Shown piece after piece: positions 1 through 64,000 of a stretch of 64,000 bases of DNA. The notes under the pieces were generated by a model. It was not told the origin of the DNA. It made no database searches and saw only the letters and a program-made list of their open reading frames with translations. Each line of letters opens with the position of its first letter. Within the stretch, counting starts at the first letter, position 1. The position numbers and the translations under genes were made by a program. The DNA is from a virus (taxonomy: Duplodnaviria; Heunggongvirae; Uroviricota; Caudoviricetes). The stretch is taken from IMG/VR virus record IMGVR_UViG_3300038492_000258, positions 108,995 to 172,994 of that record, one strand, 5' to 3'.

Positions 1-396
1 TTACGGATAAGGTCCAAAGCATGGAACGTGGAAATAGATTCTTGCGTCGGCGGAATCGTAATAGACATTTTGTTTTCCTTTGGGTTAGTGCGGGCGTGTC
101 CCGCTCTCGAATCCGCTACAGTATAGCGGGCTAGGCGTGCTAGTCAAACGGTAATTTCTTTTTTGACAACCCAAAAATTTTCGGGTACGATAGGGGCTGA
201 GATTGTTTCCGGACGAAGTCTATACTACCTGGAAAAGTTTTCCAGGTGGAAAGTTATTCGTGTATATATTCCTTACTATGAAATATGTTCCCGGAAAGAA
301 TTTCTATGCTGGAAGGTAGGGGCGAGTTTCTCACGAGCCCCTAGTAATAATACATACTGATGCTTCTAGCACTTTTTGGGAATGCAATTCCCAATG

Positions 397-789
397 TTAC
401 CAGCAAACGCTGATAATATAGTTACCCTCAGGAATAAGATCCTGCCGCACCAAATCTAGCAGCAGCAAACGAGCCCCCCATAGTTGTTTTTTGCCGTTAT
501 TGGATTTCCATTCCTCTAGATCGGCACGGTTAAAGGGTGCCATTCCTTCCTCACCCTCGAATTCTTTAACCGCTTCTGCTTTTGTAATATCGTCGTATTC
601 GTGCGACGTATCGTTGCCGCATTCGACATCGGCAACAAATTCATAGGCAGGATTTTCCCATGTATGATTGCCGCTGCCACTCCTGGTGGGTTCAAGTTCA
701 TAATGGGAATTTACAAAGCTATTCCAATCGCCATATTCGACTTGGTGAACAGTTTTAGTATTTACTTTAAGCGTCATAGTTCTTCCCAC
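397..789 (-). CDS. hypothetical protein
   Basis: 130-aa ORF; no recognisable motif. Confidence 0.3.
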   Translation of the reverse strand: MGRTMTLKVNTKTVHQVEYGDWNSFVNSHYELEPTRSGSGNHTWENPAYEFVADVECGNDTSHEYDDITKAEAVKEFEGEEGMAPFNRADLEEWKSNNGKKQLWGARLLLLDLVRQDLIPEGNYIISVCW

Positions 790-1010
790 GCAGGATTTTC
801 CGGATCGTTAAAGATTTGTGCGGCAAATGCAAGCATTTCAGGAGAGCTTGTCATTATCTTAAATAGAAAACGTTTCATGCCGTGTTCACTACCGTACGCG
901 TCAAGCAAACCAACGGCAAGAAAATGATTGTTAAGCAAATAATCCCGGTCAGATTCTAGATATCCATCGGGCTCGTTCTCGTCCAACGGTCGTCTAGCAT
1001 TATACTCCAT
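774..1010 (-). CDS. hypothetical protein
   Basis: 78-aa ORF in co-directional minus-strand block. Confidence 0.25.
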   Translation of the reverse strand: MEYNARRPLDENEPDGYLESDRDYLLNNHFLAVGLLDAYGSEHGMKRFLFKIMTSSPEMLAFAAQIFNDPENPAWEEL

Positions 1011-1012
1011 AA

Positions 1013-1315
1013 TTAGTTCCGACGCGGTCGAAAAATACCAGCCAACAGAGAACTTACAGCCGCCGCATCGCTATCCATTTGACGACGTTCTACGTCGTCA
1101 GGACAACCCGAATAATCGTATTCATAATCCCCATGGGATCCTGAAAGATCATGCGAAGCAGCGGTAATCAGAATATCCCTAACCGAATCCTCAGGAGAGA
1201 CTCCGCATCCACGCGTACCAGGATTCTCGTTAATTACGCTACGATATGCTCCCCACTTACCACCCTTCATGGCGTTAGGGTCATACCAAACTTTGATAGT
1301 CTTTTTGTTAGCCAT
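1013..1315 (-). CDS. hypothetical protein
   Basis: 100-aa ORF, tightly spaced with neighbours. Confidence 0.3.
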   Translation of the reverse strand: MANKKTIKVWYDPNAMKGGKWGAYRSVINENPGTRGCGVSPEDSVRDILITAASHDLSGSHGDYEYDYSGCPDDVERRQMDSDAAAVSSLLAGIFRPRRN

Positions 1316-1718
1316 TTTCTAGTTCACTTTTTGATTTAATAACTAGATCTTCCTTGGGAAAGACTTTCGCACTGTTGTCGGCGTCAAAAGACGGCAACCC
1401 TTGCGGCCCAATAGTTTGGAGCACCGATTCGGCCGTAGCTCGGTCAGGCAGCTCTAGAAGAATAGCACCCGTTTCAATAGAAGTCAAGTAGTAGGGTTCC
1501 ATATCCAAATAGTTCTGATTTTACTCGCTTTAAGCTTTGTAAATCCACTAGGAATTGGGCCATTTCTTCCAGCCCGTCTCGCTTCACTCGTGGAGCAAAA
1601 GATCCCCATTTCTTTTAGAAGATTAGGTAAGTCTTTTGCTTCCGTCCAGTGTATAACTTCGTTAGGCTCTAGCGGGCCAAAGATAACGTCAATATCTCCT
1701 ATTTTCCAAACAGAGTCA

Positions 1719-2117
1719 CTAACTATTACGTTCTCCGGAATCGTCATCTCGAATTGGCTCCAACACGGCAATTATAGCATCCGCTTGCTCGTCTGTCAAG
1801 CGTCTATGCCATTGTGTTTCACGCATTCTGCCCGCCAGACTTGCAATCTTACTTTGCTTTTCATAAAGCCTTACGCGGGCTTCTACTTCTGGCGTCCAAG
1901 CAAGCAATGTATATCCAGGGTAACCACCATCTCGGCCCGTCTCAGCGTCATATTCAATCCAGCCGCCGCTTTCATCTTTTCCATTACAAAAGATTTTTAC
2001 CAGATCTTTTCCACCAACATATCGCGGCTCACAATACGAAACGATTCGCGGACCATAAATTTCTGTACTGCCCTCGCGGTTAGACGTAACCGCAACCTTA
2101 TCGCCAGATCTGAACAT
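1719..2117 (-). CDS. hypothetical protein
   Basis: 132-aa ORF; stop overlaps start of next gene. Confidence 0.3.
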   Translation of the reverse strand: MFRSGDKVAVTSNREGSTEIYGPRIVSYCEPRYVGGKDLVKIFCNGKDESGGWIEYDAETGRDGGYPGYTLLAWTPEVEARVRLYEKQSKIASLAGRMRETQWHRRLTDEQADAIIAVLEPIRDDDSGERNS

Positions 2118-2311
2118 TATTCGTCCTCGTAATCTCGCGGATCAATTTTACGACGGCAAATATCCCGCTCTCTATCTTTATTCTTATTCTTGTGTTTCCC
2201 AGCATTATTCCGACCATAGGTCGAACTAGCTAGGCCGTCGCCGCCACGTTTCACCCGTTCAATTTGTCGGGACACTTCTTTATTCTGTCCCTTCCTGCTA
2301 CCCTTAGCCAT
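2117..2311 (-). CDS. small basic protein
   Basis: 64 aa, K/R-rich. Confidence 0.25.
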   Translation of the reverse strand: MAKGSRKGQNKEVSRQIERVKRGGDGLASSTYGRNNAGKHKNKNKDRERDICRRKIDPRDYEDE

Positions 2312-2685
2312 TATACTTCGATAACTTCTACGTAAGTAGGCAATTTTTCTCGATCAGTTTTATACAAATGATCCGTAATAAGAATTACCTTTTTTACCGG
2401 ACCATGTTCTTCTAAAAAACGTGCTACATTAGAAAAATCTGTACCACCGTACGTGTAAAATTCTTCCGGCCAATCTAGCTCTTCGACATCTTCGTTAAAT
2501 GTAAAATATCGATTAGCATTATTGGGAGCCATAGCGATAGCCCTTTGAAAAGGACCACCGCTCATTGAGTTAGAAGAGTCAATAAAGACCCATGTCTCCC
2601 GCTTCCTACGCAAGTAGGATATCCAATTTTCGATAGTTCCCCACCATGGATAACTAAAAATCCATGCCAAAGTTTGAGCTAGCAT
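2311..2685 (-). CDS. vWA-like domain protein (possibly split with the upstream ORF)
   Basis: MIDAS-like DSSNSM, then GGTD and ILITD motifs; only 124 aa; upstream ORF 2679..2948 overlaps in another frame. Confidence 0.35.
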   Translation of the reverse strand: MLAQTLAWIFSYPWWGTIENWISYLRRKRETWVFIDSSNSMSGGPFQRAIAMAPNNANRYFTFNEDVEELDWPEEFYTYGGTDFSNVARFLEEHGPVKKVILITDHLYKTDREKLPTYVEVIEV

Positions 2686-2948
2686 TTTCTACCACCCTCT
2701 AAGATTTTCTTCCACTTCTCGCCGTCGTGCTCACCAATCCTATCCCACAATTGGGGAAAGTCAACTGCATTTTTGCATTCTAACAATTGTTTTTCTTGGT
2801 TCCATACTAGCGTAAATAGAGGAACCTTAAGGGCGAAAAGCATACCACCCAAGTAAACGCGGCGTAGCCTTGCGTCATGCCACACAAAATGTTTACTAAT
2901 TCTGTTTTCCATAAGGCTCCACCCAGCCCGTACCAGGCAAACCACCAC
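2679..2948 (-). CDS. hypothetical protein (possible N-terminal part of vWA protein)
   Basis: 89-aa ORF overlapping next gene by 7 nt. Confidence 0.25.
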   Translation of the reverse strand: MVVCLVRAGWSLMENRISKHFVWHDARLRRVYLGGMLFALKVPLFTLVWNQEKQLLECKNAVDFPQLWDRIGEHDGEKWKKILEGGRKC

Positions 2949-3102
2949 CGATCAGCCTATACAATTTGCCCTTAATAAAGAGGATTTCTCCGATATCCGG
3001 CATAACACTATCCGGAATATCCCACTTAGCGACTACTTCCTCAGTATCAAAATGCTTAAATTCAATTTCGATTCTCATGATACACCCTTTGAGCCGCCAG
3101 GC

Positions 3103-3351
3103 TCAATTGTCATGCAAATGTGTACCACTCTCAAGCCACTTTGTCAAGGGAATAATACCAAAAGCATCGCCCAGCATTAGGGCAGCGGTAGCAACCATTA
3201 GCAGAATGAAAAGCGTTCCGAAGTCCCTAAGCCAGAGAAAGCATTCTCGGGCCACATCTTTTGTCTCTGGTCCTGTACCGAAAGACATATACACACTAGG
3301 GGGAGCAGCCCTAACGGATCCTCTCTTATACTGGATATTTCCCATTTTCAC
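3103..3351 (-). CDS. small membrane protein
   Basis: 82 aa with hydrophobic helices. Confidence 0.25.
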   Translation of the reverse strand: MKMGNIQYKRGSVRAAPPSVYMSFGTGPETKDVARECFLWLRDFGTLFILLMVATAALMLGDAFGIIPLTKWLESGTHLHDN

Positions 3352-3444
3352 CTTTGGTCTATTTTCAAGTTACATGAAAACGCTTAGAAAATGAAATTGG
3401 TGGGAGTGGGAATGCATTCCCACTCCCACCATCGCCACAGGGAG

Positions 3445-4410
3445 TTATTTCGCTACGTAAGGAGCAAGCAATTCTAGCACCCGTAGCTCTCGCTTGCCAC
3501 GAGAACCCGCCAGAATTTGCTCGGTAATATCTTCCGCAGTCAGTTTGCTGCGGGCTGCCGTATAGTGAGTGTTTACGAACGTTACTGCATTGTAAACATC
3601 CATGGCATTCGCCCCGCTCGTGCCATACCTCGGCATATGGAAGGCCGACATAAATTCAGCGTGCAAGTTACGCTTGTATCCGGAAGGTTCTTCGCCCGGC
3701 TTGACCCTGAGAACCTTCCAAAAGATTTGTTGGGCTTCTGCAAAAGTGATTGGCGTACGCATCATTTTCACAAGCATATCCGCCATTCCAGCAATAACTT
3801 GCTGCAATTGCGACCACCGTTCCATACCCTTTTTGTAGGTATCTACAGCGTTCCCCCGGTGAATAACTTTAAACCCGCCCGAACGACCGAAGGCAATCAT
3901 ACCACTTCGGCCATTAACACGTTCTCCGAAAAGAGAGGCACGGGCCGCACCATTACCGTGGATATTCTCGCCAACTAGATACAAGTCGTATCGCTCGCCC
4001 GTTTGGGATTCCAAAACTTTGGTTTCTTTGTCGGCGATACGCAAAGCTACGTATTCGTAAGTACCGTCTTTGATAGTGAAAGCGGCTTCAGGGGTAGCCA
4101 ATCCTTCCTGGACAAAAAATTCCATTTCGTCCACGAGATTGGTAGGCGAAAGCGGGCTATACTTTCCGCTTACCGTTTGTGTGCTGACAATTTTTCCGTC
4201 GCTGTCGCGACGCAAATGAAATTCGTCAGAAACAGGAACCTTCCAGCCTTTAGGGTCCTCTTGATTGGCTTTATCAACCCACGGATGCACGAAAGAGGGG
4301 GTCGTAAAGACATCGTAATTCATCTCGCGGGCAGCAAGCAATTCTCGAAGGTCGGCAATACCTTCCGTGTTACGGCCCATACAGAAAAAGGTTCGATCTT
4401 GGTGACTCAT
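3445..4410 (-). CDS. hypothetical phage protein
   Basis: 321-aa ORF; no confident motif. Confidence 0.4.
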   Translation of the reverse strand: MSHQDRTFFCMGRNTEGIADLRELLAAREMNYDVFTTPSFVHPWVDKANQEDPKGWKVPVSDEFHLRRDSDGKIVSTQTVSGKYSPLSPTNLVDEMEFFVQEGLATPEAAFTIKDGTYEYVALRIADKETKVLESQTGERYDLYLVGENIHGNGAARASLFGERVNGRSGMIAFGRSGGFKVIHRGNAVDTYKKGMERWSQLQQVIAGMADMLVKMMRTPITFAEAQQIFWKVLRVKPGEEPSGYKRNLHAEFMSAFHMPRYGTSGANAMDVYNAVTFVNTHYTAARSKLTAEDITEQILAGSRGKRELRVLELLAPYVAK

Positions 4411-4500
4411 ATTATTTCCCTGTTGCGTCGAAAACTAGTGTGCCGGGCTTATCCTCACCCGACACACTATGATACCCTATCGTTTGCCGTTTGACAAGTT

Positions 4501-4842
4501 TTAGCCCTGGTTTTCGTCGGGCGTGGTCGTGCGGGAGCCCTTCTTGCTCGTCGCACTGCGGGTGCGGTTAGCGTTCCGGTAGGCCGTATCGACCAGACGA
4601 GCGATAAACGAACCGATCGAGACGGGAAAAGCTTTGCCCGTGCGGGGATCGGTGCCATACTGGCTTTTGAGGTTCGGACGAGCCAGCAGGAATTCGAGCT
4701 GGCTAAGCGTTTCCTGCGGAACCCGGAACGGACGATTGACGAGAGTCGCCTGGATATCGGCCGGGAAGGCAGACGGGCGACCCGGGCCACGGCTCGGAGC
4801 GTCGGCGGTCGAGTTAGCAGAAGCGTTCTTGCGGTTACCCAT
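4501..4842 (-). CDS. ribbon-helix-helix-like DNA-binding protein (GC-rich)
   Basis: About 62% GC versus about 43% for the window; segment NRPFRVPQETLSQLEFLLA fits the beta-strand/helix pattern of RHH (CopG/Arc) proteins. Confidence 0.35.
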   Translation of the reverse strand: MGNRKNASANSTADAPSRGPGRPSAFPADIQATLVNRPFRVPQETLSQLEFLLARPNLKSQYGTDPRTGKAFPVSIGSFIARLVDTAYRNANRTRSATSKKGSRTTTPDENQG

Positions 4843-4939
4843 AACAGATTTTCCTTTCGTTTGTGTTGCCGTTGCGGCAGTTAATTAGTGGGCGTCGTTT
4901 GCCCGATTCGCAGCAATCATATCCGGCCCCAGCCGGAAG

Positions 4940-5338
4940 TCAAATGGATTTTTGAAAATCGACCCTGTAGCGTCTCCCAACCCTACGAATGCGAAATTTA
5001 TTCCGCAAACGCTTGGATTTCCAGAGTCGTTGAGCATTCGTCGAAAAGTTTGCCGAGCTACGTACTTCCCAGCCACGTTTCCTAGCTCGCTCCAAAAGCG
5101 TACTATACATTACAATACCAAGACCCTGCCCACGAAACCCAGGATGCAATTCGATATGCGTTTCCCAGAAACCGTATTTAGTCTTGCAAAGCACCGCACT
5201 ACCTAGATACCAACAATCATCCGTCGTGAATTCAATCCTATAAAAAGGATCCTTCCCAATGGGCGGCAGAGAACCCGGACAAGTAGTCTCATCGTATCCA
5301 CCGGATTGGCGGTAGGTAGTTTTTGTGCGGAGTTTCAT
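4940..5338 (-). CDS. GNAT family N-acetyltransferase
   Basis: Motif A HIELHPGFRGQGLGIVMYSTLLERARKRG (R/Q-x-x-G-x-G/A acetyl-CoA loop). Confidence 0.6.
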   Translation of the reverse strand: MKLRTKTTYRQSGGYDETTCPGSLPPIGKDPFYRIEFTTDDCWYLGSAVLCKTKYGFWETHIELHPGFRGQGLGIVMYSTLLERARKRGWEVRSSANFSTNAQRLWKSKRLRNKFRIRRVGRRYRVDFQKSI

Positions 5339-5356
5339 AACGCCACTACTTTAACC

Positions 5357-5366
5357 GACTGTCGAC
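5357..5366. promoter_or_regulatory. 10-bp perfect palindrome CTGTCGACAG in GNAT promoter region
   Basis: Sits between a TGGACA -35-like and TAAAGT -10-like element (minus strand) about 20 nt upstream of the GNAT ATG. Confidence 0.3.
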
Positions 5367-5540
5367 AGATTGTCCAGCGAAAAATAAAAAATGCTTTCCG
5401 CTTGCACGGCGAGCTTAGCCCGCTATCCTCTCTGCGGCTTAGCCAAGAAAAGATTGGTAGTCTAAAGTGGAGGACAGTGGGTTCTAACCCCAAAAATGTG
5501 AGAGTTAACCGCCTTACCTGATCTTTTCACTATTTCTCTT

Positions 5541-5568
5541 TGACACTAACCCAGAATGGGTTATAATG
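5541..5568 (+). promoter_or_regulatory. near-consensus sigma70 promoter (TTGACA-16-TATAAT)
   Basis: TTGACA at 5541 and TATAAT at 5563; divergent from GNAT promoter. Confidence 0.45.
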
Positions 5569-5574
5569 GTTGTG

Positions 5575-5830
5575 TCCGAGCGACGAGAACAGCTCGGAAC
5601 GTCAGGGGGCACCTGAGCCCGACACCCCTGATCGGCGGCCGGAACGGGAACGTATCTCCTTCGTAAGAAGTTGAGATTGCCCACCGGCCCCCAGTAGCGG
5701 CAACGCGTCGTGCCGCTGGCCCGCCTCCCAACCCACAGGAGCGGGCCCTTAAGTAAGGGAAATCCTGAAGCCGCCAGAACTTTGCGTATTGCAATAGTAA
5801 GGGAAAACTACACACTTCTACAAATTCGGC
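5575..5830 (+). ncRNA. GC-rich structured non-coding RNA candidate
   Basis: About 250 nt at about 60% GC with many nested perfect hairpins (TCCGAGC/GCTCGGA, GCGGCA/TGCCGC, GGCCCGC/GCGGGCC, GTGTC..GACAC); directly downstream of the consensus promoter; the overlapping minus ORF 5561..5815 looks spurious. Confidence 0.3.
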
Positions 5831-5876
5831 ATATTAACCGAATCTATGTATAATTCGGCTTTACAACCGAATCTAA
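5826..5876. promoter_or_regulatory. two copies of palindrome ATTCGG-N8-CCGAAT
   Basis: aattcggcatattaaccgaatc and aattcggctttacaaccgaatc 30 bp apart; a third related copy (ttcggcatattgttccgaa) at 62604..62622. Confidence 0.35.
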
Positions 5877-6256
5877 AGAGACCCCCGGTCCTTCTTATTG
5901 CTATCGAGATATTCACGGAACTGTTCCTCCGTCATATCTTTTAAGAACATATAATGATCATGAAGCTGCCTGAGATGCTTCATGGCTTGCTCAAACGAAT
6001 CACCGCATACAACGCTACAAAAACGAAGTTTTGGATTCTTACAAGGCATAGGGCTATTAACAGTAATAACATGACAATGCCCCATCGCCAAATTCTCAGC
6101 CTTAGACTTACCCAGAACGTACCAGTCTCGTTCCACATAAGTGTAATCATATTGAATGCCATCAATAACGACGGAATCCTCAACCGTTAAATAAGTTTGA
6201 GGTTCCCAATCGTCACCATCCCGCCAATCACAGATATCTGAAAAATAATCGTTCAC
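5873..6256 (-). CDS. hypothetical protein
   Basis: 127-aa ORF. Confidence 0.35.
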   Translation of the reverse strand: MNDYFSDICDWRDGDDWEPQTYLTVEDSVVIDGIQYDYTYVERDWYVLGKSKAENLAMGHCHVITVNSPMPCKNPKLRFCSVVCGDSFEQAMKHLRQLHDHYMFLKDMTEEQFREYLDSNKKDRGSL

Positions 6257-6590
6257 TTAAACTCCAGATAAACAGGTATAGACGGCATTGTTTCTAACAC
6301 TTGATGGACTACTTCAAATGGATACTTAAGATATCCATATTCGGTTTTATGATACCGAAAATCATAACGATCATGTTCCACCTTTTGTAGAACAAATCTC
6401 GGACGTTTATCAATCATATACCAAATTTCAAATAAACTGGTGTTGGTTTAATAAATCCTTTTAAGATAGAGTTGATTGCTCCACATGGTAGACACATATA
6501 CGGACCATATGTTTCATCACGAAATTCTACCCAATATTCATCGACAAAACCAGCGGGATTAATGGATTTTTGCTTATGAACCCGAATGGT

Positions 6591-6661
6591 TGCGGGACTG
6601 AGATTCGAACTCAGGTTGCCGGATTCAGAGTCCGGTGTCTTAGCCACTAGACGATCCCGCG
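6591..6661 (-). tRNA. tRNA-Gln (anticodon CUG)
   Basis: Cloverleaf on minus strand: anticodon arm CCGGA-CTCTGAA-TCCGG, T arm CTGAG-TTCGAAT-CTCAG, 6-7 bp acceptor. Confidence 0.7.
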
Positions 6662-6670
6662 TCATTGATT

Positions 6671-6747
6671 TGGTGGAATGGGTGGGAGTCGAACCCACAA
6701 CACGGAGCTTGCAAAGCTCTGTCGCTTACCTCAGTACATGCCACCCC
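6671..6747 (-). tRNA. tRNA-Ala (anticodon UGC), CCA encoded
   Basis: Acceptor GGGGTGG/CCATTCC with G3.U70; loop TTTGCAA; T arm GTGGG-TTCGACT-CCCAC; ends ACCA. Confidence 0.55.
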
Positions 6748-6752
6748 AATTA

Positions 6753-7244
6753 TCATAGACTACTCAGATATCCCACCAACACAGGATTACCAGCACTCGA
6801 CGTACCTCGAATAATATCCCCTTCTTCAAAGAAGAGGCAAGATGGCGTCCCCAACGTATTTACTGCGGATGGATTCATAACACCTACTCCACCATCTTGG
6901 GCACGCAAGACAAATGCCCAAATCACAGAGAAACCGCCACCCTGATTACGTTCAACACTGACCCGGGTAACTTCGCTACTGCATCCAGCACCAGTAATCA
7001 CTAGTCTTTGTCCCACCGGAACAATGAATTCTTCAGTCTGACCGACGACGCCCGATTGCGTCCCAATCATTACCATATCAGACGGTGCAGGAATACCAGC
7101 AACCTTTAGAACTTTAGCGGTACTAATGGGGGCATATTGCTTGACACCAGCGGGCTGCTTGGTAATTTGTCCAGCCGTAGCAGTAATAGTAAGAGCAGCT
7201 AGAAAAACTCCTAGAACGGCCAACGTTCTCTTAATCGGACTCAT
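6753..7244 (-). CDS. secreted/membrane-anchored protein
   Basis: N-terminal signal-like hydrophobic segment, Gly/Val-rich beta-like body. Confidence 0.4.
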   Translation of the reverse strand: MSPIKRTLAVLGVFLAALTITATAGQITKQPAGVKQYAPISTAKVLKVAGIPAPSDMVMIGTQSGVVGQTEEFIVPVGQRLVITGAGCSSEVTRVSVERNQGGGFSVIWAFVLRAQDGGVGVMNPSAVNTLGTPSCLFFEEGDIIRGTSSAGNPVLVGYLSSL

Positions 7245-7656
7245 ATTGTCTTAGCTTTCGACGATAGTTTCGATGATGTTTTACATGGGCCTTGCGACAC
7301 AAATCGCAACGACACCCAAACGTTCTATATTCAGAAATAGTACCGTGTTCTACAGGTTTTTGACGCCCCTTAGGGGGCCCACCCCGAGACTCTCTAATAT
7401 TACACGATAAATGACTAAATGCAATATTTTCTAAATCAAAAAATAACCCCGGAGGATCATTACTATCCATCCACGGAGTCTTATGTTCAATCGAAAAATG
7501 ATCTATGTCAGTAATAATTTCTCCACATTGGAAACATTTATCTCGTCCAAGCTCTTGAACAAGACGAAACATAATCATTTTACGAAGCCTAGAGTTAGCC
7601 GTACCAAACGGTAAACCTAACTGCTCTTTTCGCTTAAGGTTCCCTTTGTCTACCAT
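7231..7656 (-). CDS. HNH homing endonuclease
   Basis: CFQCG..HFSIEHKTPW..NIAFSHLSCN (H-N-H with zinc-binding cysteines); lies between tRNA genes. Confidence 0.65.
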   Translation of the reverse strand: MVDKGNLKRKEQLGLPFGTANSRLRKMIMFRLVQELGRDKCFQCGEIITDIDHFSIEHKTPWMDSNDPPGLFFDLENIAFSHLSCNIRESRGGPPKGRQKPVEHGTISEYRTFGCRCDLCRKAHVKHHRNYRRKLRQYESD

Positions 7657-7702
7657 GCTAACATGGTGACAATCCGCCCAACCTTGTCAAGCAAAAAGTA
7701 TG

Positions 7703-7781
7703 TGGTAGCAGAGGCTGGATTTGAACCAGCGATCTTCAGGTCATGGGCCTGACGAGGACGACCAGACTCCTCTACTCTGCG
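7703..7781 (-). tRNA. tRNA-Met-like (anticodon CAU), CCA encoded
   Basis: Anticodon arm TCAGG-CCCATGA-CCTGA (C at position 33 is unusual); T arm GCTGG-TTCAAAT-CCAGC; acceptor GCAGAG/CTCTGC. Confidence 0.5.
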
Positions 7782-7811
7782 GTCTATATATTACCCTAAA
7801 CTTGCTCCCTG

Positions 7812-8000
7812 TCAACTATTTTCTTCGTTTTGCTCATCCCACCAATCGATAAGTCTCTCAAGAGATTCGCTAGGAACATGTCCGCAAATTATATCAGCAA
7901 GTGTCAGTGTGAGCGTTGTACCATCATTAAAAATAAAACGAAGACTACGATGATCTTTTCGCCCGTGGCGAGTTGTTTCCACTTTTGTCGTTACATCCAT
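7812..8000 (-). CDS. hypothetical small protein
   Basis: 62-aa ORF; competing + strand ORF 7830..8396 overlaps. Confidence 0.2.
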   Translation of the reverse strand: MDVTTKVETTRHGRKDHRSLRFIFNDGTTLTLTLADIICGHVPSESLERLIDWWDEQNEENS

Positions 8001-8508
8001 CTTCTGAATACCTGCCTGTATCAGGCTGAGAAAGAAAGAAAACAGTATAAATACTACATCATCCGCTCGAACACAGATGCCTCAAAGGACTCTGGCAACT
8101 TGCGTCGGCATATGGTATACCTGGGAGGCCCGATCGTCAACCTCTTTTTTGGATTTGACAGTCGGCCGGATTCGGGTATAATACCGGCATCACCAGAAAG
8201 GACTGATAACATCATGCTAGTGGCATCACTAATTTATCTTGTTAAAACGTGGCTCACTGGAGCCCTGATCTCGGGCGTCTTCGCACTAGGTTATTCTGTC
8301 GGCATCCGAAAACTTTCTATTACACGAGTTGTACAATACTCAGTGAGCTGGCCATATTGGGTCGGCCAAGCGGCCCACCGCGAAATTAAACGGTGATAGC
8401 AGCAACACTCATTCCTATTTGGCTAATAGGAAACCTTTCTTTTCTCAGCTTTCTTAATACTGAATCAAAGAAATTAAGCTGGTTCCAACGCTTACTTTAT
8501 TCAAGTCT

Positions 8509-8943
8509 GTGGCCAGTTTGGCTTACTATTGGTGTTTACCAAAGGATTACATCATGAAGCAGTTTAATGCACAAAATGTTAGAACGCTAGAACAAGAGCT
8601 ACTCAAGGTGCTCCAGAGGTATGGTGTAAAAAATGGGATTGCTGTCAACACTGTTGCTTCAAAATTTACTAGTAATACTTGTGAAGTAACTTTTGGAATA
8701 TCGTTCGACGAAGAGACGATTTCACAAGAAGCACAAGATTATCGACAGTTTGCCGATGTGTTTGGGTTAGAGCAGGATTGGTTGCATAAAACATTTGAAT
8801 ATGCTGGTCATCAGTACATAATTATTGGCTTGCGACAACACCGCCGTAAACAAATCATTGTTCGTCGAATCTTTGATGGTTTGATTGATTATTTTGATGT
8901 TGAGGATATTGTTCTTCTTATGATGGAAAATGAATCAACTTGA
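8509..8943 (+). CDS. hypothetical protein
   Basis: 144-aa ORF, start of long + strand gene array. Confidence 0.35.
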   Translation: MASLAYYWCLPKDYIMKQFNAQNVRTLEQELLKVLQRYGVKNGIAVNTVASKFTSNTCEVTFGISFDEETISQEAQDYRQFADVFGLEQDWLHKTFEYAGHQYIIIGLRQHRRKQIIVRRIFDGLIDYFDVEDIVLLMMENEST

Positions 8944-9325
8944 ATTAATTTGTCTAGCGGAGTTAGCTAGAACAGAAGCAATTCTCAAGGCAGCAGCAAA
9001 CAGCACAAAGAAATTTCATGAGCCCACGCTAGAATTTCATCGTGGCGTAGCCGCAACGTGTCAAAAAGTTCTAGCTTATATTGATAGCACAATTAAATCT
9101 GTCTATGATATTGTAGATGTCATAAACTGGTATGTGTCTGCTCGAAGTGACGAATGGGATTGTACTGCATATAAACCCGAAGGCTGTCATTGGGACAAAG
9201 CTATTCTTCGAAAGAATGGATATCTGGCTATTATTGATCTAGAATTAGGACACATTACTATCTGGTCCCCGCAGCAAAAACGAATTCAACCAAGTTTTCC
9301 ATATGATAATCGTTGGTGCGTCTGA
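8930..9325 (+). CDS. hypothetical protein
   Basis: 131-aa ORF overlapping neighbours by a few nt. Confidence 0.35.
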   Translation: MNQLELICLAELARTEAILKAAANSTKKFHEPTLEFHRGVAATCQKVLAYIDSTIKSVYDIVDVINWYVSARSDEWDCTAYKPEGCHWDKAILRKNGYLAIIDLELGHITIWSPQQKRIQPSFPYDNRWCV

Positions 9326-9947
9326 TTTACATGAACAATATACTAAATGGCAGGCGTCCAGCATGCCTGACGGCAATGTATTTGTAGTAACTGGAGACTT
9401 TACTTATCACGGTACGCTTCCTGAGATTGTTCGATTTGCTAAGTGGCTAGACACTATGCCTTACGAACACAAAATTGTGATTGCTGGTAATCACGATTGG
9501 TTGTTTCAAAAGGGTCAGTTTATGGCGATCGACCTTCTGAAAGAAAACTGTCCGGACGCGATTTACCTGGAAGACAGCGGATGTGTAGTAGATGGAATTC
9601 GTTTCTGGGGTAGTCCCTGGCAACCGTGGTTTTTTGACTGGGCATTCAACTTGCCTCGCGATAGCGAGGCTATACAGCGTAAATGGGACTTGATCCCAAA
9701 AGAAACAGATGTTCTCTTGACACATACGCCACCCTACGGTATAATGGACATCACTCGTGAAGGCAAGCATGTTGGGTGTGAGCGACTGACACAGTCCTTA
9801 CAAAGAATTCAGCCGAAAGCCCATATTTTTGGGCATATTCATGAGAGTTATGGTATACTAGAGCGTGGCGGCACTATCTTCGCCAACGCCTCGTCCGTTA
9901 ATAGAAATTATCGATTAGTAAACGACCCAGTGGTAATTGAGATATGA
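9303..9947 (+). CDS. calcineurin-like metallophosphoesterase
   Basis: Motifs GDFTYHG, GNHD, GHIH characteristic of metallophosphoesterases; candidate RNA end-healing 2',3'-phosphatase. Confidence 0.7.
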   Translation: MIIVGASDLHEQYTKWQASSMPDGNVFVVTGDFTYHGTLPEIVRFAKWLDTMPYEHKIVIAGNHDWLFQKGQFMAIDLLKENCPDAIYLEDSGCVVDGIRFWGSPWQPWFFDWAFNLPRDSEAIQRKWDLIPKETDVLLTHTPPYGIMDITREGKHVGCERLTQSLQRIQPKAHIFGHIHESYGILERGGTIFANASSVNRNYRLVNDPVVIEI

Positions 9948-11452
9948 TCCTGAATGCAAGCGATCTAAATTTTTGGCTGAAGTTTAGGCTCAACGTGCTT
10001 ATGGAAGGTAAGCACGGTGTGGGCAAGACTGGTATTATCGAAGAATTCTTCACACGAGAGTTCGGCGAGATTGGTCAGGATTGGCTTTACCTATCTGGAT
10101 CTACCATGGATCCATGGGTTGACTTTATTGGAGTTCCTCGTGAAGTAATGGATGAGAACGGTGAACCTTACCTACAGCTTGTTCGGCCCAAGGCTATGCG
10201 AGACGGTAAGGTGAAAGCTATTTTCATTGACGAATATAACCGTTCGCACCCGAAGGTGCGGAATGCCGTTATGGAACTAATTCAATTCAGACGGATTAAC
10301 GGACACAAGTTTCCCAATCTTCAAGTAGTTTGGGCCGCTGTTAATCCGGATAATGGTGATTACGATACGGAAGCAGTTGATCCGGCCCAGCAGGATAGAT
10401 TTGATGTCCAAGTGGCAATTCCTTATAAGCCCGATGAAGAATACTTTGCCAAAAAGTATGGTGCAAATTGGGCTGAAGCAGCCTGTGCTTGGTGGAAGAG
10501 TCTTGGTGAAGATTGGAAAGACAAAATCTCTCCTCGTCGCCTAGACAAGGCACTCTTTGTTAAAAAGAACGGTGGCAAGCTCAGCTACATTCTACCGGAA
10601 AAATGTGGTATTCAAAAACTCTCTCAAGATCTCAGTGAGGGCCCGGCTGAACGACGACTTAAAGAATTGTTTGCCAAAAACGACGTTGACGGACTTCGTA
10701 AGTTCTTGGTTGACGGCAATAACTACGATGATTGTAAGGAAGCAATCATTGAAAAAGACGAGCGTTTGCGTATGATTTTCCCGATGCTTCATCGGGAACG
10801 TCAAGTGGCATTGATTCATGAAGAGCCCCGTGTTAAGAATTACGTTTTCAATAATGCAGGATTCTTTCAACCCGTCCTAGCGACCTTGGCCACTTCTTCA
10901 CAAAACGAAAAAACTAAAAAAGAGGCACAAGCCAAACTTGACGAAATTATGGGGGCTACCGTTAGTACGGCAACCCCTACCGACAATCCTTTTGCCGGAG
11001 ATTTTGGTAGTGAGATTGCTCCAAGTAGTCGCTCGGCCGTAGCTAACACTATGTGCATTCGTGTCGATAGTCATTGTGAACGTATGCCTATCACTGGCTC
11101 AACTAGGTCAATTGGAAACGTTAGTATTAACGATGTCCGAATGGCTATCAACGGCAGCACAGATGCCAAAAAGAACTTGCTAGAAAATGATGTTGCTACT
11201 TGTGTTCATGAGAAAATGAGTAAAGAAGAGGCGATTTATGCTGGTCGAATTCTTGATCTTGTGGCTTCTCGCTCCCATGCTCGCACGATGATGCAGCTCC
11301 CAATCGTACCGTTTATTAACACTCTCGTTCATGTTTTGGGGTATACTGTAGACGAGATGTGCGAAGCCTTCCCCAATCTGATGGTTAAGGTGGTGGACAA
11401 AGTTTTGCAGGAAAATCCTGATCTAAAGGGATTTGTTTTCAAGCGTATCTAA
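9944..11452 (+). CDS. MoxR-like AAA+ ATPase
   Basis: Walker A GKHGVGKTG, Walker B IFIDEYNR, 502 aa; start overlaps previous stop (ATGA). Confidence 0.7.
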   Translation: MILNASDLNFWLKFRLNVLMEGKHGVGKTGIIEEFFTREFGEIGQDWLYLSGSTMDPWVDFIGVPREVMDENGEPYLQLVRPKAMRDGKVKAIFIDEYNRSHPKVRNAVMELIQFRRINGHKFPNLQVVWAAVNPDNGDYDTEAVDPAQQDRFDVQVAIPYKPDEEYFAKKYGANWAEAACAWWKSLGEDWKDKISPRRLDKALFVKKNGGKLSYILPEKCGIQKLSQDLSEGPAERRLKELFAKNDVDGLRKFLVDGNNYDDCKEAIIEKDERLRMIFPMLHRERQVALIHEEPRVKNYVFNNAGFFQPVLATLATSSQNEKTKKEAQAKLDEIMGATVSTATPTDNPFAGDFGSEIAPSSRSAVANTMCIRVDSHCERMPITGSTRSIGNVSINDVRMAINGSTDAKKNLLENDVATCVHEKMSKEEAIYAGRILDLVASRSHARTMMQLPIVPFINTLVHVLGYTVDEMCEAFPNLMVKVVDKVLQENPDLKGFVFKRI

Positions 11453-11454
11453 GA

Positions 11455-12765
11455 ATGGTTGAATACTACGAACTAGAGGAAGAGTTTGAACGAATTGGCA
11501 TGGGTCTTGAGCGGTGGCATGGGCTATTCGCTCAGATTTGGGCCATGGGGGTACCTCGATTCGTTGAGCATCTAAACCCTCCTACTGCTGGAGTTTCATT
11601 CAACCGTGAAGGGCGTTTTCATGAATTCCTATTTCACAGGGAATTCTGGCAAGAGCTGAATGATTACCAGCGAGAGTTTATTATTTCACATGAATGTTTG
11701 CACGTTACACTCAAGCATGGTGTGAGGTACAAAGATTGCAAAAATAAGGACCTTGGTAATATTGCTCTTGATATTGTAGTCAACCGGATGCTTTGTGAGA
11801 GCTTTGGGTTTAGTCGAACTAGACTTGGGGATCTAGGAGACGAACTAATTTGGTTAGATACTGTATTCGAAGATACTACGGGAATTGATCCCGACGAATC
11901 TTTTGAATACTACTATGCTTTACTAGAGCAGAAAATGTCTGGTGGCGGCGGTAAAGGTAATGGCAAGGGCGAAGGTAAAAGCGAGAGCAGTAAGGGCGAA
12001 GGTGGCCAATCTCCTGGTGATGGAGGAGGAATGCCTCAGCCTATTGATGTGCATGATATGCTTCCTGGCTTCGATGACGATGACGTCAAAGACAGCATAG
12101 ATGGCATGATCGAGGATGCTCTCGGTCAATTGTCAAATGAAGAATTGGATCAACTCCAAAAGGCTGGCTGCATGCCTGGTAATGGTATGCATATTGCCCG
12201 TATCTTTAAAAAGAGAAATAAGCGTAGTTGGGAAGAGATTATTGATCGTTGGACCAAAAAAGGTGCAGAAACACCTGAAGAGCAATGGACGCGTCGTAAT
12301 CGGCGGCACGTTTTCTTGTCGCCAGAATTTATGTTGCCAGCCGAAGTAGAGGATGGTAATAGTGGCAAGAAGGCTAATGTTTGGTTTTTTCAGGATACTT
12401 CTGGATCTTGCAAACATATGGCAGATGATTTCTTTAATTCTGCCATGACATTCCCAACGAAAGTATTTAAAGTTCGCATGTTTGGGTTCACCACTCATGT
12501 CTATGAAATTGATCCTAAGAAAAGAAAGTTAGAAGGATTTGGCGGCACTTACTTTCATATTATTGAAGGCCATATTCAAAAGATCTGCAAGGAAGAAAAA
12601 GTAGCATATCCTGATGCTGTATTCGTTTTTACGGATGGTTGTGGCTCTAATGTAAGGCCACAATATCCTGAACGATGGTATTGGTTCTTGGATGGTCGGG
12701 GTCAAACTAAAACATATATTCCCTCTAAATCACAACACTTCAAGCTTAAGGACTTCGTAGAATGA
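11455..12765 (+). CDS. VWA/metallopeptidase-like partner of the AAA+ ATPase (DUF2201-like)
   Basis: HECLHVTLKH (HExxH-like) N-terminal, Gly-rich linker, C-terminal VWA-like region; typical MoxR-VWA pairing. Confidence 0.5.
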   Translation: MVEYYELEEEFERIGMGLERWHGLFAQIWAMGVPRFVEHLNPPTAGVSFNREGRFHEFLFHREFWQELNDYQREFIISHECLHVTLKHGVRYKDCKNKDLGNIALDIVVNRMLCESFGFSRTRLGDLGDELIWLDTVFEDTTGIDPDESFEYYYALLEQKMSGGGGKGNGKGEGKSESSKGEGGQSPGDGGGMPQPIDVHDMLPGFDDDDVKDSIDGMIEDALGQLSNEELDQLQKAGCMPGNGMHIARIFKKRNKRSWEEIIDRWTKKGAETPEEQWTRRNRRHVFLSPEFMLPAEVEDGNSGKKANVWFFQDTSGSCKHMADDFFNSAMTFPTKVFKVRMFGFTTHVYEIDPKKRKLEGFGGTYFHIIEGHIQKICKEEKVAYPDAVFVFTDGCGSNVRPQYPERWYWFLDGRGQTKTYIPSKSQHFKLKDFVE

Positions 12766-13352
12766 AAATTTCAGATCACGTTTTTGATTATCTCGTTTCC
12801 GTTACGGACGACGAGGATATTGGAGCAACACGAAGATCAACGTTTTGGGGTTTCCTGTTATTTGGAGTCGTGGCCATTCTAGCCACCACGGGACTATATT
12901 TTAATGTAGCAGCGGCCCTGACCCTCACGCATGCGTTAGCTTGGGTTATTGGATTGCTCTGGATATTTGTTGCTGGAGTTTCTTTCCTTGGAATTGTTGG
13001 TTTATGGAGTATTAATGACTTCGATAAAAACTCGCGAAGTTATGATAATAAAATTTTCCATGAGCCGCACGTACAGTTCCGTCCAGGTTTCTTTTATCGG
13101 GTCCTAAACTGGACTGCTCGGCCGGGTTATATTGCTCTTTCGGTAATTGCTGGCTGGACTTTTCTATTGGTCGTCCAACTGCTTGCTCTGGCCGTAATGG
13201 TATTTTGTAGGCAGCAAATGAAAGGTGCCTGGCGAAAACGACTTGCTATTCTTGAATCCATGGATCCCGAAGAATTGGGGTCGATCAGGCAGCATTCACA
13301 CCCCTTTGAGGCTATGGCTAAGGCGGCCCTCGAAAATTTCGAAAAAAGTTGA
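12762..13352 (+). CDS. integral membrane protein
   Basis: About 4 hydrophobic helices. Confidence 0.4.
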   Translation: MKISDHVFDYLVSVTDDEDIGATRRSTFWGFLLFGVVAILATTGLYFNVAAALTLTHALAWVIGLLWIFVAGVSFLGIVGLWSINDFDKNSRSYDNKIFHEPHVQFRPGFFYRVLNWTARPGYIALSVIAGWTFLLVVQLLALAVMVFCRQQMKGAWRKRLAILESMDPEELGSIRQHSHPFEAMAKAALENFEKS

Positions 13353-13378
13353 GACACTCAGAAGTCTTAGTGTATAAT
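13349..13378 (+). promoter_or_regulatory. sigma70-like promoter TTGAGA-18-TATAAT
   Basis: TTGAGA at 13349, TATAAT at 13373; heads a 1.1-kb non-coding stretch. Confidence 0.45.
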
Positions 13379-13384
13379 AGTACT

Positions 13385-14215
13385 CGCGGATGAGATTCGC
13401 GACCTTCGGAAGAGGTGGGATGTAGCCCCCAAGTAGAGGTAACAGCGGCTGCGGCATCGTTAAATGCGGTGATTGTGTGGATAGAGGGAACGATAGCCAT
13501 GGATAGCTTCAACTGTCCGGGCACTCTACATGCCTTCGGGCATAGCCCTTCCGAAGAACTCTTTGACAACTTGTAATCGTACACCTGATGTTACGGTACC
13601 GTAACATCAGGAACCTAAGATAGTTACAGCAGAGAGGTAACTCTGCGGTATCGAGTATGAAGCCTCGGCATCACGTTACCAAGCATGCCAACCTCATGAA
13701 GGGAAGAGGATAAGAAAGATACCAGTAACTATTTATCTGACCCTGTCGTCTAGGCTAGGACACCCCCAATACTCAGGGGGAGACGAAGGTGCAACACCTT
13801 CCGGGGTCGCCAAACATGTTATTAACAAGCAGCTTATGGTGAAAAACTAAGGATAATGCTGACCCATAAACAAGTCCGTGGACCGATCTAAGCTTCCCCG
13901 GGCACTGCTACAATTACCACGAAGGGGTGGATAAGATTCTTGAAGTAAATAGAGACGTTCGCTTAGAAAACTATCTTTTTTATGAGGAGAACTCCGTCTC
14001 CGACAGAATTCCAAAATTGTATGTTGATAACAACTAGAGGCGAACATATTATCGCCTCTAAAGTCCAAACATGTATATGACGTAGCTACAGTCAGCATGT
14101 TTCTCTTAATCGGGCAAATTGTAGGAACGAATTCGGAATCGGCCAGCGATGTCCAGAATTCTTCGCGAGTATTAGGTTCGGACTGGCATACCCTTTTACG
14201 TCGAAGATTAAGAGT
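13385..14215 (+). ncRNA. long structured non-coding region (unknown RNA)
   Basis: No credible ORF; UUCG-capped hairpins (ATGCC-TTCG-GGCAT), long-range pairing CCTTCGGAAGAG/CTCTTCCGAAGG about 140 nt apart; the minus ORF 13847..14485 runs through tRNA genes and is spurious. Confidence 0.3.
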
Positions 14216-14224
14216 TTTTACATT

Positions 14225-14313
14225 GCCGTAGTATACCACTAGGGACGTGGAGCGGGCTGTAACCCCGTCGCCCGTAAAGGGCTGGCTAGGTTCGACTCCT
14301 AGATGCGGCACCA
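14225..14313 (+). tRNA. tRNA-Tyr (anticodon GUA), long variable arm, CCA encoded
   Basis: Anticodon arm GCGGG-CTGTAAC-CCCGT, variable arm GCCC-GTAAA-GGGC, T arm CTAGG-TTCGACT-CCTAG, ends ACCA. Confidence 0.6.
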
Positions 14314-14319
14314 AATAAT

Positions 14320-14465
14320 GGGATGGTATGTGGATGACAAGCGTGTGAAAGCTGGAACTTATGGAGAATGTAAATTGGCCAATTGCTTCCGTGAAGTAAG
14401 ATTCTTGGAGAACAAGATTTAGGCAGACCGGGCGTTGTGTTTGGGTTCGACTCCCAACCATTCCA
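14320..14465 (+). tRNA. tRNA-Ala-like paralog carrying an insertion of about 70 nt
   Basis: Same acceptor (GGGATGG/CCATTCC with G3.U70), D region and T arm as the tRNA-Ala at 6671..6747, but about 146 nt long. Confidence 0.35.
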
Positions 14466-14474
14466 TCAATCAAG

Positions 14475-14502
14475 TTGACAACCACTAGTATCGAGGTATA
14501 AT
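14475..14502 (+). promoter_or_regulatory. consensus sigma70 promoter TTGACA-16-TATAAT giving a leaderless transcript
   Basis: TATAAT ends 6 nt before the ATG at 14509. Confidence 0.5.
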
Positions 14503-14508
14503 GAGACC

Positions 14509-16590
14509 ATGAACAAGCAAGAAATTCTTATTAAGAAGCGTGATGCGATCGAAGCTCGTCCGGCAGCTCGTGCTCGTGCGGCAGATCTGAAAGATCCTCG
14601 TGCTTTGGTTTTCCAAGCCGAAGCCATGAGGCTTGGATTTATCCTCAGCGAAGACCTTTTGTCTACCATTAGTCGTCTGAGCGACACCGCAATTATGGCC
14701 CTCTACAAAGAAGTGGTGCCTGTTCTGCGGAACATGGTCGGCGATGATGTCGAGTGGAAGCCGATGTATCCTAACTTCCCGAAGCAAGTTATGGAGGCAC
14801 CGGTTATTGAGCTTTTCCTTAACGCTATCGTTCACTATTGGTCGGGCGGACAATGGACGCCCGATTATGTCGCTGAGCCTCGTTTGCCGGCATTTGAAGC
14901 AACAAAATTCCGCACTCTGTCCCTTGCCGGGAGCGACGACCTAGCTTCTATCTTTACAGAAATTCTGTCCGCAAACGCTTCTGTTACGCCTGCGGATATC
15001 CGTATGCTCACGGAAATGTTTGATCGTGGCGATATTAATGAAGCTCAATTGGCAGCGGCCCTTCCGGATAATATTCCGTTTAGAGAAACTCTCTGCTGGT
15101 TTGTTGGTGAATGTATCGATCGTGGATGGACCGTGACGGGCATGGGAGCACTCAAAACGGCTACCGACGTATTGCGGGTAGCTACCCACCTTTCTCAAGG
15201 AGATGTTTCTCTTGCTGAGAATACTCGCTATCGTAGCTTTAGTCGCCCCTTGCGTAGGGCCTTCGTTGAAAGGTTGGAGCAAGTAGCGAACCAGAACGAT
15301 GTTTTCCGTCATCGTGGTAAATGGGTGCGTCTAGCTCACTCGTTACACGTTGGAGACTTTAGTGCCCAAGCACCTAATTTCTACAACATGATTACGGCTG
15401 CTCGGAGTAATGCTACTAAATATCAAAGCTTTGATGGTCGTGTAGAATCCGCCATTGCAAATCGCGACCGTAAGGGCGTTTGTAGTCTCCTAAAGCAACG
15501 TCCTGGTGTATTCGCACGTCGTCTTGATCATCTTCTGCGAGAATTTGGTCCCCGTGATATTGCACGGGAATTCATTGGTGTGGTTGATAAGGTAGATACG
15601 CGAGTACTGCTACAACTGCATGGTCATTTCAATGGACGTACTCAGAGCGTCGATCGTCGTTTGGTATTCCCGAAGGGCAATATGGGTAAGGCACGTTTGC
15701 TTACTAATACGCTAGAGGCTCTGCCTACGGCAACCGTAAAGCATATTCGTGATGGTATTGAAAGTGCTCTAGAGGCACGTTTTGCGACCCTAGATCCTCT
15801 TGGAAAAGTTTATATCGATAAGACACTTTGGGATTGCCCAATTCCATTGAGCCTACGTTCTGCATCCGAAGGGCTACAAACTGTCGCCCGAGGCACACGA
15901 ATGCCGATTGGGGATAAGGGTACCGTTCGGATGTTTATCTACTGGAAAGGTCGTGACATTGATCTTTCTGGATTCTTGGTAAATGAAGACTTTACGCAAG
16001 AAAGTACTGTCGCTTATTACAATCTAAGAGAAGGTTTCGGATGTCACTCTGGCGATATTACGAATGCTCCTCGTGGTGCTTCTGAGTTTATTGACATTAA
16101 TGTCGATCAAGCTTTGGCTGAAGGTCATCGTTACCTAGTAATGACCGTTCATGTATATTCTGGTCCTACTTTTAAGGAGCACGAAGTTTGTTATGCGGGC
16201 TGGATGACCAGAAGTCATCCTGGCAGTAATGAGATTTACGATCCCAAAACTGTTCAGCACCGCATCGATGTGCAGGCCGATAGCCGCACGGCTGTGCCTG
16301 TTATGTTTGACCTAAAAGAAAGACAAGCGATTTGGCTTGACTTGGTCCAACGTGGTGGTAATCTAAGGCGTCCTAACAATGTTGCGAACAGCAAGGCTGG
16401 CCTTGTGGATTTCATTGATGGGGCATTGAATATGGATAATAAGCCAACGCTCTTCGAGCTATTCGAAATGCATGCAAGAGCACGAGGTACGATCGTTGAC
16501 AATATGAATGATGCCGATAAAGTCTTCTCTTGGTCTGAAGGCACGAAGCCTACGGATGTATCAGAGATTCTTTCAGAGTATCTTGGTTGA
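14509..16590 (+). CDS. large hypothetical protein (693 aa)
   Basis: Long uninterrupted ORF; helical N-terminal two-thirds, C-terminal region with degenerate vWA-like DIDLSGF segment; function unknown. Confidence 0.45.
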   Translation: MNKQEILIKKRDAIEARPAARARAADLKDPRALVFQAEAMRLGFILSEDLLSTISRLSDTAIMALYKEVVPVLRNMVGDDVEWKPMYPNFPKQVMEAPVIELFLNAIVHYWSGGQWTPDYVAEPRLPAFEATKFRTLSLAGSDDLASIFTEILSANASVTPADIRMLTEMFDRGDINEAQLAAALPDNIPFRETLCWFVGECIDRGWTVTGMGALKTATDVLRVATHLSQGDVSLAENTRYRSFSRPLRRAFVERLEQVANQNDVFRHRGKWVRLAHSLHVGDFSAQAPNFYNMITAARSNATKYQSFDGRVESAIANRDRKGVCSLLKQRPGVFARRLDHLLREFGPRDIAREFIGVVDKVDTRVLLQLHGHFNGRTQSVDRRLVFPKGNMGKARLLTNTLEALPTATVKHIRDGIESALEARFATLDPLGKVYIDKTLWDCPIPLSLRSASEGLQTVARGTRMPIGDKGTVRMFIYWKGRDIDLSGFLVNEDFTQESTVAYYNLREGFGCHSGDITNAPRGASEFIDINVDQALAEGHRYLVMTVHVYSGPTFKEHEVCYAGWMTRSHPGSNEIYDPKTVQHRIDVQADSRTAVPVMFDLKERQAIWLDLVQRGGNLRRPNNVANSKAGLVDFIDGALNMDNKPTLFELFEMHARARGTIVDNMNDADKVFSWSEGTKPTDVSEILSEYLG

Positions 16591-16722
16591 TAAATAAAAT
16601 TGAACGGCCACATAATATCTTCCTTCTATATCTACGATTTTGGAAACCTAGATATTAAACTTTCCGTTCCATTATACAAAACAATGCGGCTATAAGCTTC
16701 TCTTCCTTCTATTTTACCAACC

Positions 16723-16852
16723 GGGGGTTGCGGGTTCGAGTCCCGTCAGGCGGCCCTGCCGTCTGTAGCTCAACTGGTAGAGCACCGGTCTTATTCGAAA
16801 CTAGAGAGCCCAATTTCCGCACTTACAAAGGCCCGGCGACGGCAGGGCCTAT
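16723..16852 (+). ncRNA. atypical tRNA-like element
   Basis: T-arm-like GCGGG-TTCGAGT-CCCGT followed by a D-arm-like GTAGCTCAACTGGTAGAGCA enclosed in a 12-bp inverted repeat GGCCCTGCCGTC/GACGGCAGGGCC; does not fold as a canonical cloverleaf. Confidence 0.3.
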
Positions 16853-16854
16853 CG

Positions 16855-16941
16855 CTCTAGATGACAGATGCATATGTTGTTGGTGTAAAGGCAGCACACC
16901 GGCCGAAAGCCGGAGGAACGGTTCGATTCCGTATCTAGGGT
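16855..16941 (+). ncRNA. tRNA-like element with long extra arm and non-canonical anticodon region
   Basis: Acceptor CTCTAGA/TCTAGGG, T arm AACGG-TTCGATT-CCGTA, extra arm CCGGC-CGAAA-GCCGG; no standard 7-nt anticodon loop found. Confidence 0.3.
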
Positions 16942-17252
16942 GATGAATACAAGGTGGCTATTCGAATTCCTTCCTTCTATGATGCTGCACAAGCATCAGC
17001 CTATTAAGCTGACTTTAGGGATTGTAATTTCCACCACTTAAAACATGACGGCTATTCTTACTTCTTCCTTCTACATCAAATTTATTGGAAAATTTTAAAT
17101 AGAGGCTGAAATCTCCGTCATTTCTTACAAGTGAAGTGTATCTGACTGTACCAACGTGGTGACTATTGAGACCGCAAATCTCAATATGGAATCGACAGAA
17201 TGGGGCGGTGCTCAGCTAGCCGTCAAATGTCACCGGACGCTTCACTTTTCAT

Positions 17253-17289
17253 GTCCATGAAAATTTTCATGTACATGAAAGGGCTCGTT
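17253..17289. promoter_or_regulatory. tandem palindromes TTTTCATGT(C/A)CATGAAA x2 upstream of tRNA-Glu
   Basis: ttttcatgtccatgaaaattttcatgtacatgaaa, each unit internally palindromic (TTCATG-N-CATGAA). Confidence 0.3.
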
Positions 17290-17357
17290 CGTCTATCGGT
17301 TGAGGATACCAGACTTTCAATCTGGAGAGACGGGTTCGATTCCCGTACGAGCTACCA
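17282..17357 (+). tRNA. tRNA-Glu (anticodon UUC), CCA encoded
   Basis: Anticodon arm CCAGA-CTTTCAA-TCTGG, T arm ACGGG-TTCGATT-CCCGT, acceptor GGCTCGT/ACGAGCT. Confidence 0.7.
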
Positions 17358-17361
17358 AATT

Positions 17362-17568
17362 ATGAAGAAAATTATCACACTAAATAAAGATGGGTATCGT
17401 ACCGTGTGGCAAAATAGCAACACAAAAGGTATGATCGATGTTGATATCTTCAAAGAAGACGAAGAGACGCCTTGTTTGGAATGGTCATATGGCAAAGTTG
17501 TTGGTAATTCTATTCTTGGAAACGCCAATTTCTGGCTAGATCAAGCTATTGCTCAAGCAAGAGGTTAA
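17362..17568 (+). CDS. hypothetical small protein
   Basis: ATG right after tRNA-Glu; 68 aa (MKKIITLNKDGY...). Confidence 0.3.
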   Translation: MKKIITLNKDGYRTVWQNSNTKGMIDVDIFKEDEETPCLEWSYGKVVGNSILGNANFWLDQAIAQARG

Positions 17569-17748
17569 AGCAGAAGGAGATGCATGCGGATTAGGCTTGT
17601 AAGCCAAGGGCTTAGAAAAGCAGAAATTATAATCCTAGAAGAAACCACTTATGGTAGAGTGAGTCAAACACGCCATCTGAAGTATTTCGAAAAATATGAT
17701 ACATGGCGTGACGTTCACGGAAATCTCTACAATATAAAGAATAAAAGT

Positions 17749-17814
17749 GTCCTATTGGTGTAACGGTAGCACGCCCGACAGAACTCGGGCAGAACGGTTC
17801 GACTCCGTATGGAC
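17749..17814 (+). ncRNA. tRNA-like element with bulged acceptor and 6/8-nt anticodon-region loop
   Basis: GTCC(T)AT/ATGGAC acceptor with one bulged nt, D arm GTGT..GCAC, stem GCCCG/CGGGC with loop ACAGAACT (8 nt) or CCCGA/TCGGG with 6-nt loop, T loop TTCGACT. Confidence 0.3.
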
Positions 17815-17823
17815 CTGAAACAT

Positions 17824-17900
17824 GGCTCTGGGGCCCGTGAGGACGGGCAGTGGCCTCTAAAACCACTTTGTAGCGGGTTCGACTCCCGTCAGGGCCTCCA
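17824..17900 (+). tRNA. candidate amber-suppressor tRNA (anticodon CUA)
   Basis: Acceptor GGCTCTG/CAGGGCC (7 bp with one G.U), D arm GCCC-GTGAGGAC-GGGC, anticodon arm GTGGC-CUCUAAA-ACCAC with C.A at 31-39 (alternatively perfect 5-bp stem with 9-nt loop, CUA still central), T arm GCGGG-TTCGACT-CCCGT, ends TCCA. Confidence 0.45.
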
Positions 17901-17906
17901 ATATAT

Positions 17907-18034
17907 TGCCATGTAGTGTAAAAGCGGGCGAAAGTCTTATGCGAGTGATCATTAGCTTGGACCTCTTGGAAACGCGGGATAGCACGCCGGAAATTGAGCC
18001 GGTAGTATTGGTTCGAATCCAATCGTGGCAGCCA
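17907..18034 (+). ncRNA. tRNA-like element with about 48-nt insertion in D region and 8-nt anticodon-region loop
   Basis: Acceptor TGCCATG/CGTGGCA, T arm ATTGG-TTCGAAT-CCAAT, ends GCCA; D region GTGT...GCAC interrupted by insert; CCGG-AAATTGAG-CCGG stem-loop. Confidence 0.3.
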
Positions 18035-26904: not shown

Positions 26905-27003
26905 GTAGAATGAGTCTACGGCAGTTCGACTCTGTAAGTGGCAACAGCTAGGCGAATAGGTTGGGGTTGATCGCCCCTCCCGGTTCGAATCCGGGCATTC
27001 TAC
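26905..27003 (+). ncRNA. 99-nt tRNA-like element with 8-9 bp terminal stem
   Basis: GTAGAATG/CATTCTAC terminal helix, T arm CCCGG-TTCGAAT-CCGGG, class-II-like D region GTC-TACGGCAGTTC-GAC, two extra hairpins (CTGT-AAGTGGCA-ACAG; GGGG-TTGATCG-CCCC); no canonical anticodon loop. Confidence 0.3.
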
Positions 27004-27048
27004 TTAGTACATTAATTAATAAAACTGAAAAAAAAGAAAGAATTAAAA

Positions 27049-27756
27049 ATGAAGAATCAGTGAAGAGGAAACGACACCGGAATCGTTGTCGAAATCCAGG
27101 CCGGTGAAGGTGGAGACGATTCAAAACTATTTGTTGACGACTTATTTTCTGCATACTTAAAATATGCGGAGACTAATAATGCCAAGACAGAACTAGTCTA
27201 TAAGTCGCACGGCAAAGTGGGCTTTAAAGTATTGGGAAATAAGGCTGCCAAGTTATTTAAACACGAAACCGGCAAGCATGTAGTGCAACGGTGTCCGCCA
27301 ACAGAGAATAAGGGAAGGCGGCATACCAGCACTATTACTGTTTCTATTCTTCCTATTCTTAGCTCATCTTCTTTTACTCTGAAAGAGCAAGATATTGAGA
27401 CAAAAACCCAACGTGGCCATGGGCCTGGTGGACAACACCAGAATACAACCGATTCAGCCGTCCGTATGGTTCATAAACCCACGGATACAGTTGTTTTCAT
27501 CAATGGGCGAGATCAGCATTCCAATAAGCGTTTAGCACGTCAAATTCTGGAAGCTAGAGTGGCCGAGAAAATCCGAGGCCGCCAAAACCGTGAACGATCT
27601 GAAAATAAACGAGAACAGGTTGACGGTGGCGGCCGAGGCAACAAAACTCGAACATACAATTTCCTTGACAGTCGAGTTGTAGACCATATACTTGGTACTC
27701 GCACGAGCAAGATCAAACAGGTCATGAAGGGCCGATTCGATTTACTCTGGAAATAA
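27049..27756 (+). CDS. class-I release factor homolog (RF1-like PxT-type) lacking domain 1, with in-frame UGA at codon 5
   Basis: After TGA at 27061 the frame encodes EIQAGEGGDDSKLFVDDLFSAYLKYAE...VVQRCPPTENKGRRHTS...GHGPGGQHQNTTDSAVRMVHKPT...RTYNF (RF domains 2-4: PPT tripeptide region, RHTS, GGQ); ATG 27049 is 4 codons upstream in frame; the ORF track only reports the part from GTG 27217. Confidence 0.55.
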
Positions 27757-27757
27757 T

Positions 27758-28201
27758 ATGCAAACTTTTCTACCCTACGAAAGCATGGACATGTCTTTGG
27801 CGTGCCTTGATTATCGTCGTCTAGGCAAGCAACGCGTAGAGGCGTTTCAATTACTTTGTGCCAATGGGGACGAATGGGCACTAGCCGAACGCACACGACG
27901 AACAGGTAAGACTACGCCGCCCGCAGGCTGGCGTAATCACCCCGCTGCCATTATGTGGCGTAATTATTCTGACGCTTTGCGTCGATATTACAATGTGTCA
28001 ATTGCTCAATGGATCGAGCGAGGTTACAATAATACTATGCAATATGCACCGCATGTAGCCGACCCAAAAGTTCCCCATTGGATGGGTGACTCTACGTTTC
28101 ATGCTTCGCATCGTAGTAACTTGCTTCGAAAAGATCCTGTTTATTATGGTAAATTTGGCTGGACCGAAGGACCAGACATGGAGTATGTATGGCCCTCTTA
28201 A
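27758..28201 (+). CDS. pyrimidine-dimer DNA glycosylase-like (T4 DenV family)
   Basis: LDYRRLGKQRV and VSIAQWIERGYNN resemble DenV AEYRELPRV and IELIAECLKRGFN; similar length (147 aa). Confidence 0.45.
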   Translation: MQTFLPYESMDMSLACLDYRRLGKQRVEAFQLLCANGDEWALAERTRRTGKTTPPAGWRNHPAAIMWRNYSDALRRYYNVSIAQWIERGYNNTMQYAPHVADPKVPHWMGDSTFHASHRSNLLRKDPVYYGKFGWTEGPDMEYVWPS

Positions 28202-28524
28202 TCTGGATTATGTTCGCCCATTTCATGGCGGACTTCATGTTTCAATGTGAGAAATTTCAATACCTTAAAAGTCAAAGCGTCTTTTGGTTGACAGCTCACG
28301 TTGTTACGTACACATTTGTTTTGTGGCTGTTTCTACTTCCAACTTCGCTGGGCTGGCAATTTGCATTATTTAATGGTGCATTTCACTGGATGGTTGATGC
28401 GGTTACTAGCAAAATTACGTCTTACGCCTACAAACGTAAAAACATGTGGTTGTTCTGGCGAACCATTGGATTCGATCAGTTTCTACATATCGCGGCACTA
28501 ATCTATTTTTCCGGGGTAGCCTAG
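28189..28524 (+). CDS. membrane protein
   Basis: 111 aa, 3 hydrophobic helices. Confidence 0.35.
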   Translation: MALLIWIMFAHFMADFMFQCEKFQYLKSQSVFWLTAHVVTYTFVLWLFLLPTSLGWQFALFNGAFHWMVDAVTSKITSYAYKRKNMWLFWRTIGFDQFLHIAALIYFSGVA

Positions 28525-28585
28525 TGGACTAAGGCTATGGACTTTGACTCCATGATCGTGGGTTCGAATCCCACCCCCGGTGCCA
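28510..28585 (+). tRNA. tRNA-Gln (anticodon UUG), CCA encoded
   Basis: Anticodon arm ATGGA-CTTTGAC-TCCAT, D arm GCCT-AGTGGACTA-AGGC, T arm GTGGG-TTCGAAT-CCCAC. Confidence 0.65.
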
Positions 28586-28592
28586 ATTCATT

Positions 28593-28820
28593 ATGATGTT
28601 TCGATCATTAGTTTGTTTTGAAGTCGAACGTGACGACTATTGGTATGTTTGTGTTCCCGGCTGGGGATTGCAAGCTTTAATCGGTGTCATTACAACTGAC
28701 TTACCTGACTTTATTCGTGAAAACATTCAGCCTGGATTTAGATGTTACGCTAAAATTAACCTTGGCGAAGAAGATCCCTTGAATGTTCGTTTTGAAAATT
28801 GGGAATTGCCATGCAACTAG
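28593..28820 (+). CDS. hypothetical small protein
   Basis: 75-aa ORF. Confidence 0.3.
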   Translation: MMFRSLVCFEVERDDYWYVCVPGWGLQALIGVITTDLPDFIRENIQPGFRCYAKINLGEEDPLNVRFENWELPCN

Positions 28821-29011
28821 AAATTGGCTGGATTTGTGAAATTTGCTATCGAGCATTGCCGCTTATTGACCTACCTACTGATTGGGACTTGGTCTTTCAA
28901 TCTGCGATTTGTCCCAAATGTCTTGAATACGCTAAAGAAAATGATATTCCGTTTTGCGATTTAGTGTGTGGAAGTCGTGCGTGTGGACCTGATCCTAGAG
29001 CAAAACGGTAG
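28799..29011 (+). CDS. zinc-ribbon small protein
   Basis: CEIC...CPKC...CGSRAC. Confidence 0.35.
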   Translation: MGIAMQLEIGWICEICYRALPLIDLPTDWDLVFQSAICPKCLEYAKENDIPFCDLVCGSRACGPDPRAKR

Positions 29012-29092
29012 GTTGGCAGAGTGGTAATGCAGCGGATTGCTAATCCGTAGAGTCTTCGGGCTCCATAGGTTCGAATCCTATACCTACCGCCA
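29007..29092 (+). tRNA. tRNA-Ser (anticodon GCU), CCA encoded
   Basis: Acceptor GGTAGGT/ACCTACC, anticodon arm GCGGA-TTGCTAA-TCCGT, long variable arm, T arm ATAGG-TTCGAAT-CCTAT. Confidence 0.7.
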
Positions 29093-29222
29093 TGAATAAA
29101 GAAGAAATTATACTTCGTATTAAGAGAATCAACAAGCTACTTGCTTGGTGTTCTCCCAAACACACCGAATTTCGTAGGTCTCTCGTAAGAGACCGCAAAC
29201 AACTTCAAAGAGATTTACAAAA

Positions 29223-29516
29223 ATGTCAGTAGTAACCGATTATTTTGGTAATGAAATTAGGCCGGGTGATATTGTGGCATATGCCACTCGTCAATCTTCT
29301 ACTACCACCATGCACCATGGCGAAGTAATTGCCGTAAACCAAAAACCTCACGCTTGGCGTGAAAACGAAACGGTCACCACATTGCAAGTGAAGCATCTTG
29401 GGCTTGCTAATTGGGGTGATATGAAACCCTGCTTGACTTCTCGTCCTGTGACTATTTCCTGCATTAATCGCGTTATCAATCTGACGGCTTATGCTGACTC
29501 CCACCAACGCTGCTAA
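29223..29516 (+). CDS. hypothetical protein
   Basis: 97-aa ORF. Confidence 0.35.
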   Translation: MSVVTDYFGNEIRPGDIVAYATRQSSTTTMHHGEVIAVNQKPHAWRENETVTTLQVKHLGLANWGDMKPCLTSRPVTISCINRVINLTAYADSHQRC

Positions 29517-29991
29517 AATTACCGACCTAGCTTCCTGGAAGGAAGTAGTAGGAAAACGTTTTCGTCTTTCTAAAGAAGAAAAGGCTTGCGGTTTAACGCC
29601 TGAAAGGGCGTTGGCCGAGCGTGTTCGCGAGGCCCTACTAAGTCAGAAACCTCAAGAGGAAATTCCGCTTTCGTCTGGCGAGATTGTTATTCGGATTGTT
29701 CCTCAACGTGGGGTCGATTTGCAAGGACTTCGGTTGCCTGACGGAAGTTTTACAATCGAGCAAGACGACAAGTTCTACAATTGGCTTGACACTCTTCTCA
29801 CAGGACCGTATAATGAATTCGGTGCCACTGTCTTAATTAAGCACCTGATTCATATGGGACATGGGGAACTCCTTACGTCTGTAAGTTTCCCTAGGGATGT
29901 TGCAGATTACGAAGGAATTGCGTATGAGAACGATGACGTGGATGGGGCTGGCCCTGCTATTGATGGGCCTGGCGGCTCCTCAGAGCAATAG
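29491..29991 (+). CDS. hypothetical protein
   Basis: 166-aa ORF. Confidence 0.35.
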   Translation: MLTPTNAAKITDLASWKEVVGKRFRLSKEEKACGLTPERALAERVREALLSQKPQEEIPLSSGEIVIRIVPQRGVDLQGLRLPDGSFTIEQDDKFYNWLDTLLTGPYNEFGATVLIKHLIHMGHGELLTSVSFPRDVADYEGIAYENDDVDGAGPAIDGPGGSSEQ

Positions 29992-30334
29992 GTTGACAAT
30001 CGATTATAGGCAACGCGGTAACGTTGTCGAATGGTCTGGGGGAACCCAAATCAAGGTCCCTACGGGTCCGCATATTCTGCGTGCTAAAGTAGGTGGTCGA
30101 CTAGTTGGCGGACCCGTAAAGTTTTGCTGGCGACGTGTTCGCGACGGAGCGTTAGTCGGCACGCAAGGCACGTTTAACGGATGTGATTCTGGTACAGTAA
30201 GCGTTTCTCCCACGCTTGTAGAAATTTCTGGACCTGTAGTTCTAGAATTGGTCGTATGGGGTGAGTACGAAAAGTTTATGATGCATCCAAGTATGACGTA
30301 TGGGCTTATGGAGGCTACAAATGACCCCCGGTAG
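29924..30334 (+). CDS. secreted protein
   Basis: Signal peptide MRTMTWMGLALLLMGLAAPQS. Confidence 0.35.
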   Translation: MRTMTWMGLALLLMGLAAPQSNRLTIDYRQRGNVVEWSGGTQIKVPTGPHILRAKVGGRLVGGPVKFCWRRVRDGALVGTQGTFNGCDSGTVSVSPTLVEISGPVVLELVVWGEYEKFMMHPSMTYGLMEATNDPR

Positions 30335-30512
30335 AGTAATTAAGAAAGATAGTTGGTACGACGATCCTCAATATAGTGACAAAAACGACGCTCATCTCCA
30401 GCCCAATATGAGTTGGGGTGAATGGGGACGTGAGTGGCTTAAAACATTTATTATTGCAGTTCCAATTGTTGCTGGTATTATTATTTTTGCATGGTTTATG
30501 AGCAATGCTTAG
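30300..30512 (+). CDS. small membrane protein
   Basis: C-terminal TM helix. Confidence 0.3.
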   Translation: MGLWRLQMTPGRVIKKDSWYDDPQYSDKNDAHLQPNMSWGEWGREWLKTFIIAVPIVAGIIIFAWFMSNA

Positions 30513-30729
30513 TTACTTTGAATTCCAAGGTATCGTAGCGGCTTTCGAAAAAGAAATCCAGCGTACAAACGATGAAGCTAACAGAGCACGTAAAGCTTCA
30601 CAACAAAAAGACAGTAATCCCAATTATGTATCCTCCATGCAAAACGAGGCTCGTAGTTGCGAAGCCTACGCTCGTGCTCTTCAGTGGGGATTGCGACAAG
30701 TAAAGAAATTGTCGCACCAAGAAAGATAA
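30505..30729 (+). CDS. hypothetical small protein
   Basis: 74-aa ORF. Confidence 0.3.
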   Translation: MLSYFEFQGIVAAFEKEIQRTNDEANRARKASQQKDSNPNYVSSMQNEARSCEAYARALQWGLRQVKKLSHQER

Positions 30730-30822
30730 GGAAGGCGTCCGGCTGGACGAGGAACTAGTCTTGAAAACTAGCAGGGCTGTGGCGACATGGCCTTTAGGGT
30801 TCGAGTCCCTAGCCTTCCTCCA
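30730..30822 (+). tRNA. tRNA-Ser (anticodon UGA), CCA encoded
   Basis: Acceptor GGAAGGC/GCCTTCC, anticodon arm CTAGT-CTTGAAA-ACTAG, long variable arm, T arm AGGG-TTCGAGT-CCCT. Confidence 0.65.
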
Positions 30823-30837
30823 ATTTCATATAATATT

Positions 30838-31113
30838 ATGCAATTAAAAAACAGAACTCTTGCTATTGCTACACTTGTTACCATCGCATCAATCTTTCTA
30901 ATTTTCGTTGCATTGCAACTTAATAAGATGCGAGTCGCTACTGAGCGAGTTACTGACACCATTCAAGAGGTCGGTGGAGTAGCCACAGATACTCTCGAAC
31001 AAGTTACCGATCATGTCGATGCGGCCGAGCTTGGTAGTGGTCTTACCGAGGGAGCTAAACAGATCGGAGCAAAGTTTAGGGACAAAGTTCTTGACAAGAT
31101 CGATGAACGGTGA
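30838..31113 (+). CDS. membrane-anchored protein
   Basis: ATG after tRNA-Ser; N-terminal TM helix. Confidence 0.35.
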   Translation: MQLKNRTLAIATLVTIASIFLIFVALQLNKMRVATERVTDTIQEVGGVATDTLEQVTDHVDAAELGSGLTEGAKQIGAKFRDKVLDKIDER

Positions 31114-31423
31114 TAAACCTTATCTACTCTGTGTTGGATGCGGAGCACTAGGATGGTCTGGTGAGCATTTTCAGCACAATAAGAATTGCTCAGAATATAA
31201 AGAAGGTAAGGTTGTAGGTGGTCTAACTATTTACAAGATTCGCAAAAAGAGTACTGGCGAATTTAAAAATAAGACTACCGGATTTTCCAAAAAAGGCGGC
31301 CAAACTTATCGATCAAAAGGGTCTGCCATGTCTGCTATGAAGAGTTCGAGAGGATATCATGAAAATCCCGGCGACTACGAAGTAGTAGAGTTAGTAACGC
31401 AAGAAATTAGGACTTACAAATGA
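31103..31423 (+). CDS. hypothetical basic protein
   Basis: MNGDKPYLLCVGCGALG..., 106 aa. Confidence 0.3.
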   Translation: MNGDKPYLLCVGCGALGWSGEHFQHNKNCSEYKEGKVVGGLTIYKIRKKSTGEFKNKTTGFSKKGGQTYRSKGSAMSAMKSSRGYHENPGDYEVVELVTQEIRTYK

Positions 31424-31590
31424 TCTTTGCAATTGCAATTGTTGGCTGCCTTTGCCTTGGTGTTGGTTATGCCTGGGGCCGGGCAGCACAATATTCTAAC
31501 GCCCGTGAACGACTTCGTCTTCGTGTGATGGAGTCTAATATTAACGGTCTTTCCGAAAACGATATTCAACGAATTCTGGACGAACTATGA
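31420..31590 (+). CDS. small membrane protein (not in ORF track, under 60 aa)
   Basis: MIFAIAIVGCLCLGVGYAWG... 55 aa; stop overlaps next ATG (ATGA). Confidence 0.3.
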   Translation: MIFAIAIVGCLCLGVGYAWGRAAQYSNARERLRLRVMESNINGLSENDIQRILDEL

Positions 31591-32459
31591 GAAACCCTCT
31601 TACTTTTATTGTGCCCATCGTAGCCGTTCTTGGCTTCGGGCTTTTCGCGGCTATGTTTATGACCGAAACGGTCGATCCTGGACATTCTGCCGCTGGATCG
31701 ATTTTTGGTGACGTTGCCGAGACGCCTCTTGGTCCTGGTTTTCATATTGTGAATCCTCTTATGGATTTCACGCACTATGATTGCCGTCAAAAAACTCACC
31801 TTGAGGCCGGTGTTGCTGTCCCGTCGCAGGATAAGCTCGTTACGATGATGGACGTTTCGGTTCAATATCATCTTAACGAATCGATGACACCTACCATGTT
31901 GGACAGCACGGGCGATACGGTTGCAGTGATTAACACGCACCTTATCCCTAAACTACGCAGTTTGCTTCGTGAGCAAGGTAAGACGGTAGAGCGTGCAGAA
32001 GAATTCTTCCTTGAGGAAACACAAACTGCTCTTCAGGCCAATGTCTTGAGCCACCTTTCAGAATTCTGTAACCCGAATGGTATTGCGATTGATGCTATTC
32101 TGATTCGAGATATCACGCTTCCGCAGGTTATCGTGAACGCGGTTGAACAGACGAAAGAGCGTCAAGAACAAACGGAACGTGAGCAGGCTGAATTTGAGCG
32201 TTTTGAAATTGAGCAACAAAAGCAAGTTGCTGCTGCTGCCGCTCAACGTGAAGCTGCCGAAGAAGAGGCCGCTCGTAAGCGTACGCTTGCCGATGCTGCT
32301 GCTTATGAAATCGAAACTCGTGGTCAAGCTCTTCGTGAGAACCCCGAAATTCTCCAACTTGAATCTATCCAGCGGTGGGACGGTGTGCTCCCCCGTTTTG
32401 TTGGCGGCGAAGCCGGTAACATGCAATTTCTTATGCCTCTTGACACTAAGAACCAATAA
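31587..32459 (+). CDS. SPFH/band-7 (stomatin/prohibitin-like) membrane protein
   Basis: N-terminal TM, SPFH core, long Glu/Ala-rich coiled coil (EQTEREQAEFERFEIEQQKQVAAAAAQREAAEEEAARK). Confidence 0.65.
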   Translation: MRNPLTFIVPIVAVLGFGLFAAMFMTETVDPGHSAAGSIFGDVAETPLGPGFHIVNPLMDFTHYDCRQKTHLEAGVAVPSQDKLVTMMDVSVQYHLNESMTPTMLDSTGDTVAVINTHLIPKLRSLLREQGKTVERAEEFFLEETQTALQANVLSHLSEFCNPNGIAIDAILIRDITLPQVIVNAVEQTKERQEQTEREQAEFERFEIEQQKQVAAAAAQREAAEEEAARKRTLADAAAYEIETRGQALRENPEILQLESIQRWDGVLPRFVGGEAGNMQFLMPLDTKNQ

Positions 32460-32473
32460 ATCTACGAAGTAAT

Positions 32474-33385
32474 ATGAAAATCAAAGCTATCCTTTTGACC
32501 GCTCTTATGGCGGTCGTCGCCATCGGCGACACTGTTGACGCTCAGCGTCGCTCTCGTTCTCGTTCGACGAGTCGTCCTCGGATTTCGAAACCGGCAAAAC
32601 CGAAGGTGTCGAAACCGAAACCGACTACGCAGCGTCGCACCACAACTACTCGCAGTAAGCCGACCACTACTGCCAAGCCGAGTGCGACTACAACGAATCG
32701 TAATACGAAGGCTACTAAGCCCTCGACTACTACGGCTCGTCCGGCTACGAAGCCCACGGCTTCGGCTAAATACGATAGTAAAGCAGCTACTGCCGCTCGT
32801 CGTTCGAGCAGCCAGGCTTCCTACCAAGCTAACAAGCAAAAGTATACTGCAAAGCAGTCGGCAAACCGTTCTCGTATCTCTAGCGTAAGCGGTAATACTG
32901 GTCGTACTTATTCGCGTAATGACTTCAATACTCGCGATACTCGTCGACAAACTGTGGTTTATAACACCTATGTTGGTCGATCGTATCCGGGGCACTGGGG
33001 TGGTTACAATGATGGCATTAGTCCTTTCTTTTGGATGTGGATGATGTCTGAAATGAACAGCAATCAGCAAGCTGCTTATATCCACAATCATGGTGCTTCG
33101 CTCGATCAAGCCCGTTTGAACGAACTGTATGCTCAAAACGCTCAGCTTGAGGCTCAAGTTGCTCATCTGCGAGCTTCCGGCGTGGCTCCGGATCCGAGTG
33201 TCCTTCCGGAAGGAATGGACGCAGCTAATGCTGACCTCATGTTTAGCGATGATTTCGCAGCCGATGCCGCTGGCTTAAATGCTCCTCTTCCGCCGGAAGA
33301 AGACGGCCTTGGTTTCTTTGGTTGGTTTATGATTCTTGTTGGTGCTGGTGGAATCATCTTCCTATTTACTAAAGTTCGATTCTAA
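32474..33385 (+). CDS. secreted/membrane protein with Thr/Lys/Arg-rich low-complexity region and C-terminal TM anchor
   Basis: Signal peptide, about 150 aa of T/K/R/S repeats, C-terminal FFGWFMILVGAGGIIFLF. Confidence 0.4.
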   Translation: MKIKAILLTALMAVVAIGDTVDAQRRSRSRSTSRPRISKPAKPKVSKPKPTTQRRTTTTRSKPTTTAKPSATTTNRNTKATKPSTTTARPATKPTASAKYDSKAATAARRSSSQASYQANKQKYTAKQSANRSRISSVSGNTGRTYSRNDFNTRDTRRQTVVYNTYVGRSYPGHWGGYNDGISPFFWMWMMSEMNSNQQAAYIHNHGASLDQARLNELYAQNAQLEAQVAHLRASGVAPDPSVLPEGMDAANADLMFSDDFAADAAGLNAPLPPEEDGLGFFGWFMILVGAGGIIFLFTKVRF

Positions 33386-33999
33386 TGACCCGCACTAAAC
33401 GGACTCTCTGGGGGCACCTCAGAGAGAAAGCTAAGGGACCCGTCGAATATCGACACAGTAACCCCCTTAAAGTCAAGTGTCAAGACTGTATGATGTTTGA
33501 CAGCACCGGCTACTCTGGCAAGGTGTTTGCTGTAGAAGGTATTCGTGAAGTAACTCGCACTGTTCTAGAAGAAGCATTCGTGTTTACGGATTATGATCTA
33601 ACAGACGGTCTTCGTCTACGTCATAACGATGGCACGCTTCTTCTACTAGAAAAAGCCAGTGAATTCGAATATGATGATAGCTTTCATCATGAGTTAAATA
33701 CTGGTGAAAGTATCCATCATGAAGACTACGAAGAAAATCTTCATGAATACTGGCGAGTTAATGACGTAAAAGATTCCTTTTCGGCTGAGACACTTTTTAT
33801 CTCTGATAAAAATGGTGACGGCACAGTCGAAGCCGAAGAAATTGTTCGCGGAAATATTGAATATTGGGACTATTGGCGAAAAGAGGAAGAGTCCGGTCGC
33901 CTCTATTTCGTGATCATTGAAATGGATAAAGATACCGGGTTCTTTACTGTGTGGGATGGATTTGAAACCCACGAAAACCTTATTCAGGCAGGAAAATGA
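33385..33999 (+). CDS. acidic hypothetical protein
   Basis: 204 aa, D/E-rich. Confidence 0.35.
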   Translation: MTRTKRTLWGHLREKAKGPVEYRHSNPLKVKCQDCMMFDSTGYSGKVFAVEGIREVTRTVLEEAFVFTDYDLTDGLRLRHNDGTLLLLEKASEFEYDDSFHHELNTGESIHHEDYEENLHEYWRVNDVKDSFSAETLFISDKNGDGTVEAEEIVRGNIEYWDYWRKEEESGRLYFVIIEMDKDTGFFTVWDGFETHENLIQAGK

Positions 34000-34619
34000 T
34001 TAATAAACTTGTACTGGTCGTTAGGACTATCTTCGAATTTATTTTCGGAGGATTTATGCGAATGTTTCCGGGGCATGCTGCTCGGGCCGCTCTTCGGGAG
34101 CGTTCTGGTAACTTGGCAGAAGCTCGTCAAAATGCCGGGGCTAATCAGGGGATGATTGAGGATCTTCGGTCCGAGATTACAGCTCAAGAAGCTGAAGAAA
34201 CTGAGTGGCTTGCATCTGGTAAAAAGGCTCACGCTAATGGCGACGACGCCGAAAAGCAACGTGCTGCACGCAAGCTAAGTCGAATTCGTGAGACTCTAAC
34301 CGATCTTCGTTCGCAACTAGAAACGGCCGAAGCTCGTCAGGCTGGTTACATGGAAACGCTGGCGAATGCCGGTGATCAACTTGAAGACGATCGCCGGGAC
34401 GTTCGTAGTGCTGATATGCGTAACCGCATGGCTAAAAGCGAAGCTTCACTTCAAACGGGCTTTGCCGATGATGACAATAATTTTGATGAAGCTATGCGGA
34501 ATCTCAATTCGCAGGCTAATCGTGCGGAAGGACAGGTTGCTGTTAACCGGCAACTTAAAAGTGGTCCGAAATATTCGGGCGGTGCTGGTGTAGACGACAT
34601 TCTTGGAGAATTTGAATAA
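33996..34619 (+). CDS. PspA/IM30-like coiled-coil protein (tentative)
   Basis: About 200 aa of predicted coiled coil with PspA-like charge pattern. Confidence 0.35.
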   Translation: MINKLVLVVRTIFEFIFGGFMRMFPGHAARAALRERSGNLAEARQNAGANQGMIEDLRSEITAQEAEETEWLASGKKAHANGDDAEKQRAARKLSRIRETLTDLRSQLETAEARQAGYMETLANAGDQLEDDRRDVRSADMRNRMAKSEASLQTGFADDDNNFDEAMRNLNSQANRAEGQVAVNRQLKSGPKYSGGAGVDDILGEFE

Positions 34620-34906
34620 TGAGTAACTTTCGAAGTATTCCGGACGGCCGGGAATTCACGTATAATGGTCGCCGTTATCGTCGGCGTGGAACTCGGGCTA
34701 TTGCTATGGGGGACTACGCTGATCTTGGTCACGACATTCTCGATACCGTTGTGGATTTCGTTATCCTTGACATTGTCAGCGATGGTGAACTCGATGGTGA
34801 CTTTACTGTCGATTCCGAACCTGAAACTCGTGACTTCGGTGGTGGCGGGTATGAGTCTAGCTACGACAGTGGATTCGACTCTGGCGGGTCCGATTTCGGA
34901 GACTGA
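34619..34906 (+). CDS. acidic hypothetical protein
   Basis: 95 aa, D/G/S-rich C-terminus. Confidence 0.3.
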   Translation: MSNFRSIPDGREFTYNGRRYRRRGTRAIAMGDYADLGHDILDTVVDFVILDIVSDGELDGDFTVDSEPETRDFGGGGYESSYDSGFDSGGSDFGD

Positions 34907-34911
34907 TTAAA

Positions 34912-35616
34912 ATGTGGTTACGCCTTCTAGTCTATATTTCAGTACTTTTTTACTTGGTTGAGCTGACCCTTGGGGCAGCGAACAGTCTAGAAGGTAATCC
35001 GTTCTTTCTGTGGACAGAACGGATGATTGCCACAGTATTTACTTGCGAATATGTCGTCCGTCTCAAGAGGGGCGGACGACAGTACGCACGATCTGGTCTC
35101 GGTATTGTAGATGCTATTGCCGTGATCCCATTTTGGGCTGGCTTTTTTGTGCCAGCCGCTTGGCTTGGTCCTGTGCGGGCCATGCGTATTCTGCGACTAC
35201 TTAAGTTATTCAGATATAATCCATCTTTACAACTAGTCGCAAGAGGCTTTAAACGTGCTTGGCCAATGTGTAGAGCACTATCAATAGCAACACTGATTTT
35301 CTGGCTATTCTCGTCCGTTGTGATCTTTGAGCTGGAAAAGACTGCACAACCAGATGACTTCACGCTTTATCAAAGTTTCTGGTTTACAGCCGTCACGATG
35401 ACGACAGTAGGGTATGGTGATATGTCTCCCCAGACTCCACCTGGGCAAGCATTCTCTATGGGGATGTTCATCGTGGCCCTGGCTTTGTATTCTGGAGTGC
35501 TTGGAACTATTGCGACAGCTCTATCAGAGGAAGTAAAAGATACTAATGAGCGATCTACTAGTGAATGTGGTACAAGTGAACGAAGTCAAACCCCATCCGA
35601 ATGCGGATCGGCTTGA
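34912..35616 (+). CDS. voltage-gated-type potassium channel
   Basis: Selectivity filter TMTTVGYGDM; S4-like RAMRILRLLKLFR with Arg every third residue; 5-6 TM helices. Confidence 0.7.
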   Translation: MWLRLLVYISVLFYLVELTLGAANSLEGNPFFLWTERMIATVFTCEYVVRLKRGGRQYARSGLGIVDAIAVIPFWAGFFVPAAWLGPVRAMRILRLLKLFRYNPSLQLVARGFKRAWPMCRALSIATLIFWLFSSVVIFELEKTAQPDDFTLYQSFWFTAVTMTTVGYGDMSPQTPPGQAFSMGMFIVALALYSGVLGTIATALSEEVKDTNERSTSECGTSERSQTPSECGSA

Positions 35617-36631
35617 ACTTGTTTGTATCGACGGCTGGGAAATTATTTCAGGCAAGGGTAACTATTCTGCGGGCGATACCGTAGTACATGTTCCACCCGA
35701 CGCTATGGTGCCAATGGCACGAGCCCAAGGATGGGGTGTAGACAAATACCTGTCCTTCCGTGGACAAGCCGAAATGGGCCGAGTCAAGGCCCAGAAACTA
35801 CGTGGCGTAGTTAGCTTCGGCTTCCTGGTTCCTAACGATACACAATCGGAGGTCGGCACCGACCTACGCGAACATTATGGCATCGAAAAATACGAACCAC
35901 CGGCACCTGGGATGGACGCTGGTAGAGTGCGTCATTGTCATCCTTTGTTTCATCGGTATACTAACATCCAAAATCTTCGAAACCATACTAGGAAACTCGA
36001 TTACGAACAAGAATTAATTGTAACCGAGAAAATTCACGGTACGAATAGTCGTGTTGGATGGGTTCGGCGTCTAGATCCCGCCGAAGGCGAGTCTGAATTC
36101 GAAAAGGTTGTAGGAACCCACAATACTCAACGGAAGTTGGAAGAGTGTGGTATTTACGGACTGCCTTTTGAATTGTACGATGACCAATTGGAACACATAT
36201 TTCTTGAGGCACAAAAATACTGCCCGCCTGGTGAGCAACTAAATTCTCTAATTATTTTTGGTGAAATCTACGGTGCTGGCGTTCAAGACCTTCATTACGG
36301 TAAAAAAGAACAAAAGGGATATCGTGTTTTCGACATTACCCTGAACGGTCGATACATTCCGTGGAAGACTATGGCCGCTTTGTGCGACGTTTATCGAGTA
36401 CCTACCGTAGAAGTTCTAGAACGTGGCTACTTTGGTTTCGATGACCTAAAGGCACTTGCCGAAGGCAATACTCTACACGACGATTCGCATATTCGTGAAG
36501 GAATTGTGGTGCGTCCGTTCGACCAAGAACTAACCTGGGGTCGCACAGAACGCGTCAACGACCGTCGCATGATTTTCAAACTAATTAATCCAGATTACTT
36601 GCTTCGCAAGGGTGGATCGGAGTATCACTGA
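35546..36631 (+). CDS. RNA ligase, Rnl2 family
   Basis: Nucleotidyltransferase motif I EKIHGTN as in T4 Rnl2; 361 aa. Confidence 0.55.
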   Translation: MSDLLVNVVQVNEVKPHPNADRLELVCIDGWEIISGKGNYSAGDTVVHVPPDAMVPMARAQGWGVDKYLSFRGQAEMGRVKAQKLRGVVSFGFLVPNDTQSEVGTDLREHYGIEKYEPPAPGMDAGRVRHCHPLFHRYTNIQNLRNHTRKLDYEQELIVTEKIHGTNSRVGWVRRLDPAEGESEFEKVVGTHNTQRKLEECGIYGLPFELYDDQLEHIFLEAQKYCPPGEQLNSLIIFGEIYGAGVQDLHYGKKEQKGYRVFDITLNGRYIPWKTMAALCDVYRVPTVEVLERGYFGFDDLKALAEGNTLHDDSHIREGIVVRPFDQELTWGRTERVNDRRMIFKLINPDYLLRKGGSEYH

Positions 36632-36900
36632 TGTTTAAAGTAGAATGCGGATCTTGTGGCGGAACCGGCCTCTATAAAGGATTTGCCGAACCTGAAGGAT
36701 ATGCGGTGATTTGTCGCAATTGTGGTGGTAAAGGATACACGGAAGCTACCCACGTTAGCTCCGAAGCGAAAATCTTTGAACGCCGGAAACGCAAAAATGG
36801 CATTAGATATGTTATGACAGATGGCGGTGCATGGTTTGTGCGTGGAGCGGCCAGTCAAACTCCACATATTACAATCGACGAATTCAACGAACGTTACTAG
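36631..36900 (+). CDS. zinc-ribbon protein
   Basis: CGSCGG...CRNCGG. Confidence 0.35.
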   Translation: MFKVECGSCGGTGLYKGFAEPEGYAVICRNCGGKGYTEATHVSSEAKIFERRKRKNGIRYVMTDGGAWFVRGAASQTPHITIDEFNERY

Positions 36901-36974
36901 GGGCGTAGCCAAGTGGTAAAGGCTCTGCTCTGATAAAGCAGGATGCGGAGGTTCAATCCCTCCCGCCCCTACCA
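36899..36974 (+). tRNA. tRNA-Ile (anticodon GAU), CCA encoded
   Basis: Acceptor AGGGGCG/CGCCCCT, anticodon arm CTGCT-CTGATAA-AGCAG, T arm GGAGG-TTCAATC-CCTCC. Confidence 0.65.
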
Positions 36975-37105
36975 GCTCACCGAAGGTTCGCAATGGGATG
37001 GATAACCGATATTTATATTGAGGGTAATTACCTATATGTGATTACCCGAAATATTAATGATATTTATCACGAATTAAGCTCACGAGATTTTTATAAAATT
37101 CCGTT

Positions 37106-37501
37106 ATGAGAGAGCCTAACGAAAGAGACGAAATGGTTCGGGTTATGGCCATCCAAAATGGTTGTGAACCATACTGGCATAATGGTATTTTTGGATGGGC
37201 CTATCATTGTGGATGTGACGACGGATTGCACAATTGCGACCAACAATGTTCAATGATTGACGAAACGTCCGCAGGCCGTAAACGTAAAAAAGCGGCAGTA
37301 GCTCCTGAGCCACAAGCATTTACGTTAATTATTGAAGTTGATCCACAAAAATGTGGTGGCCGCCCGGTTATTGTTGGCACTCGATTTCCGGTACAACAAT
37401 TGTGTACCGAATTGGCTGCTGGCGAAATGACAGTAGAAGAGATCTTTGAAGATTTTGATCTTCCTAAAACAGCATACATGAAATTTAAGGAAAGAACGTG
37501 A
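37106..37501 (+). CDS. DUF433-like domain protein
   Basis: C-terminal GGRPVIVGTRFPVQQLCTELAAGEMTVEEIFEDFDL resembles DUF433; Cys/His-rich N-terminus. Confidence 0.35.
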   Translation: MREPNERDEMVRVMAIQNGCEPYWHNGIFGWAYHCGCDDGLHNCDQQCSMIDETSAGRKRKKAAVAPEPQAFTLIIEVDPQKCGGRPVIVGTRFPVQQLCTELAAGEMTVEEIFEDFDLPKTAYMKFKERT

Positions 37502-37522
37502 TTGGTATATACAACATCATTG

Positions 37523-37598
37523 GGCCCTGTAGCTCAGTGGTGAGAGCAGCATTCTTATAAAGTGAAGGTCGGAGGTTCAATTCCTCCCAGGGCTACCA
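37523..37598 (+). tRNA. tRNA with AU-rich anticodon loop (anticodon UAU most likely; assignment uncertain)
   Basis: Acceptor GGCCCTG/CAGGGCT, D arm GCTC-AGTGGTGA-GAGC, T arm GGAGG-TTCAATT-CCTCC; anticodon stem has mismatches, loop CTTATAA. Confidence 0.45.
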
Positions 37599-37600
37599 AT

Positions 37601-37795
37601 ATGTTAGGAACATTGACGGCGATTATCCTATATCTCATAGGTATTAGTGGATGGTATTGGGTCTTTCAAGAGGACACAACTGTTAATCGACTACAAGTAC
37701 TAATATTAGCTGTACTATGGCCAGCCGTTGTTTTTGTCATGGAAGTATTTGTGGTCATTTTTTGGTTATTCGAAAATCGTGAAAAAACATCGTAA
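37601..37795 (+). CDS. small membrane protein
   Basis: MLGTLTAIILYLIGISGWYWVF..., 2 TM. Confidence 0.3.
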   Translation: MLGTLTAIILYLIGISGWYWVFQEDTTVNRLQVLILAVLWPAVVFVMEVFVVIFWLFENREKTS

Positions 37796-38084
37796 AAAAT
37801 CAAAAGATCAAGATCGCCATGCCCGAGAACGCTGCAAAGAAAGATTTGGGGTTAGCCTGGACACGAACTTACTGGTAAGCAAAATTCAGAAAAATCAACT
37901 AAGTGTAATTTGTCGTCAATCGCTTAGATTAACTGTATATCGTTATGAAATTGCCGGACAAGATGCTGCTGTAGTTTATGATAAACAACGCAAAACTATT
38001 GTTACGGTGATGCCATACGAGTGGACATTAAGTGACGATTTTCAGAACACAAGAGAAGCAAGTCCAAAATGCAGCTCACGCTAA
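37779..38084 (+). CDS. basic hypothetical protein
   Basis: GTG start; KKHRKKSKDQDRHARERCKERFG... about 100 aa. Confidence 0.3.
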   Translation: MKKHRKKSKDQDRHARERCKERFGVSLDTNLLVSKIQKNQLSVICRQSLRLTVYRYEIAGQDAAVVYDKQRKTIVTVMPYEWTLSDDFQNTREASPKCSSR

Positions 38085-38229
38085 CAAAAGAGTTTATTGA
38101 TTTAGTAAGAGGCGTTTATAGCGATCCAGATCCATTCTCGGTTGGATTTGCTATGGCACTTACATTAGGATCACTTACTATCGTTCCTATTACTGTTATT
38201 GCAGATACTGTTCTGGCGATTGTTAGACA

Positions 38230-39105
38230 ATGCAAATCCACATCGTAGCTAAAGGTAACTATTTCGAGCATTACGGCAAGGCATTAACTAATGCTTGTCG
38301 TGAGCTTGGACATGATGTACACTGGTTTAAAGAGGATACTTACGAGGTGCCCTACTTTAAGGCAGATTTACATATTGTAGTTGGTCCTAATGTTTATAAT
38401 CATCAAACTGTTTTACGGCTAGACGGGCACCGAGTAGGAATTCTCACCGAACAACTACCACATATTGAGGCTCCGCTCTCTCCTTTTGTTATTGACCGAG
38501 CCCAACAATTTCAACGTCATTATCCGGTATATCATCGTTATGTAGACTGGAGTGCTGCACACTGCGGCTGGCTACGAGTAACCTTTCCGGGTATTAACCT
38601 CATTTATTTTCCCCACGGCTGGATTGATCATGGGCTCACGCCCGTAAAGTCGTCAGATTGCAAATATGACATTTGTTTTCTCGGAGAGAATAGTCGCCGC
38701 CGAGAGATGATCTTAGATCAAATTAAGGCCCTCGGCCTTAGTGTGTATCCTCGAAGCAGAGGAGTTTGGGGACAAGAAAAATTAGAAGCAATTCGTAACT
38801 CTAAACTTATTCTCAATGTTCATTTCTCAGACGGCCCAAAATCATTTGAAGCTCATCGTATTTTTGATGCTGCATCATTGGGCCGCCCCTTCCTTTCAGA
38901 AGAGATGAACGCATACGGATTCGAAGACATTATTCTGCAAGCAGAATATGAAAAGATTCCCCAAAGAGCTAGAGTGTTATTGCGAAGCAATCGACAATTA
39001 GATAAAAGAGGAAGGCTGCAAATAGAAGAATTAAGTAAGTTTAAATTAACTACGCTGATCGACGCTCTCGTAAATAATAAGGAGCACGCATATGGCGAAG
39101 GGTGA
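38230..39105 (+). CDS. glycosyltransferase-like protein (CgeB/GT1-like, tentative)
   Basis: ICFLGENSRRREMI...LILNVHFSDGPKSFEAHRIFDAASLGRPFLSEE resembles GT-B C-terminal half. Confidence 0.35.
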   Translation: MQIHIVAKGNYFEHYGKALTNACRELGHDVHWFKEDTYEVPYFKADLHIVVGPNVYNHQTVLRLDGHRVGILTEQLPHIEAPLSPFVIDRAQQFQRHYPVYHRYVDWSAAHCGWLRVTFPGINLIYFPHGWIDHGLTPVKSSDCKYDICFLGENSRRREMILDQIKALGLSVYPRSRGVWGQEKLEAIRNSKLILNVHFSDGPKSFEAHRIFDAASLGRPFLSEEMNAYGFEDIILQAEYEKIPQRARVLLRSNRQLDKRGRLQIEELSKFKLTTLIDALVNNKEHAYGEG

Positions 39106-39766
39106 TCCTTTAGTCCGCCAGCGAATGCTTGAGCTTGGATGTGGAGATAATCCACGTCCTGAGCGTGGTTTTAGATATTGGGGCGTAGATAACGCGGAAG
39201 GTTTTGTTCCAGCTTGTCAACGCAAATTGGCTGATCAAGGGTTCGAAGTCTATACTCATACAGATTTTGTGCCCGAAATGCGTGAAGAACGATACCCAAA
39301 CATTGTTCATTTCTTTAATGGTTGTAATCTGGCGGATGGACATTCTCTTAGGAATCTATTTCCTTTAAATTGGTTCGATAGAGTGTTGGCCGATCAGGTT
39401 TTGGAGCACATTCCGAGAGTTGCTCAAAAGACTTGGGGCAATAAGCCACAAGCAGAGACGTTTAATCCAGTAATTGCACTACTTAATCAAATTTGGCTGG
39501 TATGTAAGTCAAATGCGTACGTACAATTTAATGTGCCAAAATGGAATAGTGCGGAAATGTGGCAAGATCCAACTCATGTAAATCCTGTCCCGCCGCAGTT
39601 TTGGAAATATTGGGATCCTGCCGATGAATGGAATTTAAAGAAGTCTTACGGAATTAATGCCAGCTTCCGCCTCGATGAGGTGGTAGACTGTGGCTGGTAC
39701 CACATCTTTAGGCTTACAACGATCAAAAAACCTGAACAAGAAAGGTTTTGGCACAACAGGGAGTAG
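39092..39766 (+). CDS. class I SAM-dependent methyltransferase
   Basis: Motif I LELGCGDN, motif post-I ... DRVLADQVLEH. Confidence 0.55.
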   Translation: MAKGDPLVRQRMLELGCGDNPRPERGFRYWGVDNAEGFVPACQRKLADQGFEVYTHTDFVPEMREERYPNIVHFFNGCNLADGHSLRNLFPLNWFDRVLADQVLEHIPRVAQKTWGNKPQAETFNPVIALLNQIWLVCKSNAYVQFNVPKWNSAEMWQDPTHVNPVPPQFWKYWDPADEWNLKKSYGINASFRLDEVVDCGWYHIFRLTTIKKPEQERFWHNRE

Positions 39767-39834
39767 CTCAGTCTGGTTAGAGCGGGCGGTTTGGAACCGT
39801 CAGGCCGGGGGTTCAAATCCCTCCTCCCTGACCA
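39757..39834 (+). tRNA. tRNA-Pro (anticodon UGG), CCA encoded
   Basis: Acceptor CAGGGAG/CTCCCTG, anticodon arm GGCGG-TTTGGAA-CCGTC, T arm GGGGG-TTCAAAT-CCCTC. Confidence 0.7.
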
Positions 39835-39971
39835 ATACATAGTATGATTGCTAAATTCGACACTTTTATGGATCGAGCCGTCAGTGGTCTCTGGCGAATT
39901 GGCGGCTTGATTATTTTCTTATGGGTGGTTAAATTGCTAGTCGCCATGTCTATGGGACTATTCGTGCTCTG

Positions 39972-40202
39972 ATGATCTGGCAAGACGCAGTTTTTGCAAC
40001 CGGAACTTTGTTCATGGCAATTTCTACGTTGCCAATCATCTTTAACAAAGATTCAAAAGTTCCTCGATCGGCAAGTTTGATCAGATCGACAGTATACACT
40101 GTATTTACATATACCTATATTTCTCTTTCTTTCTATTGGTCAGCAGCTCTTATGTTTCTTGATTTGCTCTGCTGGCTCTTTATAGCTTGGAAACGTGTGT
40201 GA
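39972..40202 (+). CDS. small membrane protein
   Basis: 76 aa, 2-3 TM. Confidence 0.3.
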   Translation: MIWQDAVFATGTLFMAISTLPIIFNKDSKVPRSASLIRSTVYTVFTYTYISLSFYWSAALMFLDLLCWLFIAWKRV

Positions 40203-40204
40203 CT

Positions 40205-40281
40205 GGGTCCTTGGTGTTAACGGATAGCATAGCAGACTCTTAATCTGTCAGGTCTAGGTTCAAATCCTAGAGGACCCACCA
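40205..40281 (+). tRNA. tRNA-Lys (anticodon CUU), CCA encoded
   Basis: Acceptor GGGTCCT/AGGACCC, anticodon arm GCAGA-CTCTTAA-TCTGT, T arm CTAGG-TTCAAAT-CCTAG. Confidence 0.65.
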
Positions 40282-40333
40282 TATTTTGCTTCGCAAATAG
40301 TGTATTATCTCCTGAGGCCCACTTAATCGTGGG

Positions 40334-41182
40334 GTGTCGTATGGCATGACGTTTTTGAGGAGAAAGATAATGAGTTTACAAGCAAGATCTGGTATTATTG
40401 AAGATAATTGGCAATTAATTCCGTTTCTAAACGTAAAGTATGGCCCTGAAGACTGGGAATACTTAGATCAATATCGCACGCCTGGCAATTCTGGCGTAGC
40501 AGTGGTTTGGTTCCATGGTGGCGGTGGTGTCATTGGCACTAACGATATCGATGTCGCGAATCATCCGTTTGATGCATTCCGCAACGCAAAGCAGGATGTT
40601 GTATCTGTTAAATACGGCCTTTCTGACGAAGGGGCGACTTACCCAAAACAGCAGATTTCTGCTGGACGTGCCATCAAATGGTGTTATGATGAAGGGTACA
40701 CCAAGGTTGTCGTATTCGGCAACTCTTGGGGTGGCATGATTGCGGGTCTCGCTACGCTCGACGCTGATAAAGCGGCGATTAAGCGTGCCGATGCTCAAGT
40801 TCTTTGGGGTGTTCCTACTGACTTCTGGACCGTGACAAGCCCAGACGCCAGCGGTAGTTTGCCGGCATACTTCACCGGAAATTATTCCGGTGTTGCTATT
40901 CCGCATTCGACACTAACTGAATCTCAGTTAAAAAGCGTTTCTATGTGGTGGATCGCTGAAAGCGGTCAACTGCACGTTCCGACGTTTTGTAGTTATTATA
41001 GACGAGTTGGAGTTTCTGGTGAAATCTTCAATCCGCATGATGGTTATTACGCTCAACATATCATTGACAAAATGATCGCGTTGGGTGAAACAAATACTGA
41101 ATCTGAAAACACATCAAGTACCGGTGGTATCCTAGCGATTGATGCTAGTGGTATCGCTAACTGGATCGATAATCTGGGCTAA
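40334..41182 (+). CDS. alpha/beta-hydrolase fold esterase/lipase
   Basis: Oxyanion HGGGG and nucleophile elbow GNSWGG. Confidence 0.55.
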   Translation: MSYGMTFLRRKIMSLQARSGIIEDNWQLIPFLNVKYGPEDWEYLDQYRTPGNSGVAVVWFHGGGGVIGTNDIDVANHPFDAFRNAKQDVVSVKYGLSDEGATYPKQQISAGRAIKWCYDEGYTKVVVFGNSWGGMIAGLATLDADKAAIKRADAQVLWGVPTDFWTVTSPDASGSLPAYFTGNYSGVAIPHSTLTESQLKSVSMWWIAESGQLHVPTFCSYYRRVGVSGEIFNPHDGYYAQHIIDKMIALGETNTESENTSSTGGILAIDASGIANWIDNLG

Positions 41183-41194
41183 ATAGTCCATGGT

Positions 41195-41284
41195 GGGGGC
41201 GTTTACCGAGCGGTCGAAGGTATCCGGCTTTTAACCGGGCGGGCGAAAGCCCCATCGTGGGTTCGAATCCTACCGCCCTCACCA
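41195..41284 (+). tRNA. long-variable-arm (Ser-like body) tRNA with Lys anticodon (UUU), CCA encoded
   Basis: D region ACCGAGCGGTCGAAGGT like tRNA-Ser; anticodon arm TCCGG-CTTTTAA-CCGGG (E. coli tRNA-Lys loop); extra arm GGGC-GAAA-GCCC; discriminator A. Confidence 0.5.
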
Positions 41285-41334
41285 ACTAAATTTTACGAAG
41301 ACTCTCTTGACAATACGACAAAGTCGTGTAGAAT

Positions 41335-41697
41335 GTGGACACTATGACTACGAAACGAACCAAGAAGAAGTTTCCCCTGGCGGACGTACTCACCATCGTT
41401 TGTGGCATCGAACTTGGCGAATCTGGCCGAGAGGGTGCCCTGAAAGTTGCTCGTTTTTTCATGGATGAGAAAGATATGTCCATGGAAGAGTTAGAGCAAC
41501 GCGGCTATGATATTCAGCAGTTGCTTCGAATTCAATTGACGCAATTTTCACAAATTGACGCTGAGGTTGATCAATACGAGAAATTCCTAGCAGCCGCAGA
41601 AGATCAGTCACAGGCCGACTCGCTTGCGGACGATTTCGTTACGCAACAGATGCATACTCACGGAGAAACTGTAGAAGTACATAAAATGGGGTCGTAG
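41335..41697 (+). CDS. acidic hypothetical protein
   Basis: 120-aa ORF. Confidence 0.35.
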   Translation: MDTMTTKRTKKKFPLADVLTIVCGIELGESGREGALKVARFFMDEKDMSMEELEQRGYDIQQLLRIQLTQFSQIDAEVDQYEKFLAAAEDQSQADSLADDFVTQQMHTHGETVEVHKMGS

Positions 41698-41764
41698 CCC
41701 AATCGGCAGAGGCAACAGACTTAAAATCTGTCAAGTGTGGGTTCGAGTCCCACCGACCCTACCA
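41688..41764 (+). tRNA. short-variable-arm tRNA with Leu anticodon (UAA), CCA encoded
   Basis: Acceptor GGGGTCG/CGACCCT, anticodon arm ACAGA-CTTAAAA-TCTGT, 5-nt variable loop, T arm GTGGG-TTCGAGT-CCCAC, A73. Confidence 0.55.
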
Positions 41765-41834
41765 ATCAGGTGAAGGACTTTATCCGAAGATTCGGATTTA
41801 CTATTCACGTATTAGTATTCTGGATTGTCGCTTC

Positions 41835-42080
41835 TTGTCTGATAACTATAATCTTAACCTTGTTATGAATGACACCACTAACTGGATTGACGTTTATGTC
41901 AGATCTAACGACGACTTTCTTGCACGGGAACGTTGGCCTTCGGTGCTTTGCTGTCGACCATTAACCGGGGAATGTATAGAAGCAGATTCTAAAAAACTTG
42001 GTAAAGTTTGCCGTGTTACGCACCGAAGAAAATCAGATGGTTCTCCTTATTTGGAGATTGAAGTAACAAAACTAGTTTAG
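41835..42080 (+). CDS. hypothetical protein
   Basis: 81-aa ORF. Confidence 0.3.
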   Translation: MSDNYNLNLVMNDTTNWIDVYVRSNDDFLARERWPSVLCCRPLTGECIEADSKKLGKVCRVTHRRKSDGSPYLEIEVTKLV

Positions 42081-42087
42081 AACAAAT

Positions 42088-42163
42088 GCACGAGTAGCCC
42101 AACGGCAGAGGCACATGGCTTAGGACCATGCAAGTGTGGGTTCGAATCCCACCTCGTGTACCA
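42088..42163 (+). tRNA. short-variable-arm tRNA with Leu anticodon (UAG), CCA encoded
   Basis: Paralog of 41688 tRNA; anticodon arm CATGG-CTTAGGA-CCATG, G37, 5-nt variable loop, A73. Confidence 0.55.
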
Positions 42164-42178
42164 TACATTTTGTGTAAA

Positions 42179-42490
42179 ATGCCGAAAGTAACTGCACAAG
42201 ACTTGGATTTTTGCGTTGAGCAAATCGTTGAAGCTGCTACCAATTGGAATACTTATCCTGGATTTGGTGGAGAACGTTGTGGTGGTTGCTATGCGGAAGC
42301 AAATGTTTTAGCTGATGGACCAGGATGGTTTTGTCCTTGTGGACATTGGAACATGCAATGCAGAAATCATCAACGTCCTCACGAAGAACCCACTTTTGGC
42401 CCCATGGCTTGTACGATCAAAAGGGCACATCGGATTGTGACTAGTGTTTATGCTGGTCACCAAAAAGGTAAAAGGTGGATTAAAAAATGA
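42179..42490 (+). CDS. Cys-rich hypothetical protein
   Basis: ATG after tRNA; CGGCYAEA...CPCGHW. Confidence 0.3.
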   Translation: MPKVTAQDLDFCVEQIVEAATNWNTYPGFGGERCGGCYAEANVLADGPGWFCPCGHWNMQCRNHQRPHEEPTFGPMACTIKRAHRIVTSVYAGHQKGKRWIKK

Positions 42491-42819
42491 GATTTGATAA
42501 CATGAAGTCTACCGGCACACAATACTGTGGCCGTGACGTTTATGAAATGCAGACTTCGGCCAACACATTTGATAGTGGCATCTTAATTCGTGGAAGTAAA
42601 TCTCAGTTACAAAGAATTAAAAAAGCTCTCAATCGACCCGTGGGGCAATATATCGTGCTTATTAACGACGCTAATAACGCCATGCGACCCTATGGGCCAT
42701 TTGAAACATATAAAGACGCACAAGAATATGTAGATAGACGTAAGCAATCGAGAGCAAGAACTGCTCCTAGTGTTCATGAGGGCAATTATATTATTCAATA
42801 TCTATGTGAAGTCAAATGA
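42487..42819 (+). CDS. hypothetical protein
   Basis: 110-aa ORF. Confidence 0.35.
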   Translation: MRFDNMKSTGTQYCGRDVYEMQTSANTFDSGILIRGSKSQLQRIKKALNRPVGQYIVLINDANNAMRPYGPFETYKDAQEYVDRRKQSRARTAPSVHEGNYIIQYLCEVK

Positions 42820-43103
42820 CAGATCATACCGAAGAAATCGCCGAGCTTGAGCAACGTGTACGTCGTCTCAAAGAAGAGCAACGTGCATTTAATAACCTAT
42901 CTAAGGCACAAAAAATTGCCGATGCTCTGCACGGCAAGTTATGTCGCCAAAACCATACGGACGGATGTGGTTGGGGATATGAAAGCTGGGATAAGCCAGG
43001 CCATGCCAAAAAAAGATATCTTGACGCAGCAGAAAAAGTGCTGCGTCAAGTGGACTATCCCCGAGCAGTAAAAATTGTGGAAGCACTTGACAGGCTTGCA
43101 TAG
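42816..43103 (+). CDS. hypothetical protein
   Basis: 95-aa ORF. Confidence 0.35.
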   Translation: MTDHTEEIAELEQRVRRLKEEQRAFNNLSKAQKIADALHGKLCRQNHTDGCGWGYESWDKPGHAKKRYLDAAEKVLRQVDYPRAVKIVEALDRLA

Positions 43104-43115
43104 CGTGATATAATG

Positions 43116-43189
43116 GGGGAGATGGTGTAATGGCAGCACGACGGTCTCATAAGCCGTTAGTTCAAGTTCGAATCTTGATCTCCCTACCA
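43116..43189 (+). tRNA. tRNA-Met (anticodon CAU; elongator or Ile2-type), CCA encoded
   Basis: Acceptor GGGGAGA/TCTCCCT, anticodon arm ACGGT-CTCATAA-GCCGT, T arm TCAAG-TTCGAAT-CTTGA. Confidence 0.6.
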
Positions 43190-43196
43190 AAATAGA

Positions 43197-43385
43197 ATGA
43201 CTAATAACGATAAAACTCTCTGTAATTGGTGGGAACTCCATCACTGGGGCCCTTGGGAACAAGTTCATGAAACGATTATAGAACCCGAGGGATATGCTGA
43301 CGGTGAGTATACAATTATTCAAAAACGCGTTTGTAAAAAATGCGGTTTCACTAAACTTAATAAACAATCTCAAATAATTTCTTAA
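43197..43385 (+). CDS. zinc-ribbon small protein
   Basis: 62 aa, CKKCG. Confidence 0.3.
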   Translation: MTNNDKTLCNWWELHHWGPWEQVHETIIEPEGYADGEYTIIQKRVCKKCGFTKLNKQSQIIS

Positions 43386-43387
43386 TT

Positions 43388-43720
43388 ATGGCTAATAAAA
43401 TCGCAGTTGTCGATCCCGCTCACGTTCGTAACGGTCAAACCCGCAGTGCGGTTGCTAATATCAATCGTCTTCTTAGCCAACTGTGGCGAAGCCACATGGC
43501 CAATGACGATAGTCCGGGACTTGTAATTAAGTCTCGCTTTTTGGATCGCAGAAGCGTGCGTCAAAACGTTGTCAAGCTTTTTAGTGACCAAGGCTGGACC
43601 GTTACACCCGAACTTATTACATATGGTGGCGAAGAAAACGGTAAACCCATCAAAAACACTGCCGGTCAGGTTCGTCCTCTCTTCAATGTTTGGTGGCTAC
43701 GTTTTCAGCTAGAAAGCTGA
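43388..43720 (+). CDS. hypothetical protein
   Basis: 110-aa ORF. Confidence 0.35.
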   Translation: MANKIAVVDPAHVRNGQTRSAVANINRLLSQLWRSHMANDDSPGLVIKSRFLDRRSVRQNVVKLFSDQGWTVTPELITYGGEENGKPIKNTAGQVRPLFNVWWLRFQLES

Positions 43721-43731
43721 TCTAAAATCAG

Positions 43732-43805
43732 GGGCGATTAGTTTAATGGCAAAACTCCCGGCTTACATCCGGAAGATGGGGGTTCGATTCCCTCATCGCC
43801 TACCA
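43732..43805 (+). tRNA. tRNA-Val (anticodon UAC), CCA encoded
   Basis: D arm GTTT-AATGGCA-AAAC, anticodon arm CCCGG-CTTACAT-CCGGA, T arm GGGGG-TTCGATT-CCCTC. Confidence 0.65.
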
Positions 43806-43806
43806 A

Positions 43807-43880
43807 AGGTCGTTAGTGTAGTGGTAACACAACAGATTCCAAATCTGTATACCGGGGTTCGATTCCTCGGCGGCCTGCCA
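43807..43880 (+). tRNA. tRNA-Trp (anticodon CCA), CCA encoded
   Basis: Anticodon arm ACAGA-TTCCAAA-TCTGT, T arm CGGGG-TTCGATT-CCTCG; separated from tRNA-Val by 1 nt. Confidence 0.65.
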
Positions 43881-43894
43881 ATACGGAGCAATTA

Positions 43895-44086
43895 ATGCCA
43901 ACATACGATTACAAGTGTATGGCCTGTGGCCATAGCCTGGAAATTTTCCAGAAAATCACCGAAGGTGCCAAACGAAAATGCCCCGAGTGTGGAGCACTCA
44001 AGCTAAAGCGGCAGATTGGCACCGGAGGTGCTATTATTTTCAAAGGTGAAGGATTTCACTGCAACGACTATCCGAAAAATGAGTAA
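43895..44086 (+). CDS. FmdB-family zinc-ribbon protein
   Basis: MPTYDYKCMACGH...CPECG. Confidence 0.45.
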   Translation: MPTYDYKCMACGHSLEIFQKITEGAKRKCPECGALKLKRQIGTGGAIIFKGEGFHCNDYPKNE

Positions 44087-44576
44087 CTTAGAACTTGAAT
44101 TAGAAAAGGCGATCAAAATTGCCCTAGAAGCTCATGCGGGCCAAATGGATAAGGCGGGGCAACCCTATATTCTTCATCCTTTGGCGGTTATGGGTATGGT
44201 GGCCACAACCGCCGAAAAAATCGTTGCAGTACTACATGACGTAATCGAAGATACTGACGTAACAATGCTTATTCTCCGAGGAGCCCTTGCTGTCGGAGAA
44301 GAGATTTTTGAAGCTATTGAAGCAATTACAAAACGCAAAAATAAAGAGTCATATCTCGAATACATGAATCGGGTGCGTGCCAGTAAAATCGCTACAATTG
44401 TAAAATTGGCCGATATGGCCCATAACACCGATCCGGACAGAATTAGCTATTTGAGCATTCAAAAGCAATTGCGTCTTGTAGCTAAATACGCCCGTGGACG
44501 CCATTATCTCAAAACTGGCGAATGGCACTCTACTCGCCAATTAGAAGAATTGATTAGGGCGGGATATAGACAGTAA
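44079..44576 (+). CDS. HD-domain phosphohydrolase (RelA/SpoT-type (p)ppGpp hydrolase-like)
   Basis: HAGQ...YILHPLAV...HDVIEDT pattern of the RelA/SpoT HD domain; ATG 44079 overlaps previous stop. Confidence 0.5.
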   Translation: MSNLELELEKAIKIALEAHAGQMDKAGQPYILHPLAVMGMVATTAEKIVAVLHDVIEDTDVTMLILRGALAVGEEIFEAIEAITKRKNKESYLEYMNRVRASKIATIVKLADMAHNTDPDRISYLSIQKQLRLVAKYARGRHYLKTGEWHSTRQLEELIRAGYRQ

Positions 44577-44628
44577 AGGCCCTGAGGAGCAAAATCTACT
44601 AAATACCCCTTCCTCCGAATTCTGTAAT

Positions 44629-45357
44629 ATGCCGACACACGACTTTTGGGAAGTAGCAGACAATCGCGGTAGTCTCCGCTACGTAGAATACTTCCGACTT
44701 ATTTTTGACACGATTCCGCCCCTCACTCGCGGCTGGTTGGCGGGAGGAGCCCTCCGACGACTATTTGAGGGCCAAGTATTTGGCGGCCATGACTTTGATC
44801 TTTTCTTTCAAAGACAAGAAGACTCACAAGCTTATGCTGCTCTATTAGAGCAATGCGGTGCTGAAGAAAAGTATCGATCTGGTAATGCTATTACTTACCT
44901 TCTCAATATCGAAGGAAATGATTTTTATTTACAGGTAGTCACAGGATTCTATTCGGATACTGCCGAGGAATTATTGGGTAAATTTGACTTTACAGTTTGT
45001 CAATTCGCGACCGACGGAAAGGTACTGACCACCGGTCACGATAGTTTTGATCATCTCGACAATAAGGTGGTCGAAATCGATCACGCCGCCATCCATTCTG
45101 CTAGTTCAACAATCCATCGTTTATGTAAATTGGCAGCCGATGGATATAAGCCCGACAAAACAATGATTATTAGGATTTGTGGCACATTAGTTTCCAATCC
45201 GGAAACATTAACTGCAATGGGAGTCGTTAGTGGTGGTCCCGATCAAACAAATCCTTGCTTAACTCAGTATGAAAAGGCTGTTGCTACGGCAAAAGAAATG
45301 TCGAATATAGCTAATCAAGTTAAAAGCACTATCTTAGATGAGTCTGCTAATTTTTGA
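44629..45357 (+). CDS. nucleotidyltransferase-fold protein (Pol-beta superfamily), function unknown
   Basis: GGALRRLFEGQVFGGHDFDLFF fits hG[GS]-x(9-13)-DhD NTase signature. Confidence 0.4.
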   Translation: MPTHDFWEVADNRGSLRYVEYFRLIFDTIPPLTRGWLAGGALRRLFEGQVFGGHDFDLFFQRQEDSQAYAALLEQCGAEEKYRSGNAITYLLNIEGNDFYLQVVTGFYSDTAEELLGKFDFTVCQFATDGKVLTTGHDSFDHLDNKVVEIDHAAIHSASSTIHRLCKLAADGYKPDKTMIIRICGTLVSNPETLTAMGVVSGGPDQTNPCLTQYEKAVATAKEMSNIANQVKSTILDESANF

Positions 45358-45362
45358 AACAT

Positions 45363-45438
45363 GCCCTCATAGTGTAATGGACCAGCACAAGTGTCTTCTA
45401 AACATTTAGTCCAGGTTCGAATCCTGGTGGGGGTACCA
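45363..45438 (+). tRNA. tRNA-Arg (anticodon UCU), CCA encoded
   Basis: Anticodon arm AGTGT-CTTCTAA-ACATT, T arm CCAGG-TTCGAAT-CCTGG. Confidence 0.65.
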
Positions 45439-45458
45439 ACTCACTTCGTTCGTAGTAC

Positions 45459-45776
45459 ATGAGTAGTAAAAAGAAATTATACATTAGAAAGTTCTTAAAC
45501 AAACGCGGAAATCACGGAATGGCGTCAGTTTTGGCGTCGATTTACGTTGGTGATTATGGCATTAAGGACAAACCAAGCCCCTATATTGACGCTACTTTTG
45601 ACATTTCTGATTGCAGTCGTGTGATCAGTTTGGACTTTCATGGGTCTGACAAAAGTAGTATTGAAAACAATCTTTTCAAGTTAGATACACTCATTGGAGC
45701 CCTTCATAAGTTCCGTGAAGTATACGAGTTAGAGCAACGAAAGATTCTTGAAAAGGACAGTGACAACACCGAGTAA
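45459..45776 (+). CDS. hypothetical protein
   Basis: 105-aa ORF. Confidence 0.35.
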   Translation: MSSKKKLYIRKFLNKRGNHGMASVLASIYVGDYGIKDKPSPYIDATFDISDCSRVISLDFHGSDKSSIENNLFKLDTLIGALHKFREVYELEQRKILEKDSDNTE

Positions 45777-45829
45777 CGCGGCATCATAGCTCTGCGTAAA
45801 CGCCCCAATTATAAACCAACAGGAGCAAT

Positions 45830-46363
45830 ATGGATACTGTACAAGATATTACATTAGAAAATTTCAAGGAGCGTACCGGAGCACGCTTTCGCATGACGGA
45901 AGAACAGCGGGCTCGTGTCGTTCTTACCGGTTTTTCTGACGAGCAGCGAGCAACGCTCGCAAGCTTGTCAGATATTGAATCTGAATTGGCGGACTTCTTT
46001 AATGAAAAGAAGTATCGTAAATGGATGGGCAAAGCTCATGGCCTGGCGGGACAATGGACTGCCGAACTAGAGCTGAATAGAGAGGGTGCATTTAGGGAGT
46101 TTGTCGAACAAGGTGGACTCGAACGTGTACGCACCCGTCAACCGGTTATTCCTCTGTCTGTTTGGGTGGACCCTGATCTCACTTTAGAGAATTTCGCGGC
46201 AAAGGTCCAAGAGGCAACAGGCGTAGCCAATCGTAAGTTTCGTCGGCTCAAAGAACACTTTGCGAGGAACAACTCGCAACTCGAACGTGATCTGACACCT
46301 GCCGAAGCTTTGTTAGATGTTATTTCACGTAAACGTATTGAATTCACTAAGGAAAATCAATGA
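45830..46363 (+). CDS. hypothetical protein
   Basis: 177-aa ORF. Confidence 0.4.
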   Translation: MDTVQDITLENFKERTGARFRMTEEQRARVVLTGFSDEQRATLASLSDIESELADFFNEKKYRKWMGKAHGLAGQWTAELELNREGAFREFVEQGGLERVRTRQPVIPLSVWVDPDLTLENFAAKVQEATGVANRKFRRLKEHFARNNSQLERDLTPAEALLDVISRKRIEFTKENQ

Positions 46364-46758
46364 ATCTAAATACCGTTATTCTTCAGGGCAACCTCGTTTC
46401 TGATCCGGAATTTGTTGGCGAGAACGGTAGTGTTGCTCGCTTTACTATCGCTTCCAACAGTGGCTTCGGTGAGAAACGCGAAGTCGATTATATCGATTGC
46501 GTCGCCTTTGGCAAGCAGGTCGATATCATTCGTCAATACTCTGGTAAAGGTCGCTTCGTGACCGTTCGTGGTCGTCTCCGTCAGAACCGCTGGCAGACCC
46601 CAGAAGGCGAGAACCGTTCGAAATTAGAAGTTCGGTTGGACAACTTTGACGGCTTCTATCTCGGCCCCCGTGGCAGCAACGCCGATGAGAGCAACGTTGC
46701 CGAGCCTACCGTTACTGCTGGAGCCGAAGGCGGAAGCGGTGAGCAACCGCTTTTCTAA
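46360..46758 (+). CDS. ssb: single-stranded DNA-binding protein
   Basis: OB-fold SSB pattern (VILQGNL..DPE...RFTIA...DCVAFGKQ...RFVTVRGRLRQNRWQ) and acidic tail ending PLF. Confidence 0.75.
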   Translation: MNLNTVILQGNLVSDPEFVGENGSVARFTIASNSGFGEKREVDYIDCVAFGKQVDIIRQYSGKGRFVTVRGRLRQNRWQTPEGENRSKLEVRLDNFDGFYLGPRGSNADESNVAEPTVTAGAEGGSGEQPLF

Positions 46759-46831
46759 GAAACGACTTGACTGATCTCCTGTAGGGGATATACTAGTGCG
46801 GGGTCATAGTGCCCCGCACTATTTTTATACA

Positions 46832-47299
46832 ATGAAAAAACTCATTATCATTCGCGGTCCTAGCGGTTCTGGTAAAACTACGATTGCTGCTAGCATTGGT
46901 CGTCACCAGGATTATAGTGTGTCTTGGCATGAAGCTGACGATTTTTTCGTTGGTGAAGATGGAGAGTATCATTTTAATCCTCAGTATCTTGGACAAGCTC
47001 ACAAGTCATGCCAGGATTCTGTTCGCGTTGAAATGTGTTACGAACGCTCGATTATTGTGGTTAGTAATACTTCAATGAAGCGTTGGGAGATGAATCCCTA
47101 TTTGCAGCTCGCACGAGAATTTGATTATGACATCGAAGTAATTCGTACGCCTGGCCCGTGGAACGCACAAGAGAGCTTTGAGCGTAACCTGCATGGTGTG
47201 CCCCTAACAACTATCGAAAAACAAATCGCTAAATACGAACCCTATGAGGGGGAGTTTGAGTGGCCTGATATTACTTATGAACGACGAGAACAAGAATAA
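46832..47299 (+). CDS. polynucleotide 5'-kinase-like P-loop protein (T4 Pnk kinase-domain-like)
   Basis: MKKLIIIRGPSGSGKTT and ERSIIVVSNTSMKRWE parallel T4 Pnk MKKIILTIGCPGSGKST and VIISDTNLNPERR; no HAD phosphatase domain. Confidence 0.5.
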   Translation: MKKLIIIRGPSGSGKTTIAASIGRHQDYSVSWHEADDFFVGEDGEYHFNPQYLGQAHKSCQDSVRVEMCYERSIIVVSNTSMKRWEMNPYLQLAREFDYDIEVIRTPGPWNAQESFERNLHGVPLTTIEKQIAKYEPYEGEFEWPDITYERREQE

Positions 47300-47606
47300 C
47301 CTGTCGGCTAAGAAAAGTCTTTGTTATACTTGCAAGCATGGTTTGTGTATTGCACAACAAATGCACGCACAGGTGCTCGGGGAAATTACAGAACAAGAAG
47401 TCGAGAGTGAAGACCTCTTAGATATTCCGTGGGACGACGGAACCGAACCGGCTTCGGAGATTCCGCACGGAATGCAGCATCTTCAGATGGACAGAGTGTG
47501 CTCGCTGTGTTACTATAACCCGCCGGGTCGCACTGATCCCCCCACTATCAATGCTGCCGTTATCACGGATTGCAACCGATATGAACGAGACGATTCTATC
47601 CAATAA
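47278..47606 (+). CDS. hypothetical Cys-rich protein
   Basis: About 109 aa, CYTCKHGLC. Confidence 0.3.
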
Positions 47607-48888
47607 ACACATTGATCTATGTACGGGACTCCGAGATGTTGGGGCGACTCCCTACATTGTCGGTGGTTGTGTACGTGATATGTTGTTAGGGCGTCGTCCC
47701 AAAGATATCGACATTGTTGTTGTCGGTATTGACGAGAACGATTTAATCGACAGAATGGATGCCGCTGGATGGAACATCAAGTGTGTCGGTGCAGCATTTC
47801 CTGTATATCTAATTAATGATATCGAAGTGGCCTTGGCTCGTAAAGAACACAAGGTCGCGGAAGGGCATCGTGGTTTCGAATGCGACACTGCAAATATTAC
47901 GCTGGAAGAAGATCTCTTCCGTCGTGACCTGACTATTAATGCTATTGCAATGGACCCATTTAGTGGAGACATTATCGATCCATACAATGGCGTACAACAC
48001 ATTAAGGGACAAATTCTAAACCCTGTTAGTCAACATTTTGCAGAGGACCCGCTACGTGTCCTGCGGGCGGCACGTTTCGCTGCACAACTAGATTTCAATA
48101 GTACAGATGAACTAAAACTGGCGGCAGCCAATGTTCTCCCTGAATTAATTGATCTATCCGGTGAACGTGTATTTGGAGAACTACTAAAAGCTCTCCGTAG
48201 TGATCGTCCTAGTAAATTCATTACAGTATTGGATGAACTTGGTGCCCTGGAAATTGTATTCCCTGAGATCTACAATCTCAAAGGGCGTGTTCAACCAGAG
48301 AAATATCATCCCGAGGGTGATGCATACGTACATACATTACTTGTTCTAGATCGCTGCCGTGCTCTCGGGGGTGACGATGAAACAATGTATGCAGCCTTAT
48401 TACATGATTTAGGTAAGGCGGTCACCCCCGACGACAATTTACCTCACCATTATGATCACGAGCGTCTCGGCGTTCCTCTTGTGAGGACCTTATCCGAACG
48501 CATTAAGGCTCCCACAAGCTTTCGCAAAACTGCTGAAACTGCTTCGCGGGAACATCTTAACGTGCATCGTTTTGATACAATGAAACCGATTAAGAAGGTG
48601 AGAATGATTGTGAGGCTCGGGGCCTTACAAAATGATCTACTATTGCGTAGGGTGGCTCTCGCCTCACAGGCTGACGCTCAGGGACGTGGTCCTGATTTTA
48701 TTGATGCCCCTTATCCAAGCAGAATCAATCTGATTAAGGCGGCTGAAGTTGCTCGCAGTGTAAGGGGTCATGAGTTTGCCCACCTAAAGAACGGGCGAGT
48801 TATTGCACAGAAAATGGAGGCCGCTAGAGCTAAGGCTTTAGAGGCCGCAGGATTCCGTAAGGTAGGAAATAGTTATGGTAACAATTAA
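47551..48888 (+). CDS. cca: tRNA nucleotidyltransferase (CCA-adding enzyme) with HD domain
   Basis: Head-domain motif GGCVRDMLLGRRPKDIDIVV, C-terminal HD (HHYDHERLG). Confidence 0.75.
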   Translation: MLPLSRIATDMNETILSNKHIDLCTGLRDVGATPYIVGGCVRDMLLGRRPKDIDIVVVGIDENDLIDRMDAAGWNIKCVGAAFPVYLINDIEVALARKEHKVAEGHRGFECDTANITLEEDLFRRDLTINAIAMDPFSGDIIDPYNGVQHIKGQILNPVSQHFAEDPLRVLRAARFAAQLDFNSTDELKLAAANVLPELIDLSGERVFGELLKALRSDRPSKFITVLDELGALEIVFPEIYNLKGRVQPEKYHPEGDAYVHTLLVLDRCRALGGDDETMYAALLHDLGKAVTPDDNLPHHYDHERLGVPLVRTLSERIKAPTSFRKTAETASREHLNVHRFDTMKPIKKVRMIVRLGALQNDLLLRRVALASQADAQGRGPDFIDAPYPSRINLIKAAEVARSVRGHEFAHLKNGRVIAQKMEAARAKALEAAGFRKVGNSYGNN

Positions 48889-49248
48889 AGCTATCGAAGA
48901 AAAACTAGTAGAGTACGGCTATAAGCCGCGTTGGGAAAAGCGAGGACCATTGTGGCGATTCTATGCGTGTAACGCTATTTGGTCACAAGAAAAAACTCGC
49001 CATGCTGCTGCCGTCAGAGTTCAAAAACTAGTTTTTGAGAACGATGACTGATATAAAAGATGTCTTTAGAGGTATTATTCCTAAATGGCATGAAGTTTTG
49101 CTGTTTGTGCTATCTTTAATTGCTCTTGGGGTAATGGTTGGAGCACTCTTATGAGTGCTATCGACGAGAAGGTTAATGAAATCAGGCGTCAAGTCATACT
49201 TATTGTCGTAATTATATTTCTTCTTGGTCTTATTGCTGGGGTCATCTT

Positions 49249-49530
49249 ATGAACGAAAGTCAACCCTCACTTCGACGGTTCCTATTTGTTCGCGACGAAG
49301 ACGTTTCTGGTGTTAGTGGCGTAGGCGTTGTAGCAGAAGGAACCGAATTTACAGACGGCTCAATTGTGATTCGGTGGCTTAGTCACATGGCATCGTTTGG
49401 TACATTTGCTAATATCAAAGCCTTCCAGTCTATCCATGGTCATAATGGCAAGGGCAAGATTGAATGGCTAGATCCAGAGCCCACCGACGAAGAGCCAAAG
49501 AAAAGTACTTCAAAAAGAAAAAGTAAGTAG
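49249..49530 (+). CDS. hypothetical protein
   Basis: 93-aa ORF. Confidence 0.35.
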   Translation: MNESQPSLRRFLFVRDEDVSGVSGVGVVAEGTEFTDGSIVIRWLSHMASFGTFANIKAFQSIHGHNGKGKIEWLDPEPTDEEPKKSTSKRKSK

Positions 49531-49549
49531 TGTACTCATCCTCCATGGG

Positions 49550-50074
49550 TTGGATTGTCCAACCCTATTCAACAGGAGGAATTGTATGAGTGCATTAACA
49601 CAATCGCAAATTGATACTCTGGCCGAAGGCTGGAAACTGAAGGTAGCGGGCCAAGCTCAGTATGAATATCATCGTATGAGCGAAATCGCTAAGTTAATCT
49701 CGGAGGAAAATTGGGATGAGGTAAAGGTCCAGTTAACATTTGGTAAAGATAAGTACGTGGTTCATACGCTTGCTTTGGATATCTTTTATCTAATGTTACA
49801 AAGTGCTCTGGGCAGACGAGTTCCCGAGGAGGAGGCTGTCGGTGACTTATCTGAGCAGGATATGCTTTTCCTGGAAAACAAATATAACGAATTTGCTCCC
49901 ACGGTACCTGTTATTATCGCCAATCTTGAATCTCTTTTGACCTTCTTAAACTCGGGCAATACTGGCCCGGAGTTTATTTTACTATTTGACACTACTAAGT
50001 TGCTAACGCACGAGCTGTTTGTGAAAGAGCAAGCATGGACTCACCACTTCCAGGCGTTAGCTTATGAGCAATGA
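49550..50074 (+). CDS. hypothetical protein
   Basis: 174-aa ORF. Confidence 0.4.
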   Translation: MDCPTLFNRRNCMSALTQSQIDTLAEGWKLKVAGQAQYEYHRMSEIAKLISEENWDEVKVQLTFGKDKYVVHTLALDIFYLMLQSALGRRVPEEEAVGDLSEQDMLFLENKYNEFAPTVPVIIANLESLLTFLNSGNTGPEFILLFDTTKLLTHELFVKEQAWTHHFQALAYEQ

Positions 50075-51144
50075 AAGACAGTCTACTTTTAAATAAAATT
50101 TGGAAAGAGGTGGAGGCTGGCAATGTGTCCGCCAGCCGCACCGACAACCTTACTATATTCAAATATACTCAGGATTGTCATATTCAGGGTAATTGGAATG
50201 ACGTTAATCGTCAGTGTCGAGGAATCATATTCCGCGATGACGGCACCGTTGTAGCTAGACCCTTTTCTAAATTTTTCAATTTAAATGAGCTTCCTGAAAC
50301 TGAGCCTCGAAATCTCCCATGGCGTGAGGGGATAGAGGTATACGAAAAGCTCGATGGTAGCTGTGGCACGGGGTATCGTAAAGAAACGTGGGATGCTGGT
50401 ATTGGTACACATACGAAATGGTTTATAGCAACGCCAGGCAGCATGGAATCAGACCAGGCTGTCGAGGGTACTGCCATGCTTGGTATGTACAATCTAGAAT
50501 TCATGCCACAAAACTGTACACCAGTATTCGAGATTATCTATCCTGATAATAGAATTGTCGTAGATTATAACGGTTTTCGTGGATTGGTATTGTTAGCTAT
50601 CTTCGATCACAACGGAGAAGAGTGGCATCCACGTCGTGTAGACAGTATTGCTGAAGTTTGTGGTTTCCGCAGACCAAAAGTATATGACATCGATATTCGT
50701 GGAGAGATTCCTTTTGAGGATAACGCTGAAGGCTATGTCGCAAGATTTGGTTGTGGCACGCGTGTGAAAATCAAAAGCCCAGCTTACCTCAGGATTCATA
50801 GATTGTTGGATCGTCTCTCGCCCAAAGGAGTTATCGAACTAATGCAGGGCAGAGAATACGGTATGACTGTGCGTCAATTACCTGACTCTATCGCCAAGGA
50901 TTTCGACGATATCCGTGCTCATGTCCAGGGAGTCTTTAACTCTGTTCTTACAGAAGTTGGCGAGAAATATCGTGACATGATGGAGACCGTTGGTCAACAT
51001 GCGAATCGAAAAGCCTATGCTATGTGGATTGCGGAGAACGCACCGCAAGAACTTGCTGGCTTTGTTTTTGCTATGATGGATGGCAAAGATTTCGATCATA
51101 AGATTTGGAAGCTAGTATTAGAGAAAGTTACCAATGGTTCATAA
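50071..51144 (+). CDS. RNA ligase 1 (T4 RnlA-like tRNA repair ligase)
   Basis: CRGIIFRDDG, RPFSKFFNLNELPE and motif I EKLDGS (Lys at about residue 99) parallel T4 Rnl1 CRGIMFEMDG, RPMEKFFNLNENPF, KEDGS; similar length. Confidence 0.8.
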   Translation: MKDSLLLNKIWKEVEAGNVSASRTDNLTIFKYTQDCHIQGNWNDVNRQCRGIIFRDDGTVVARPFSKFFNLNELPETEPRNLPWREGIEVYEKLDGSCGTGYRKETWDAGIGTHTKWFIATPGSMESDQAVEGTAMLGMYNLEFMPQNCTPVFEIIYPDNRIVVDYNGFRGLVLLAIFDHNGEEWHPRRVDSIAEVCGFRRPKVYDIDIRGEIPFEDNAEGYVARFGCGTRVKIKSPAYLRIHRLLDRLSPKGVIELMQGREYGMTVRQLPDSIAKDFDDIRAHVQGVFNSVLTEVGEKYRDMMETVGQHANRKAYAMWIAENAPQELAGFVFAMMDGKDFDHKIWKLVLEKVTNGS

Positions 51145-51622
51145 GACAGTTTATCTCGCAGGACCAATTGATGGTCTCTCATACCGAGACGGTATTGAAT
51201 GGCGAGATGCGGCTAGAGAAGAACTAGCTAAATATGGCATCAAGGCGATGTCTCCCCAACGCGGTAAGGGATACATTATGTCACATGAGGCTATTGCTGA
51301 CGAAATGGATTTTTCTAAGCAAGAGGCTCACTTTGCAGATGACCCAATGAGTACAGCTCGTGGCGTATTGACACGCGATAAGTTTGATGCTCTAAATTGT
51401 AGCGTTCTCCTGGTTAATTTCTTGGGAGCCAAACGCGTATCAATTGGCACAGTAATGGAAATTGCTTGGGCGTATCTACAAGGGAAACCTATCGTAGTGG
51501 TAATTGAAGATGATAATCAATTACATGGTGTACACCCTATGTTAAGAGAAACATTTTCATTCCGAGTTAATAACTTGGAAAAGGGTGTCGAAATTGTTCA
51601 GGGTATCTTCCAGGGATACTAG
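51134..51622 (+). CDS. nucleoside 2-deoxyribosyltransferase-like protein
   Basis: N-terminal VYLAGPIDG motif of the family. Confidence 0.45.
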   Translation: MVHKTVYLAGPIDGLSYRDGIEWRDAAREELAKYGIKAMSPQRGKGYIMSHEAIADEMDFSKQEAHFADDPMSTARGVLTRDKFDALNCSVLLVNFLGAKRVSIGTVMEIAWAYLQGKPIVVVIEDDNQLHGVHPMLRETFSFRVNNLEKGVEIVQGIFQGY

Positions 51623-51659
51623 TAAGGAAAACACAGGGACTTCCAGCATTTTTTAGAAC

Positions 51660-52397
51660 ATGAATCCAATAGACCGTTTAGCAAAGACTGACGAAGAGTA
51701 CTTTGACCGCACGCAAGGCGTGCAGGGGACAGAGAGAGTGCCAAAAAACACCCCCGGTACCTATTTTATTGCACTTTCTGGTAAAAAGCAGTGTGGTAAA
51801 AATACTGCTGCTGAAATCATTCAACGGCTACTCGGCCCTTACAACATGAGTAGCGAAGTTGTCGCATTCGCAGACATTATCAAGGATATTTCTATCAATA
51901 TATTGGGATTTGATAGAGATCTTGTTTATGGCAGCGATGAAGACAAAAACACGATGACGCATATTAGGTGGGACAATTTTCCCATGGAAATCCGATTGCG
52001 TTATAGTCGTGACAAACCAAGTCTTGTTGCTGATCTTACGCAACGCACACCTCGCAGTGGGAATATGACAATTCGTGAAGTGCTACAGGTAATGGGCACC
52101 GATGTGTTTCGTCAAATGTTTTTCCAAGACATTTGGGCCCAAGCACCGTTCCGCAAACAATACTCTCAAGACGTTGTATTGTTAGCCGACTGTCGTTTCC
52201 CAAACGAAAAAGAGGCAACCGAGGGTAACGGTGGCATAGTTATCCGGCTAGAGCGGGACACTGGAATGATTGATAAACACCCGAGCGAAACAGCTCTAGA
52301 CGGCTATCAATTTGATTACTCTTTTAATAACAATGGCACACTTGAAGAGCTGGAGAACTTTCTAAAGAGTGTATTGCGAGACGTTGGATTACTATGA
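51660..52397 (+). CDS. deoxynucleoside monophosphate kinase
   Basis: YFIALSGKKQCGKNTAAE resembles T4 gp1 LIFLSGVKRSGKDTTAD. Confidence 0.55.
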   Translation: MNPIDRLAKTDEEYFDRTQGVQGTERVPKNTPGTYFIALSGKKQCGKNTAAEIIQRLLGPYNMSSEVVAFADIIKDISINILGFDRDLVYGSDEDKNTMTHIRWDNFPMEIRLRYSRDKPSLVADLTQRTPRSGNMTIREVLQVMGTDVFRQMFFQDIWAQAPFRKQYSQDVVLLADCRFPNEKEATEGNGGIVIRLERDTGMIDKHPSETALDGYQFDYSFNNNGTLEELENFLKSVLRDVGLL

Positions 52398-52579
52398 ACG
52401 AAAATAACATCAATATTACTGGTGATGAAGCTCGTTTGCTTCTTCAAACTATGGCCAGTCATCCTATTGTACAATTATTTCTAAAATTACAGCAGCTTAG
52501 TCTAGTACAACCGGCTAACCCTGTTACACCACAACAAACGACGGAGGCAACTCAAAATGACCCGACTCGACAGGGATAA
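52394..52579 (+). CDS. hypothetical small protein
   Basis: 61-aa ORF. Confidence 0.25.
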   Translation: MNENNINITGDEARLLLQTMASHPIVQLFLKLQQLSLVQPANPVTPQQTTEATQNDPTRQG

Positions 52580-53015
52580 TCTCAGATTCTCATTTCGCCC
52601 GAAAGCCCGAGTGGCTATTGGCGTTTATACGCTCGATGGTCGTGCATACATTGCAGCGGCTTTTGCCAATGATGGAGTCAAGGGTGACGTTATCAATCCA
52701 GATCGTCGTGACAATTGGTGTCGTCGTACGGCTCGCACAATTATCTCGCAACGTATTTCTAGCTACTTAGATGGTAATGATCGCGTGCGTTTCGTACGAG
52801 AAATCGATGCTGGTAGTCTAAGTGCCGTGGGTATTGTGAACGCCTTGCGAAACAGCTTTAAACCAGATCCGGAAGAAAGCGATATGACTTTTTATGGGTA
52901 TCATGACACCCTTGGGGCTCCTATCACATATCGTCTACCTGTAGACGACATGTGGGAGGGAATTCTTGGAATGATCGACAGTATTGACGTACCCCATGCG
53001 AGTTCTCGTTTATGA
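52557..53015 (+). CDS. hypothetical protein
   Basis: 152-aa ORF. Confidence 0.35.
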   Translation: MTRLDRDNLRFSFRPKARVAIGVYTLDGRAYIAAAFANDGVKGDVINPDRRDNWCRRTARTIISQRISSYLDGNDRVRFVREIDAGSLSAVGIVNALRNSFKPDPEESDMTFYGYHDTLGAPITYRLPVDDMWEGILGMIDSIDVPHASSRL

Positions 53016-53595
53016 TACTGAAACCGGGGGCACTAACCCGGACAAACATAGCTTGTTATCTTTGGGAGCCCTTGCTGGCGACCTAGATACCGGCGAGGTA
53101 TTCGGTCAGTTTGAACTATTACATAAATTGCCTTCTTTAGATGACTATGTTATCGATCAAGGTGCTATTGAAGTTCATGGCATTACTGCTGCTCAATGTA
53201 TGGCAGAAGGAGTGCTTACAGATCAAATTCGAGATCAATTTGCTGACCTGTATTATGACAACAATTGTGTTCTGTTAGGTGGACACAACGTTGTCTTCGA
53301 CGAAAACTTTGTCGCTAGACAACTGTTTGGTATTTCAAATTCCGAGTTTGAGCAAACATTTACTTACTCTAAATTAGATACGCTGCCGGTTATTCGCTTC
53401 TTTGCTGGTGTTGAAAAAATGAAACAGGGTGCTACCCTGAAACAAACAACAAAAGCACTCGGTATTGATATGAGCGATATTAAGTCTGGTGGTTATCACG
53501 CAGCCCTATTCGATGTTATTGCCACCTTCCGTATTATGTGTAAGTTTAGGAAGGTACTATCCGACCAAGCGGTCGTGGAGATGTTAACAAAATGA
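52984..53595 (+). CDS. DEDDh 3'-5' exonuclease (DnaQ-like)
   Basis: Exo I VYDTETGG, Exo II GHNVVFD, Exo III YHAALFD. Confidence 0.7.
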   Translation: MTYPMRVLVYDTETGGTNPDKHSLLSLGALAGDLDTGEVFGQFELLHKLPSLDDYVIDQGAIEVHGITAAQCMAEGVLTDQIRDQFADLYYDNNCVLLGGHNVVFDENFVARQLFGISNSEFEQTFTYSKLDTLPVIRFFAGVEKMKQGATLKQTTKALGIDMSDIKSGGYHAALFDVIATFRIMCKFRKVLSDQAVVEMLTK

Positions 53596-53774
53596 GACGA
53601 AGAGATATACAACGTAAGTTCCTGCGTCGTCATCGCTGGAAGGCCGTACATGGTATGAAGCAAAACGGCAAGTTTAAGTGGGTTTGGATTTATCCCGGCT
53701 GTAGCACCGCTTATTCGCGAGAAGAAGCGTATGCAATTGAAATTCAGCGACAAACCCCAAAAATCTCTGTATGA
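53592..53774 (+). CDS. small basic protein
   Basis: 60-aa ORF. Confidence 0.25.
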   Translation: MRRRDIQRKFLRRHRWKAVHGMKQNGKFKWVWIYPGCSTAYSREEAYAIEIQRQTPKISV

Positions 53775-54262
53775 ATAGGCGATTTGATTATCGCAGCAAA
53801 GAAGAATTCAAACGAGAGATTAAGGATCGCACCGAGCAAGAGCGTCTTCTATTTCTTAGGTGGATTAAGATTTTAGAGGCGGAAGCCGGTGGAATCACCC
53901 CCAAGTATCAGGACAATGGTTGTGGACAGCATGGTGAATTCTTAGAGAACCATGAAGTCTCGCTTGATGCTGACTTTGTTGTAGATGGGTACGGCCCACT
54001 TGAGGTAAAATTTGCCAAACCGTTATTGAAGGATGTATTTCATCTTAAAGTAGGACAGACTAAGTCTTACATTAAGCAGGGAGCAACTGTCTTAATGGTG
54101 AATGGTGCCGATGAATTGGTGCCAGATTACGTGCTACTAAATCCAGAGGTTCTGCAAAATATCGTGGATAACTGTCCGGTAGTACGATGGGGTGGGTTTG
54201 GCGGTAAACCATCTTACCGAATTAAGGTTGATAAATATATTTGGAGACCTCTGTTACCATGA
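53771..54262 (+). CDS. hypothetical protein
   Basis: 163-aa ORF. Confidence 0.35.
   Translation: MNRRFDYRSKEEFKREIKDRTEQERLLFLRWIKILEAEAGGITPKYQDNGCGQHGEFLENHEVSLDADFVVDGYGPLEVKFAKPLLKDVFHLKVGQTKSYIKQGATVLMVNGADELVPDYVLLNPEVLQNIVDNCPVVRWGGFGGKPSYRIKVDKYIWRPLLP

Positions 54263-64000: not shown

What the first reader, a model, noticed from the sequence alone, without database searches (positions are those of the whole stretch)
27049..27756. Domain-1-less RF1-like release factor gene with in-frame UGA at codon 5
The reading frame between the TGA at 27061 and the annotated GTG at 27217 encodes a clearly conserved RF domain-2 segment (EIQAGEGGDD...YLKYAE). It is followed by the codon-recognition region VVQRCPPTENKGRRHTS (PxT-like, i.e. 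RF1-type, recognising UAA/UAG but not UGA), then GGQ and domain 4. The in-frame ATG lies 4 codons upstream of the TGA (M-K-N-Q-stop). Cellular prfB is autoregulated through an in-frame UGA. Here a phage RF1-like factor, unable to terminate at UGA, carries a UGA that must be read through, and the canonical N-terminal domain 1 (RF3 and L7/L12 interaction) is missing entirely. This suggests a phage device to bias termination (favouring UAA/UAG, disfavouring UGA) or an autoregulatory sensor of host RF2 activity.
Basis: partly seen in the sequence, partly recalled or inferred. Interest (0 to 1): 0.75.

Follow-up and report, generated by a model that had tools for sequence, protein, structure and literature searches.

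The report
Phage release factor gated by UGA
A large phage encodes a shortened RF1-type translation termination factor whose own synthesis apparently requires the ribosome to read through a UGA stop codon five codons into the message. Most relatives are gated in a similar way, by prfB-like frameshift sites. I found no report of such gating for RF1-type genes in the literature I could search.

Summary
ATG 27049 opens a 4-codon leader (MKNQ) that ends in an in-frame TGA (27061). The same frame then runs 230 codons to TAA 27756 and encodes RF1 domains 2-4: a PPT loop aligned to PxT, GGQ, and a model with TM 0.88 to ribosome-bound RF1. Domain 1 is absent, and tRNA genes lie upstream. There is no ATG, GTG or TTG between the TGA and GTG 27217. 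That GTG is the database start, and it is not conserved.

Comparison is decisive. Among 93 non-redundant relatives from large-phage contigs:
- 9 share the in-frame arrangement. The stop is always TGA, it is followed by AGA-G or AGG-G in 8 of 9, the leaders carry a ribosome-binding site plus ATG, and the leader peptides are unrelated.
- 61 instead carry prfB-like +1 frameshift cassettes (CTT-TGA/TAG/TAA, mostly followed by C, often with GGAGG three bases upstream), some apparently in tandem.
- 20 start plainly with ATG, and 3 fit none of these classes.

The best reading is that synthesis of the factor depends on failure to terminate at the leader UGA. That would mean near-cognate readthrough competing with host RF2, which sets a low level of the factor or senses termination capacity. 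Re-initiation at a non-AUG codon or a suppressor tRNA cannot be excluded. The searched literature states that such arrangements are unknown for RF1 genes.

The parts
27049..27063 (+). Leader mini-ORF ATG AAG AAT CAG TGA (M-K-N-Q-stop)
   Evidence: Equivalent ATG leaders of 3-22 codons occur in 8 relatives, most preceded by a recognisable SD, with unrelated peptide sequences.
27061..27069 (+). In-frame UGA with its conserved 3' context, TGA AGA GGA
   Evidence: The stop is TGA in 9 of 9 in-frame relatives. It is followed by AGA-G in 7, AGG-G in 1 and CTG in 1. AGA makes up only 15% of Arg codons in window ORFs, and none of the genuine TGA stops in the ORF set is followed by AGA.
27064..27756 (+). 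Coding sequence of the domain-1-less RF1-type factor (230 codons plus TAA)
   Evidence: Pfam PCRF and RF-1. NCBIfam RF1 best hit at 230 bits, matched from model position 103. PDB RF1 alignment. Structure model with TM 0.88 to ribosome-bound RF1.
27103..27114 (+). GEGG, aligned to GTGG in T. thermophilus RF1; by my recollection this is the tip of helix alpha5, which contacts the first stop-codon base
   Evidence: Alignment. Invariant in 23 homologues.
27295..27303 (+). PPT tripeptide in the codon-recognition loop (the PxT position of RF1)
   Evidence: Aligned to PVT of T. thermophilus RF1 within QRxPxTE...HTS. QR[CVIY]PPTE is conserved across the family.
27427..27435 (+). GGQ catalytic motif
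   Evidence: Invariant in alignments A1 and A3.
27217..27219 (+). GTG used as the start by the database gene call; probably an internal Val codon
   Evidence: It is the first ATG/GTG/TTG after the TGA. The aligned residue is V, I or A in relatives (GKV/GKI/GKA), and the 52 codons upstream match the PCRF profile.
26477..26896 (+). tRNA-Thr, tRNA-Asp and tRNA-Phe immediately upstream (genomic context: tRNA island)
   Evidence: Homologous RF genes sit inside tRNA arrays in many loci. A promoter-like site at 26323-26350 lies upstream of the array.

Best explanation
The gene encodes a functional, compact class-I release factor of RF1 type: domains 2, 3 and 4 with a PxT-type loop and GGQ, and no domain 1. 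It is carried in the tRNA and translation island of a large phage.

Translation starts at ATG 27049, and a stop codon is reached after four codons. The factor is made only by those ribosomes that do not terminate at UGA 27061 and instead insert an amino acid, most likely Trp from a near-cognate tRNA, and continue in frame. Because the product is RF1-type, the UGA is expected to be read only by host RF2. Output should therefore rise when RF2 activity per ribosome falls and stay low otherwise. The leader acts as a throttle and as a sensor of termination capacity.

What is shown: the protein family and its missing domain, the in-frame UGA, the absence of a canonical start after it, and the conservation of the arrangement and of the UGA-AGA-G context. 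What is inferred: readthrough as the mechanism, the decoding tRNA, competition with RF2, and the physiological role.
For: (1) Coding signal begins right after the TGA. The PCRF profile matches from residue 4. In WIN, L018, L022 and L025 the codons after the TGA vary only synonymously (AGA; GGA/GGT; AAC/AAT).

(2) Nine non-redundant loci have an ATG leader in frame with the stop, with no ATG, GTG or TTG before the conserved EIxxGEGG block; most of these ATGs are preceded by a recognisable SD.

(3) The stop is TGA in 9 of 9, although TGA is only 51% of stops in the window. It is followed by AGA-G or AGG-G in 8 of 9.

(4) The leader peptides are unrelated and vary in length: MKNQ, MSK, MKDNKE, MNMKHSAGGSS and others. 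Only the start, the frame and the stop are kept.

(5) The spacing between the AGAGG and the next in-frame AUH codon varies from about 3 to 13 nt, whereas the distance from TGA to AGAGG is always 0. This favours a stop-codon context effect over an SD-plus-start arrangement.

(6) In a rough NJ tree the in-frame type sits at five or more places among frameshift-type relatives.

(7) Sixty-one relatives have prfB-like +1 cassettes in the leader or at codon ~30: CTT-TGA, CTT-TAG or CTT-TAA, +4 C in 41 of the 60 CTT sites tabulated, and an SD-like G-rich core (at least 4 nt, such as GGAGG or GGGGG) within -16 to -3 of CTT in about half. Passing a stop codon is therefore the family's normal route to expression.

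(8) TGA is a real stop in this phage, in 38 of 74 ORFs and in many ATGA overlaps, so this is gene-specific recoding and not an alternative genetic code.
Against: There is no experimental evidence. No conserved or unusually stable RNA structure lies downstream of the UGA, so the only candidate stimulator is the primary context. I know of no bacterial precedent for AGA-G as a readthrough context.

The leader's ribosome-binding site in the window is weak (GAAAG). UGA followed by A is also an ordinary stop context in this window (13 of 38 TGA stops).

An RF1-type product gated by an RF2-specific codon is not a closed autoregulatory loop, so the selective logic is unclear. Initiation or re-initiation at an AUC, AUA or AUU codon just downstream would give almost the same protein and cannot be excluded from sequence alone.
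Confidence: 0.6

Rival explanations
1. The leader is a coupling ORF. Ribosomes terminate normally at the UGA and then re-initiate, or initiate independently using the AGAGG as a Shine-Dalgarno sequence, at a non-canonical codon a few codons downstream (ATC 27082 or 27094). The factor would then start inside the GIVVEIQ segment and the UGA would never be decoded.
For: A purine-rich SD-like sequence (GAAGAGG) directly follows the stop in 8 of 9 loci. In-frame AUH codons lie about 3-13 nt downstream of it, 7 nt in L018. Members with a plain start begin only 3-4 residues before the EIQ block. Efficiencies of a few percent are expected either way.
Against: SD-to-AUH spacing is not conserved (about 3 to 13 nt; 13 nt in the window), while TGA-to-AGAGG spacing is fixed. 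Re-initiation would not require the leader to be in frame, nor the stop to be TGA in 9 of 9 loci. Codons directly after the TGA (R-G-N) show synonymous-only variation. The sister clades demonstrably carry ribosomes across a stop by frameshifting.
Confidence: 0.2
2. The UGA is decoded by a dedicated suppressor tRNA (anticodon UCA, or an altered tRNA-Trp) encoded elsewhere in the phage genome. RF synthesis would then be switched on as part of a timed change in stop-codon decoding, as proposed for the tRNA-Sup/TrpRS/RF1 module of TGA-recoded Jade phages.
For: RF1 genes accompany UGA suppressor tRNAs in TGA-recoded phages (bioRxiv 10.1101/2021.08.26.457843). This phage already carries a suppressor-type tRNA, though with anticodon CUA (17824-17900). 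Its tRNA-Trp has a U11-A24 pair like the E. coli Hirsh UGA suppressor (the comparison is from memory). Only part of the genome was seen.
Against: ARAGORN called no tRNA with a UCA anticodon among the 28 tRNAs of the window, in about 8 kb beyond its right end, or in the flanks of 41 related loci. One tRNA-like element next to the gene went uncalled. TGA is the commonest stop in the window, and there is no sign of in-frame TGA in other genes.
Confidence: 0.13
3. The gene is a decaying or truncated copy. Only the 179-residue product from GTG 27217 is made, or none, and the upstream frame is a relic.
For: Gene callers annotate it this way. A promoter-like site lies inside the ORF at 27134-27163.
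Against: The upstream 52 codons are intact and match the PCRF profile with invariant GEGG and DSK. The GTG codon is not conserved, being V, I or A in relatives, and has no SD. A 179-residue product would lack the GEGG segment that aligns to GTGG of RF1 and the domain-2 strands around it. The same arrangement recurs in 8 other lineages.
Confidence: 0.04
4. UGA encodes selenocysteine, or the host reads UGA as Trp or Gly (genetic code 4 or 25).
For: In-frame UGA. An odd tRNA-like element with a long acceptor stem and an extra arm lies just upstream.
Against: No conserved hairpin follows the UGA. The element has no UCA anticodon and is not recognised as a tRNA. TGA ends 38 of 74 ORFs in the window.
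Confidence: 0.02

Closest known systems
Autoregulatory +1 programmed frameshift of bacterial prfB (RF2): SD-like, 3 nt, CUU UGA C
   Same: [quoted passage not shown] Relatives of this gene carry cassettes of the same design: GGAGG or GGGGG, 3 nt, CTT-T-stop, C.
   Different: In the window there is no frame change; the UGA is in frame. The product is RF1-type, so a UGA gate is read by host RF2 and not by the product. Relatives use UAG at 22 of the 60 sites tabulated. UAG is never seen in prfB motifs, and no frameshifting is known for prfA (PMC12421855). The sites lie in a mini-leader or inside domain 2, not in domain 1, which is absent.
Mimivirus/Megavirus class-I release factor (one frameshift plus one readthrough)
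   Same: A virus-encoded release factor whose synthesis needs recoding at internal stop codons, read as strong buffering of its level (PMC3521657).
   Different: That factor is of eukaryotic/archaeal eRF1 type in a virus of amoebae. This one is of bacterial RF1 type, lacks domain 1, and is in phages. Here readthrough and frameshifting are alternatives in different family members, and some have apparently tandem frameshift cassettes.
Plant eRF1 autoregulation by stop-codon readthrough
   Same: In-frame stop readthrough couples release-factor level to termination efficiency (PMC5397192; title and abstract only).
   Different: That circuit is eukaryotic, involves NMD, and the stop is recognised by the product itself.
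PrfH (RF-H), the domain-1-less RF homologue paired with RtcB2
   Same: A bacterial-type class-I RF homologue that lacks domain 1 (PMC1586002; preprint 10.1101/2025.01.09.632186).
   Different: The phage protein scores 82 bits against the PrfH model (cutoff 167) but 230 against RF1. It keeps the RF1 QRxPxTE...HTS recognition elements, and its immediate neighbours are tRNA genes and a pyrimidine-dimer glycosylase (Pyr_excise), not RtcB.
RF1/RF2 genes of stop-codon-recoded phages (Jade, Lak, Agate, crAss-like)
   Same: Phage-borne bacterial-type release factors located near tRNA genes and proposed to reshape termination during infection.
   Different: In the version of that survey I searched, the RF gene module is described as encoded in standard code, and the word 'frameshift' does not occur. 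The window shows no genome-wide recoding.

Membership tests
Bacterial RF1 (prfA; TIGR00019 / NF001859) | PCRF and RF-1 domains (domains 2-4) | tested here: met
   PF03462 E 3e-25 and PF00472 E 4e-24. Model TM 0.88 to ribosome-bound RF1.
Bacterial RF1 (prfA; TIGR00019 / NF001859) | PxT tripeptide in the recognition loop, with the flanking Q and HTS residues | tested here: met
   QRCPPTENKGRRHTS aligns to QRVPVTETQGRIHTS of T. thermophilus RF1.
Bacterial RF1 (prfA; TIGR00019 / NF001859) | GGQ motif | tested here: met
   GPGGQ at residues 120-124.
Bacterial RF1 (prfA; TIGR00019 / NF001859) | N-terminal domain 1 (about 100 residues) | tested here: not met
   HMM matches start at model position 103-110. 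tRNA genes lie upstream.
Bacterial RF1 (prfA; TIGR00019 / NF001859) | Score above the curated equivalog cutoff | tested here: not met
   230 bits against a cutoff of 400, and 221 against 423.
Bacterial RF1 (prfA; TIGR00019 / NF001859) | Peptide release at UAA and UAG but not UGA | not testable with these tools
   Inferred only from the PxT-type loop.
PrfH (TIGR03072) | Score above the cutoff; altered recognition loop; adjacent RtcB | tested here: not met
   81.6 bits against a cutoff of 166.65. The RF1-type loop is retained. The immediate neighbours are tRNA genes and a Pyr_excise gene.
ArfB / ICT1-type rescue factors | GGQ domain with a C-terminal tail and no codon-recognition domain | tested here: not met
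   28 bits against a cutoff of 100, covering the GGQ stretch only. Domain 2/4 is present.
prfB-type +1 programmed frameshift | CUU-U-stop shift site with the coding sequence continuing in the +1 frame | tested here: not met
   In the window the frame is unchanged across the TGA and there is no CTT. The feature is met in 61 relatives.
prfB-type +1 programmed frameshift | The stop codon at the site is one recognised by the gene's own product | tested here: not met
   UGA paired with an RF1-type loop. Relatives use TGA 34, TAG 22 and TAA 4 times.
Programmed stop-codon readthrough | An in-frame stop between a real start and conserved coding sequence, with no alternative canonical start | tested here: met
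Programmed stop-codon readthrough | Stop identity and context conserved across diverged homologues | tested here: met
   TGA in 9 of 9; AGA-G or AGG-G follows in 8 of 9.
Programmed stop-codon readthrough | Downstream stimulatory RNA structure | tested here: not met
   The consensus fold is weak (-9.6 kcal/mol), and z-scores are about 0 for 7 of 8 sequences, with L018 at -2.0. Such a structure is not obligatory for bacterial readthrough.
Programmed stop-codon readthrough | A readthrough product demonstrated | not testable with these tools
   Requires mass spectrometry or reporter assays.

The most novel reading that the evidence does not exclude
Large phages carry a dedicated, domain-1-less RF1-type factor whose mRNA leader measures termination capacity. 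UGA-AGA-G would be a previously unrecognised bacterial readthrough signal read against host RF2. The CUU-UAG, CUU-UGA and CUU-UAA cassettes of relatives, some in tandem as AND gates, would read RF1 and/or RF2 activity. The phage would then produce its own terminator only when host termination fails. This would be the first recoding-controlled RF1-type genes, and the in-frame-stop design that was predicted for release factors before their genes were sequenced but not found in them.
Probability: 0.35. Interest if true: 0.9.

Novelty: new variant of a known kind. Interest (0 to 1): 0.8.

Why it matters
Recoding-controlled expression of release factors is a textbook case. In bacteria it is known only for RF2 and only as a +1 frameshift at UGA.

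A major review states that an early in-frame UGA read through to make the factor was once expected for RF2 but has not been found in sequenced RF2 genes. It adds that the UAG/RF1 counterpart is also unknown (PMC5009743). A 2025 survey of 12,753 genomes found no programmed frameshift in prfA and never found TAG in the prfB motif (PMC12421855).

This phage family appears to contain both missing designs, plus apparent tandem cassettes, in a factor that has dispensed with domain 1. If real, it offers four things:
- Natural, compact sensors of RF1 and RF2 activity.
- A candidate bacterial readthrough context (UGA-AGA-G).
- A minimal release factor that, lacking domain 1, may act independently of RF3.
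- A concrete handle on why large phages carry their own termination machinery next to tRNA arrays and suppressor tRNAs.

It also shows that these genes are systematically mis-annotated as N-terminally truncated proteins or in the wrong frame.

Tried and rejected
- **Close relatives among deposited phages.** Megablast and blastn of the locus and of a 6.6-kb neighbouring stretch found nothing. Only tblastn found relatives, the best being LR756511.1 at 54% identity.
- **Genome-wide recoding.** Rejected. Standard code gives a dense gene map. TGA ends 38 of 74 ORFs, TAG ends 14, and the few long open stretches split by a single stop lie opposite genes on the other strand.
- **A frameshift in the window.** The -1 frame has a GTG overlapping the TGA, but it ends at TGA 27105 and would skip the conserved IVVEIQAG block. 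There is no CTT-T-stop site.
- **Selenocysteine or a stimulatory hairpin.** RNAalifold on 4 orthologues gave -9.6 kcal/mol with essentially no covariation. Single-sequence folds gave z-scores near 0 for 7 of 8 sequences.
- **The tRNA-like element at 26905-27008 as a UGA suppressor.** ARAGORN with relaxed and intron settings, its tmRNA mode, and Rfam at E up to 10 do not call it. It contains no UCA.
- **Suppressor tRNAs near homologues, or beyond the window's right end.** ARAGORN called none.
- **More examples of the window's clade in IMG/VR.** An exact-pattern scan found nothing. The profile-based scan found one further in-frame example, L092.
- **Literature.** Six full-text searches found no report of frameshifting or readthrough in phage or RF1-type release-factor genes.
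- **PrfH and ArfB membership.** Rejected on scores.

Full report
**1. What is in the sequence**

On the + strand, ATG 27049 is followed by AAG AAT CAG and TGA (27061-27063). The same frame then stays open for 230 codons to TAA 27754-27756. The first ATG, GTG or TTG after the TGA is GTG 27217. The public gene call (JGI; P0001, 179 aa) starts there.

The 52 codons skipped by that annotation are unmistakably coding. Pfam PCRF matches residues 4-93 of the post-TGA protein (profile positions 99-194 of 194), and RF-1 matches residues 103-208.

NCBIfam gives RF1 230 and 221 bits, RF2 154, PrfH 82 and ArfB 28. All are below the curated cutoffs, and the RF1 match begins at model position 103-110.

Against solved structures, residues 6-225 align to T. 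thermophilus RF1 residues 106-332:
- HVVQRCPPTENKGRRHTS lies opposite HRVQRVPVTETQGRIHTS.
- GPGGQ lies opposite GPGGQ.
- AGEGG lies opposite AGTGG.

An AlphaFold model (pLDDT 88.7) superposes on ribosome-bound RF1 at TM 0.88 and 2.3 A.

The protein is therefore RF1 domains 2, 3 and 4 with an RF1-type recognition loop and an intact catalytic motif. Domain 1 is absent. Upstream lie tRNA-Thr, tRNA-Asp, tRNA-Phe and a tRNA-like element.

**2. Context**

The window carries 28 tRNA genes. It also encodes NAMPT, DNA ligase, two RNA ligases, a CCA-adding enzyme and a pyrimidine-dimer glycosylase. Methionine aminopeptidase, peptide deformylase and PhoH appear in the precomputed gene tables. This is a typical large-phage gene set.

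Standard code fits the window. TGA is the commonest stop (38 of 74 ORFs, with many ATGA overlaps), TAG ends 14 ORFs, and I found no other gene interrupted by a stop. The UGA in the release-factor gene is therefore gene-specific.

**3. Relatives**

A word-indexed search found 2,370 proteins at E of 1e-20 or better. Most are 200-250 residues long. Some of the closest had N-termini that looked like out-of-frame readings of GEGGDDSKLFVDDL. I therefore fetched DNA:
- 57 metagenome loci.
- 12 and then 80 IMG/VR loci, the latter out of 317 confirmed.
- One huge-phage record, LR756511.1.
- One contig for P0022.

Contigs reach 400-600 kb, and the gene often sits inside a tRNA array.

I classified 93 non-redundant loci in which the N-terminal GEGG block could be located:
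- **A.** 29 have a short ATG leader ending in CTT-T-stop (GTT in one, L079), a few codons before the EIxxEI...GEGG block. The release-factor frame is +1 relative to the leader.
- **C.** 32 start with a normal ATG (such as MKDILVEIQAGEGG) but change frame at an internal CTT-T-stop. In the window's nearest relatives this is TAT CTT TAG C at ...DDLFSxYL|, and the joined protein is exactly collinear with the window protein.
- **B.** 9, including the window, have the in-frame stop.
- **Plain.** 20, mostly the more distant members, have a plain ATG.
- **Other.** 3 appear to use GTG.

The 60 CTT shift sites tabulated have the design of prfB cassettes. The stop is TGA in 34, TAG in 22 and TAA in 4. 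The +4 base is C in 41. An SD-like G-rich core (such as GGAGG or GGGGG) lies within 16 nt upstream of CTT in about half. The preceding codon is mostly TGT or TAT.

Several leaders appear to hold two cassettes in series. In L027 and L028, GGGGG-TGT-CTT-TAG-C is followed by GGAGG-TTT-CTT-TGA-C. L001, L024, L030, L036, L039 and L041 show similar patterns. In some cases, such as L004, an ATG in the intermediate frame would make one shift sufficient.

**4. The in-frame type**

The nine loci are WIN, L018, L022, L025, L031, L035, L044, L056 and L092. They share the following features:
- An ATG preceded by an SD.
- 3-22 leader codons with no sequence similarity between loci.
- A stop that is always TGA.
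- AGA-G in 7 loci, AGG-G in 1 and CTG in 1 immediately after the stop.
- The conserved N-terminus a few codons further on, with no canonical start codon in between.

AGA is only 15% of Arg codons in window ORFs, and none of the genuine TGA stops in the ORF set is followed by AGA.

In the four members closest to the window, the codons right after the TGA change only synonymously (GGA/GGT, AAC/AAT), while the leaders are unalignable.

The distance from the AGAGG to the next in-frame AUH codon varies from about 3 to 13 nt, which does not fit an SD-plus-start arrangement.

In a rough NJ tree built from the part of the protein downstream of the recoding region, the in-frame type occurs at five or more separate places among frameshift-type genes. 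The window groups with type C loci L019-L021.

No conserved or unusually stable RNA structure follows the UGA.

**5. Interpretation**

The family's usual route to expression is for ribosomes that started on a short leader to escape termination at a stop codon. The window gene is the in-frame version. The most economical mechanism is near-cognate readthrough of UGA, which I recall to be the leakiest bacterial stop, in competition with RF2.

By the tripeptide rule for PxT and by the conserved Q and HTS residues, the product should not read UGA. The gate would therefore respond to host RF2, or to any UGA-decoding tRNA, and not to the product. This differs from prfB.

Relatives with CTT-TAG or CTT-TAA could be truly autoregulated. 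Those with CTT-TGA, and the tandem UAG-plus-UGA leaders, suggest sensing of general termination capacity, or simply strong throttling of a factor that may be harmful in excess.

Lacking domain 1, the factor would act without the contacts with RF3 and the L7/L12 stalk that domain 1 is understood to make. This is inferred from what I recall of RF domain functions and was not tested here.

**6. Rivals**

- *Termination followed by re-initiation at AUC or AUA* remains possible (about 0.2). It does not explain the strict in-frame TGA.
- *A phage suppressor tRNA reading UGA* is possible because only part of the genome was seen. ARAGORN called no tRNA with a UCA anticodon in the window, 8 kb beyond it, or the flanks of 41 related loci. 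The phage does carry a tRNA with anticodon CUA.
- *A truncated product from GTG 27217* is unlikely, because that codon is not conserved and the product would lack the conserved GEGG segment of domain 2.
- *Selenocysteine or a variant host code* is disfavoured.

**7. Literature**

The Atkins et al. review says that early in-frame UGA readthrough was once anticipated for RF2 but has not been found in sequenced RF2 genes. [quoted passage not shown]

The 2025 prfB survey found no programmed frameshift in prfA and no TAG in prfB motifs (PMC12421855).

The phage recoding survey reports RF1 and RF2 genes in recoded phages and does not mention recoding within them.

Mimivirus RF, which combines a frameshift with a readthrough (PMC3521657), and plant eRF1 readthrough (PMC5397192) are the nearest analogues. 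Six searches found nothing on phage RF1-type genes. The library lacks most subscription papers, so prior description cannot be excluded.

**8. Verdict**

The mechanism (readthrough) and the role (throttle or sensor) are inferred. I rate the feature a new variant of a known kind, namely recoding-gated expression of a release factor, with high interest. The main reason is that the window gene belongs to a large phage family that appears not to have been described and that uses in-frame UGA, UAG frameshifts and apparent tandem cassettes.

Noticed in passing
window 17824-17900 (+): A tRNA with anticodon CUA, which ARAGORN labels 'Pyl'. It has a normal cloverleaf, a CUCUAAA anticodon loop and discriminator U, so it looks like an amber-suppressor-type tRNA. 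The phage also encodes an RF1-type factor and uses TAG as a stop in 14 of 74 ORFs. Rfam's tRNA model did not list it at gathering score.
   Followed up: partly
window 26905-27008 (+): A tRNA-like element lies between tRNA-Phe and the RF leader. It has a long acceptor-like stem of 8-11 bp, a canonical T arm (CCCGG-TTCGAAT-CCGGG) and a GGGG/CCCC extra arm, but no recognisable D or anticodon arms. MFE is -39.6 kcal/mol with z -3.1. ARAGORN (all modes tried) and Rfam do not call it.
   Followed up: partly
window 43807-43880 (+): The phage tRNA-Trp(CCA) has a U11-A24 pair in the D stem. From memory, the E. coli Hirsh UGA suppressor differs from wild-type tRNA-Trp by exactly this pair (G24A). This could be relevant to decoding of the leader UGA. 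It has not been checked against other tRNA-Trp sequences.
   Followed up: no
L027 about 2442-2448 and 2485-2491; also L028, L001, L024, L030, L036, L039, L041: Two prfB-like cassettes lie in series in one leader, for example GGGGG-TGT-CTT-TAG-C followed by GGAGG-TTT-CTT-TGA-C. This implies two successive +1 shifts, at UAG and then at UGA, to reach the RF frame. In L004 an ATG in the intermediate frame would make one shift enough.
   Followed up: partly
L017 133-139; L019, L020, L021, L026, L029, L033, L045, L052: The window's nearest relatives have a normal ATG start but an internal TAT-CTT-TAG-C (or TAA, or TGA) at the Tyr-Leu of ...DDLFSxYL. These are the same E-site and P-site codons as the E. 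coli prfB site (TAT CTT TGA C, recalled from memory), but with the RF1-specific stop. Gene callers annotate these genes in the wrong frame or truncated.
   Followed up: yes
window 27064-27138 compared with L022 and L025: The first 25 codons after the UGA are 88% identical at the nucleotide level, and 76% at third positions, between the window and L022/L025. The rest of the gene is about 50% and 16-48%. This points either to a recombined 5' module or to nucleotide-level constraint. No stable RNA structure explains it.
   Followed up: partly
L056 1419-1685 and downstream: Here the in-frame TGA-AGA-G ends an 88-residue ORF (MKTRRNESTK...GRGRG...ENIKNS). The release factor could therefore be made as a readthrough extension of another protein, or from an internal Met 14 codons before the stop.
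   Followed up: no
L024, L098, L140, L144 (recognition loop): A few family members have SPT (QRVSPTE, QRSSPTD) in place of PPT. From memory of the tripeptide-anticodon experiments, an S-P-T hybrid broadens recognition toward all three stops. Their shift-site stops are TGA, TAG, TGA and TGA.
   Followed up: no
window 27134-27163 (+): A promoter-like site (TTGACG, 18 nt, TAAAAT; 10 of 12 matches) lies inside the RF coding sequence, upstream of GTG 27217. It is a consensus match only. A stronger one (11 of 12, with an extended-10 TG) sits at 26323-26350, upstream of the tRNA cluster.
   Followed up: no
window 35546-36631, 47551-48888, 50071-51144, 58733-60767: The window encodes a set of RNA-repair and translation-related genes: two RNA ligases, a CCA-adding enzyme with an HD domain, methionine aminopeptidase, peptide deformylase and PhoH. 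Together with 28 tRNAs and the release factor, they form an extended translation and tRNA-maintenance island.
   Followed up: partly
L096 (IMG/VR contig from the same sample, 3300039208; 177.6 kb): A second large phage in the same sample encodes a homologue with 51% identity. It is gated by a leader frameshift (ATG AAA ACA AAC AGG AGA TGT CTT TGA G) and not by an in-frame UGA.
   Followed up: no

What the first reader, a model, noticed from the sequence alone, without database searches (positions are those of the whole stretch)
41195..42163. tRNAs with swapped architecture: long-arm bodies with Lys/Asn anticodons, short-arm bodies with Leu anticodons
The element at 41195..41284 has a tRNA-Ser-like D loop (CCGAGCGGTCGAAGG), a long extra arm (GGGC-GAAA-GCCC) and an anticodon loop identical to tRNA-Lys (CUUUUAA, A73). 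The element at 20138..20227 is likewise long-armed but carries the tRNA-Asn loop CUGUUAA with G73. Conversely, 41688..41764 and 42088..42163 are paralogous short-variable-arm tRNAs carrying UAA and UAG (leucine) anticodons with A73. Lys and Asn are charged by anticodon-reading class IIb synthetases, so these should still be charged with the cognate amino acid. The unusual bodies could make the phage copies resistant to host anticodon nucleases or tRNA-targeting defences that recognise the native tRNA-Lys/Leu/Asn shape (PrrC, RloC, PARIS-type, retron-associated nucleases).
Basis: seen in the sequence. Interest (0 to 1): 0.65.

Follow-up and report, generated by a model that had tools for sequence, protein, structure and literature searches.

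The report
Phage tRNAs with altered variable arms
This phage carries lysine and asparagine tRNAs with an extra hairpin arm and leucine tRNAs that lack theirs; both forms are real, conserved and common in phages, probably still carry the right amino acid, and may help phage tRNAs escape host tRNA-cutting defences, which is untested.

Summary
41195-41284 (anticodon UUU, A73) and 20138-20227 (GUU, G73) are 90-nt tRNAs with a 4-bp, GAAA-capped extra arm. 41688-41764 (UAA) and 42088-42163 (UAG) are 77/76-nt leucine tRNAs with a 5-nt variable loop. They are not peculiar to this window. A related phage has orthologues with compensatory changes in the extra arm. Long-arm tRNA-Asn/Lys occur in phiKZ-like, rV5-like, T5-like and Caulobacter phages and in at least 118 IMG/VR contigs. 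Short-arm tRNA-Leu matches 521 phage records. About 11% of sampled viral tRNA-Asn are long-armed and 38% of tRNA-Leu are short-armed, and the two traits are not coupled. "Swap" is the wrong word. The discriminator base and the 1-72 pair follow the anticodon whatever the arm length, so Lys/Asn identity is kept. The short Leu tRNAs keep A73, A14-A15 and U48, so they are tRNA-Leu minus the arm. Cognate charging is well supported by comparison but not measured. Escape from tRNA-targeting defences is plausible: a phage tRNA-Tyr variable loop matters for evading Retron-Eco7, and this window carries RNA-repair genes. It remains untested. I found no paper describing these phage classes.

The parts
41195..41284 (+). 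tRNA-Lys(UUU) with a class II body: V region of 17 nt with arm GGGC-GAAA-GCCC, Ser/Tyr-like D region CCGAGCGGTCGAAGG, G1-C72, A73, encoded CCA. There is one extra nucleotide between the acceptor and D stems.
   Evidence: ARAGORN. Rfam 35.3 bits. Model R1 87 bits. Orthologue in L287 with a compensatory change in the arm.
20138..20227 (+). tRNA-Asn(GUU) with a class II body: arm GGGA-GAAA-UCCC, U1-A72, G73, encoded CCA. It is the only Asn tRNA in the window. It shares the anticodon stem and extra-arm design with 41195-41284.
   Evidence: 57.6 bits; 94.7 bits.
41688..41764 (+). tRNA-Leu(UAA) of class I: 5-nt variable loop CAAGU, Leu-type D arm GCCCAAUCGGCAGAGGC, G1.U72, A73, CCA.
   Evidence: (64.4 bits). 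Homologues in 521 phage records. Short orthologue in L287.
42088..42163 (+). tRNA-Leu(UAG) of class I. Its D arm, V loop and T arm are near-identical to those of 41688-41764 (one D-loop base and one T-loop base differ). Its acceptor stem resembles the long-arm Leu(UAG) of the related phage L287.
   Evidence: (60.3 bits).
40205..40281 (+). Conventional short-arm tRNA-Lys(CUU), listed for comparison within the same genome.
47551..48888 (+). Context: CCA-adding tRNA nucleotidyltransferase (PolyA_pol head, RNA-binding and HD domains).
   Evidence: Pfam. Used to find the related phage.
50071..51144 (+). Context: T4 Rnl1-type RNA ligase.
   Evidence: PF09511.
35546..36631 (+). Context: second RNA ligase (PF09414 plus PHA02142 OB domain).
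46796..47299 (+). Context: AAA_33 P-loop kinase, a possible polynucleotide-kinase-type end-healing enzyme. The function is inferred.
23460..23879 (+). Context: cyclic-phosphate-processing receiver domain protein (cREC_REC).
   Evidence: PF20274.

Best explanation
The four elements are functional phage tRNA genes. They belong to two separate structural classes that are widespread in phages and other mobile elements.

(1) **tRNA-Lys(UUU) and tRNA-Asn(GUU)** are built on a class II body, with a 3-4 bp extra arm usually capped by a GNRA loop and a CCGAG-type D region. They keep the elements that Lys and Asn charging reads, which are the anticodon and A73 or G73, with U1-A72 for Asn. They are therefore charged with Lys or Asn. 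For Asn this is either direct or, in some hosts, via Asp-tRNA(Asn) and amidation.

(2) **tRNA-Leu(UAA) and tRNA-Leu(UAG)** have lost the long arm but keep A73, A14-A15, U48 and the Leu-type D arm. LeuRS, which ignores the anticodon, should therefore still charge them.

Together these tRNAs decode AAR, AAY, UUR and CUN. That is about 18% of codons in the window's + strand genes.

The most likely reason for the altered arm is inferred, not shown. It would reshape the tRNA core and variable region so that host tRNA-directed nucleases or toxins fail to act on the phage copies. Such enzymes read tRNA shape, the variable loop, the D loop or the 39-41 stem sequence. The phage also carries a near-complete tRNA set, a CCA-adding enzyme and RNA-repair enzymes.

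Sub-confidences: genuine and cognately charged, about 0.85. Arm change selected for defence escape, about 0.4.
For: **Real tRNAs.**

**Conserved in the lineage.**
- A phage with a 60% identical CCA-adding enzyme (L287/L295) has long-arm Asn, long-arm Lys(UUU) and short Leu(UAA).
- Its extra arms differ from the window's by compensatory changes: GGGA/UCCC against GAGA/UCUC, and GGGC/GCCC against GAGC/GCUC.

**Widespread.**
- Cultured phages CcrColossus, GAP31, OMKO1 (phiKZ-like) and vB_PF_Y1-MI carry them.
- An SP15-type Asn with arm GUC-GAAA-GAC matches 550 records.
- At least 118 IMG/VR contigs carry them.
- The same pattern gives only 35 hits in 596 Gb of bacterial and archaeal genomes, nearly all inside dense tRNA arrays.

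**Identity follows the anticodon.**
- Long Asn has G73 in 61/70 and long Lys(UUU) has A73 in 36/42.
- Long Cys has U73 in 7/7 and long Trp has G73 in 7/7.
- This matches the published identity sets (PMC9976931).

**The extra arm is unlike tRNA-Ser.**
- The arm has 3-4 bp and the V region averages 15.9 nt. Phage tRNA-Ser has 5-7 bp and 18.3 nt.
- Window Asn has U1-A72 and C2-G71, not the G1-C72 and G2-C71 of tRNA-Ser.

**Short Leu tRNAs are tRNA-Leu.**
- A14-A15 in 49/60, A73 in 55/60 and U48 in 53/60. Long Leu has 94/107, 102/107 and 97/107.
- The long arm is dispensable for E. coli Leu identity (PMC9976931).
- A class I tRNA-Leu is charged in S. coelicolor (PMC6614811).

**Defence link.**
[quoted passage not shown] The SP15 phage tRNA-Tyr is not cut, and altering its variable loop abolishes the rescue.
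- AriB of PARIS targets Lys(UUU), Thr(UGU) and Asn(GUU), cuts at 40|41 within U36AAUC|A and senses D-loop U16-U17. Both long-arm window tRNAs read UAACCG there.
- AbiEii and MenT3 prefer class II tRNAs.
- The window carries RNA-repair and anti-defence genes.
Against: - No aminoacylation, expression or cleavage data exist for any of these tRNAs. The host is unknown.
- E. coli LeuRS did not charge the S. coelicolor class I tRNA-Leu. Charging of short-arm Leu is therefore not guaranteed in every host.
- Many long-arm Lys tRNAs elsewhere keep U39 (35/42). The extra arm therefore does not always come with changes at the PARIS site.
- Long arms also occur at low frequency in isotypes with no known nuclease link, such as Cys, Trp, Ile and Pro. 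Short Leu and long Asn are not coupled. Both facts fit drift as well as selection.
- Bas34, a T5 relative with its own tRNA-Asn, still needed the T5 tRNA-Asn to escape PARIS. I could not establish whether its Asn is the long-arm type.
Confidence: 0.55

Rival explanations
1. Neutral structural drift. Lys, Asn and Leu charging does not inspect the variable arm, so phage tRNA genes can gain or lose it without cost. The arm is then kept only because, once present, the fold needs it. There is no adaptive role.
For: - Long arms occur at low frequency in many isotypes, including Cys, Trp, Ile, Met, Pro and Gln.
- Long Asn and short Leu are not associated.
- Arm sequences are very variable, and 22/138 form no predicted hairpin.
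- Phage tRNAs also show other oddities, such as the enlarged D loop in GAP31 Lys.
Against: - The arm persists with compensatory changes across very distant phages. Half of the arms carry GNRA loops.
- Enrichment in viral contigs over cellular genomes is strong.
- The D region is co-adapted to class II form.
- In the window lineage, Leu(UAG) switched from long to short recently by taking over the core of Leu(UAA).
- Isoacceptor specificity is sharp: about 10 of 47 Thr(UGU) are long, against 0 of 48 for the other Thr isoacceptors (raw gene counts; sequences).
Confidence: 0.28
2. Mischarging. SerRS, TyrRS or LeuRS reads the class II bodies, so AAA or AAY codons are partly translated as Ser, Tyr or Leu. 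This would resemble nematode nev-tRNAs or bacterial allo-tRNAs.
For: - Serine identity rests mainly on the long variable arm and ignores the anticodon.
- The Asn version has G73, which is also the Ser discriminator.
- The D region resembles tRNA-Ser and tRNA-Tyr.
- nev-tRNAs and allo-tRNAs set a precedent.
Against: - The discriminator base and the 1-72 pair follow the anticodon, not the body: A73 with UUU, G73 with GUU, U73 with GCA.
- Window Asn has U1-A72 and C2-G71 instead of the G1-C72 and G2-C71 conserved in tRNA-Ser.
- The arms are 3-4 bp, against 5-7 bp in phage tRNA-Ser.
- Long Lys has C as the last variable-region base, which implies a G15:C48 pair. Leu has A15:U48.
- AAA and AAY are heavily used codons here: 477 and 650 in 73 ORFs. 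This tRNA is the only Asn tRNA in the window.
- The acceptor and T stems are 7/5, not 8/4 or 9/3.
Confidence: 0.05
3. Non-translational role. The odd tRNAs act mainly as decoys or competitive inhibitors of tRNA-targeting nucleases. Alternatively, the arm is a label that lets phage enzymes (repair, CCA addition, or a phage nuclease that removes host tRNAs) tell phage tRNAs from host tRNAs.
For: - Authors of the PARIS and Septu studies suggest that overexpressed phage tRNAs may inhibit or decoy the nuclease.
- The window encodes its own CCA-adding enzyme and two RNA ligases.
Against: - Intact anticodon loops (CUNUUAA invariant), identity elements and encoded CCA point to selection for decoding.
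- These tRNAs are the phage's only copies for AAA, AAY, UUR and CUN.
- No phage tRNA nuclease was found among the window proteins examined. Only about 30 ORFs were scanned.
Confidence: 0.1

Closest known systems
Nematode nev-tRNAs and eukaryotic noncanonical V-arm tRNAs (PMC3333845; Hamashima et al. 2016, cited in PMC5389517)
   Same: A class II body with a long variable arm carries an anticodon that is not Leu, Ser or Tyr.
   Different: The abstract describes them as decoding an alternative genetic code for leucine. From my own knowledge, they are charged according to the body (Leu) and so mistranslate. In the phage tRNAs the discriminator and 1-72 pair follow the anticodon, which points to cognate Lys/Asn charging. 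The phage class is found in viruses and mobile tRNA arrays of bacteria.
Bacterial and phage allo-tRNAs and (8/4) tRNA-Ser/His (PMC5389517)
   Same: They are long-V-arm tRNAs with diverse anticodons, found in metagenomes, some of them in phage tRNA clusters.
   Different: Allo-tRNAs have 8/4 or 9/3 acceptor/T branches, tRNA-Sec-like D arms and Ser/Ala identity. The window tRNAs have a canonical 7/5 branch and Lys/Asn identity elements.
Class I tRNA-Leu(CAA) of Streptomyces coelicolor and animal mitochondrial tRNA-Leu (PMC6614811)
   Same: tRNA-Leu with a 5-nt variable loop. The S. coelicolor loop is ACAGC and the phage loops are CAAGU or ACAGU. It is charged by a LeuRS that also charges class II tRNA-Leu.
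   Different: The phage versions keep A73 almost always (55/60) and are spread over phages of Proteobacteria, Actinobacteria and others. E. coli LeuRS did not charge the Streptomyces tRNA, so recognition by the hosts is unproven.
Nuclease-resistant phage tRNAs: SP15/T5 tRNA-Tyr against Retron-Eco7, and T5 tRNA-Lys(UUU) against PARIS AriB (PMC12673091, PMC13096335, PMC11464382, PMC12409363)
   Same: A phage-encoded isoacceptor differs from the host tRNA at the site the immune nuclease reads, either the variable loop or stem positions 39-41, and so sustains translation. The window Lys and Asn tRNAs also differ at 39-41 (CCG, against UCA in E. coli tRNA-Lys and UCC in E. coli tRNA-Asn).
   Different: Those cases involve point changes or a different long loop within the normal class. 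Here the whole class changes, from I to II or II to I. No cleavage assay exists for the window tRNAs.

Membership tests
Canonical tRNA (Rfam RF00005) | Cloverleaf with a 7-bp acceptor stem, D arm, 5-bp anticodon stem with a 7-nt loop (U33, purine 37), and a 5-bp T stem with a GTTCRA loop. | tested here: met
   All four score above the 29-bit gathering score. ARAGORN drawings agree. 98.1% of cells pair, with covariation in every helix, across 140 relatives.
Class II (type II) tRNA | Variable region longer than 10 nt that forms its own stem-loop. | tested here: met
   Met for 41195-41284 and 20138-20227: 17-nt V region, 4 bp plus a GAAA loop. The helix covaries. Not met for 41688-41764 and 42088-42163, which have 5-nt loops.
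tRNA-Lys (bacterial identity set) | Anticodon UUU (U35 strongest) plus discriminator A73. | tested here: met
   41195-41284 has UUU and A73. A73 occurs in 36/42 long-arm homologues. The identity set is from PMC9976931.
tRNA-Lys (bacterial identity set) | Actual lysylation by LysRS. | not testable with these tools
   This needs an aminoacylation assay.
tRNA-Asn (bacterial identity set) | Anticodon GUU plus discriminator G73. U1-A72 is typical of bacterial tRNA-Asn (the last point is from my own knowledge). | tested here: met
   20138-20227 has GUU, G73 and U1-A72. Among long-arm homologues, G73 occurs in 61/70 and U1-A72 in 42/70.
tRNA-Ser (bacterial identity set) | Long variable arm of Ser-type size and orientation, G73, and G1-C72 with G2-C71. 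| tested here: not met
   The arm has 4 bp, against 5-7 bp in phage tRNA-Ser. The Lys version has A73. The Asn version has U1-A72 and C2-G71. Only G73 of the Asn version and the CCGAG D region fit.
tRNA-Leu (E. coli-type identity set) | A73, A14, the A15-U48 pair and G18G19 placement in a Leu-type D loop. | tested here: met
   Both short Leu tRNAs have A73, D arm GCCCAA(U)CGGCAGAGGC with A14-A15 and GG, and a V loop ending in U. The frequencies match those of long-arm phage Leu.
tRNA-Leu (E. coli-type identity set) | Long variable arm, present in almost all bacterial tRNA-Leu. | tested here: not met
   The loop is 5 nt. The arm is reported as dispensable for E. coli LeuRS. However, E. coli LeuRS did not charge the S. 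coelicolor class I tRNA-Leu.
Allo-tRNA / tRNA-Sec-like | 8/4 or 9/3 acceptor/T-stem branch. | tested here: not met
   The arrangement is 7/5 in all four. The covariance model with 7/5 fits at 87-95 bits.
Phage tRNAs resistant to an immune tRNase | Sequence or shape differs from the host isoacceptor at the nuclease's recognition site. | tested here: inconclusive
   Positions 36-41 read UAACCG in both long-arm tRNAs, against the UAAUC|A AriB site in E. coli tRNA-Lys. The variable region is restructured. The host and its defences are unknown.
Phage tRNAs resistant to an immune tRNase | Demonstrated resistance to cleavage and rescue of infection. | not testable with these tools
   This needs cleavage and plaque assays.

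The most novel reading that the evidence does not exclude
Switching the class of a tRNA, by adding a variable arm to Lys, Asn or Thr(UGU) or removing it from Leu, while keeping synthetase identity, is a general and so far undescribed phage counter-defence. It would defeat immune nucleases and toxins that recognise tRNA shape. Class II tRNA-Asn/Lys and class I tRNA-Leu would then be signatures of that arms race, and the textbook rule that only Leu, Ser and Tyr are class II in bacteria would not hold for the phage tRNA pool.
Probability: 0.27. Interest if true: 0.8.

Novelty: new variant of a known kind. Interest (0 to 1): 0.5.

Why it matters
[quoted passage not shown] It would also give simple sequence markers for which host defences a phage has faced.

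Even without that, the census is useful. In the viral loci sampled here, roughly one tRNA-Asn in nine is class II and more than a third of tRNA-Leu are class I. This departs from the standard classification. It probably contributes to anticodon/isotype-model mismatches such as those reported for phage Sf14 (PMC12482277). It also offers natural scaffolds showing that Lys and Asn charging may tolerate a long extra arm, which interests tRNA engineers.

The same architectures occur in culturable phages of E. coli, Pseudomonas, Cronobacter and Caulobacter. The question is therefore directly testable.

Tried and rejected
- **Megablast of 40-44 kb against INPHARED.** No match, so the phage is novel.
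- **Exact pattern from the shared anticodon stem and arm in IMG/VR.** One chance hit inside a coding region, not a tRNA.
- **The search for related loci with the hydrolase next to tRNA-Lys.** No relatives.
- **Recoding.** The window has an amber-suppressor-like tRNA(CUA) and an RF-1-domain protein. However, TAG ends 15/73 ORFs, and treating any stop codon as sense barely changes the coding length. I dropped recoding as an explanation.
- **Codon test at catalytic lysines.** The DNA ligase and Rnl1 KxDG lysines both use AAG, which is uninformative about AAA.
- **Using the PARIS experiments with T5 tRNA-Asn as functional evidence for long-arm Asn.** Rejected, because T5 itself has a 78-nt class I tRNA-Asn. 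Only SP15-type relatives have the arm.
- **Coupling of long Asn with short Leu.** Not found.
- **Single-sequence MFE folding.** It does not recover the D and anticodon arms of the long tRNAs, so I did not use it as evidence either way.
- **Alternative fold with the extra hairpin as the anticodon arm.** Impossible, because the loop has 4 nt.
- **Literature.** Ten full-text searches and 15 papers found no description of class II-bodied tRNA-Asn/Lys or of class I tRNA-Leu in phages. The library lacks most subscription journals, so this absence is weak evidence.
Full report
**1. Observation**

ARAGORN finds 28 tRNA genes in the window, including the four in question at exactly the reported coordinates. 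Its drawings confirm each detail.

- 41195-41284: 90 nt, anticodon loop CUUUUAA, CCGAGCGGTCGAAGG D region, a 17-nt variable region with a GGGC-GAAA-GCCC hairpin, G1-C72, A73 and an encoded CCA.
- 20138-20227: 90 nt, loop CUGUUAA, hairpin GGGA-GAAA-UCCC, U1-A72, G73 and CCA.
- These two share the anticodon stem UCCGG/CCGG and the design of the extra arm.
- 41688-41764 (UAA) and 42088-42163 (UAG): 77 and 76 nt, with a 5-nt variable loop CAAGU, A73 and G1.U72. Their D arm, variable loop and T arm are near-identical, differing by one D-loop base and one T-loop base.

Rfam's tRNA model hits all four above its gathering score of 29 bits, at 35.3, 57.6, 64.4 and 60.3 bits. It treats the extra arm as an insertion in the variable region. 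The extra hairpin has a 4-nt loop and cannot serve as an anticodon arm.

MFE folding of single sequences keeps the acceptor, extra and T arms but mispairs the D and anticodon region of the two long tRNAs. I rely on the comparative evidence below instead.

**2. Setting**

The window comes from a new large phage. It has no near match in INPHARED. The same contig is on record as JGI 3300039208 Ga0169445_00004, 78.5 kb.

The tRNA set covers every amino acid except Cys. It has one Asn tRNA, the long-arm one, and two Lys tRNAs: a conventional CUU and the long-arm UUU.

Among the tRNAs lie these genes:

- a CCA-adding enzyme (47551-48888)
- a T4 Rnl1-type RNA ligase (50071-51144)
- a second RNA ligase (35546-36631)
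- an AAA_33 kinase (46796-47299)
- a cyclic-phosphate-processing receiver protein (23460-23879)
- an HD protein (44016-44576)
- Gad2-like and Acb5-like anti-defence proteins

In 73 + strand ORFs the codons read by the four tRNAs are heavily used: AAA 477, AAG 333, AAU 396, AAC 254, UUR 404 and CUN 820.

**3. Relatives**

A metagenome scan with the CCA-adding enzyme found a phage whose enzyme is 60% identical (L287/L288/L295, contigs up to 125 kb).

- It has a long-arm Asn(GUU) of 89 nt, a long-arm Lys(UUU) of 89 nt and a short Leu(UAA) of 77 nt.
- Its extra arms differ from the window's by compensatory changes: GGGA/UCCC against GAGA/UCUC, and GGGC/GCCC against GAGC/GCUC. U1-A72 with G73, and A73, are kept.
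- Its Leu(UAG) is long-armed (87 nt).
- The window's short Leu(UAG) shares the unusual G1.U72, C2-G71, A3-U70 acceptor end with that gene. It has the core of the window's Leu(UAA). This suggests that the core was replaced recently, switching the gene from long to short. This step is inferred.

The same architectures occur in cultured phages.

- Long-arm Lys(CUU) in Caulobacter phage CcrColossus.
- Long-arm Asn in Cronobacter phage GAP31, phiKZ-like OMKO1 and Pseudomonas phage vB_PF_Y1-MI.
- A short Leu(UAG) in GAP31.
- T5-like SP15 has an 83-nt Asn with arm GUC-GAAA-GAC and a 77-nt Leu(UAA).
- That Asn matches 550 phage records. The window's short Leu matches 521, including T5-like, FelixO1-like, mycobacterial, Streptomyces and Rhodococcus phages.
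- T5 itself has a class I Asn and a long Leu(UAG).

It hit only 35 places in 596 Gb of bacterial and archaeal genomes, nearly all inside dense tRNA arrays. The class therefore belongs to phages and mobile elements.

**4. Is the extra arm a selected structure?**

I built a covariance model from 14 sequences and used it to align the 150 best matches from 100 sources. That alignment contains 140 distinct sequences.

- 98.1% of cells pair, against 60.7% in shuffles (0/500 reach the observed value) and at most 47.5% when partners are slid.
- All four pairs of the extra arm show changes on both sides, and 93.7% of their cells pair.
- The alignment is fitted to the model, which favours the structure. 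The orthologue comparison is independent of it.

Among 138 unique long-arm Asn/Lys genes, the arm has mostly 3-4 bp, and 70 carry GNRA tetraloops. Phage tRNA-Ser arms have 5-7 bp.

**5. Whose identity do they carry?**

The table counts unique viral sequences carrying each feature.

| Anticodon | Feature | Long-arm | Short-arm |
|---|---|---|---|
| Asn GUU | G73 | 61/70 | 37/39 |
| Asn GUU | U1-A72 | 42/70 | 23/39 |
| Lys UUU | A73 | 36/42 | 37/40 |
| Cys GCA | U73 | 7/7 | 17/19 |
| Trp CCA | G73 | 7/7 | 37/40 |
| Thr UGU | U73 | 7/10 | 31/37 |

- The acceptor end therefore follows the anticodon, not the body.
- Lys and Asn identity are published as the anticodon plus A73 or G73. Asn identity was transplanted into tRNA-Lys with just those elements.
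- Ser identity needs the Ser-type arm, G73 and G1-C72 with G2-C71. The window tRNAs do not offer that combination.
- The long Lys/Asn bodies end the variable region in C (52/57 for Lys). This implies a G15:C48 pair rather than the A15:U48 of Leu.
- I conclude that they are cognate Lys and Asn tRNAs with an added arm. This is an inference from comparative data, not a measurement.

**6. The short Leu tRNAs**

The table compares unique short-arm and long-arm phage tRNA-Leu genes.

| Feature | Short Leu (n=60) | Long Leu (n=107) |
|---|---|---|
| A14-A15 | 49 | 94 |
| A73 | 55 | 102 |
| Variable region ends in U | 53 | 97 |
| G1.U72 | 24 | 33 |

- They are tRNA-Leu that lost the arm, not Lys-type bodies with new anticodons.
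- In E. coli, A73, A14, A15-U48, G18G19 and A20a define Leu identity, and the arm is dispensable.
- S. coelicolor has a class I tRNA-Leu(CAA) charged by its single LeuRS. E. coli LeuRS did not charge that tRNA, so charging in a given host remains to be shown.

**7. Prevalence and coupling**

I took a sample of viral loci chosen only for having a tRNA(GUU), whatever the arm length.

- 12 of 112 Asn genes are long-armed, and 20 of 53 Leu genes are short-armed.
- Leu is short in 2/6 cases at loci with long Asn, and in 16/43 at loci with short Asn.
- The two traits are therefore independent, and "swapped" is a misnomer.

In the loci selected for long Asn/Lys, long arms also occur in these isoacceptors (raw gene counts; sequences):

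- Thr(UGU): about 10 of 47, against 0 of 48 for the other Thr isoacceptors
- Met/Ile(CAU)
- Cys
- Trp
- Ile(UAU)

**8. Mechanism**

*Shown.* These are genuine, conserved tRNA genes with intact decoding loops and cognate identity elements.

*Inferred.* They are charged cognately and supply about 18% of the phage's codons.

*Hypothesis.* The changed arm protects them from host tRNA-directed defences.

The precedents and context for that hypothesis are:

- Retron-Eco7 PtuAB cuts E. coli tRNA-Tyr in the variable loop. SP15 tRNA-Tyr is not cut, and changing its variable loop abolishes the rescue.
- PARIS AriB targets Lys(UUU), Thr(UGU) and Asn(GUU). It cuts at 40|41 within UAAUC|A and senses the D loop. 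The window Lys and Asn tRNAs read UAACCG at that site.
- AbiEii and MenT3 prefer class II tRNAs.
- The window's RNA-repair genes show that tRNA damage matters to this phage.

Against the hypothesis:

- Nothing has been tested, and the host is unknown.
- Most long-arm Lys tRNAs elsewhere keep U39.
- The spread over many isotypes fits drift as well as selection.

Rivals are ranked in the report sections: neutral drift (0.28), a decoy or self-label role (0.10) and mischarging (0.05).

**9. Comparison and novelty**

The nearest known kinds are:

- nev-tRNAs and allo-tRNAs, which have class II bodies with foreign anticodons. Their identity follows the body, or they have 8/4 or 9/3 stems.
- the S. 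coelicolor and mitochondrial class I tRNA-Leu.
- the nuclease-resistant T5/SP15 tRNAs.

The window tRNAs fail the allo-tRNA stem test and the Ser identity test. They pass the Lys, Asn and Leu identity tests at sequence level.

The genes are annotated as plain tRNA-Asn, tRNA-Lys or tRNA-Leu in hundreds of GenBank records. I found no paper that describes or explains the classes (ten searches). One paper on phage Sf14 notes unexplained mismatches between anticodon and isotype model.

I rate this a new variant of a known kind. It is not unique to this window, and its interest is moderate.

**10. Limits**

- Class calls rest on ARAGORN parses with a 10-nt threshold.
The first required CCGAG and GGTTCGANTCC, and the second required GGTTCGANTCC.
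- The E. coli D-arm comparisons and U1-A72 as an Asn feature rest on my own knowledge.
- The literature library omits most subscription journals.

Noticed in passing
window 17824-17900 and 27217-27756: There is an amber-suppressor-like tRNA (anticodon CUA, called tRNA-Pyl by ARAGORN) and a 179-aa protein with RF-1/PCRF release-factor domains. The combination recalls stop-codon-recoding phages. However, TAG ends 15/73 ORFs here, and reading TAG as sense barely lengthens the coding sequence.
   Followed up: partly
window 14320-14468 and 14509-16590: A tRNA-like element gives a weak tmRNA-model hit (E=1.8e-4, far below gathering). It lies just upstream of a 693-aa protein that is homologous to a Rhodococcus phage Weasels2 protein. 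In the related phage Trina, a gene annotated as Ro RNA-binding protein lies just downstream of a tRNA-Tyr gene and a 209-nt 'tRNA-OTHER'; I did not verify that it is the homologue of the 693-aa protein. This may be a Ro/Y-RNA-like module.
   Followed up: partly
window 13739-13812: ARAGORN calls a 74-nt 'tRNA-Ser(ACU)' with a poor anticodon arm. Rfam does not report it. It is probably a degenerate or tRNA-like element. ARAGORN makes a similar Ser(act) call inside the stable RNA 'rnaX' of T5.
   Followed up: no
window 20232-20330: Directly after tRNA-Asn lies a sequence with a Glu/Asp-type D arm (TCTAGTGGCCTAGGA) and a GGTTCAAATCC T loop. Neither ARAGORN nor Rfam calls it as a tRNA. It may be a decayed or interrupted tRNA gene.
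   Followed up: partly
window 23460-23879, 35546-36631, 44016-44576, 44629-45357, 46796-47299, 47551-48888, about 49249-49530, 50071-51144: RNA-repair and anti-defence genes are interleaved with the tRNAs: cREC_REC, two RNA ligases, an HD protein, a Gad2-like protein, an AAA_33 kinase, a CCA-adding enzyme and an Acb5-like protein. NAMPT, NUDIX and a DNA ligase lie nearby.
   Followed up: partly
window 42088-42163 against L287 7495-7581: The window's short Leu(UAG) looks chimeric. Its acceptor end resembles the long-arm Leu(UAG) of the related phage, but its D arm, V loop and T arm are near-identical to the window's short Leu(UAA). This suggests gene conversion of the tRNA core.
   Followed up: partly
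L005 1239-1325 (Cronobacter phage GAP31); L287 6715-6794; L283 2547-2633 (Rhodococcus phage Trina): Other odd phage tRNA bodies turned up. GAP31 tRNA-Lys(UUU) has a normal variable loop but a greatly enlarged D loop (87 nt). L287 Lys(CUU) has an enlarged D arm (80 nt). Trina has an 87-nt tRNA-Glu and a 74-nt tRNA-Tyr.
   Followed up: no
viral loci L008-L125, for example L053, L070 and L077 (Thr UGU), L011 and L060 (Cys), L056 and L089 (Trp): Long-arm versions of Thr(UGU), Cys(GCA), Trp(CCA), Ile(UAU/GAU) and Met/Ile(CAU) occur, each with the discriminator expected for its anticodon. About 10 of 47 Thr(UGU) are long, against 0 of 48 for the other Thr isoacceptors. Lys(UUU), Thr(UGU) and Asn(GUU) are the reported PARIS AriB targets.
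   Followed up: partly
L146 6852-6937 and L152 7181-7266 (Thermoleophilia MAG contigs of 0.8 and 2.8 Mb): Two long-arm tRNA-Lys(UUU) genes stand alone rather than in a tRNA array. They may be chromosomal or prophage-borne copies in bacteria.
   Followed up: no
window 41307-41334 and 41782-41797: A near-consensus sigma-70-type promoter (TTGACA-16-TAGAAT, 11/12) lies just downstream of tRNA-Lys(UUU). A terminator-like hairpin lies just after tRNA-Leu(UAA). This suggests a host with a sigma-70-type RNA polymerase.
   Followed up: no
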